From the IMG/VR virus record IMGVR_UViG_3300045988_157661: a DNA stretch of 35,495 bases. One strand, written 5' to 3'. Origin of the DNA: a virus. The notes under the pieces are model-generated. The model worked only from the letters and a program-made list of their open reading frames with translations, had not been told where the DNA came from and searched no databases. Shown in pieces: positions 1 through 35,495 of the stretch. Each line of letters starts with the position of its first letter. Positions within the stretch are counted from its first letter, which is position 1. The translations under genes were made by a program, and so were the position numbers.

Positions 1-77
1 CGAGTCCCGGGTCAGGACTTTCCCCATGAGCCCCTTGCAGGGTTATGAAAAATTCCTGCAAGGGTACTGTGGGGAAC
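1..77. repeat. Terminal direct repeat, copy 1 (identical to 35419-35495). The contig closes on itself; unique genome length is 35,418 bp.
   Basis: nt 1-77 (cgagtcccgggtcaggac...gggtactgtggggaac) read identically at 35419-35495. Overlap-type end repeats are what assemblers leave on circular or circularly permuted genomes. Confidence 0.95.
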
Positions 78-562
78 GAGGAAAGCCGGTTTGAGAACAA
101 ATTGCATGAAAAAATAAATGAGAATACATCGATGTCCTTGCTCAGGTTTTCGAGAACTCCTACCTGTGTATATGTAGTCATTCCCTTATACATGATATTC
201 AGTCCGTTAACATTCATGAACTGTTTGAAATACGTGCTTTGCTTGTTATTCCACAGTTCATCCCTTAGTTGGTACGCCCAATCTCTTCTATCCTCATATA
301 TCCCGTCATCTTCCGACATGGTATAGTTCAGGAGATCGTCCATATACCGGATGTGTATATTTATGCTGTCCAATATATTCCCGGATATGAATACGGTAGG
401 ATTTTCGGAGGGGGCAACGGTAATAAGGATTGCCGGCAGTGAAGTGTTTACCGTAAAACGTCCTTCTACGGTATTTGCGGTATATACGGGGATATTGTTG
501 TCCTTGACTACCTCCGTACTCCTTAAAAACTCTGCTATGCACTTTGTAAGCGATCCTATCAT
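1..562 (-). CDS. First ~187 codons of a junction-spanning 652-aa fibre-like structural protein. The gene continues in frame at 35418->34022.
   Basis: Manual translation from ATG (revcomp of 560-562) gives MIGSLTKCIAEFLRSTEVVKDNNIPVYTANTVEGRF...YKGMTTYTQVGVLENLSKDIDVF...FPTVPLQEFFITLQGAHGE with no stop down to nt 1. The last residues are the start of track ORF 34022..35479, whose first codon is an internal TTG. The ORF is absent from the track only because it runs off the window edge. Total 562+1397 nt = 653 codons including the stop. Confidence 0.7.
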   Translation of the reverse strand, partial: MIGSLTKCIAEFLRSTEVVKDNNIPVYTANTVEGRFTVNTSLPAILITVAPSENPTVFISGNILDSINIHIRYMDDLLNYTMSEDDGIYEDRRDWAYQLRDELWNNKQSTYFKQFMNVNGLNIMYKGMTTYTQVGVLENLSKDIDVFSFIFSCNLFSNRLSSFPTVPLQEFFITLQGAHGESPDPGL

Positions 563-615
563 GCCCTGAATTATTATTCTGCCACTAAAATAAGTATAAA
601 AACGAATAAAAAAAA

Positions 616-1104
616 TTATTTGAGGAATTTTTTGATAGTCCTATCTATCTCTCTATCAACATCCCTCATGGTTTTTGTGCCTATACCGGCGTGTTTTCTG
701 GCCGGGATGCGTGGTGCAGGGCGGTTGATGCCATATCTTTCCTGAATCCAACGCCCTTTTGTCTGTCCGCCTTCGTTCTGCACTTTAGCATAAGGGACAT
801 CGGACTGTACGCCGACCTTTATGTTGAATCCCCCGAGACGTTTTACGTATGTTTTATAGCTGTTGTACAGTCTTCTTGTGCGCAACAGCTTCTTATATCC
901 GAGTTTCCTTCCGGAAGGTGTTTTCAGTATGTCATATCTTCTTTCCGGCCACCTCTCGAACTTGCCGTCATTGGTATAACCCTGAGCACGGAAGTTCCTT
1001 TGGGTCTCTTTTACCATATTCTCGGCGATTCTTATCGGCATATTGAATCTCAGTTCATATCCGAGCCCTTTTACCTGCGATATGAGGTCATTTATCGTTC
1101 TCAT
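616..1104 (-). CDS. Virion morphogenesis protein (Mu gpG-like), putative
   Basis: Track ORF 616..1257 trimmed to ATG 1104 (MRTINDLISQ...), which overlaps the portal stop by 17 nt. WPERRY...LLRTRRLYNSY...VGVQSDVPYAKVQNEGG...RIPARKHAGIG resembles the Mu G / tail-completion morphogenesis family (recalled pattern, not searched). It lies directly after the portal. Confidence 0.5.
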   Translation of the reverse strand: MRTINDLISQVKGLGYELRFNMPIRIAENMVKETQRNFRAQGYTNDGKFERWPERRYDILKTPSGRKLGYKKLLRTRRLYNSYKTYVKRLGGFNIKVGVQSDVPYAKVQNEGGQTKGRWIQERYGINRPAPRIPARKHAGIGTKTMRDVDREIDRTIKKFLK

Positions 1105-2383
1105 CCGTCTTTTCCTTGCTGAAAATGTCACCGATCTTGGCCATTGCGGAAGAATACCATGACTTATTCTGCACTTTAGGGTTGAAATCGCTCTTATCGA
1201 GCCCCACTCTTTCAAAGAAAGAGCGAGAAAGCCGTATGCCTTGTTTGCTTGCGGCATCGGTTATCAACTTGAATTTCTCCATGGATATGGTTTTATCCGG
1301 TATGATATCCACATATTTGTCGGAGAGATCGACATTTGATATGAGGCGTCTCAACTTAGGCATATAGATGGTCCGGAAAGCGGTAAGACATCCGCTTATA
1401 TCCTCTTTCTTTTTGTCTTCATAGAGCTGCAAATGAGCCTCAACGAGGTTTTCGGAGTTGGTGTTCTTCTCGGTAGAGCCCAAGAGCGTACCTCCGGTAA
1501 CCAGCTGCATTATCTCGCTGAAACGGCTCATGATATTTTCCTTGAAGGTACGGAAAGCCTCAGGAGCGGCGTTTATCATGTCGGATTTCATCTCCACGTT
1601 GTACATTCTCTCCCCTTTGTTGTATTTATTGGACTCATAAGGGGAAATGAGGATTGCGGTAGGGTTGTCCAACTGTCTCGCCAAGCTTTGAGCGAGGTTT
1701 TTAGAGGTCTCGTTCCCTGCCTGATAACCGAGCGTGGTACGAGGATATGAGCTTCGTGTGGCGAAGATAGACCAGTTCATGTAGGATTGCTGTATATCGA
1801 TCATCGCCCTCGATATCTGGAGGAGCATACCGAACATGAAATCCTGTTCGTCATAAGGCTGTATGAAGAAAGTGTTGGCGTAATCGTCTATATCGGCCAC
1901 CTGATCGTAATCGTATGTCATGCTTCTCACCGCCCTGTTCTTTATGTCTATATTCCTTAACGGGAAATCCGCCACCCGGTCATTCTCTATGTCTATCTGT
2001 GGCACTCTGATGCCATAGAACAGAGACATGCCGTATGATCTTACAAGGAATTTAAACCATTTCGTGGTGCATATTCTTCCTGTGGCCTCATCATCCACCG
2101 TACCGTCCGCATTTCGGATTACAAACTCATGATTCATCAGGGGAACTATGCGTTTATCCATCTGTGAGACGACAAAGGGGGAGGACTGTACCACCCATGA
2201 ATACAGAGTGTCAAGATAGGTCATGTCAGAATAGTTCATCGCCCTGTTATAAGCTTCTCTCCAATAACGGGGTGTGAAACGGAAATCATAGAAATTGGGG
2301 AGATACTGACTCTCTATCCCCGTTATACCCACTTCATAGGGTATCTGTATAGGATTAATATCCGGCTGATGGAATTTTGTCAT
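1088..2383 (-). CDS. Portal protein, putative
   Basis: 431-aa ORF in the terminase-connector-portal-morphogenesis order. Assignment rests on size and position; no diagnostic motif verified. Confidence 0.6.
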   Translation of the reverse strand: MTKFHQPDINPIQIPYEVGITGIESQYLPNFYDFRFTPRYWREAYNRAMNYSDMTYLDTLYSWVVQSSPFVVSQMDKRIVPLMNHEFVIRNADGTVDDEATGRICTTKWFKFLVRSYGMSLFYGIRVPQIDIENDRVADFPLRNIDIKNRAVRSMTYDYDQVADIDDYANTFFIQPYDEQDFMFGMLLQISRAMIDIQQSYMNWSIFATRSSYPRTTLGYQAGNETSKNLAQSLARQLDNPTAILISPYESNKYNKGERMYNVEMKSDMINAAPEAFRTFKENIMSRFSEIMQLVTGGTLLGSTEKNTNSENLVEAHLQLYEDKKKEDISGCLTAFRTIYMPKLRRLISNVDLSDKYVDIIPDKTISMEKFKLITDAASKQGIRLSRSFFERVGLDKSDFNPKVQNKSWYSSAMAKIGDIFSKEKTDENDK

Positions 2384-2386
2384 AGC

Positions 2387-2791
2387 TTAACCGAAATAAG
2401 TGTTTTCATCTGTATATACCATACCGTAGGCATCCGGATCTTCCTGCGTAGGCGCATTGTACATCACCGAAGTGCCGTTCTTCAAATCCTCCACAATGCC
2501 GCAAACCTGCTTGTATTCGTTGTATAAAGGTTCACTGATGTTTGAGGATATACCCGCAAAATAGAAAGAAGTGAGGACAACGACCATATAATAGAGGGTA
2601 GGATCGAAATCTTCCGTGTCCCTCTCCGCCTTTAAAGCATTGTCTATGTCCCATTTACCCTGCAACTCACGCTTAAGATAACCTACCGCATTCAAATAGG
2701 CATTGTCCAAAGCATTGGGATTCATCGCCTTGGTATTTTTTATCGTTATGGGCTGAATCCACGTCTGAATGTCCGTCTCTGTTATAAACAT
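2387..2791 (-). CDS. Head-tail connector-like protein (DUF1320 / Mu gp36-like), putative
   Basis: 134 aa. ITETDIQTW...NALDNAYLNAVGYLKRELQGKWDID...YYMVVVLTSFYF...YNEYKQVCGIVEDLKNG follows the recalled DUF1320 pattern. Tightly packed between terL and the portal. Confidence 0.4.
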   Translation of the reverse strand: MFITETDIQTWIQPITIKNTKAMNPNALDNAYLNAVGYLKRELQGKWDIDNALKAERDTEDFDPTLYYMVVVLTSFYFAGISSNISEPLYNEYKQVCGIVEDLKNGTSVMYNAPTQEDPDAYGMVYTDENTYFG

Positions 2792-2794
2792 GGC

Positions 2795-4201
2795 TTAAAC
2801 TTTTATTAATTGTCCGTCAACAACGCAATATATATCCGAAATCTTCCTGTTCTCCGTATCATGGGTTATCTTGTACCGGTTTATAAGGGATGTCCCCTTG
2901 GCCACCGCATCCGGAATATCATCTTTCTCATTGGAGGAATAAGAGAAATTGATGAACTGATCAACAGCCAAATCCCCCATCTCCGTGTCCCTCATCTCCT
3001 CGTTGAACCAAAAACGGTGATTCCTGAACATGGGCTCTAATGTAGACTCAATGTTCAAAAACTTGTTGCCGTTGTTCCTGTTGTCCTTCTCTATCGGAAA
3101 TATAACCCCCTTCTCCTCCTCAAAGGCCGTTATCGTATCCTCGAAATCAAAAGGAATCTGCTTATTCTCTATCACAATGTCAGGCGGATAGGGAGGCATC
3201 ATGTACAAATCATACAACCCCTCCAGCATCTCATACGTACTGCCCTGTACAGCATATACCCCTATCAACCATACACTGTTATTCGTTATGCCTAAAAGAA
3301 CTACCGCCTTGTAATCATTCCTGGCCGTGTCCTTGGCAGAAGGGTCTATGTAGATCAAAAGCTTCCTGAAACTCTCCCAATCAGGCAATTTACCCCAATT
3401 GATGCACGTGAAAATCTCTCCCTCACTCTCATCATAATAATCCCCCTCCAAAAAGCGCTTCCTGTCCATCCTCGAAGCATTCTCCAAAGTTGCCCTGTAC
3501 TCGGATGATATGTTCCCGTCATTATCCCCCATACTGAACTTTATAACAAAAAACCTGTCCGTAATACTCTTGGGCAAACTCTTGTTCGTCCCTATCTCCT
3601 CATGCTTGAAAAAACGCTTGTAATTCCAATGACTCTTCAAGGACGGATTCAACGCAAACAACATGTAATTGGGAAAATCTTCCTTCAATAACTGACATAA
3701 TCGACTGTATAACTTACTTATCGGCTGCCACGTCAACTCACTGATCTCATCCGCAAAAATATGCCCCCACTCGGTAGACAATATCGTGTCATACTTGCTG
3801 CTCGCATCCTTACTGTTCTTCCCCATCATAGAGAAAAACTTTATGTAATGTCCATTGTAAAATATCAAAGACTGCTTGCTGTTTATATACCTGCAAAACT
3901 TCACTCCCCTTACCCGTAAGACATCTATACTCGATAACTTGTTATGTGTGGCTATCGCTTTCAATACAGCCGGTACCGTCTGACTCAACATCCCATCCAA
4001 CAAACTCTGAAACGTCTTCCGCAATACCAAACAATTCGCCCCATAAACTATACACTGTACTATCAAAAAATATACTATCACAAACGTCTTCCCACTTCGT
4101 GACGCCCCGTAAAACAAAAACTCACGATACCTCCTCGACATCAACATGTTATACATGTACGCCTGCTTCTCCTTTAACGGTATGTTCAAATCTATCCTCA
4201 T
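2795..4201 (-). CDS. terL: Terminase large subunit
   Basis: 468 aa. Walker A is FYGASRSGKTF and Walker B-like is WGHIFADEISE, followed by a C-terminal nuclease-sized domain. The start overlaps the upstream small ORF stop (ATGA-type coupling). Confidence 0.85.
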   Translation of the reverse strand: MRIDLNIPLKEKQAYMYNMLMSRRYREFLFYGASRSGKTFVIVYFLIVQCIVYGANCLVLRKTFQSLLDGMLSQTVPAVLKAIATHNKLSSIDVLRVRGVKFCRYINSKQSLIFYNGHYIKFFSMMGKNSKDASSKYDTILSTEWGHIFADEISELTWQPISKLYSRLCQLLKEDFPNYMLFALNPSLKSHWNYKRFFKHEEIGTNKSLPKSITDRFFVIKFSMGDNDGNISSEYRATLENASRMDRKRFLEGDYYDESEGEIFTCINWGKLPDWESFRKLLIYIDPSAKDTARNDYKAVVLLGITNNSVWLIGVYAVQGSTYEMLEGLYDLYMMPPYPPDIVIENKQIPFDFEDTITAFEEEKGVIFPIEKDNRNNGNKFLNIESTLEPMFRNHRFWFNEEMRDTEMGDLAVDQFINFSYSSNEKDDIPDAVAKGTSLINRYKITHDTENRKISDIYCVVDGQLIKV

Positions 4202-4593
4202 CGAACTATCTTTATGTCTATCCCGTCTACCTCTATATTGCCATCCTCATCCTCTTCCCTGTCTCCACCCCCTACACTTACTATACTGCTCATCTTGTTT
4301 ACAGTGTCACTCGAATTCTTATACAACGTCACTATCTTGTTGAATACATCCAACTTCTTGCTTATCCGCATTATCTCCTTGTCATCATCACTCGTTATCA
4401 ATAACTTCGTTAACCGATTGATCTCATCGTACAAGTTCAAACATTGCAACATACTCGCACTCTTACCAAACTTGTTGTAAAAATCAGCCTTCTCCTTATC
4501 ACTGATCTCTACCTTCGGTACATCAGGCAAACTGCGTATCTTCTCCTCCCGCTCTGCCCGCTTCTGCCTTATGATAACATCTTGAGCACTCAT
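4198..4593 (-). CDS. Terminase small subunit candidate
   Basis: 131 aa from ATG 4593 (the track start 4599 is GTG). First gene of the late arm and translationally coupled to terL. Charged, coiled-coil-like, acidic tail. Assignment is by position only. Confidence 0.35.
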   Translation of the reverse strand: MSAQDVIIRQKRAEREEKIRSLPDVPKVEISDKEKADFYNKFGKSASMLQCLNLYDEINRLTKLLITSDDDKEIMRISKKLDVFNKIVTLYKNSSDTVNKMSSIVSVGGGDREEDEDGNIEVDGIDIKIVR

Positions 4594-4971
4594 AACCACA
4601 AATATAACTACTTTTTTTTATTTCGCAATATGTCTGAGAGATTAGTAAGCCCCACACCCCCACCCCTGTTTACCCTGAAAATTAATTCAAGGGCAAGCAA
4701 ACTCGCTCGCTTGCGCTCGCTCGTAGTCCTTCAGAACGGAAACGCATCGGATCGAAAACCACGAGGAACGAAGCATCGCAACCCCTCGTTTTGTTAATAT
4801 TTTTCACAGAAGCAAACAGCCAGCGACGCACAAAGTTTTCCCATTTCGGAGGCCAAACAACCACGCAACACCTATAAACAAAAGCCTCAACACTCTTTCA
4901 CACGTTTTGTTAATTATTGTTTCTCAATCCTATTTGAAAATCTCCGGCATAAGGTAAACTTATAGGCTACC

Positions 4972-5003
4972 GCTATTTATTTCCTATAACGGAAATAAAT
5001 AGC
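4972..5003. repeat. Perfect 13-bp inverted repeat with 6-nt spacer (gctatttatttcc tataac ggaaataaatagc) in the divergent control region
   Basis: Arms 4972-4984 and 4991-5003 are exact reverse complements. The left arm shares CGCTATTTATTT with motifs at 11689 and 12782. Confidence 0.9.
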
Positions 5004-5283
5004 TATAACTTATATATATTATATATATATAGTAATACCTCGGAAATAAGCCTTCATATAGTTTGCTAACCCTTAAATAAAAACCTGTTAAATTAATCTA
5101 CCTATAAAATGGGATAACCTCAAGGTACAGCTATATGTAAAGGGGGGCTTTATAAGTTAAAGAGCGTAAACCGATATAACAAACGGGGTTAGCCAATAGG
5201 CTATATATCAAAGAGATAGGGAAACTACGTGTTAAAATATAGTTAAACACATATATATATATGGTAGAATGAAAAAGAATGCC

Positions 5284-5291
5284 TATATTTG
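5284..5291 (+). promoter_or_regulatory. Candidate -7 promoter box TAtaTTTG for the early arm
   Basis: Exact TAnnTTTG 42 nt upstream of ATG 5333. No TTTG at the expected -33 position. Confidence 0.3.
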
Positions 5292-5332
5292 TATATACAA
5301 AAAAGGAAACAAAACAACTAAATATTAAAGTC

Positions 5333-5656
5333 ATGGTAACAAACGCAAAACAACAAAACTATTTTACATCTGTATGGGTAGAAGTGAGAGCAACAAAAGG
5401 CATAGTAACAAAGAAAGACGAAAAGTTAATTTCGAATTGGTACGTTCTTAATCCTTCAAGAAAGCCTGCAATTTACCTGAATTTCAAAGATAAGGACACA
5501 GCTATAAAATACCTTGAGAACTTTGATAAGAAGCTATCGAAACGTTATGAGTGCCGCATTTTCACAGATCTTCAAAAGAGTAAAAGCGAAGTAGGAACAA
5601 ATGGGCTCGTAATACCATTTACGAGCAAACAATTAAAAGAGGTGTATTACATTTAA
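5333..5656 (+). CDS. Hypothetical early protein
   Basis: Track ORF 5279..5656 trimmed to ATG 5333 (MVTNAKQQ...) because a TAnnTTTG box lies inside the longer version. No recognisable motif. Confidence 0.5.
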   Translation: MVTNAKQQNYFTSVWVEVRATKGIVTKKDEKLISNWYVLNPSRKPAIYLNFKDKDTAIKYLENFDKKLSKRYECRIFTDLQKSKSEVGTNGLVIPFTSKQLKEVYYI

Positions 5657-5699
5657 AAAGAACTTAGGAATAATAACTAAATATTGGAGGAACAAAACA

Positions 5700-6224
5700 A
5701 TGAAAAATTTAAATGAAGCGAGAATTTACGTAGGAACTTATGGTAAATACAATAGGGGGAATTTATGCGGCGCATGGCTCGATCTTTCGGACTATTCGAA
5801 CAAGAAAGAATTTTATGAAGCATGCAAGAAATTGCATAAAGATGAAAATGACCCGGAATTTATGTTCCAGGACTGGGAGGACATCCCAGAGGCGTTAATC
5901 AGTGAGAGTTGGCTTTCTGAAAATTTCTTTGATCTGCGTGATGCGGTAAATGATTTGAGCGACACCGAGCAGGAAGCCTTTTTTGTGTGGTGCAATCATA
6001 CCCTTTCTGATTTAGGCAAGGAAGATGTCTACGATCTTGTGAATAGGTTCAAAGATTTGTACGTCGGGAAATATGATGATGAAGAAGATTTTGCCTATGA
6101 AATTATTGAGGCGTGTTACTATTTGTCGGATTTCGCAAAAATGTATTTCGATTACGAAAAATTTGCCAGAGATTTGTTTATGGGTGAATACTATTTTGAA
6201 GATGGTTTTGTATTTATAAGGTAA
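5700..6224 (+). CDS. ardA: Antirestriction protein ArdA (DNA mimic, anti type I R-M)
   Basis: 174 aa, very acidic. RIYVGTYGKYNRGNLCGAWLDL...PEFMFQDWEDIP...YFDYEKFARDLFMGEYYFEDGFVF matches the ArdA pattern (YN-G-L-GAW, H/QD-E, Y-DYE-ARDL...F-F). GGAGG lies 8 nt upstream. Confidence 0.85.
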   Translation: MKNLNEARIYVGTYGKYNRGNLCGAWLDLSDYSNKKEFYEACKKLHKDENDPEFMFQDWEDIPEALISESWLSENFFDLRDAVNDLSDTEQEAFFVWCNHTLSDLGKEDVYDLVNRFKDLYVGKYDDEEDFAYEIIEACYYLSDFAKMYFDYEKFARDLFMGEYYFEDGFVFIR

Positions 6225-6228
6225 AAAT

Positions 6229-6521
6229 ATGGCTTATTTATGTGTAAATAAAAATGGTGAAGAATTGATTTGCCAAAATATTCCAAAGCGATACGGATAT
6301 ATAAAAAATACATTAATTCGTGGTATGGGAAAATAGACGATGCCGGCAATAGGTATGAAGAGATATTGCAACAAGATGAAAATTTAGATCATTGGAGAGA
6401 TCAAGAATTTTTAAACATGGGTGAATATTGCATTAATTACGAAATATTTTTGCCGCACGGAACAATAGAAAAAATAATAGGTAAAAAAATGAGTTGGGGA
6501 AATGACCCGGTAGAAATTTAA
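6229..6521 (+). CDS. Small early protein encoded in two frames: ATG 6229 frame plus the -1 frame from about 6306. Either a frameshift or an indel.
   Basis: The ATG 6229 frame reads MAYLCVNKNGEELICQNIPKRYGYIKN and stops at 6334-6336. The track ORF 6270..6521 has only a TTG start. The frames meet at heptamer A_AAA_AAT (6303-6309). The joined product would be about 97 aa and end ...LPHGTIEKIIGKKMSWGNDPVEI. Confidence 0.4.
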
Positions 6522-6542
6522 AATAATTAAGGAGATAAAACA

Positions 6543-7430
6543 ATGAAAAAGAATGAATTAAAATACAAGGGAACAAAAAAAACAGGTAAAAATACCTTTA
6601 TAGATGTAGAAATAGGGCTAAGATATATAAAAGAGAACGGCTATTCTTATTTTTATGCCATTGGATGCATATACGAACTTCAAGGAGTGCGAAGGGAGGT
6701 AATTTATTCGGGATGCATTCATGAAGAAATTTTAAAATATTTCCCGGGATTTAAAATATTTGTTCAATTGCACGGTAATTATTCTTATGGAATGCCCAGA
6801 CACATGCTTTCAAATCTAAAATTTTCTATTGACAATGACGAAATAGATTCCATTTGTGGATATCTGGCTATTTCGGATGTAATGGCAAAAGAGCTTATTT
6901 GCTGGGGGGAGGGAATAGATTATTTAAAATATTTTTTAGAAGAAAATGGCATCATTCCCCATCTGAGAAGTAAGGCTGATAAAGCTATTAAATTGTTAGA
7001 AGAGTTAACGGGTGATGAATTTGAAAATCCCGATGTGTTGGGAATTTACGATTACGAGCCATTGGATAACGACACCAGAGAAAAGATAAAAAAAATGCAT
7101 GAAAATGGGTATTTTACAATTGATAATGTGATAAAAAGAAGAGATGAAAAGATAAAAGAACTAAATTTAAAGTTTTTAGAAAAAGAAAAGATGAAGTTAG
7201 AGAAAGAAAAAAGAGAAATAGACAATGAAATAAAGGTATTGGAATACCTTTTTGATGAAGGCATAAGTTTAAATAATCACGCTTATTTAAGGGGGGTAAA
7301 TGTTTTGTCTATAAACTTGTTTAAAAATAGAGAAAATGCGATGTCAGAGAACGATTATAACCGATTTTTAGATAATGTAGACTATTCAAAATTGCCTACG
7401 GGAATAGAATTTGAATTTAATAAAATATAG
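6543..7430 (+). CDS. Hypothetical protein with a C-terminal K/E coiled-coil segment
   Basis: 295-aa ORF with AAGGAG 8 nt upstream of the ATG. No motif recognised. Confidence 0.6.
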   Translation: MKKNELKYKGTKKTGKNTFIDVEIGLRYIKENGYSYFYAIGCIYELQGVRREVIYSGCIHEEILKYFPGFKIFVQLHGNYSYGMPRHMLSNLKFSIDNDEIDSICGYLAISDVMAKELICWGEGIDYLKYFLEENGIIPHLRSKADKAIKLLEELTGDEFENPDVLGIYDYEPLDNDTREKIKKMHENGYFTIDNVIKRRDEKIKELNLKFLEKEKMKLEKEKREIDNEIKVLEYLFDEGISLNNHAYLRGVNVLSINLFKNRENAMSENDYNRFLDNVDYSKLPTGIEFEFNKI

Positions 7431-7434
7431 AGCT

Positions 7435-7758
7435 ATGAAAATAAATGAATCATATATATATTATATCATTTTCTCCGATTTTGTCAGCGGATCAACGGAA
7501 GAAGAAAAAGAAGAAATTTTTTCGGGCAAGATAAATGAATTTAGCACCGACACAAATAAAGATTTCGGGGATTTGATCATACAGGTGTGCTACGACTTGT
7601 ATTTTGACAAAAAAGGCAAATGTTATAAATTTAAATATGAAATATATAACATTTACGGAGATGAAGAAATAGAGATCGAGGATGTAGGCAAAGAATGTGC
7701 GGAGAGGTTAAAAAAAGAAATTACGGAATTTTTATTGTTTGGCTGGTATGAAGTATAA
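7435..7758 (+). CDS. Hypothetical acidic protein
   Basis: Track ORF 7411..7758 begins with TTG; the first ATG is at 7435 (MKINESYIYY...). Confidence 0.5.
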   Translation: MKINESYIYYIIFSDFVSGSTEEEKEEIFSGKINEFSTDTNKDFGDLIIQVCYDLYFDKKGKCYKFKYEIYNIYGDEEIEIEDVGKECAERLKKEITEFLLFGWYEV

Positions 7759-7873
7759 AATAATTGTTTTGTTATTAATATTCATTTTAGGCATGTATAT
7801 GGATAAAACATACAACGAAGAAGAAGCCAATAACAAAATAGAGGAAATTTACGAGTGTAACATTTATGAGTGA
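7748..7873 (+). CDS. Small hydrophobic-N-terminus peptide (41 aa), tentative
   Basis: Manual ORF MKYKIIVLLLIFILGMYMDKTYNEEEANNKIEEIYECNIYE fills the gap between neighbouring genes. Below the track size cut-off. Confidence 0.25.
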   Translation: MKYKIIVLLLIFILGMYMDKTYNEEEANNKIEEIYECNIYE

Positions 7874-7893
7874 TCAATTTAAAATATATAATT

Positions 7894-8664
7894 ATGGATA
7901 TAAAAGATTCTATTTCCAAAAGCACGGAAACAATAGCTAAAAAGCCTACCTTGAAACCCTTTGAATTACTTAAAAAGAGCCTTACAAAAGGCTCTTACAA
8001 AGATAGATTTATCGATATATTAGGAGAAAAAAAAGGAATAGCGATGTGCCAAAATATAATATTAACGGCGTATTCAAGCTCGGAACTCCAAAAAGTTGAT
8101 CCATTAAGCATTATTTATTCCTCTTTGTGTGCAGCGGTAACAGATTTATCACTTGATAAGTCGTGCGCACAATCCGCAATAATCCCATACAAGGGAAAGT
8201 GCCAATTTCAGATAATGAAAAATGGTTATATAGAATTGGCATTGAGGTCAAATTTGCTTCAAACAATAAATGAAGCAAGAATATACGAGGGTGAAATAGA
8301 GGTTAACAAGTTTACAGGTGATGTGACATTTTTAAAGCAATTAAATGACGGTGTATATATCGGTAACCTTGCATTTATCCGTTATAAAACAGGCTTCGAG
8401 AAATTCAAGTACATGTCCAAAGAGGAAATTATAGAACATGCAAATAAATATTCGCAATCTTTCCGGCTAAAAAAAGGTCTTTGGATCGATGATTTTAATG
8501 TCATGGCTAAGAAAACGGTATTAAAACTATTGCTGAAAGAATTTGCGGCAAAGGCCGACATGAGGGATGTTGTTTCCCCTCTGGAACTCGGGTTGAAATA
8601 CGATCAATGCACCCCGATAAATGAAGAATTAACACAATTGGAATATTTAGACAATTTGTTATGA
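7894..8664 (+). CDS. recT: RecT-family single-strand annealing protein
   Basis: From ATG 7894 (the track start 7870 is GTG). SAIIPYKGKCQFQIMKNGYIELALRS...ARIYEGE...MSKEEIIEHANKYS...LWIDDFNVMAKKTVLKLLLKEF follows the RecT pattern. Overlaps the downstream exonuclease gene by 4 nt. Confidence 0.8.
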   Translation: MDIKDSISKSTETIAKKPTLKPFELLKKSLTKGSYKDRFIDILGEKKGIAMCQNIILTAYSSSELQKVDPLSIIYSSLCAAVTDLSLDKSCAQSAIIPYKGKCQFQIMKNGYIELALRSNLLQTINEARIYEGEIEVNKFTGDVTFLKQLNDGVYIGNLAFIRYKTGFEKFKYMSKEEIIEHANKYSQSFRLKKGLWIDDFNVMAKKTVLKLLLKEFAAKADMRDVVSPLELGLKYDQCTPINEELTQLEYLDNLL

Positions 8665-9605
8665 TACGGAAAATAGTTTTTAAGAATAGAGAAGAATGGC
8701 TAAAGCATAAAAATGAGTCATTTAAACTAAGTTCCTCAAATATAGGGATAATTTTAGGTTACAGTGAGTACATAACGCCCTATCGATATTGGGATAAGAT
8801 AAAAAAGGGTGAAATAACAGAAAATACAAATACAATAAGGGGAAATTTATTTGAAAATTCTATTGCTGAATATTTCGAGAATGTGAGCACGGAAAGAGTG
8901 ATAAAGAATACGCAAAAATACTTCGTTTTAAGGCGTGATGATCTGCCCGAATATATAGAAGTATCACCGGATAGGGAATTGTTCAAAAAAGAGCGTAAAA
9001 AACGTGTTATCCTTGAAGTAAAAGACACAAAGAGATATATAGACATTTACAATGATGATGAATTGCCAAAAGAGTGGTATTGTCAAATTCAATTTCAAAT
9101 GTATGTAGGAGGCTATGATACAGCTGTTTTATGCATTTATGACGGGAATAAGACGATACAATACAGGTACTTTAATTTGGACAAAGACTTTGCCGAGGAT
9201 ATTACAAATAGGGGGATCGAATGGACGGAAAAATATATTTTCGGGGATGGTGTTCCGGAATCCGATAATTTAGAAGACGTACAAATGAAATGCCTGCACC
9301 CGGATAAGGGCTCTTGTAGTGATGCGGAAGACTCTTTTAAAAACGTGATAGAAAGATACAACGAGTTAATAAAGAGCAAAAAGGAAATAGAAAAAGAGAT
9401 TGAAGAATATAAAAACATGGTAGCCGTGAAAATCGGTGAAAATGAACGGTTAAATATCGGCGGAATAGAATGTGCGACATTTAAAACCGAAAAAAGGGCG
9501 TTTTTCGATACGGATAAATTCATGAATGAAAATCCGGAAGAATATAAAAAATATATGTCAGAGAGGGAATACAGGATATTAAGGATTAAAAAACTAAAGA
9601 TATGA
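8661..9605 (+). CDS. YqaJ / lambda-Exo-like PD-(D/E)XK recombination exonuclease
   Basis: 314 aa. SSSNIGIILG...TPYRYW...RGNLFENSIAEYF...SPDRE...ILEVKDTK...WYCQIQFQMYVGG is the YqaJ viral recombinase motif set. Paired with recT. Confidence 0.75.
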   Translation: MIRKIVFKNREEWLKHKNESFKLSSSNIGIILGYSEYITPYRYWDKIKKGEITENTNTIRGNLFENSIAEYFENVSTERVIKNTQKYFVLRRDDLPEYIEVSPDRELFKKERKKRVILEVKDTKRYIDIYNDDELPKEWYCQIQFQMYVGGYDTAVLCIYDGNKTIQYRYFNLDKDFAEDITNRGIEWTEKYIFGDGVPESDNLEDVQMKCLHPDKGSCSDAEDSFKNVIERYNELIKSKKEIEKEIEEYKNMVAVKIGENERLNIGGIECATFKTEKRAFFDTDKFMNENPEEYKKYMSEREYRILRIKKLKI

Positions 9606-9838
9606 ACACATTAATGATTCTCTTGGCGATATTTATTATAGGATATTTTTTTTTGATTGTCTTATTTATAGCGATATGCCCGTTTTTCAGTTATAAGACA
9701 TTCCGATTTTTTATAAAAAAGTTTACTAATATAATGATCCCGGCATTAGGTTTAAGTTTTGCCATTTACGAAGGGGATGATTTAAACAGATTGTTAAACT
9801 ATACAGATAAATATATCAATGAAGAAAAAGAGCATTAA
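9602..9838 (+). CDS. Small membrane protein
   Basis: 78 aa with two hydrophobic segments (LMILLAIFIIGYFFLIVLFIAICPFF; IMIPALGLSFAIY). Start overlaps the upstream stop. Confidence 0.5.
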   Translation: MNTLMILLAIFIIGYFFLIVLFIAICPFFSYKTFRFFIKKFTNIMIPALGLSFAIYEGDDLNRLLNYTDKYINEEKEH

Positions 9839-9992
9839 AAGAGAAAGGCCGAATATGGTAAAATGTGTTGAATGCGCAAACCATTACGGCGGAGTAAGCA
9901 ATTATATGGTGTACTGTAAAAAATTAGGATTTTATAGATCCTTAGCGGCAAGAACTTGTGAGTATTTTGTAGAACTTAAAAAACAGAATTAA
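9819..9992 (+). CDS. Small Cys-rich (zinc-ribbon-like) protein, tentative
   Basis: Manual 57-aa ORF MKKKSIKRERPNMVKCVECANHYGG...VYCKKLG...ARTCEYFVELKKQN. Ends 1 nt before ATG 9994. Below the track cut-off. Confidence 0.3.
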   Translation: MKKKSIKRERPNMVKCVECANHYGGVSNYMVYCKKLGFYRSLAARTCEYFVELKKQN

Positions 9993-9993
9993 C

Positions 9994-11319
9994 ATGTTGG
10001 AGAAATTGACTAAAGAGCAAGAAAAAATAATGATCCAAACAAGGGATGAGTGGGCCAACCTGGTTTTTGATAACGTAAAGAATCAAAAGGGGATAGACAA
10101 AAAGATGTTTGAAGAAGGGATTGAATGGTTATATACCGATCTGCTTCACAAGCCTAAGCCAAAGGTAGTATATTGCGACAGTTGGCTAAGCTGTCTACTT
10201 ACTATTGCTATTCTCAAAGATGAAAAATTAAATAAGTCGATTAAAAATAAATTAGGGGCTTCTGTCGGGGCTTCTGTCCGGGCTTCTGTATGGGCTTCTG
10301 TATGGGCTTCTGCCCGGGATTCTGTATGGACTTCTGTCCGGGATTCTGTCCGGGATTCTGTCCGGGATTCTGTATGGGCTTCTGTCCGGGCTTCTGTCCG
10401 GGATTCTGTATGGACTTCTGTCCGGGATTCTGTCCGGGATTCTGTCCGGGCTTCTGTATGGGCTTCTGTCCGGGATTCTGTATGGACTTCTGTCCGGGAT
10501 TCTGTATGGGCTTCTGTCCGGGATTCTGTCCGGGATTCTGTATGGGCTTCTGTATGGGATTCTGTATGGACTTCTGTCGGGGATTCTGTCGGGGATTCTG
10601 TATGGACTTCTGTCCGGGATTCTGTCCGGGATTCTGTCCGGGATTCTGTTTTAAACATATTTAATTTGTATTCTTCATATATGGGTTTGTCGAATTATGG
10701 ATGGGTATCATTTTACGATTTCTTTGAGAAAATAAACATTGTTGATGATTTTAATTTCAAACAATACAAAAAGATATTAAAATCAGGGGTGTTTAACGCG
10801 TATGAATTTGAAAATTTTGTATTTGCTATTCAACCTCCGATATATGTTGAGAGAAATTCGCAAGGCCGTTTACATTCCACTTCTACGGCAGCAGTAAAAT
10901 TCAGAGATGGAAGTTCATATTATTTTATTAACGGTAGGCCGATCCCCGAATGGGTAGTAGAAAAAAAAGACGCAATAACAAAGGACCAATTTTTACAGGA
11001 GAAAAACTCGGATATAAAGGGGGCAATATATGAAGTATTAGGATCAGAAGGTTTAATAAACTTGTTGGGGGCGGAAATAACAGATACAAAAACAATACAT
11101 CATGATAACGGAGATGTAGAGACAGTAGAACTTTTGAAAACAAAAGACACTTTTCCCGAGCTTGACGATGATCCTTTGGCATGGGTAAAAATGACTTGCC
11201 CCTCGACAGGTACTAATTATCTTATTGGGGTAGACCCTCGATATAATGATGCAATAGAAGCGATCGCTTCATTATCACCATTTACCAAAGACGAATATTC
11301 ATTTAATTTCAGAAGTTGA
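9994..11319 (+). CDS. Tandem tetrapeptide-repeat protein with conserved N- and C-terminal domains (uncharacterised family)
   Basis: 441 aa. Residues about 89-219 are [A/D/T]SV[R/W/G] repeated. The flanks (LTKEQEKIMIQTRDEW...VVYCDSW and ...GWVSFYDFF...GRLHSTSTAAVKFRDGSSYYFINGRPIP) look like ordinary globular sequence. Confidence 0.75.
   Translation: MLEKLTKEQEKIMIQTRDEWANLVFDNVKNQKGIDKKMFEEGIEWLYTDLLHKPKPKVVYCDSWLSCLLTIAILKDEKLNKSIKNKLGASVGASVRASVWASVWASARDSVWTSVRDSVRDSVRDSVWASVRASVRDSVWTSVRDSVRDSVRASVWASVRDSVWTSVRDSVWASVRDSVRDSVWASVWDSVWTSVGDSVGDSVWTSVRDSVRDSVRDSVLNIFNLYSSYMGLSNYGWVSFYDFFEKINIVDDFNFKQYKKILKSGVFNAYEFENFVFAIQPPIYVERNSQGRLHSTSTAAVKFRDGSSYYFINGRPIPEWVVEKKDAITKDQFLQEKNSDIKGAIYEVLGSEGLINLLGAEITDTKTIHHDNGDVETVELLKTKDTFPELDDDPLAWVKMTCPSTGTNYLIGVDPRYNDAIEAIASLSPFTKDEYSFNFRS
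10258..10650 (+). repeat. About 33 head-to-tail copies of a 12-bp unit (consensus GAT TCT GTC CGG)
   Basis: Counted from the translation: 32 full units plus a partial one. Only three variable positions: codon 1 is GCT/GAT/ACT and the junction is GTCCGG/GTATGG/GTCGGG. A 48-bp super-unit (DSVW TSVR DSVR DSVR) recurs three times. Confidence 0.95.
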
Positions 11320-11320
11320 C

Positions 11321-11683
11321 ATGAAAGAGTTATTAAAAGGTCATGCCGGAGACGTACAATTCCGGCAAATAGAATTAATCCCGGTAGGGTTTAAAAAAGT
11401 GGACAACAAGCCCATTGCAGTGGGTAGCAGCGGCCATTGTCACGTAGTTACGGGTAATGTGGAAAGATATGAGTTAGACGACAAAGTAATCTACAAACTT
11501 AATGAGGATTCGAGATTACAGCATACAGACATTTCATTGATGAATGAACAGACATATTCATCAACTGAACTTTTGCCGATAAAGGATCATAAACCTATTT
11601 TGTTGCCCGCAGGAATATATCAGTTCTTTATACAGAAGACATATAATCCTTATACAAAATTGATGGAACAGGTAGAAGATTAA
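11321..11683 (+). CDS. Hypothetical protein (small beta-rich, GHCH motif)
   Basis: 120-aa ORF starting 1 nt after the previous stop. AVGSSGHCHVVTG...HTD...DHKPILLPAGIYQF recalls a phage family of unknown function. Confidence 0.55.
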   Translation: MKELLKGHAGDVQFRQIELIPVGFKKVDNKPIAVGSSGHCHVVTGNVERYELDDKVIYKLNEDSRLQHTDISLMNEQTYSSTELLPIKDHKPILLPAGIYQFFIQKTYNPYTKLMEQVED

Positions 11684-11697
11684 TTTAACGCTATTTA

Positions 11698-11728
11698 TTT
11701 GACAATTCAAAGTTAATTAGTACCTTTG
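11698..11728 (+). promoter_or_regulatory. Bacteroidota-type promoter: -33 TTTG (11698-11701), 19-nt spacer, -7 TAccTTTG (11721-11728)
   Basis: Exact match to the TTTG / TAnnTTTG consensus, located in an intergenic region. Confidence 0.55.
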
Positions 11729-11778
11729 TGATTGTTGACTACCACCAACAGAAAAATATTATATGGTTATAACCTTTG

Positions 11779-11822
11779 CCGGATAATTTTATGTGTGGTA
11801 GCGTAAAATTATCCGGTTTTTT
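11779..11822 (+). terminator. Intrinsic terminator: 13-bp perfect stem (ccggataatttta / taaaattatccgg), 12-nt loop, T6
   Basis: Arms 11779-11791 and 11804-11816 are exact complements, followed by tttttt at 11817-11822. Confidence 0.65.
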
Positions 11823-11834
11823 ATTTAAAGAATT

Positions 11835-12752
11835 ATGGGGGAAAAAACTTTCACTTTTAAAATTAGTTGGCATAAAGTCTTAACCAACTATTCGCCTGAA
11901 ATAAGACTTAAAGTATATGATTCCATCGCAGAATATGTCGAGTCAGGAGAAATGCCGGAAATAGATGAACCTACAAAAATGGCATTCCTTTTTATCAAAA
12001 ACGATATAGACGAAGAAATAAGAAAGAAAAATGAGATTTCAGAGAAAAGGAGAGAGGCAGCAATGCGTTCCGTAGAAAAAAGGCGCAAGCAAAAAGAAAC
12101 AAAATTAGCAATTGCTCAATTTGCTAACAAAGAGGAAGTTAAGGATGTTGAGCCCATATTTGAAGAGGTTGATAATCAGTATAATACAAACTTTAATGGT
12201 CAAAATACAGGGTCGGATATTCAAGATATTGAATACACCGAAATTCCTTTCCCGAAAGAAAGAAAAGAAAAAGAAATAGAAACAGAAAAAGAAAGAAAAG
12301 AAAAAAAAGAGAGCAATATATTATATAATATACTTAAAGAAAAAAAAGAAAATAAAGAAAAAGAAAAAGAAAAAGAAAAAGAAAATAAAGAAAATGACAA
12401 AAGAAAACATATAAAAGAAAATTCTTTGGTTGTAAAGTCGTTAGATCTTTCTTTTGTAAGGGATGATTTCAAAGAATGTTTCTGCATGTGGATAGAATAC
12501 AAACAAAGCTTGCCGGCAAAAATGAGATATAATTCAGAACTCGGAATAAGGAGGGCGTATAATCACTTATTCAAAATTTCAAACGGTGATCCATATATAG
12601 CGCAGGAAATAGTTGATAATTCAATAGCAGCATCATATCAAGGGTTATTCCCGGTAAGAAAATTCCAAAATAAAGATCCGAAAAGTATATCTGCAAGAAT
12701 GCTCGATGGGCTTAAAATGGATCTTGAAAAATGGAAAAACGATGAATGGTAA
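11835..12752 (+). CDS. Replication-organiser-like protein with an internal K/E low-complexity tract, putative
   Basis: 305 aa. N-terminus FTFKISWHKVLTNYSPEIRLKVYDSIAEYVESGEMPE...AFLFIKNDIDEE...SEKRREAAMRS resembles a domain common in Bacteroidota phage replication modules (recalled as DUF6291-like, unverified). The middle is KEKEKEKE. Confidence 0.4.
   Translation: MGEKTFTFKISWHKVLTNYSPEIRLKVYDSIAEYVESGEMPEIDEPTKMAFLFIKNDIDEEIRKKNEISEKRREAAMRSVEKRRKQKETKLAIAQFANKEEVKDVEPIFEEVDNQYNTNFNGQNTGSDIQDIEYTEIPFPKERKEKEIETEKERKEKKESNILYNILKEKKENKEKEKEKEKENKENDKRKHIKENSLVVKSLDLSFVRDDFKECFCMWIEYKQSLPAKMRYNSELGIRRAYNHLFKISNGDPYIAQEIVDNSIAASYQGLFPVRKFQNKDPKSISARMLDGLKMDLEKWKNDEW
12254..12421 (+). repeat. 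Polypurine (A/G) tract with GAAAAA-type hexamer runs, interrupted by an AT segment at 12314-12335
   Basis: Read directly: gaaagaaagaaaagaaaaagaaatagaaacagaaaaagaaagaaaagaaaaaaaagagag ... aaagaaaaaaaagaaaataaagaaaaagaaaaagaaaaagaaaaagaaaataaag... Confidence 0.8.
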
Positions 12753-12877
12753 TGTAATATTACTTGAAAAATAAACGACAACGCTATTTATTTGCCCTGT
12801 GTTGAATTATTTTGTCGAAGTGGTATAATTTATCAGATAAGAAATAAAAAGTGTCTTAAATCAAAAAAAACGAGATT

Positions 12878-13525
12878 ATGAATTTAGGGGAAGCAATGAA
12901 AACAAAAAAAATAAAGGAAATGTCAGAAAAAGATCTGAAATACTCCCTTAAACTTATACTTAGAAAATCTTCGGTAATATTGAGGGATTATATTTCAGAG
13001 GAGGATTTGGAAGTAATTTCAACGGCATTCTTTGAAAAAGTAAAATCGGATTTCATTGGGTTGCATATTGGGGAAATAGAATTGGTGGCAATCGATGTAG
13101 CGTGCGGTGAATATGGGGAAATATACAAATTGAATTTGCAAAAGATAATTTCCGCATTAAACAAATATCGGGTTTCAGCAAAAAGATACAATACTGTCAT
13201 AAATTCGGAGAATGATAATACAAAACAGTTGAGTATTAGTTCAGAATATTCAAATGATATTTCATTTAAAAATATTGTAAATGAAATGTTTAAGACATAC
13301 AAAGAAACAGGGTTGATCCCTGAGTTATACCCTACAAGCGTTCTAATCCCATATTTTATCAAAAACGGATATATATCCAATAATGACATTGAGTCAAAGA
13401 TAAAAAAGATGGGGTGCAGAACGGACGAAAATTACATGACAATGTATATCAACGCATGCAAAGAATTAATAATTGAAATTTTTGATAACAAAATATCATG
13501 TTTGAAGAAGACGAATACAGATTAA
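12878..13525 (+). CDS. Hypothetical protein
   Basis: 215-aa ORF (alternative ATG at 12896). No motif recognised. Confidence 0.55.
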   Translation: MNLGEAMKTKKIKEMSEKDLKYSLKLILRKSSVILRDYISEEDLEVISTAFFEKVKSDFIGLHIGEIELVAIDVACGEYGEIYKLNLQKIISALNKYRVSAKRYNTVINSENDNTKQLSISSEYSNDISFKNIVNEMFKTYKETGLIPELYPTSVLIPYFIKNGYISNNDIESKIKKMGCRTDENYMTMYINACKELIIEIFDNKISCLKKTNTD

Positions 13526-13809
13526 CAGAGAGGCCAAAGGAATATTTTGAATGGCTTAAAAATCACAAGAATTTCCCGGTAGACAGATACGACATTTTCA
13601 TGAATAAAATGAAAGCGAACGGGTTTAAAACTTTGGATATAAATAGCCGATCCGGGATAAGAGTGATAAATGAGGAAAACAATAAAATGGTAGATTACTA
13701 TCACAGGAGGCAAAAAGTTTGTTTTTATGTGGATGGACAACAGAAATGGGTGTTTGGATGCAGTCACCAATTTATTATCGATTTTTTGAACGGGGAAATT
13801 ACACTATGA
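13498..13809 (+). CDS. Hypothetical protein
   Basis: 103-aa ORF. Its stop overlaps the methyltransferase ATG (ATGA at 13806-13809). Confidence 0.5.
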   Translation: MFEEDEYRLTERPKEYFEWLKNHKNFPVDRYDIFMNKMKANGFKTLDINSRSGIRVINEENNKMVDYYHRRQKVCFYVDGQQKWVFGCSHQFIIDFLNGEITL

Positions 13810-14777
13810 ATACCCAAGAAAATATATTTACTCACGGTTCTTTGTTCAGCGGGATAGGAGGTTTCGATCTTGCTGCCGAATGGATCGGATGGAAAAACGT
13901 ATTTCATTGTGAGATAAATGAATTTTGTACTAAAATATTAAACTATCATTTCCCTAATGCAGAACATTATACAGACATCACAAAGACAGATTTTACAAAA
14001 TGGAGAGGTAAAATCGATGTTCTTAGCGGAGGATTCCCGTGCCAACCTTTCAGTGTCGCAGGAAAAAGAAAGGGAACGGATGATAACCGTTACCTCTGGC
14101 CGGAAATGTTGCGAGCAATACAAGAGATACGACCGACTTGGATTGTTGGTGAAAATGTTGCTGGAATCGTATCGATGGTACAGCCCGGTAAAGAGGTTGA
14201 AATGGGTTGCCAAGGCTCTATATTCGGAGAAGATAACAGAAAAAGAGTATTGTTGCGCCAAGAATATATCATCGAAACAATCTGTAAAGATATTGAACGA
14301 GAGGGATATTCCGTCCAACCGATTATTATTCCAGCTTGTGCCGTTGGTGCGCCACACAAAAGAGATAGGATTTGGTTTATTGCCAACTGTACAGACACAG
14401 GGGCTGAAAGTATGCAACAAACAGGGGAAAACGATATTCATGCCATTGGATTTACTCCCGACGCCAAGAGCGAACAAAGTCAATGGAGTAAATTTGAACA
14501 ACCCCAAAATGGCACAAAGGAACAAAGGGAATTTGGAAGAATCTGTTGCAAAAATCATTCAGGCCATACCATACGAGGATGGGGAAACTTCCCAACTCAA
14601 CCCCCTGTTTGTAGCAGAAATGATGGGGTTTCCACCAGATTGGACGGAATTACCTTTTCTAAATGGCGAGAAGAAAGTATAAAAGCGTATGGGAATGCGA
14701 TTGTTCCACAAGTGGCATACGAGATATTCAAGGCTATCAAGGGAACATATTATAAACCGAAAGGAGTTGGAAAATGA
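13806..14777 (+). CDS. dcm: DNA (cytosine-5)-methyltransferase
   Basis: From ATG 13806 (MNTQENIF...). Motif I LFSGIGGFD, motif IV SGGFPCQPFS, motif VI VGENV, motif VIII GAPHKRDRIWFIA, motif X YGNAIVPQVA. Confidence 0.9.
   Translation: MNTQENIFTHGSLFSGIGGFDLAAEWIGWKNVFHCEINEFCTKILNYHFPNAEHYTDITKTDFTKWRGKIDVLSGGFPCQPFSVAGKRKGTDDNRYLWPEMLRAIQEIRPTWIVGENVAGIVSMVQPGKEVEMGCQGSIFGEDNRKRVLLRQEYIIETICKDIEREGYSVQPIIIPACAVGAPHKRDRIWFIANCTDTGAESMQQTGENDIHAIGFTPDAKSEQSQWSKFEQPQNGTKEQREFGRICCKNHSGHTIRGWGNFPTQPPVCSRNDGVSTRLDGITFSKWREESIKAYGNAIVPQVAYEIFKAIKGTYYKPKGVGK
13957..14682 (+). other. 241-codon +1-frame ORF fully nested in the methyltransferase gene. Coding status unresolved.
   Basis: Track ORF. 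Its translation contains ...TSGRKC...NRLLFQLVP...GFGLLPTVQTQ...DLLPTPRANK...LNPLFVAEMMGFPPDWTELPF. See findings. Confidence 0.35.
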
Positions 14778-15121
14778 AAAGAGAAGAAATTGAAAAAGCG
14801 GCAAAAAAATACGCTAATGAAAACGCATATATACCAAGTGATATTTACGCTGAAAATAATATGATAGAAATGAAGGAAAGTTTTGCCGAAGCTTTCAGAG
14901 AAGGTGTAGAATGGTGCATAAATAGCATGTGGCATGATGCAGCCGAAGAACCTGAAAGAGAAACGGCAATCATCGTATTGTTTTCAGAAAAAAATCACGA
15001 AATGGAAACAGTATATTATACTTATGACTCTCCCGATGATTGTTGGGAGGAAATAAAAGAAAATCACAATTTTTCAAAATGGGCATATGTGGAAGATTTA
15101 ATACCTAATATGGAGGAATGA
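14774..15121 (+). CDS. Hypothetical protein
   Basis: 115-aa ORF whose start overlaps the MTase stop. WHDAAEEPERE... is loosely DUF551-like (weak). Confidence 0.55.
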   Translation: MKREEIEKAAKKYANENAYIPSDIYAENNMIEMKESFAEAFREGVEWCINSMWHDAAEEPERETAIIVLFSEKNHEMETVYYTYDSPDDCWEEIKENHNFSKWAYVEDLIPNMEE

Positions 15122-15124
15122 AAA

Positions 15125-15286
15125 ATGAAGATAGTATTTTATATAATAATTTTTGTGATAGCATTTCTATTTACAGCTAATACACAAATCACATTCAAAC
15201 CATTTAGTATATCATTACCTTATTGGCATAAGCCCGTAGGTTTACTATTGGTAGTTATTGGAATATTTGTATTCGGTATTGGATAA
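15125..15286 (+). CDS. Small two-TM membrane peptide (53 aa), tentative
   Basis: Manual ORF MKIVFYIIIFVIAFLFTANTQITFKPFSISLPYWHKPVGLLLVVIGIFVFGIG. Starts 3 nt after the previous stop. Confidence 0.35.
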   Translation: MKIVFYIIIFVIAFLFTANTQITFKPFSISLPYWHKPVGLLLVVIGIFVFGIG

Positions 15287-15376
15287 AGCATATCGGAGTA
15301 CAAAAGAGGATATTTAAATGGGCATACCTAAAGTTACATGAAAAGTAAACTAAGACAATTAAAAACAACAAGAAAT

Positions 15377-15940
15377 ATGAAAAAGATTTTATTCAATGAT
15401 AAGTATGGGCTAACCAGAGCCGTACTTGAAAGGAGAAAGACTCAAACGAGGAGACTTGTTCCAAAAGATTTTTTCACCTTAGCTTGGGATGAAAGAGGAG
15501 ATACATTGGTATATGAGAATGAGGATGGGAATTTTATAGACATTCGGGATAGCAAGTACGCTATATTTAAGGTTGGAGAAATTGTAGCTATTGCACAGAG
15601 ATATTCTGAAATAGGAATAGAGCCTTTCCCATTTTGCGAAAATGGATGGCATAATAAGATGTTTGTTAAGCCGAACCTCATGCCCCACCACATTAAAATC
15701 ACCGACATCAAGGTTGAACGATTACAGGACATTAGCGCTGAAGATTGCCTCAAAGAGGGAATTTGGGAGGCAAATAATGTAGGGATGCAAGGCAAGACAT
15801 ATTGTTATTCAGGACTTGTTAACTCTAATTTCAGAACACCTATTGAAGCCTTTGCATCACTCATCGACAAAGTAAGTGGCAAAGGGACATGGGAATCCAA
15901 CCCGTATGTTTTTGTTTATGATTTTGAACTTGTTGATTAA
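15377..15940 (+). CDS. ASCH-like domain protein, putative
   Basis: From ATG 15377. MKKILFNDKYGLTRAVLERRKTQTRRLVP is the recalled N-terminal signature of phage ASCH-type proteins. Not verified. Confidence 0.4.
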   Translation: MKKILFNDKYGLTRAVLERRKTQTRRLVPKDFFTLAWDERGDTLVYENEDGNFIDIRDSKYAIFKVGEIVAIAQRYSEIGIEPFPFCENGWHNKMFVKPNLMPHHIKITDIKVERLQDISAEDCLKEGIWEANNVGMQGKTYCYSGLVNSNFRTPIEAFASLIDKVSGKGTWESNPYVFVYDFELVD

Positions 15941-15944
15941 AAAA

Positions 15945-16205
15945 ATGAAATGTCACTATATATACACAGAAAATGGCGAAAAGGTTCTTATCCCGGAATG
16001 CTGGCCGGTAGTCCTTTCGGGTGATATATCTCAATGTATTTGTCGAGATAAAAAAACATTCGCAGATTTCGAACGAGAACAATACAATGAAACAGTTAAA
16101 TCTCTTCGGCAGGAAATAAAGGACTTAGAACAAGAAAATGCCTATCTAAACAGAATAATTAAAAAACTTACAAAAAAGTTGAACTTATCGATTAAAAATA
16201 AATAG
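15945..16205 (+). CDS. Hypothetical Cys-motif plus coiled-coil protein
   Basis: From ATG 15945: MKCHYIYTENGEKVLIPECW...CICRDKK then a heptad-like LRQEIKDLEQENAYLNRIIKKL. Confidence 0.5.
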   Translation: MKCHYIYTENGEKVLIPECWPVVLSGDISQCICRDKKTFADFEREQYNETVKSLRQEIKDLEQENAYLNRIIKKLTKKLNLSIKNK

Positions 16206-16207
16206 AT

Positions 16208-16558
16208 ATGAAAGAACTTTATTTTATATCCGTTCTTGGAGGATTAAAAATCGGATCATTAATTATTATAGGATTAGCATGCTTAATAATATTTATTATA
16301 GTATTAAATATAAGTGTAGGAGATATTAATGATGAAATGGTTAAATATAAAAAGCCGGCTATATATATGCTTGCGATTGGGTTATTCATGAATATTATTA
16401 TTCCGTCAAAGAGTGATCTATTTATGATATATGGAATTGGAGGTACAATTGATTATATAAAGAGTAATGATAAATCAAGACAGATTCCGGATAAAGTTAT
16501 AAATGTGATTGATAAATGGCTTAGTGAATATGAACATAAAAATGATACAATAAAATGA
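16208..16558 (+). CDS. Membrane protein (two TM segments)
   Basis: 116 aa. Hydrophobic runs LGGLKIGSLIIIGLACLIIFIIVL and IYMLAIGLFMNIII. Confidence 0.55.
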   Translation: MKELYFISVLGGLKIGSLIIIGLACLIIFIIVLNISVGDINDEMVKYKKPAIYMLAIGLFMNIIIPSKSDLFMIYGIGGTIDYIKSNDKSRQIPDKVINVIDKWLSEYEHKNDTIK

Positions 16559-16776
16559 TAGCTTTAGTAAATGGAAAATGTGCTATAAACATAGATCATG
16601 TGGAAAGCATTGAATATGATAAAAATAATAGTAAATTGACATTCAATATGATTAACCATAATAAAATAGAGTTTGAAGGATGTTTGAATAACGATTTAAT
16701 TGATCTTGTTGACCGAATAAATATGGATATGAATGGAATCGGTGGAAGAAATAATAAAAAAAATACTAAAAGGTAA
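16555..16776 (+). CDS. Hypothetical protein
   Basis: 73-aa ORF with a 4-nt start/stop overlap with the upstream gene. Confidence 0.45.
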   Translation: MIALVNGKCAINIDHVESIEYDKNNSKLTFNMINHNKIEFEGCLNNDLIDLVDRINMDMNGIGGRNNKKNTKR

Positions 16777-16957
16777 AATTGCGAAATTGGTTATTGATGA
16801 TAAAGAATATTATATAGCTAAATGGAGACCTATATACAAGATATACCGCCCTAAATATGATATACTGTTTATAGAAATATCTGAAAAAGATATTGATAGT
16901 ATATCGAATATGATAGGGAAGATAGAAAATTTAAGGATAGAAATTTTAAATAACTAA
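16733..16957 (+). CDS. Hypothetical protein
   Basis: 74-aa ORF that overlaps the previous ORF by 44 nt in another frame. Confidence 0.4.
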   Translation: MESVEEIIKKILKGKIAKLVIDDKEYYIAKWRPIYKIYRPKYDILFIEISEKDIDSISNMIGKIENLRIEILNN

Positions 16958-16966
16958 CAATTTTAA

Positions 16967-16974
16967 TACATTTG
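16967..16974 (+). promoter_or_regulatory. Candidate -7 box TAcaTTTG, 4 nt upstream of ATG 16979
   Basis: Exact TAnnTTTG, but the -33 position reads TTTT rather than TTTG. Would imply a near-leaderless mRNA. Confidence 0.25.
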
Positions 16975-16978
16975 CGAT

Positions 16979-17278
16979 ATGGGATTAAAGATATTAAAAG
17001 GGAATATTACATTTGCAGATATTCCTGAAAGTAAATTAAGGCATTTTACAAGGAAAGACGGTACAGAAGATACCGGATTGGATATATCTATTATCCAAAG
17101 GAAAGAGCCCGATAAATTCGGGAACACTCATGCCATATATGTAACCCAGAAAAAAGAAGAATGGCTTAACAAAGAGCCTAAAATATTTATAGGGAATGCA
17201 AGACTGATGGATCTTGATGAACTTAGGGAGAAATATAATAAACAAAAGAACAGATATGAGGATGACACCCCATTTTAA
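16979..17278 (+). CDS. Small protein with an SSB-type acidic C-terminal tip (possible ssDNA-binding / SSB-mimic)
   Basis: 99 aa ending ...NRYEDDTPF-stop. Bacterial SSB ends DDDIPF and T7 gp2.5 ends in an acidic tail plus Phe. The body is beta-rich. Confidence 0.4.
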   Translation: MGLKILKGNITFADIPESKLRHFTRKDGTEDTGLDISIIQRKEPDKFGNTHAIYVTQKKEEWLNKEPKIFIGNARLMDLDELREKYNKQKNRYEDDTPF

Positions 17279-17289
17279 AAGATACTACT

Positions 17290-17712
17290 ATGGATATTGA
17301 AAAATTGGACAAAATTTTATGTTCGGCAAAATGTTCTTACGGTAATGTTAAGGCAAGGCATTGGACGGTTTCAGGCGATAAATTCATAACATTACACAAG
17401 GCTTTTGACAAAATAGCAGAAGTATTAAATGAATTGGCCGACAAATGCGCAGAGAGGATAATACAATACGACGAAATACCCTCTCATACTTTTGAACAGT
17501 TCATGGAGGAATCTATAATAAGTCAAGACCCGGTAATAAAGGATTGGGAATCTATGTGTCGAGATACCTCAAAAGAATTAAAAGACTTATACAATTACAT
17601 AGATAAATGCTTCAACTTGGGAGAATTTGATGAAACAACCAACAATATGTTGGCCACTTATACGGAAAAAATGGAGTTTTACCGTATGGAAATGGATAGA
17701 TTAATTAAATGA
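17290..17712 (+). CDS. Dps / ferritin-like protein
   Basis: 140 aa. VKARHWTVSGDKFITLHKAFDKIAEVLNELADKCAERI follows the Dps helix A/B pattern (HW-V-G--F--LH...D--AER). Confidence 0.7.
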   Translation: MDIEKLDKILCSAKCSYGNVKARHWTVSGDKFITLHKAFDKIAEVLNELADKCAERIIQYDEIPSHTFEQFMEESIISQDPVIKDWESMCRDTSKELKDLYNYIDKCFNLGEFDETTNNMLATYTEKMEFYRMEMDRLIK

Positions 17713-17812
17713 TTTGGTTGGTAAATAAATAATTTTTATTTTTGCATAGGATATAAGCCTATATATACGTTAGTTTTGTTTCCTCATGTGCGGTTTGTGA
17801 AAATAGCACATC

Positions 17813-18211
17813 TTAAACATTCTTTATATACACACCAATTAAAGCCTCAAGGAGTTGAGGCTTTCTTGTTTTATCCTTTTCTTCTATGTTTACATGAATG
17901 ATTTCAAATTGGATATATTCCTCTCCTTTGGGAACAATGTGTTTCTCTATTATATAAGCATATATATATCTGTCATTGATATTATACCGTTTTTGCAAAC
18001 AATCCTGAAATGGCTTTACGAAATTATCTATATCGCTTTGGGCATTTGAATATCCTACATGATAAATTATAAGCCAATCTTTAGGGGGGATCTCTATATC
18101 CGGCAACAAATTCAAGACTTTTGATTCATATATCTTATACTTCTGTGTCTTAAATCTCCTGCCCTGCCATGCCTCATTTACTGACAACGCTTTTATATTT
18201 ATTTTGTTCAT
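17813..18211 (-). CDS. rusA: RusA-family Holliday junction resolvase
   Basis: MNKINIKALSVNEAWQGRRFKTQKYKIYE...SDIDNFVKPFQDCLQKRYNINDRYIY matches the RusA pattern (S-N, D-DN--K---D-L, DD). Alternative ATGs at 18217 and 18256. Confidence 0.65.
   Translation of the reverse strand: MNKINIKALSVNEAWQGRRFKTQKYKIYESKVLNLLPDIEIPPKDWLIIYHVGYSNAQSDIDNFVKPFQDCLQKRYNINDRYIYAYIIEKHIVPKGEEYIQFEIIHVNIEEKDKTRKPQLLEALIGVYIKNV
17841..17864 (+). terminator. Hairpin (10-bp stem aaagcctcaa/ttgaggcttt, loop ggag) followed by cttgtttt. Likely terminator of the early arm.
   Basis: Exact complementarity read from the sequence. Lies in the convergence zone, inside the last codons of the rusA-like ORF. Confidence 0.5.
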
Positions 18212-18281
18212 AATCATAATATATAAAAATACCCCGAATTTCACAATTGGGGGCATCGTGCATTACTCGAAAAAATGAAAC

Positions 18282-18788
18282 TTAAAATCGTATGAAATTG
18301 TATGAAATACCTATACCTATAAAAGGGCTGAAATTCTTCCCATAAACATTATACCCATACCCGGCTTGAACACCAATACCAAATCTCTTCTCTCTCTCAA
18401 ATTTTTCTACATATTCAGTCCGGGTAATATTACGATATACTGTTTTGGGATAAACTTCTATCTTTTTCATTTTAACGTTATATCCTTCTGCATTGATGAA
18501 ATATAAGCTGTCCTTGAAAGTATAATCGTATATGGGTATATTTACAGGAATATATATCGTGTCCCTATGACTAACAGTGTCATGTATCATAGGAATATAT
18601 ATCGTGTCATAATGCGTAAATTCTTTTGTATTTTCAACTTTATCGGTATATGTAGCACTGTCTATCACGTAAGTAGTTATCGTGTCATTTTCGGGCTTAT
18701 TTTGGCTTTTAATGCGATTATTACTTACCGTATATCCAAAAATAAACCCTATACAGAAAAATGCGACTATTACCGGCAACGTTTTCAT
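18282..18788 (-). CDS. Lysis-cassette accessory protein: N-terminal membrane anchor, C-terminal OMP-like beta-strands (spanin-like role is a guess)
   Basis: 168 aa. MKTLPVIVAFFCIGFIFGYTV anchor; C-terminus FGIGVQAGYGYNVYGKNFSPFIGIGISYNFIRF ends in Phe. The 4-nt overlap with the endolysin stop suggests coupling. Confidence 0.4.
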   Translation of the reverse strand: MKTLPVIVAFFCIGFIFGYTVSNNRIKSQNKPENDTITTYVIDSATYTDKVENTKEFTHYDTIYIPMIHDTVSHRDTIYIPVNIPIYDYTFKDSLYFINAEGYNVKMKKIEVYPKTVYRNITRTEYVEKFEREKRFGIGVQAGYGYNVYGKNFSPFIGIGISYNFIRF

Positions 18789-19219
18789 ACTTTAAACAAA
18801 TAAACTTTCCCTTTGTTCATATCATACACATCTAAATGAAGCCATGATACATTGTCTTCTAATCTGATAGGATAAGGTAATAGAACTTGATTCTTTATAA
18901 TAAGATTCCTCGCTTCTTCCGCTGTCATCCCTTGTACAGTAGCATCAATAGCCTTTCCGAAATTATGTGCCGACATATATATTCTACCTATATCTGTTTT
19001 GCTTTTTACAAGTTGACAAATATTGCATCTTAACCCCCTTTGTGTGTATGATCCTCCTGCAGCCCAATTATTTATTACCATAGGCCGACATAATATCTTT
19101 TCCCTGACTATATCAAGAGTCTCTATTAACTTGTTATCTATGAACATCCATGATTGCTCTCCGAATTTATTATATATATCCGGGCAAACAAGTTCTTTTA
19201 TGTTGAAATATGTGCTCAT
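18785..19219 (-). CDS. Endolysin, peptidase M15A (zinc D-Ala-D-Ala carboxypeptidase-like)
   Basis: 144 aa. SAHNFGKAIDA (H-x6-D) and WLHLDV (H-x-D) are the metal-ligand motifs. Sits between the holin-like and anchor genes. Confidence 0.75.
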   Translation of the reverse strand: MSTYFNIKELVCPDIYNKFGEQSWMFIDNKLIETLDIVREKILCRPMVINNWAAGGSYTQRGLRCNICQLVKSKTDIGRIYMSAHNFGKAIDATVQGMTAEEARNLIIKNQVLLPYPIRLEDNVSWLHLDVYDMNKGKVYLFKV

Positions 19220-19698
19220 TTATCCTCTTTTTTATCTTTACGGTCATTAAACCTTTTAAATATAGGGTATTTCCTAATTATCTCAAAACTCAATACATAA
19301 TAGATGAAATTTATTGAGTTGTTATTAGGCATTAAAAGACTTAAATTTCGGAATATGTTTACGGCATAATAATATATTATAACAAACATTACTCCTGAAG
19401 CACATTGTATCGCCCCATCCGATTTATGAGTAAATTTACCCACAGCGTAAATGCTCGTTATAATAATGAAATATACCATAATGTCTATCAAACACTTTCT
19501 GAACTTAGAGAACTTAAACTTTTCGTTATCAACTAATATGCTTGAAATCAAGCCTGCAAAGAAATCAAACAAGAATACAATAGTAAGTGCAAAAACATAA
19601 TCTGTTATAGGAGCGAAAAAAGAACATACCGCCGAAAACACTCCTACAAATAAAATTCTAATGTCATCAAAACCGTTCATATATCTTAAATTTATCAT
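19216..19698 (-). CDS. Holin (phage_holin_4-like), putative
   Basis: 160 aa with about 4 hydrophobic helices. LFDFFAGLISSIL...KFSKFRKCL motif and a charged C-terminal tail KRFNDRKDKKEDK. Immediately upstream of the endolysin. Confidence 0.55.
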   Translation of the reverse strand: MINLRYMNGFDDIRILFVGVFSAVCSFFAPITDYVFALTIVFLFDFFAGLISSILVDNEKFKFSKFRKCLIDIMVYFIIITSIYAVGKFTHKSDGAIQCASGVMFVIIYYYAVNIFRNLSLLMPNNNSINFIYYVLSFEIIRKYPIFKRFNDRKDKKEDK

Positions 19699-21470
19699 GG
19701 TAATCCTTCTATTGAATAATTGAATCCCCCAAGTGCTGTATTAGCGCATTTTGTAGTATTGTCTATGGATGCATAACTATTTGCATACGCATCTACCATA
19801 GCAGATCCATTAGGAGAATATATTACGTTATTGGTTACCCCAAAGCTGTTTTCTATGTATGTTATAAGTGGATTATCTCCTAATATATACATGTTTTGGA
19901 CAAACATACATCCATATATTACTTTCAACATAGGAGTAAGATATGAAGAGCTTGTATTGTTTAATTTAATAGTACCTGAACTTATATTTTTACATGAATA
20001 TACTAAATATACCGTCTCGTTATTTATGGAATCATACCCGTAATTATCTACCGATATATTAAAATCGGAAATGTTATTGGTTCTTTGAAAACCATTAATC
20101 CACTTCGTTGTGCTTACTGGGAATTGGCCAGAGATAGATATATCTACTTTGGACACATTATCACATGACATAAAAAATGTAATATACTTATTTGCTGGAA
20201 TCGTATTTATTTTTATGTTAGAGATGTTATTACATGAATCGAATATCCTAACATATGGGGCGTTGTTAGAAGATATAGATGGATTAGGGATAAATACGTT
20301 AGAGATATTATCACATTGTCTAAATATTGTCCCCGATTTCCCTGATTGAGGATTTGTGTAAGAAGTAGATATTAAATCTACTATGATATTCTCAATATTA
20401 TAGCTATTAGCGACGCATATAGTTGCTGTTTGTGTAGAAGTAATATTTTGTGGCAAACATAATATACAATTATATATTCCACTGAATCCTGATATTACAG
20501 AATGGGGATTAGTAGTTTCTCCACTTCGATAAATTGCATTTATTTTACCCCCATGTAGAGTAACTCCTCCTGATCCGGAATCTCTTGTTACAATCAAATT
20601 AGAAAGGACGCTGGAAGATAAAAAACCGTTTAAAATTACTCCCGGATCACAATATATATCTACTTTGTTACCCGAAGAAGTATTCCCTAAATTGTAGGAT
20701 TGTGTAATATTGTATTCTCCGGCAAGAATCCTTACTTTATATGATCCTCTCGAAAGTATGTTATTGAATACAATGCCAAATTGCGAAATGTTAGATATGG
20801 TATAATCAAAGAACATTCCGTTAACCTCATTGACATTAAGCTGATCCGTTCCGACAGCCCCATTGGCTATTCTATTTGAAGTAACGCAATAGTTGGCCAA
20901 TTGGTCAGTACCAACAGACCCCTCTGTCAATATATCTTCAGCATCTACTGGAGTTTCAAGCAAATCAAAAGTAAATGATTTAGGCATAGGATAATTCCAT
21001 CCGTATTGCTTCATTAATTCAGGTATAGTTAGGTTTGCCGGGACACTTAGTGTCAGCTTTGACCCGGAGAATGAAGTGGTTTGAAAAAAATAATCCCGGT
21101 AAGCGATATAATTACTACCGCCCTCATTTACTCTTTGGGTCTCGTTATACCCGACATATAAATTAAATGCAGCCCCTTGATTAATGGTAACGTCGTTACC
21201 ATTGTATCTGCATACAGCTATCTGATCCTGATCTACTATTGTAGAAGAACTTGTACCGTTGTAATATATCAAAAGAGCCCCTTTTGTTATCTGTATGGAT
21301 GTACCACTTACCGCAATACCGAATATTTTGAAAATCCCTGAATTAGTAGCTCCTGTTATACCCATTCCACCTCTGAATATCTCTGTATAAACATTAGCCC
21401 CATATTGGATATCTTCGGCATACATCCTGTTGCCTGAAGTAGTATCTACCTGCATTAACTGTGTCTTCAT
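19695..21470 (-). CDS. Tail fibre / receptor-binding protein with a beta-helix-like repeat region
   Basis: 591 aa, last structural gene before lysis. GSVGTDQLANY / GAVGTDQLNVN duplicated motif. Periodic CDNISNV, CNNISNI, CDNVSKV, NNISDF, CKNISSG rungs. Confidence 0.6.
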   Translation of the reverse strand: MKTQLMQVDTTSGNRMYAEDIQYGANVYTEIFRGGMGITGATNSGIFKIFGIAVSGTSIQITKGALLIYYNGTSSSTIVDQDQIAVCRYNGNDVTINQGAAFNLYVGYNETQRVNEGGSNYIAYRDYFFQTTSFSGSKLTLSVPANLTIPELMKQYGWNYPMPKSFTFDLLETPVDAEDILTEGSVGTDQLANYCVTSNRIANGAVGTDQLNVNEVNGMFFDYTISNISQFGIVFNNILSRGSYKVRILAGEYNITQSYNLGNTSSGNKVDIYCDPGVILNGFLSSSVLSNLIVTRDSGSGGVTLHGGKINAIYRSGETTNPHSVISGFSGIYNCILCLPQNITSTQTATICVANSYNIENIIVDLISTSYTNPQSGKSGTIFRQCDNISNVFIPNPSISSNNAPYVRIFDSCNNISNIKINTIPANKYITFFMSCDNVSKVDISISGQFPVSTTKWINGFQRTNNISDFNISVDNYGYDSINNETVYLVYSCKNISSGTIKLNNTSSSYLTPMLKVIYGCMFVQNMYILGDNPLITYIENSFGVTNNVIYSPNGSAMVDAYANSYASIDNTTKCANTALGGFNYSIEGLP

Positions 21471-21979
21471 ATTACTATAATTTTATAGTTTATTCCATAT
21501 AATAACAGAGCTCTTATAACCTTAAGGAAATAAGAATAATCCTCCGTGTTATTTTGAAGTTCCGGAGGAATGATTGTATTGACTACTTTAGATGTAGAGT
21601 GATTAGGCATATAAAACGCACTGGCAGAAGTCTGACTTAAAGAAGGCATGAATACCTGTGAACCGTCTGACTGACTTTGTGAATAAAAGAATTTACCGCC
21701 ACCATCATCCCCATATTGGATTACTATATTTGGGTATTTATCACCGAATATATCTGCTATCACTTTTTTTACGGCGTAATTCCCATACCCGCATCCCGCT
21801 ATTTTGTAATATTCTATCCTCTTTGAATTAAAAAGAGAAAATAAAATTTTTATAGGATAGAACATACATGATAGAAGAATATATAAATAATTCAATTTAT
21901 ATTCTGAATTTACCAAATAATTAGCCCTGAATCTTTGGTAAATAAATTTAGATATGTCGAAATCACGAAACCGCTTCAT
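21467..21979 (-). CDS. Baseplate/tail-fibre-associated protein, unknown
   Basis: 170-aa ORF coupled to both neighbours. Position equals P2 gpI / XkdU. Confidence 0.4.
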   Translation of the reverse strand: MKRFRDFDISKFIYQRFRANYLVNSEYKLNYLYILLSCMFYPIKILFSLFNSKRIEYYKIAGCGYGNYAVKKVIADIFGDKYPNIVIQYGDDGGGKFFYSQSQSDGSQVFMPSLSQTSASAFYMPNHSTSKVVNTIIPPELQNNTEDYSYFLKVIRALLLYGINYKIIVI

Positions 21980-22760
21980 AATTAAAATAGTTATGAGAAT
22001 TAGGCTTGAAATTGAAATACCCGGAGACCAATGATATTTTATTTGATGTTGATTTGGTTGAACTACCGGATGTCACTTTTACATTCCCAATATATACATT
22101 TATCACCCCGTCAACTTCCATTAATTGAGAAACTATATCATTGACATAATAATTATTCCCCAATATTACGTTTTGCTCTATTTCTACCAATTTGTTGGAT
22201 ATATTCTGTTTTAACTGATCCAAAGAAATAACAGAATCATAAGAAATAAGATTATCCGATTGATCTATTTCTATTACGTCCGCATCTTCTGATTTTATAT
22301 TTACCGGCAACCCAAAAGCCGTAAAATTATTAAAATAAGAAGAAAAAGACGATAATTGGTCAACTGTAAGCGGAATAAGATTGTTATTTGAGTCAGTGGT
22401 AGCTACATTCAGGGTAATAAAGTTATCTTGTATAGATACTGATGCCTGTTTTATAATCTGTTTTGATGGGTCTATTTGAGCATATCCCAACTGATGCAGG
22501 ACAGTGTCTATTTCTATCAAATCATCCCCCTCCTGATAGGCTTTGGCTATATCTACATAATAACTTTGATTCAATGTCCTATGATTCAATGCAGCGTCAG
22601 ATATTATAGATTCAGTATTTGACAATTCCATATTGATAATATCTACTACATCGCTCGCAAATGAAGCTATTCTATACCATAATGCACTTGCACTCTGATT
22701 AGCAAATCCAAAGAATGATTGGATATTGGAAATAATAACATTTTTATATTCGCCTGCCAT
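21963..22760 (-). CDS. Baseplate J-like protein, putative
   Basis: 265 aa. The C-terminal ...NDIVSQLMEVDGVINVYIGNVKV resembles the Baseplate_J C-terminus. Position is within the baseplate block. Confidence 0.4.
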   Translation of the reverse strand: MAGEYKNVIISNIQSFFGFANQSASALWYRIASFASDVVDIINMELSNTESIISDAALNHRTLNQSYYVDIAKAYQEGDDLIEIDTVLHQLGYAQIDPSKQIIKQASVSIQDNFITLNVATTDSNNNLIPLTVDQLSSFSSYFNNFTAFGLPVNIKSEDADVIEIDQSDNLISYDSVISLDQLKQNISNKLVEIEQNVILGNNYYVNDIVSQLMEVDGVINVYIGNVKVTSGSSTKSTSNKISLVSGYFNFKPNSHNYFNYEAVS

Positions 22761-22771
22761 ATCAAATAAAA

Positions 22772-23794
22772 TTATGAGGGTATAGACGTATCTGTAACTG
22801 TTATAGTCCCCTGTGTAGGATTATATTGTATGTCTTTCCGGACTATCTTATTGGATTGAGAGTCAAAGAAAGCAAATGTCAACTCCATGTTATCCCCTCC
22901 TTTCGAATGCAAATTGAAGATAAGACATTCGCTGTTATATCCGTTATTATCCTGCATAAGGTATCTTGAAGACTCGTTCATTGCGTTAATTAAAGAATCA
23001 TCGTAAGTTCCGAATAAGTCTTCCAACCATGTTGTCATCACTTCATAGCTATTCCCGGTTTCAAAAGTCAATATGTAGTTGTCCAATATATAAGTTCCGG
23101 AATATGAATTAGATACATGATTAAACGAAGTAATGTTTAAAGTACCACTACTTACAGTAAATGAGAATATATGTCTTAAAGGGACATCTTGTAATATTTC
23201 ATAAGAAAATCTTATAGATGTATTTTTTATTGCAGCTCTTACCGGTATAAAGTTATTTTGTGCATCTATAACATACAGATTCTTGTTAGCAATAGATGAT
23301 AGATTTTCATAGCTACCGAAATTGGTTGTCAGGAAACTCTGCATCTGTTCCTGTGTATATACTTGAAGGAAAGATGAGGGTAATAAATATGATAATGAAA
23401 GATCTACCATAGGATAGACTGTATTTACATAGTCTGAATCGGTCTCTGCATTCCGGGTTACTTTGCCGGAATATAAATACGTTCCGACATTCTCATTGAA
23501 TGAGAATGTCATATATGAATATTTTATTTCAGAACTGTCAACATATAACGAAACATTAAAATATTGTTGTTCAATCTTACAATAAAAATGAGTTTTATTT
23601 GTAAAATTGGTCGCAATATCACTGAAAGAAGTGCCAAACGAAGAGAAAACGCTTTTTATGCTGGTAGTATTTGTGCTATTACCATTCAGATACAGAAATA
23701 CGAATAATCCCGTATAATTTTGAGACATGTTATTATTCGCATTGATTAACGTTGCGTCTATCTCGTCAAATGTAAGACTTAGTGTTTTAGCCAT
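22772..23794 (-). CDS. Baseplate-region structural protein with three related internal modules
   Basis: 340 aa. Recurrent FG[ST][SY] ... F-F ... GT[LI] modules at about residues 45-115, 150-225 and 245-335. Confidence 0.5.
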   Translation of the reverse strand: MAKTLSLTFDEIDATLINANNNMSQNYTGLFVFLYLNGNSTNTTSIKSVFSSFGTSFSDIATNFTNKTHFYCKIEQQYFNVSLYVDSSEIKYSYMTFSFNENVGTYLYSGKVTRNAETDSDYVNTVYPMVDLSLSYLLPSSFLQVYTQEQMQSFLTTNFGSYENLSSIANKNLYVIDAQNNFIPVRAAIKNTSIRFSYEILQDVPLRHIFSFTVSSGTLNITSFNHVSNSYSGTYILDNYILTFETGNSYEVMTTWLEDLFGTYDDSLINAMNESSRYLMQDNNGYNSECLIFNLHSKGGDNMELTFAFFDSQSNKIVRKDIQYNPTQGTITVTDTSIPS

Positions 23795-24152
23795 TTTTCG
23801 GATATAAAAGGTTATTATTATTATCCATCAAAGGAATATTGTCTTTTGACAACAAATATCCTGATGAATTGTTTATCGCATCTAAAAAATCCCATATACC
23901 GGAAATTTCATCCTGCAAATCCTGACTATCCAACATTTCATTGGCAAAAGGATATTTCTCCGCTCTCAACAATGCCTCATTATTGCTTTTCTTTATACCG
24001 GTAGTGGTTAGAACCTGACCAACATATAGGTCGGGCGTATAAGTAGTAATATCATTCAATTCAAGAATTAAATCCAATTCTTGAATATCTCCGGATATAC
24101 ATAACATACAGTCATATATATTTTGCCCCTCTTTTACAATATAACTACTCAT
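23787..24152 (-). CDS. LysM-like tail protein (P2 gpX-like), putative
   Basis: 121 aa. YIVKEGQNIYDCMLCISGDIQELDLILELNDI...LYVGQVLTT follows the LysM spacing (Y-VK-G...I...N-I...GQ-L). Confidence 0.45.
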   Translation of the reverse strand: MSSYIVKEGQNIYDCMLCISGDIQELDLILELNDITTYTPDLYVGQVLTTTGIKKSNNEALLRAEKYPFANEMLDSQDLQDEISGIWDFLDAINNSSGYLLSKDNIPLMDNNNNLLYPKNG

Positions 24153-24477
24153 TGCTCGTTTCTTGTTTATATCTTACTGATAAATCGTATTGATATTCAC
24201 CAAAAGTCTCTAATACGGTTATGTCTATATTCGCCGATTGTGCGCCGTCATTGTATAATTGATCTACACATTCAGAGGCCAAACGGTTCGCTTCATTCTG
24301 ATTGCATAATATCCCGATTTCCTTAAATCCTATTCCTTTACCTGCATTATTTAAATCTACGCAGCTTTTGGAAAAGAACATAGCTCCGTTCTGTAATGAA
24401 CATGGATCGGCTATAAACAAATCATGTTCATTAAACTTTATATCATTATTATCAAAATCGAAATATATATCCTGCAT
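24145..24477 (-). CDS. Baseplate wedge protein (gpW/gp25 or XkdS-like), putative
   Basis: 110 aa. Assignment by size and position after the spike gene. DFDNNDIKFNEHDLFIADPCSLQNG is reminiscent of that family. Confidence 0.35.
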   Translation of the reverse strand: MQDIYFDFDNNDIKFNEHDLFIADPCSLQNGAMFFSKSCVDLNNAGKGIGFKEIGILCNQNEANRLASECVDQLYNDGAQSANIDITVLETFGEYQYDLSVRYKQETSNE

Positions 24478-24494
24478 ATATATATTGTTTTATA

Positions 24495-24525
24495 CAAACT
24501 TACGAATTAATAATAAAAAAACAAA
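24495..24525 (-). promoter_or_regulatory. Bacteroidota-type promoter on the minus strand: TTTG (24525-24522), 19-nt spacer, TAagTTTG (24502-24495)
   Basis: The reverse complement reads attaaTTTGtttttttattattaattcgTAagTTTGtataaaacaatatatATG. Exact consensus, 18 nt before ATG 24477. Confidence 0.55.
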
Positions 24526-25092
24526 TTAATGCATTATTTTTTCATCTTGATAATCCGTTTCATCAAAATTATTCGCTGTACCCGTTATTTTTTGTGAAGG
24601 TATATCGCTCGTTCCTTGTGGGACAATATGCGAATGCTTGTTGAATGTAGATATAATATCATTTACCGTACTTACAAGATCGTTAAGTTTTGAAGTAAGT
24701 TGCTCTATATAGATCAAAGGAGAATCTCCTCCATTAAGAACAATCTTGTCACCGGTAATGGAAACAGTGGAATTTTTTATTGTAATATCCGCTTTGTCCA
24801 ATTGTGTAAAAAGGATCGGGAAAGTAAGTGAGGGGTCATTCTGAACAAATCCTACTACCACCAATGATCCTATCGATGGGGTAACAAGTACAGAAGTTTC
24901 AGCCCCTTGAACTCCGGCAAGAGGGATATCCCTTATCTCGCTATCTTCTAATGTGGATATATCGAAAGTATTCGCATTCATATCTACCGATATAACCTCT
25001 CCATACATTAGAGATACCGGTATTCTCTCGGAAATAATCATAGAAAAATTATTCCCTATCTCCTGCATTGCCGTGTCGAATTTAAGTCCCAT
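24526..25092 (-). CDS. Baseplate spike / gpV-like protein, putative
   Basis: 188 aa. OB-like N-terminus (YGEVISVD...IPLAGVQG...PSIGSLVVVGFVQNDPSLTFPI) as in the phage baseplate assembly protein V family. Confidence 0.5.
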   Translation of the reverse strand: MGLKFDTAMQEIGNNFSMIISERIPVSLMYGEVISVDMNANTFDISTLEDSEIRDIPLAGVQGAETSVLVTPSIGSLVVVGFVQNDPSLTFPILFTQLDKADITIKNSTVSITGDKIVLNGGDSPLIYIEQLTSKLNDLVSTVNDIISTFNKHSHIVPQGTSDIPSQKITGTANNFDETDYQDEKIMH

Positions 25093-25095
25093 AAT

Positions 25096-26196
25096 TTACC
25101 ATTCATATCTATCTTTAGTAACCGTCAATACCCTTCTGTAACCGTTTGCCCCCAAACTTATCCTTATCCCTATAACATAGAAGCGATCATTAAGTTCGGG
25201 CAATAAATTGTCGGTATATCTCACATAATCGAACATCCTGACGTCAGGATATAACAATGTGGTTATTGTCCCGGCATTTGTCGCTGATCTAAGCCCGTTC
25301 CATGTATTTATGGCCAATTCTTTTAATCCCTCTTCCGTCTTAAGAGGCTTATATCCTAAGTTTATTATTCTTGATGCAGCCTCTTTATCACCGGCTTTGG
25401 CAGTAACTCGTTTACCGTTTATGTAAGAATTGACTTCGACATAATAATTTTCAAACATCCCGTTTATGGGCTTTATGTCTCTGTCTATAACGTTTACTCT
25501 CGTGTCTAATTCAATTGTTGCTTTATCAGGGAATGTATTCCCTGTACCCATATACAGATTCCCGTCTTTGTCTATCCCCGTAAATATCCTGAACATGCCC
25601 ATCAATCTTTCGCATACCTGAAAGGGGGCTACCCCTTTCCAGACTTTCATGTTAAATTCAGAAGTAGCGGTTTCAGGGGATATGGAAAGGGGAGTATATG
25701 GGGCTGTCAATCCTTGTACTTCCCTGAACTCTTTAAATGCTTTATTCCCAACGTCACAACAATATTTGAGCCCTTCGGTAAGTGGAGCTGCCTGAACCCA
25801 CTCCCTGTCTACCTTCCCGAATCTCAATATGAAAGTCCTGTCCTCCAATATTAAAGTAGTGGGGAATCCGGATATTATCTGTTTTATGAACCCGTCAAAG
25901 ATCAACAGCGGTTCTCCGAACTCTACTTGTGCTATGTCCCGGTATTTCGCTTTTACCTGTATCTGTGCGCCTACTTTTATATTATATCTTGCCAAATCCA
26001 CTATCGTCATCCCTGTAACAATATCCCCGCTATTGTTCAGCTTGGCGACAGTATGGATAGGTATCTTAAGCTCCCCTCTTTCCGCAAGATGATCTCTTGT
26101 GTTGTTGGACTCAAAAGATACGAAATTGAGAATCTTTCGTCCCTCAACCCATACTTCGTTTTCGCATATAAAATAATTTAATCGGCAATATGGCAT
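25096..26196 (-). CDS. Baseplate hub (gpD / Mu gpP / XkdQ-like), putative
   Basis: 366 aa. Position between the TMP-proximal protein and the spike. VGAQIQVKAKYRD...LLIFDGFIKQI is typical of late-control-D-like proteins. Confidence 0.5.
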   Translation of the reverse strand: MPYCRLNYFICENEVWVEGRKILNFVSFESNNTRDHLAERGELKIPIHTVAKLNNSGDIVTGMTIVDLARYNIKVGAQIQVKAKYRDIAQVEFGEPLLIFDGFIKQIISGFPTTLILEDRTFILRFGKVDREWVQAAPLTEGLKYCCDVGNKAFKEFREVQGLTAPYTPLSISPETATSEFNMKVWKGVAPFQVCERLMGMFRIFTGIDKDGNLYMGTGNTFPDKATIELDTRVNVIDRDIKPINGMFENYYVEVNSYINGKRVTAKAGDKEAASRIINLGYKPLKTEEGLKELAINTWNGLRSATNAGTITTLLYPDVRMFDYVRYTDNLLPELNDRFYVIGIRISLGANGYRRVLTVTKDRYEW

Positions 26197-26197
26197 A

Positions 26198-26950
26198 TCA
26201 ATTCACAAATAAGGTCTGAGTTGTCAAATCAACCTCCATTAGGGTAAGGTTTATCATTGTAATATCCGACCCTTCGGTAGGTATTATGTTATATCTTGTA
26301 AGCGTACAATACTTTATGCCTAAATCTTTGGTAATATATGGATTAGACACTTCAAATACCGGCTGATCTTTCCTTATGTATTTAAGGAAATCCCCCAATC
26401 TTGCCACTGCGTAATCCTGTCCTTGCCGGAATGTCATTTCATCTACTCCGGCGTTTGCATCCCATTGCCTGCGTTCCATTCTTATGCGTATTTCTATAAC
26501 CTGTGGTTCATAGAACGTATTTTCAAGAATCTGAATACCTCCTACCAATTGGGATTTCACTATATTGGTATTACCTGAAACGGAAAAACTGAAGGAAAGA
26601 GGAAGGAAATATTCCCCACATCTGAATATATAGTCATAATTGGTATTATACAATTCCCGGTTTGAGTTGTCGTCTTTTTTATACAACCTTTCAGAATAGG
26701 CTACGTATCTCTTTTTTTCATTCATCCCTTTGGATGGTTTGCTTTCATCCGATTTTATGCCTCTGATAGACCTTATTATCCCTACTGTGGAAAATGTAAG
26801 CTTCATAAGGTTGTTAGAAGTATCTAAAACCTCTCTTCCGCTTCTTGCAACATCACCTATCTTGCTTAATGTAGAAGCCCCTGCATTAGAAACAAGCTCG
26901 CTGAATGATTGGCTTGAACTGTTCGCCGTATAGTCTCTTTCTTCTTCCAT
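26198..26950 (-). CDS. Tail protein downstream of the tape measure (position of Mu gp43 / XkdP), unknown
   Basis: 250-aa ORF, tightly packed. No motif verified. Confidence 0.4.
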   Translation of the reverse strand: MEEERDYTANSSSQSFSELVSNAGASTLSKIGDVARSGREVLDTSNNLMKLTFSTVGIIRSIRGIKSDESKPSKGMNEKKRYVAYSERLYKKDDNSNRELYNTNYDYIFRCGEYFLPLSFSFSVSGNTNIVKSQLVGGIQILENTFYEPQVIEIRIRMERRQWDANAGVDEMTFRQGQDYAVARLGDFLKYIRKDQPVFEVSNPYITKDLGIKYCTLTRYNIIPTEGSDITMINLTLMEVDLTTQTLFVN

Positions 26951-26954
26951 ATTA

Positions 26955-28844
26955 TTATTGACTTGATGCCGCTAATGTAGCATTATTAAACGCTATATGC
27001 AACCCTCTTGTGACAGCATTTTCGGCCACTTCCTCCATTTCCTTTAACAATGCCTCCGTATCATTGGGCTGCATATTGTTTATCATTTCAACAATAGACT
27101 TGTTGAAATTTATGATAAGGGCTCTTGACCCTCTTGTAAGACTTTGCATCTTCCCGGCTTCATCTTCTCCCGGTTTTACATGAGGCTTGTAATTATCCAT
27201 ATTGGCAAGTACGGCTTTTATGGCTTCCTCTGTCCCTACACCTTTCAGTAGGTCATACCCCATTTGTTTATATCTATTAGACCCGAAACTAAGCTCTTTA
27301 ACCAATTTAGAATATTCATCTCTTGATAATTTTATGGTTGAAGGGACATTATTCACGCTTGAATACCGCAATACACCTTCTTTATCTCTGTATAGTGTTC
27401 TTGATACTACACCGAAATTTGTAAGAGAGTTTTTAAGTAAATTATTGTTGGATAATTGAGAAAATAATGCCCTCTGTTCAGGACTGTAAATATCAGGTTC
27501 TTTTATTCCACCATATATAGTACCGGCGATACCTCCTACACCAGCACCTATTGGACCACCTGCCACATATCCTGCGGCAGCACCTTTAGCCGCATTGGAT
27601 ATGATGTTTTTTATCCTTACAAATTCGTATGATTGCAGGAACTTGGCGAAAGAAGCACCAATGGATATAATGTCTGTTATGAAGTTTTCAAACGAGTTCA
27701 ATATGGGTCTCCAATTCACTTTCCCGAGCTCCTCATACAGCTTTTCCAAAGATTTGTTTATGCTGACAGACAAATCGGCTATCGCAACATAGAATTTTTC
27801 AAGGGACTTGGTTTTTGTAATTCCCAACTCTTCCTCTGAAAGTGTTACGCGCCCTCTCGCTATTGCAGATTCCGGCAGGTTGAAAGATTCTACTAATTGG
27901 GCAAAAGCATCTATAAGAGCCTGCGGATTGTTTCTTATGAAGCTGTATATATCTTCACCTTTATTCTTTGACCTTGCCCTTATATCAAAAATATATTTCT
28001 CTATAAGTGGAACGGACTTGAAAAGTTCCTTCATGTCTATCCCCTGCCATGTAGTTAGAAGCTGTTGGAGGTTCAATCCAACCAACTGCATGTCTCGGCC
28101 AGAAACGGCAGATATTTTTGATGCTACATTGGCAAAGAAATTGGCGTCTCTGTCATTAAGTTTCGTCCCCCCTACTGTTAACCCGGATAAGGTATTTAAT
28201 AAGGAAATAGTACCGGCACGGCTTGCCCCTGTCTTTAAGGCTATATCCGTTGCGTTCCTGTATATGTTGTTAAAGTCGTTTCCCCTTGTAAGACGTACCA
28301 TATCATAGGTAGCGATATTCTGAATGGCCGTATTAGTACCCTCACTCATTAAGGAGTTTCTCCCTAATTTGTACGCTATCCCGCCCAATAACGGACCGGT
28401 AAATTTTATAGCGGCCAAAGCCCCTAATCCTATTACTGCCTGTTTTATTACGGGTATGGTATTCAATACCGTTTTAGAAAACTCCGAAAACATATTAATG
28501 AAATTCCCGAAGTTTCTTCTTGCGCCTGAAATAGAGGTGGAATTAGACCAAAAGTTATCTAATAATCGTTTCCTCGCCCTTTGGGTATTCTCCATTCCTT
28601 TTAATAACCCTGAAAAATCGAGGAAACGGTAATGTCTGAACTTATACTGAATACCTCTTATTTTCCTTTCCGTTTCATCGCTTAGAATATTGCGTGAGAC
28701 AGAGGCCGGGTCTCTCCTGCCCAAACCCCCGCCATTCACACGCACATTTCTTGCCCTATTATTAATAGATTTAAGCTCTTCATCGACTAATTTAAGCTTC
28801 TCTAATATATTCCCTTTAAGGTCTAAAACAACAGAATAATTCAT
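26955..28844 (-). CDS. Tail tape measure protein
   Basis: 629 aa, largely helical, with a Gly/Ala-rich hydrophobic patch AAKGAAAGYVAGGPIGAGVGGIAGTIYGG. Directly after the chaperone pair. Confidence 0.75.
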   Translation of the reverse strand: MNYSVVLDLKGNILEKLKLVDEELKSINNRARNVRVNGGGLGRRDPASVSRNILSDETERKIRGIQYKFRHYRFLDFSGLLKGMENTQRARKRLLDNFWSNSTSISGARRNFGNFINMFSEFSKTVLNTIPVIKQAVIGLGALAAIKFTGPLLGGIAYKLGRNSLMSEGTNTAIQNIATYDMVRLTRGNDFNNIYRNATDIALKTGASRAGTISLLNTLSGLTVGGTKLNDRDANFFANVASKISAVSGRDMQLVGLNLQQLLTTWQGIDMKELFKSVPLIEKYIFDIRARSKNKGEDIYSFIRNNPQALIDAFAQLVESFNLPESAIARGRVTLSEEELGITKTKSLEKFYVAIADLSVSINKSLEKLYEELGKVNWRPILNSFENFITDIISIGASFAKFLQSYEFVRIKNIISNAAKGAAAGYVAGGPIGAGVGGIAGTIYGGIKEPDIYSPEQRALFSQLSNNNLLKNSLTNFGVVSRTLYRDKEGVLRYSSVNNVPSTIKLSRDEYSKLVKELSFGSNRYKQMGYDLLKGVGTEEAIKAVLANMDNYKPHVKPGEDEAGKMQSLTRGSRALIINFNKSIVEMINNMQPNDTEALLKEMEEVAENAVTRGLHIAFNNATLAASSQ

Positions 28845-28845
28845 A

Positions 28846-29426
28846 CTACTTTTTCTCTCTGAATGGTGCTAAATCTATGTTGTATATCATCCAATATGCT
28901 CCGGTAGCGTAATCGCTTATCTCTTTAGAAGAAAGCCTTTCCGTCACTTGGTCTATCGGGATATTGAAATATCGTGAAATTAGGCATTTCTGTAAAAAAA
29001 GGCAATCCCTTTTCAATATTTCTTTTACATCTTTGTCTACTATTCTTGAATAGTCTCTTCCTCGCTTTTGGTTATCCCCATTTGGCGAGAAATGATAGTA
29101 AAAAAATCGGTAATATCCTTCTGCACTTCTTCGGATTGGAAAATGGCAAGACATGCGAACGCGTCTTTGGCTATTTCCTCTCTTAATTTTACATCGACTA
29201 TACAGAGCTTGGCGTATTTAACTGCATCATCCATAATCGCCTCCATATCGGTATCTCCGTTTCTGTTGAGCCCGAAGGCGAACTTGGAATGTGCTAAATT
29301 CGTTCTTTGCAGCCTGAAAATCTGCAAATTGCTGACCTCCTTTTCTGTTTCTATCATTTCGGAGGTCTTAGGATCGGGTACTTCTGCCATATATTTTATG
29401 TTTGGCAGTTCGAAAATATTTTTCAT
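28846..29426 (-). CDS. Tail assembly chaperone, -1 frameshift fusion (GT-like product)
   Basis: Track ORF 28846..29154 is in the -1 frame relative to 29040..29426 and overlaps it by 115 nt. The overlap contains T_TTT_TTT. The predicted junction is ...KDITDFF/YYHFSPNGDNQ... Confidence 0.55.
29040..29426 (-). CDS. Tail assembly chaperone (G-like, 0-frame product)
   Basis: 128 aa, acidic, between tube and tape measure. Confidence 0.6.
   Translation of the reverse strand: MKNIFELPNIKYMAEVPDPKTSEMIETEKEVSNLQIFRLQRTNLAHSKFAFGLNRNGDTDMEAIMDDAVKYAKLCIVDVKLREEIAKDAFACLAIFQSEEVQKDITDFFTIISRQMGITKSEEETIQE
29100..29106 (-). promoter_or_regulatory. -1 programmed frameshift slippery heptamer T_TTT_TTT (A7 on the plus strand)
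   Basis: 0-frame codons are gat ttt ttt act and -1 frame codons are cga ttt ttt tac. Both frames verified against the track translations. Confidence 0.55.
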
Positions 29427-29443
29427 TGCGTGTGATTTTAAAA

Positions 29444-29468
29444 CCCGGCCACTTGAAAAGCAGCCGGG
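29444..29468 (-). terminator. Weak hairpin (cccggc/gccggg, 13-nt loop) followed by TTTT on the minus strand, after the tube gene. Possible attenuator.
   Basis: Read from the sequence in the 52-nt gap between tube and chaperone genes. Confidence 0.3.
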
Positions 29469-29478
29469 AAATGATTAG

Positions 29479-29967
29479 TTATATAGAATTTGTTGCCGGT
29501 AAGAGAGTGGTATTTCTTATAATACCCGTCCCTTGAAATTCAAGACTTACAATGGTCTGTGGATCATTTGCCGTGATACTGCCGTTCTCATCCGAGAAAA
29601 GGACATTTGTCCATGTTGTTGTAGCCGCATACGGTTGAATGGGGTTTCTGTGATTGTAGGTCACGGAAATGGAGAACTTGACATTGCTGTTAATCAATGA
29701 AGCCACCGGATTCGTGTGTGTTGCGGCATAATTGTTGAGGATCGCATTCCATTCACCGGATTGTATATCCAAAGAGCCTGTATATGAGGCATTGATAGCC
29801 TTGATGGAAATAGGGTCTTTATACGATATAGCATAAATCGGGTTTACGGATTGTGACAATCTCCATTGCATGGAAGCTCCCGTTTCTATCTTTATAGGCG
29901 TTCCGCCATCAAAAGATATGTAAATATCCACATCGGCAGAGCTTACGATATATTCTGACTTATCCAT
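29479..29967 (-). CDS. Tail tube protein, putative
   Basis: 162 aa, beta-rich, directly after the sheath-sized gene and before the chaperones. Confidence 0.55.
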   Translation of the reverse strand: MDKSEYIVSSADVDIYISFDGGTPIKIETGASMQWRLSQSVNPIYAISYKDPISIKAINASYTGSLDIQSGEWNAILNNYAATHTNPVASLINSNVKFSISVTYNHRNPIQPYAATTTWTNVLFSDENGSITANDPQTIVSLEFQGTGIIRNTTLLPATNSI

Positions 29968-29976
29968 AACATAGAA

Positions 29977-31254
29977 TTATAAAGATGAAACATAGAAAAC
30001 ATTCACATATCCTTGCTCCATAGCCGGAGAAGGCAAGATCTCTACTGTACATTGTATCGCTTTGGACTGTACATAATTGCCATCCTTTTCAGAGAAAGTC
30101 ACCCGAATATCGGAAGCCTGTCCTGCATTCAAACGTGGCTGTATATATCTTGAATAGAAATCCGAAGACATTGCAGACTTGTAAGAAGCAAGGATGGTCC
30201 CGTCACTTTCTACCGGGATATTCACATTCAGATACAATGTCAGGAACTGTTGTGCGTCATCGCATACTGCATTTCCAACACGTACCATCTCCAGCTTGGA
30301 AAGGGCATTTGTTGACAAATTGCATGTAGCGCCGTCATTGTAGAACAATCCGGTGATCATCGGTCTTGTGCGCAAGAAAATATATCCTTTTTCTCCGATA
30401 ATATCATTCTTTGCGTTGTTTATCTGCGATACAAGAGTACCTGAATTGCAGGTAATAGACCCTGTCGTATTCTGCACGTTGGTAAAATACGCCTTTTGAG
30501 AAGTGCTTCCCAAAGAGACATTACCTATTGACGTCTGTATCGCTCTTCCGGAAAGAACGCCACCTACATGCCCTGTACTTGATACTCCATAACCATGAAT
30601 ATCCGTGATATTATAACCCACAAGAGGAGCGGCAAGGCCTGTCGCATCCGCAAGTTTGGTAACATCCATAGGAGTATTTGCCGGATTCAGGAAAGCCCCG
30701 TCATAAATACCGCACATACGTATGGAGTTGTCATTGGACATATCTTCAAGGAAAGTCTGGAATGCGGCGATATCCGTTGAATCGTAATCGCAATTCAAGG
30801 CATCACCCGTGTACTTGGTACTTGCAGCGGATTTATCCCCTTTACAGATAATCAGGATTCTTGGGCGCAAGGCATATCCGTTTTCAACGGTCTGCATGAC
30901 AGCATCGGCCACTTTACCTGAATAGAATGCGGCTTGCGAGAGCGAACCGCTTGCTCCATAGGTAAATGTAGTCCCGCATATCCATAATTTAGTTCCTGCT
31001 CCTGCATTGGCATAGAAATCGGCTATATGAGTATATAGGCGTGATCCGGATGCAGCCAATTGCGCCTCTTCCCATTCTTGGGTAATACCGAGAGCAACGG
31101 CATCTTGTAGCCCGGTAATCATATAGGATTTATCTTGGAGAAACGTCCCTGATATTGCCGGAGCATCCGCAAATATCATGGAGATCGATTCATCGCTCTG
31201 ATTATTCCCTATCTGACTATCGGTCAGTGATACATAAATACCTGTTTTAGCCAT
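29977..31254 (-). CDS. Tail sheath protein, putative
   Basis: 425 aa. Position is upstream of tube/chaperone/TMP, with hub, spike and baseplate genes downstream (contractile-tail gene order). No motif verified. Confidence 0.55.
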   Translation of the reverse strand: MAKTGIYVSLTDSQIGNNQSDESISMIFADAPAISGTFLQDKSYMITGLQDAVALGITQEWEEAQLAASGSRLYTHIADFYANAGAGTKLWICGTTFTYGASGSLSQAAFYSGKVADAVMQTVENGYALRPRILIICKGDKSAASTKYTGDALNCDYDSTDIAAFQTFLEDMSNDNSIRMCGIYDGAFLNPANTPMDVTKLADATGLAAPLVGYNITDIHGYGVSSTGHVGGVLSGRAIQTSIGNVSLGSTSQKAYFTNVQNTTGSITCNSGTLVSQINNAKNDIIGEKGYIFLRTRPMITGLFYNDGATCNLSTNALSKLEMVRVGNAVCDDAQQFLTLYLNVNIPVESDGTILASYKSAMSSDFYSRYIQPRLNAGQASDIRVTFSEKDGNYVQSKAIQCTVEILPSPAMEQGYVNVFYVSSL

Positions 31255-31265
31255 AATAGTTGTTT

Positions 31266-31619
31266 TTACAGATTATTCACTTTGGATTTCGATTTCCTTT
31301 TCTTCTCGATTTCCTTTTTGGCATTTTCAATGTTTATTACCGGAGACGGTTCTTTCACTGCGTTTTCATCTTCATCCACGTATCTTTCCATAATGGAGGT
31401 GAACGCCTCATTATCCGCCGGGCAATTGGCAGGTGTGATCTTTGCCCATTGCATGGTTTTCTTTCCTTTGGAACGCTCGAAAGTGTCTTTGCATCTGTCG
31501 GTAGCATCTACTTTAGATCTGAACATGTTCCCGTCAGAGGTGACATATAAAGTGCCGTAAGCATTAACATAAGCGAGAAGCTCAACGAAAAAAGAATCTT
31601 TAAATTCAGTTGTTTTCAT
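31266..31619 (-). CDS. Hypothetical head/neck protein
   Basis: 117-aa ORF between the capsid and sheath genes with a K-rich C-terminal tail. Confidence 0.5.
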   Translation of the reverse strand: MKTTEFKDSFFVELLAYVNAYGTLYVTSDGNMFRSKVDATDRCKDTFERSKGKKTMQWAKITPANCPADNEAFTSIMERYVDEDENAVKEPSPVINIENAKKEIEKKRKSKSKVNNL

Positions 31620-31662
31620 AATAATTGTTTTTTTTGTGCGTGTTAGTATAGAATAAACTTAG

Positions 31663-31692
31663 TATAGTCCCCTTTTAATTCAGGGGACTATA
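31663..31692 (-). terminator. Hairpin after the major capsid ORF (11-bp stem, 8-nt loop). Partial terminator/attenuator candidate.
   Basis: 31663-31673 pairs exactly with 31682-31692. On the minus strand it is followed by ctaagtttattc (modest T tract). Confidence 0.45.
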
Positions 31693-31703
31693 TAATATAA
31701 GGT

Positions 31704-33800
31704 TTATCCACCTGCTTTTGCAGCCGGAGCGATCAATGCCGTACCGATACCGTCTTCACGGGCAGCACCGCAACCTGTACGGAAGTCCATAGAGAACATC
31801 CAGCCGTAACGAGTCGGGTCTTGTACCATGTGTACATGGGTGTTACCGATACCGATAATTACCTGTGACGGGAAGAATCCTACGCCCACACCGTAAGCAG
31901 TAGTTGCGATAGTCGGAGGAGTAGGAGACGAAGGTATATTACCGGAAGAATCCAACGGTGTTCCGTAAAGTTTCGGGTCTACGATAGCATTGGTTGCCGT
32001 GTTATACAGAGACACGATAGAACGGGCATGGATTTCAAAGTTGTATGCGGTAGTACCCATCGGACGTATGCTTTCAGTAGGTCTGTTAAGCAAGTTCACG
32101 AATGAAGTATCGGAAATCAACTGATTGTAATATACCGAATCCATTACGAGTTCAGGATATTCATAATCGAAGTTGAAGTTTTGGTTACGGAACAAAGTAC
32201 TTAGGTTAAGAATATCCTGAACCGTCATCTTGGCGATATCACCTGCTGCGGTAGTCGTTGCGGGGAACATTCCTGCCGAATCGAAATATTCAGTACCCGA
32301 CATCACTACTTTGTGTTCTGCGGCTGCTGTTGTGATAGTTTGAAGGTAGTAGTTATGAGCTGCGTTGCTGATAACCCGTAAGGCTTCTGCCATACCCCAG
32401 CTACGTTTGTCATAATTCAACATATCATCATTGGCCTGTTGGAACAGAGTAGGCTGTAAAGAGAACACCCGGGTAGGAATGGCGATAGCTGCATCGTCAT
32501 AAGAATACGGGGTAGCTTGATTTACGGGCACGTTGTTTCCGTAATAAACAGCCGGGTTGTATTTACTCTGTACATGGATAGTACCTGCCTGCGTTGAAGA
32601 AATCCGAGGGATTCTGTCAGCGAAAGAGTTTACCGGGAACAAAAGGCGGAAGAACAGACCGATCCAATTGACAACAGCCAAATCGGGGTCTCCTAAGAAA
32701 GGATATGTTTTACCACCTGCTTGCAGCATTTCCTGATCATTGACAATAGCTGAAAGCATTTCGCCGAAACTCATTTCTCCACGTTTAGGGTTTGAAATTC
32801 TCACCTTGCCCAAAGTAGCCATGAGCTTTTCATCATTGAGCATTACGGATGAAATTTCCTTCAGGTCATCTTGTGCAGAAAGGAGCTCTGACTGTGTGGC
32901 TTTTGCCGATAGCCGAGCCATTCTGATCACTTTCGAAGCTTTCGATTTGTCCGAAAGATAATCGTTCAAAGAAGCGTACTCACTCATAATTTGTCTTGAT
33001 TTTTTTAAAGATAATGTTTTTTCTTCAGGATTTACACTCAATTTTTCCTGTTCAGGTTCTTTTTCAGTTTCGGCAGAAAGACTTTCTTCGGTTTTCTCTA
33101 CCGGTTCTTCTTCCTTCTGCTCTTGTGCGCCCAATTCTTCTTCCTTTTGGGTTTCCTGTTCTTCTTTCTTTCCGATAAGGGATGAAAGCTTATCCTCTAT
33201 ACGGGAAAGAATGCCGCTTAACCCGGAAGAAAGATTCTCTTTTTCTACGGCATTTTCAGGAGTATTTTCCTGACCCTGCTCTGTCGATAGTTTTTCTTTT
33301 TCTTCCATATCCAAATAGTTATTGATTTCTGCGTCGAAGTCGGCACTAAGTTGTTCTACCTGTTGGGATTCGGTAATGCAGAACTCAACGGGCAGACACC
33401 CTAACTTGGCGTTTTTCTCTCTTATGGCTACGGCATCCTCATTAGACGGAATTGCTACCAAAGAAATCTCGTACACTTCAAATTTGGTAGTGAATTTTTT
33501 CCCTTTACGTTCTGCAAATTCTACCTTTCCGGCTATTGAGACAGCATTATAAGAGCCTTCTTCATACATCTGTTTATATTTCTGTCCCTCTTTTGTAGAA
33601 GCGAATACGAGAATGCCCTCCCATCTCTTTTTCTGCGTATTCAGCTTTATATCCTTAACACTCCCGATAGGATTATCCCATTGGAAATGCTGCAACATAA
33701 GTACGGGATTCTTGCGGTATCTGCCCCAATCGAGGCTGTTGTTCATTACCACATACCCCCTGTCGTTTACGGATTCGTTAGATAATACTTGTACAATCAT
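31704..33800 (-). CDS. Prohead protease (HK97 gp4/S78-like) - scaffold-like linker - major capsid protein (HK97 fold) fusion
   Basis: 698 aa. N-terminal protease motifs: NPVLMLQHFQWDNPIGSV, YNAVSIAGKV, YEISLVAIPSNEDAV. Residues about 150-290 are E/K/Q-rich. The C-terminal ~400 aa are capsid-like (IAIPTRVFSLQPTLFQQANDDMLNYD...ALRVISNAAHNYYL...). Confidence 0.7.
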   Translation of the reverse strand: MIVQVLSNESVNDRGYVVMNNSLDWGRYRKNPVLMLQHFQWDNPIGSVKDIKLNTQKKRWEGILVFASTKEGQKYKQMYEEGSYNAVSIAGKVEFAERKGKKFTTKFEVYEISLVAIPSNEDAVAIREKNAKLGCLPVEFCITESQQVEQLSADFDAEINNYLDMEEKEKLSTEQGQENTPENAVEKENLSSGLSGILSRIEDKLSSLIGKKEEQETQKEEELGAQEQKEEEPVEKTEESLSAETEKEPEQEKLSVNPEEKTLSLKKSRQIMSEYASLNDYLSDKSKASKVIRMARLSAKATQSELLSAQDDLKEISSVMLNDEKLMATLGKVRISNPKRGEMSFGEMLSAIVNDQEMLQAGGKTYPFLGDPDLAVVNWIGLFFRLLFPVNSFADRIPRISSTQAGTIHVQSKYNPAVYYGNNVPVNQATPYSYDDAAIAIPTRVFSLQPTLFQQANDDMLNYDKRSWGMAEALRVISNAAHNYYLQTITTAAAEHKVVMSGTEYFDSAGMFPATTTAAGDIAKMTVQDILNLSTLFRNQNFNFDYEYPELVMDSVYYNQLISDTSFVNLLNRPTESIRPMGTTAYNFEIHARSIVSLYNTATNAIVDPKLYGTPLDSSGNIPSSPTPPTIATTAYGVGVGFFPSQVIIGIGNTHVHMVQDPTRYGWMFSMDFRTGCGAAREDGIGTALIAPAAKAGG

Positions 33801-33803
33801 ACT

Positions 33804-34025
33804 TTATAAATTTTGCCATTCGTCCAATTTAAGCAACTCTTCAAGAGCATCCCCATAATACAAAGGATAATTATCGCTATCCTCATACAAAGCAACGGGC
33901 ACTAAACGCTCATATTCTTCCTTATGGATAAGAGTCTTACTCCCGTCAGAGTTTCTCCTCCTGTACATAAGATCCTTATCGAAAGGGACTAATTCTATTG
34001 TAGGTACTACATACATAGCTATCAT
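33804..34025 (-). CDS. Hypothetical small structural-module protein
   Basis: 73-aa ORF coupled to both neighbours (4-nt overlap upstream). Confidence 0.5.
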   Translation of the reverse strand: MIAMYVVPTIELVPFDKDLMYRRRNSDGSKTLIHKEEYERLVPVALYEDSDNYPLYYGDALEELLKLDEWQNL

Positions 34026-35495
34026 AATGTCATTCCGTTATATTGCAAACTCACTTTATGGTTGTGTTCTATTTCTTCATTCGTCAACTTTCTATTATAT
34101 GCAAGGAAATCATGGATTTTAATCTTACAACCATATCTTGTCGGATTACCATAAAAATTCCCTGCTCCGAGACATAGATTATACACAAATTCGGGATTAT
34201 TCACAAGACCTGCATTATTCCCTATATATATATTCAAAATGCCTTTTTCTAACGAGAAATCTTTTGTGTATAATTCACCTCCTAAATTAGACGAATTAAA
34301 ATATCCATAATCATTTGTGCCTGTAATTTTGCCGTTACTGATATTACCGAAATACGATCGATCATTCCCGATCATCGATGTCATGCTATAATAAGGAGAT
34401 TGTTTTGTATTTACAATATCTTCACAAACAAGAAGTACGGATTTTGCAGTGACGTCTGTCCATGCGACATTACTATAATCATCTACCCCGTCATATTGGA
34501 TATAACCGTCTCCGTATCCCGATTCCGGTGTATATGAGAAGTTTTTGTTTTCAAGGTCGTTCCCGTTGCCGGACAGATCCGGAAGAATGTTTTTATTCTC
34601 ATCCGTGTTGCTTCTTCCCCTGCCGGTATAATAGGCAACAAGCCCGTCTTTGATATAATCGAATATTTCCGTTACCTCGCATTCGGTTACGATTCTCGGA
34701 TTTACATCATCTTTGACAGTGCTTATCCATGTCCGGTTATCGTAAGTAGGGACATTCTCCAAATTTATCTCTGTTTGTGATTCATTTTCAAGGACATAGA
34801 TAAATATGGTAGACTCATCCTCTATCATTGCCTTAAGATCGGATTCGGTCGGATAGTCGTTTACATCATACACAAGATAGAATCCGTATCTAAGAGAATT
34901 CGTATATACCCCATATACATTATTCCACTTATTGGATGTGGAATCTCCTGTATAATAGAATTTATTGCTGTAAAATACGGTTGCCGAAGGACTTACAGAA
35001 CCTTGTTTTACAGATCCGTTTACCCTTACGAATCTCAAATCCCCGTTCTTTTCCTGTGCAGAGAATGAATTTACCGTGAATCCCCTGCTCATCCCTATTC
35101 TTTTGTGCAGCGTCCATTTTGCGGCAGTTTTATCATAGGCTACTTCATCCATTGTGCCGTATACCGATCTTAATATGCCGTCTGAGGATGCGTCGGTAAG
35201 GGATTTCCTGATATCTATTGAAGAGGAGACGCCATTTTCGGGATCTCCGGTTAGAAGTGTTATAGTGTTGTCACCCACTGACTGTATTTCTATGGGAGAG
35301 AGAGGTGTAGCCTCTCCGTTCTGACAGCTTTTCCCATGAATGGATAATGATTTTATCTTATCCGACCCTTGTACGGTATTCCATACCGGGAATTTCTCTC
35401 CGGATGCGGTAACGGTTACGAGTCCCGGGTCAGGACTTTCCCCATGAGCCCCTTGCAGGGTTATGAAAAATTCCTGCAAGGGTACTGTGGGGAAC
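34022..35495 (-). CDS. C-terminal part of the junction-spanning fibre-like protein; LamG (Laminin_G_3)-like C-terminal domain
   Basis: The track ORF 34022..35479 starts at an internal TTG, and the frame stays open to the window end and on into 562..1. It contains SLSIHGKSCQNGEATPLSPIEIQSVGDN (a fibre-type motif). It also contains LPDLSGNGNDLENKNF...YIQYDGVDDYSNV...KIHDFLAYNRKLTNEEI (the LamG_3 pattern). Confidence 0.7.
   Translation of the reverse strand, partial: FPTVPLQEFFITLQGAHGESPDPGLVTVTASGEKFPVWNTVQGSDKIKSLSIHGKSCQNGEATPLSPIEIQSVGDNTITLLTGDPENGVSSSIDIRKSLTDASSDGILRSVYGTMDEVAYDKTAAKWTLHKRIGMSRGFTVNSFSAQEKNGDLRFVRVNGSVKQGSVSPSATVFYSNKFYYTGDSTSNKWNNVYGVYTNSLRYGFYLVYDVNDYPTESDLKAMIEDESTIFIYVLENESQTEINLENVPTYDNRTWISTVKDDVNPRIVTECEVTEIFDYIKDGLVAYYTGRGRSNTDENKNILPDLSGNGNDLENKNFSYTPESGYGDGYIQYDGVDDYSNVAWTDVTAKSVLLVCEDIVNTKQSPYYSMTSMIGNDRSYFGNISNGKITGTNDYGYFNSSNLGGELYTKDFSLEKGILNIYIGNNAGLVNNPEFVYNLCLGAGNFYGNPTRYGCKIKIHDFLAYNRKLTNEEIEHNHKVSLQYNGMTL
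35419..35495. repeat. Terminal direct repeat, copy 2 (identical to 1-77)
   Basis: Same 77-nt string as the window start, compared by eye base for base. Confidence 0.95.

Follow-up and report, generated by a model that had tools for sequence, protein, structure and literature searches.

An open reading frame nested in a viral C5-methyltransferase gene that probably encodes a second subunit of the enzyme

Can one stretch of viral DNA, read in two frames of the same strand, encode both subunits of a cytosine methyltransferase? The question is raised by a gene in IMG/VR virus record IMGVR_UViG_3300045988_157661, whose whole 35,495-nucleotide stretch of DNA was analysed and is referred to here as the window. 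The gene (alpha, frame 0) contains wholly within it a second open reading frame (beta, +1 frame), and the initial annotation offered four explanations for the pair: an overprinted partner resembling a target-recognition domain (TRD), an enzyme that needs two frame changes, the fossil of an ancestral frame, and compensating indel errors. Both open reading frames are present (Table 1), and neither chance nor error accounts for them. The reading that we consider probable is that of a nested heterodimeric C5-methyltransferase. The gene lies in a phage replication module, with a RecE-like exonuclease and a weak match to a primosomal protein several genes upstream.

Table 1. Coordinates of the methyltransferase locus in the window.
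Feature	Coordinates	Strand	Description
alpha ORF, frame 0	13806..14777	+	323 aa; ATG at 13806, stop at 14775–14777
alpha-only segment, containing motif I	13806..13956	+	+1 frame shut by four stops
Motif I FSGIGG, alpha frame	13845..13862	+	
beta ORF, +1 frame	13957..14682	+	241 aa; stop at 14680–14682; wholly nested in alpha
beta start codon ATG	13957..13959	+	80 nt 5' of the motif IV 'PCQ' codon
Dual-coding segment	13957..14390	+	alpha motifs IV, VI and VIII over beta N-terminal ~145 aa
Motif IV, alpha frame	14031..14054	+	
Motif VIII, alpha frame	14349..14378	+	
Variable cassette	14391..14589	+	beta: recognition-like modules; alpha: low-complexity spacer
Motif IX, beta frame	14590..14658	+	PF00145 and M.HhaI alignment
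Motif X GNAIVPQV, alpha frame	14691..14714	+	3' of the beta stop; M.HhaI alignment
Antisense 206-codon ORF	13938..14558	−	codon-aligned with frame 0

Distribution of motifs between the frames

Each of the two translations was searched separately. Alpha matches Pfam PF00145 (E=7.6e-44, 150.9 bits, in two stretches), PHROG phrog_363 (E=1.7e-75) and TIGR00675 (dcm; 121.8 bits against a cut-off of 100.65), and motifs I, IV, VI (ENV), VIII and X, which had been recognised by eye, can all be read in its sequence. Alpha thus has what defines the large domain of a C5-methyltransferase—motif I, motif IV with the catalytic Cys in PCQ, and motifs VI, VIII and X; motif IX and a target-recognition region, which should stand between motifs VIII and X of the same polypeptide, are absent from it.

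Motif IX is found in the beta frame, as the initial annotation had supposed. There it reads SQLNPLFVAEMMGFPPDWTELPF and aligns to M.HhaI 268–290 ('GKTRKLHPRECARVMGYPDSY'). When this segment is joined to motif X of alpha it scores 23.6 bits on PF00145 (E=4e-5, positions 274–323), compared with 12.0 bits for the frame-0 reading, in which the C-terminal 68 aa of alpha match positions 298–323 (motif X) only; a match to positions 274–297 (motif IX) requires the +1-frame segment. Over the same DNA alpha reads 'FPTQPPVCSRNDGVSTRLDGITF', which is largely a shadow of the beta motif IX.

The variable cassette that precedes motif IX encodes in the beta frame 'LLPTVQTQGLKVCN..' followed by 'LLPTPRANKVNG..' modules, of the general form LLPTxQ/LLPTPxA, and between one and five LLPTPxA units are present per gene in the relatives. 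The cassette is replaced between near-identical backbones, in one locus (L085) that is otherwise ~100% identical and in another (L003) that is 90–98% identical.

Beta belongs to a large family, with 4,438 database matches (up to 65% identity and 100% coverage) and 12,297 clusters at 50% identity (E≤1e-3). It is a member of PHROG phrog_1008, 'DNA methyltransferase' (E=5.1e-17, 63.3 bits, in two stretches). The start codon is conserved as well: 80 of 84 loci have an ATG in the beta frame 80 and/or 68 nt upstream of the 'PCQ' codon of motif IV, and most library representatives of beta start at the profile position of the window beta ATG. In Paenibacillus phage BN12 a Shine-Dalgarno-like GGAGG lies 12 nt upstream of the beta ATG.

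Conservation and selection in the two frames

Within the gene, the +1 frame has stops at 13807, 13855, 13915 and 13939 (13939–13941), and the next is at 14680. As many as 22 stops are found in the +2 frame, which makes the depletion specific to the frame rather than a general effect of composition. A compositional cause of the open +1 frame was also ruled out by the relatives, in which the longest open run of the +2 frame has a median of 12% of gene length. In the other genes of the window, alternative frames on the same strand are open for no more than 137 codons, the 137-codon case lying in a repeat region.

Eighty related IMG/VR loci, all independently assembled, were retrieved by the N-terminus of the frame-0 protein alone (58–95% amino acid identity). 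In 78 of these the two frames stay open through the gene, and the third frame is normally stop-rich; the longest open +1 run has a median of 85% of gene length (75 genes). When loci in bacterial genomes were instead retrieved through beta, the nested layout was seen in 66 of 80, and it is also present in cultured phages of Bacteroides, Porphyromonas, Paenibacillus and Lactobacillus.

The openness of each frame was evaluated in 39 loci by resampling synonymous codons locus by locus, from the encoded protein and the local codon usage. Over motifs IV–VIII about 6.4 stops are expected in the +1 frame, and all 39 loci are free of them (simulated open fraction 0.3%). The reciprocal result is obtained for frame 0 over the variable region, where about 10.4 stops are expected and again all 39 loci have none (simulated open fraction 0.2%). 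The nested frame does stay open in homologues.

Selection was measured as pN/pS for each frame and divergence bin (Table 2), with a neutral expectation obtained by simulation. In the three less-diverged bins frame-0 pN/pS is low both in the alpha-only segment and over motifs IV–VIII. Over motifs IV–VIII the +1 frame also falls below the value expected if it were unconstrained, with the qualification that the simulation is simple (a uniform mutation model and one omega per frame) and that sequence pairs are non-independent. Both frames thus appear to be under purifying selection here, the N-terminal 145 codons of beta included, and for this reason we regard the stretch as truly dual-coding. The initial annotation had suggested examining whether synonymous sites in frame 0 are suppressed across the overlap; relative to the short alpha-only region, frame-0 synonymous divergence is lower over motifs IV–VIII in the more diverged pairs, but not in the others.

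Table 2. Values of pN/pS by segment and frame.
Segment	Frame 0 (alpha)	+1 frame (beta)	Simulated expectation
alpha-only	0.11–0.18 (three less-diverged bins)		
Motifs IV–VIII	0.21–0.24 (three less-diverged bins)	0.76–0.99	1.7–2.0 (+1 frame, unconstrained)
Variable region	1.06–1.28	0.39–0.57	1.14–1.26 (frame 0, neutral)
Motif IX	0.89	0.34	

The pattern is different in the variable region, where beta is constrained and alpha matches the neutral expectation. The alpha variable region is a neutrally evolving spacer that is merely kept stop-free, and selection there acts on the +1 frame only; it follows that no DNA-recognition segment in alpha itself is under selection. In the motif IX segment beta again has the lower pN/pS, and variability is highest at beta third codon positions.

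These data bear directly on whether the layout is a sequencing artefact, produced by compensating indels, or the relic of a decaying ancestral frame. Some database entries (P0117, P0071 and P0391) do have indel-like fusions of the frames, as such an explanation would predict. Against it, compensating errors are refuted by the sharing of one layout among 78 of 80 independent assemblies and among the finished genomes of cultured phages, and a fossil frame by its stop-free conservation, which is far beyond chance, and by purifying selection on the +1 frame (pN/pS 0.3–0.57). We consider an artefact or relic extremely improbable.

A putative two-frame enzyme and its alternatives

We propose that translation from the first ATG would yield alpha, comprising the AdoMet-binding catalytic large domain (motifs I, IV, VI and VIII), the spacer, and motif X. 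The sequence of the spacer would be unimportant, and motif X would have to fold back to the large domain. Independent initiation at the internal ATG would yield beta in the +1 frame, the C-terminal half of which would supply the parts that alpha lacks—target-recognition modules and motif IX, together the small domain—while the ~145 residues at its N-terminus, which overlie motifs IV–VIII, probably aid binding to alpha. The two chains would then assemble on DNA to form the active enzyme, and a swap of the beta cassette would cause the phage to methylate a different sequence. The separate translation of beta, its physical assembly with alpha, and a role of the PTP modules as determinants of specificity are thus each predicted from sequence. 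Of the explanations offered initially, that of an overprinted TRD-like partner in a split enzyme is the one favoured by the conserved family and ATG, the purifying selection, motif IX and the swappable modules.

The same motifs could in principle be brought together by a double programmed frameshift, +1 near 14380–14400 and −1 near 14650–14660 (at a CCTTTTC run), giving one canonical methyltransferase. A conceptual chimera built in this way is collinear with M.HhaI over three ordered stretches and scores 160.4 bits on PF00145, compared with 150.9 for alpha; a T4 run (14655–14658) is located where the two Phe codons overlap; and rare database open reading frames (P0391 and P0436) fuse the beta motif IX and the alpha motif X in-frame. 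Such a mechanism has no need, however, of an open frame 0 through the variable region or of an open +1 frame in the 145 codons 5' of the first shift, both of which are conserved, and it leaves unexplained the conserved beta ATG and the apparent selection on the N-terminal half of beta. The T4 run is not universal, since one relative (L077) reads ..ITVSK.. and must have CCGTTTC there. No canonical slippery heptamer was seen, and frame 0 is not closed by a stop after either junction; both frames are open for 100–300 codons past either junction, which is not the arrangement of a programmed frameshift. An enzyme that needs two frame changes is accordingly disfavoured, as it predicts neither a conserved +1 ATG nor stop-free passenger parts, and we judge it quite unlikely.

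Database searches with joined sequences are relevant to the same alternative. The chimera recovered no single-frame full-length relative among the top 120 matches, and those with '99% coverage' were ruled out as canonical enzymes, because on inspection they are typical alpha proteins that have this spacer too. A query composed of the beta modules, motif IX and the alpha motif X recovered a few short frame-joining open reading frames (P0391, P0433 and P0436), together with two (P0421 and P0443) that hold a beta-type motif IX plus the alpha 'shadow' segment. Both P0433 and P0436 stand alone: upstream of them no PF00145 gene is called, and the join in P0436 is not at the T run. In our view all these short sequences represent remnants or indel variants and do not preserve an ancestral form.

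A further alternative is that beta is translated but is not a methyltransferase subunit, serving as a regulator or in some other DNA-related role, with alpha acting alone and the spacer replacing the TRD. Consistent with this, no Pfam or NCBIfam model matches beta, and a search of its profile against PDB sequences found no solved structure, with chance matches only (katanin, E=0.6). An AlphaFold2 model of beta alone, from a 48-sequence alignment, has a mean pLDDT of 45.7 and is unusable, and that of the conceptual alpha/beta chimera, from the single sequence, is uninformative (pLDDT 34.4). Two decayed prophage copies (L147 and L128), in which beta is still open and alpha is truncated at both ends, are also consistent with a role outside the enzyme. 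This explanation is nevertheless unlikely in our view: beta has the one conserved motif that alpha lacks, collinear and just before motif X; the loci retrieved through beta mostly have it nested in an alpha gene; and the alpha variable region evolves neutrally.

Comparison with known systems and consequences for annotation

The closest parallel to the proposed heterodimer is M.EcoHK31I of E. coli HK31 (Lee, Kam & Shaw 1995, as described in PMC2836561 and PMC3404938). In those descriptions its beta chain is encoded entirely inside alpha in another frame, motifs I–VIII and X are on alpha and motif IX on beta, the chains must associate for activity, and progressive N-terminal deletions of beta weaken the association (PMC2836561; PMC3404938). 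The window gene, compared with that published description, has the same split of motifs and a same-strand beta nested in a different frame, here offset by +1; the N-terminus of the M.EcoHK31I beta serves association, not catalysis, which fits the moderate constraint on the N-terminal half of the window beta. There are also differences. The predicted TRD of M.EcoHK31I is assigned to alpha, and its beta has only motif IX, whereas the selected, swappable modules of the window are in beta and its alpha variable region is neutral, unlike a TRD located in alpha. M.EcoHK31I is also part of a restriction-modification system, whereas the window gene is in a phage replication module. A DNA-level search for M.EcoHK31I in 5,426 E. 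coli genomes gave no match.

M.AquI of Agmenellum quadruplicatum is likewise a natural two-polypeptide C5-methyltransferase; it is split within the variable region, and its smaller subunit has the remaining variable region and motifs IX and X (PMC3404938). In the window, by contrast, motif X stays with alpha, so that the second subunit does not carry IX and X together, and beta is nested. The monomeric enzymes M.HhaI and M.HaeIII have the order that would result if the window frames were joined (motifs I–VIII, variable region, IX, X), but in one polypeptide and one frame, whereas motif IX and the variable region of the window are readable only in +1.

Gene pairs with the same +1 nesting occur in Paenibacillus larvae phages (e.g. 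BN12_62/BN12_63), with both coding sequences annotated, and the BN12 beta matches phrog_1008 with E=1.6e-74; the BN12 pair and phrog_1008 are database annotations only. The phage-genomics papers examined tabulate the genes and do not remark on the nesting or a subunit role. No beta gene is annotated in Bacteroides phages BS-TP4 and BKO1-TP3 or in Lactobacillus phage Lc-Nu, and the frame-0 protein is the only product given by gene callers and by the majority of annotators. Literature searches on overprinting, nesting or alternative frames in cytosine methyltransferase genes of phages yielded no specific account, and the methyltransferase family described here goes unmentioned in the GeneTack frameshift survey. 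The kind of architecture is already known; the variant described here is new, widespread and mostly under-annotated.

Whether the large phage 'Dcm' class as a whole (more than 12,000 beta clusters at 50% identity) is an obligate two-frame, two-subunit one, with specificity in +1 cassettes that are kept stop-free in the alpha spacer, is to us an evenly balanced question. If it is, many database 'DNA cytosine methyltransferase' sequences contain a linker that is translated yet under no selection, motifs conserved in the alpha frame (such as 'FPTQSPVC..DDG..LDGI.F') are shadows of the beta motif IX, and the annotated protein cannot predict phage methylation specificity. Were beta the recognition subunit, thousands of cytosine methyltransferases from phages and prophages would have had their specificity read from the wrong protein, which would affect predictions of anti-restriction and host range. 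The 430-nt IV–VIII segment would also be among the longest same-strand, doubly selected dual-coding stretches in prokaryotic viruses.

The family provides a large natural data set of long same-strand overlap (about 240–500 codons) that could be used for models of overprinting, as it includes one segment in which selection appears to act on both frames, along with two 'passenger' segments selected only for openness. M.EcoHK31I, the sole characterised enzyme of this kind that we found, is already a platform for targeted methylation, and modular beta cassettes could widen that toolbox.

The initial annotation had also cautioned that antisense open reading frames at the locus might make part of the stop depletion compositional. 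The antisense frames are real, and the compositional share is contradicted by the stop-rich +2 frame. The codon-aligned antisense frame is open for 49–224 codons among 75 genes (median 33% of gene length), for example 120 codons in L085, 112 in L001 and 101 in L002. With its length not conserved, the 206-codon antisense open reading frame was ruled out as a gene and is read as a by-product.

Two open reading frames in one methyltransferase gene

The frame-0 ORF, alpha, encodes a C5 cytosine methyltransferase, with matches to PF00145 (E=7.6e-44), phrog_363 and TIGR00675, and the nested +1-frame ORF that the initial annotation had described, beta, is confirmed. Stop codons in the +1 frame of the alpha gene occur only before 13942 and at 14680, whereas the +2 frame has 22, so the depletion is frame-specific; no comparable second open frame was found in other window genes outside a repeat region. 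A 441-aa ORF at 9973–11319, weakly matching phrog_31813, has all six frames open for 132–182 codons.

Features of the two-frame gene, with pN/pS by segment; frame-0 ranges for the 5′ part and motifs IV–VIII are from the three less-diverged bins
Feature	Coordinates	Strand	Frame and extent	Frame-0 pN/pS	+1 pN/pS	Expected if unconstrained
Alpha ORF	13806–14777	+	frame 0, 323 codons			
Beta ORF	13957–14682	+	+1, 241 codons, inside alpha			
Alpha motif I	13845–13862	+	frame 0			
Alpha motif IV	14031–14054	+	frame 0			
Alpha motif VIII	14349–14378	+	frame 0			
Alpha motif X	14691–14714	+	frame 0			
Alpha-only 5′ part				0.11–0.18	closed by stops	
Motifs IV–VIII	13957–14390			0.21–0.24	0.76–0.99	+1: 1.7–2.0, with or without stop avoidance
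Variable region	14391 onward			1.06–1.28	0.39–0.57	frame 0: 1.14–1.26
Motif IX	14590–14658			0.89	0.34	frame 0: ~1.2

The nearest cultured phages, Bacteroides phages BS-TP4 and BKO1-TP3 (~76–79% nucleotide identity), also nest a +1 ORF in an annotated methyltransferase gene: 372 codons within 440 and 320 within 389, respectively. Eighty IMG/VR loci were retrieved with the frame-0 N-terminus (motifs I–VIII) alone, so that the sample is not conditioned on the +1 frame, and 78 of them keep both frames open across the gene. The +1 stretch spans 233–498 codons, begins 46–142 nt past the matched alpha N-terminus in most loci (about 15 are open from the very start of the gene), and ends 47–101 nt upstream of the frame-0 stop; open stretches in the +2 frame reach just 7–60 codons. 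The median open share of the gene, for 75 distinct genes, is 85% in +1, 12% in +2, and 19–33% in the antisense frames. In one clade (loci L030–L037, L040, L043 and L048) the open +1 stretch begins close to the alpha start and covers 383–498 codons; ATGs are found at −140 and −68 nt relative to motif IV, and there are as many as five PTP modules, the units of the beta variable region. Motif X in this clade is GNSMVP, which the motif X regular expression missed.

Synonymous codons were resampled with each locus's own codon usage, giving expectations of 6.4 +1 stops over the motif IV–VIII region with the alpha protein held fixed, and 10.4 frame-0 stops over the variable region with the beta protein held fixed; simulations without stops made up 0.3% and 0.2%, respectively. 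The observed number is zero in 39 of 39 loci tested. The conserved openness and the lack of stops exclude both compensating indels and a decaying ancestral frame, which the initial annotation had entertained.

Of 84 loci, 80 have an in-frame ATG at −80 and/or −68 nt relative to the 'PCQ' codon of motif IV (−80, at 13957, in the window), and most library representatives of beta begin at the profile position of this ATG; in Paenibacillus phage BN12, GGAGG stands 12 nt 5′ of the beta ATG. A double programmed frameshift producing one canonical enzyme predicts neither this conserved ATG nor the stop-free passenger segments, and not every relative has a T4 run at the second junction; we regard this frameshift as very unlikely.

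Selection by segment and the location of motif IX

Nei–Gojobori pN/pS values were obtained from 71 non-identical genes, binned by divergence, and calibrated by forward simulations on the window sequence; the caveats are that the sequence pairs are non-independent, that a simple simulation was used, and that the modules of the variable region align imperfectly. In the most diverged bin, frame-0 values reach 0.31 in the alpha-only 5′ part and 0.37 over motifs IV–VIII. A +1 ratio of ~1.0 over motifs IV–VIII matches a simulated constraint of ~0.5 on that frame, so that purifying selection appears to act on both frames here. In the variable region frame 0 is at the neutral expectation, far from the 0.63–0.67 predicted under constraint; judged by these ratios, this part of alpha is translated with no selection on its sequence. 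Within the motif IX segment, nucleotide variability is highest at beta third codon positions, and the conserved alpha string 'FPTQSPVC..DDG..LDGI.F' would mostly be a shadow of beta 'LNPLFVxEMMGFPxxWTxLPF'.

Profile scores bear out the earlier reading of motif IX in the +1 frame: a 70-residue string of beta segment plus alpha tail scores 23.6 bits against PF00145 (E=4e-5; the gathering score is 22 bits) and covers profile positions 274–323, motifs IX and X, whereas the same DNA in frame 0 scores 12.0 bits over positions 298–323 only. A conceptual chimera of alpha and beta segments aligns with M.HhaI in three collinear stretches, the third placing 'GETSQLNPLFVAEMMGFPPDW' opposite HhaI 'GKTRKLHPRECARVMGYPDSY', followed by motif X. 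That beta has a non-methyltransferase role is improbable, being hard to reconcile with a motif IX located exactly where alpha is without one.

By back-translation, a single DNA segment can encode, in frames offset by one base, both the widespread alpha-type tail 'RVANGVPNRVDRLKxLGNAVVP' and motif IX 'EWLMGFPxGWTD', so the tails of many other phage Dcm proteins may be motif IX seen out of frame. Past the beta stop, BN12 alpha (locus L083, 1259–2329) reads 'WEPARIETGVQNRVGRLKALGNAV'. Two database proteins, P0421 and P0443, are short single-frame ORFs with a beta-type motif IX 'LNPGFWAEMMGFPVDWTELPF' and, further downstream in the same frame, an alpha-type 'shadow' segment 'FPTQSPV..ITFSKWRNESIKAYGNAIVPQV'; they may be relevant to the origin of the two-frame layout, for example by motif IX duplication and frameshift.

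The beta family and its variable cassettes

The beta translation matches 4,438 database proteins, with identities that range from 65% at full coverage down to ~40% at 98% coverage; nearly all are without any Pfam domain. Beta matches phrog_1008, labelled 'DNA methyltransferase', and no Pfam or NCBIfam model. A profile built from 48 of the homologues finds 12,297 clusters (50% identity) at E≤1e-3, of which 1,190 reach E≤1e-30. By tblastn, beta is present in 62 cultured-phage records (Paenibacillus, Lactobacillus/Lacticaseibacillus, Bacteroides, Porphyromonas), and it occurs in plasmid records of Bacillus, Paenibacillus, Bacteroides and Arsenophonus. Both nested CDSs are already annotated in Paenibacillus phage records such as BN12, and the genome papers checked list the pair without comment.

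A beta query against a set limited to a single genome for each bacterial species retrieved 222 stretches, most of them from Bacteroidota prophages. Of the 80 best, 66 have beta inside an alpha gene, which usually shows all four motifs sought (I, IV, VIII and X); the non-nested exceptions inspected are decayed copies. These are Bacteroides faecalis and B. faecis prophage regions (L147, 1428–2547; L128, 1428–2493) in which alpha is without motifs I and X and the spacer has stops; beta is open (348 and 330 aa), and may persist after alpha or serve without it.

The methyltransferase gene of a related locus, L085, is ~100% identical to the window over 13806–14345 and from 14642 on, with a different, shorter variable region and a 197-aa beta carrying a single 'LLPTPQTRDYKG' module. 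Another, L003, is 90–98% identical across most of the remaining gene, with another module in place of the window's 'LLPTPRANKVNG...'. Relatives have 1–5 PTP modules. Such exchange between near-identical genes is the pattern expected of a specificity determinant.

The methylation module is also mosaic: the next gene in the near-identical phage L085 (2360–3085) encodes a Dam-like methyltransferase (PF02086), and the corresponding place in the window (14774–15121) holds an unrelated 115-aa ORF (phrog_32914). Six database proteins (P0117, P0071, P0391, P0402, P0496 and P0474) are gene calls joining parts of both frames, as motif I plus beta, beta motif IX plus alpha motif X, or beta modules plus alpha tail; in most of them the number of member sequences is one to three. 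All six are likely to be indel variants or products of misassembly, and they illustrate how the locus misleads gene callers. In two alpha homologues, P0121 (562 aa) and P0144 (411 aa), the motif IV–VI region is directly duplicated within the protein, in what may be an assembly artefact or a real duplication.

A nested two-subunit model and its precedent

The simplest model, and a likely one, is a nested two-subunit C5-methyltransferase. Two polypeptides would be translated from one mRNA, alpha supplying the large domain, spacer and motif X, and beta an association region, the recognition modules and motif IX, and the two would assemble into the enzyme. Conserved frames, the selection pattern and motif IX in beta support the initial suggestion of an overprinted TRD-like partner in a split enzyme. 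Structure prediction for beta alone and for the chimera gave no usable model.

This kind of system is already known from one characterised enzyme, M.EcoHK31I, and scattered database annotation; the literature searched appears not to describe the size of the family, the assignment of its recognition cassettes to the nested frame, or a selection pattern that changes from segment to segment. M.EcoHK31I is a documented example of the same nested two-polypeptide architecture, in which activity needs association of both chains and association weakens progressively as the beta N-terminus is truncated (PMC2836561; PMC3404938), which fits the moderate constraint on the N-terminal half of beta here. The M.EcoHK31I TRD is predicted in alpha, whereas here the alpha variable region evolves neutrally and it is beta that carries the selected modules.
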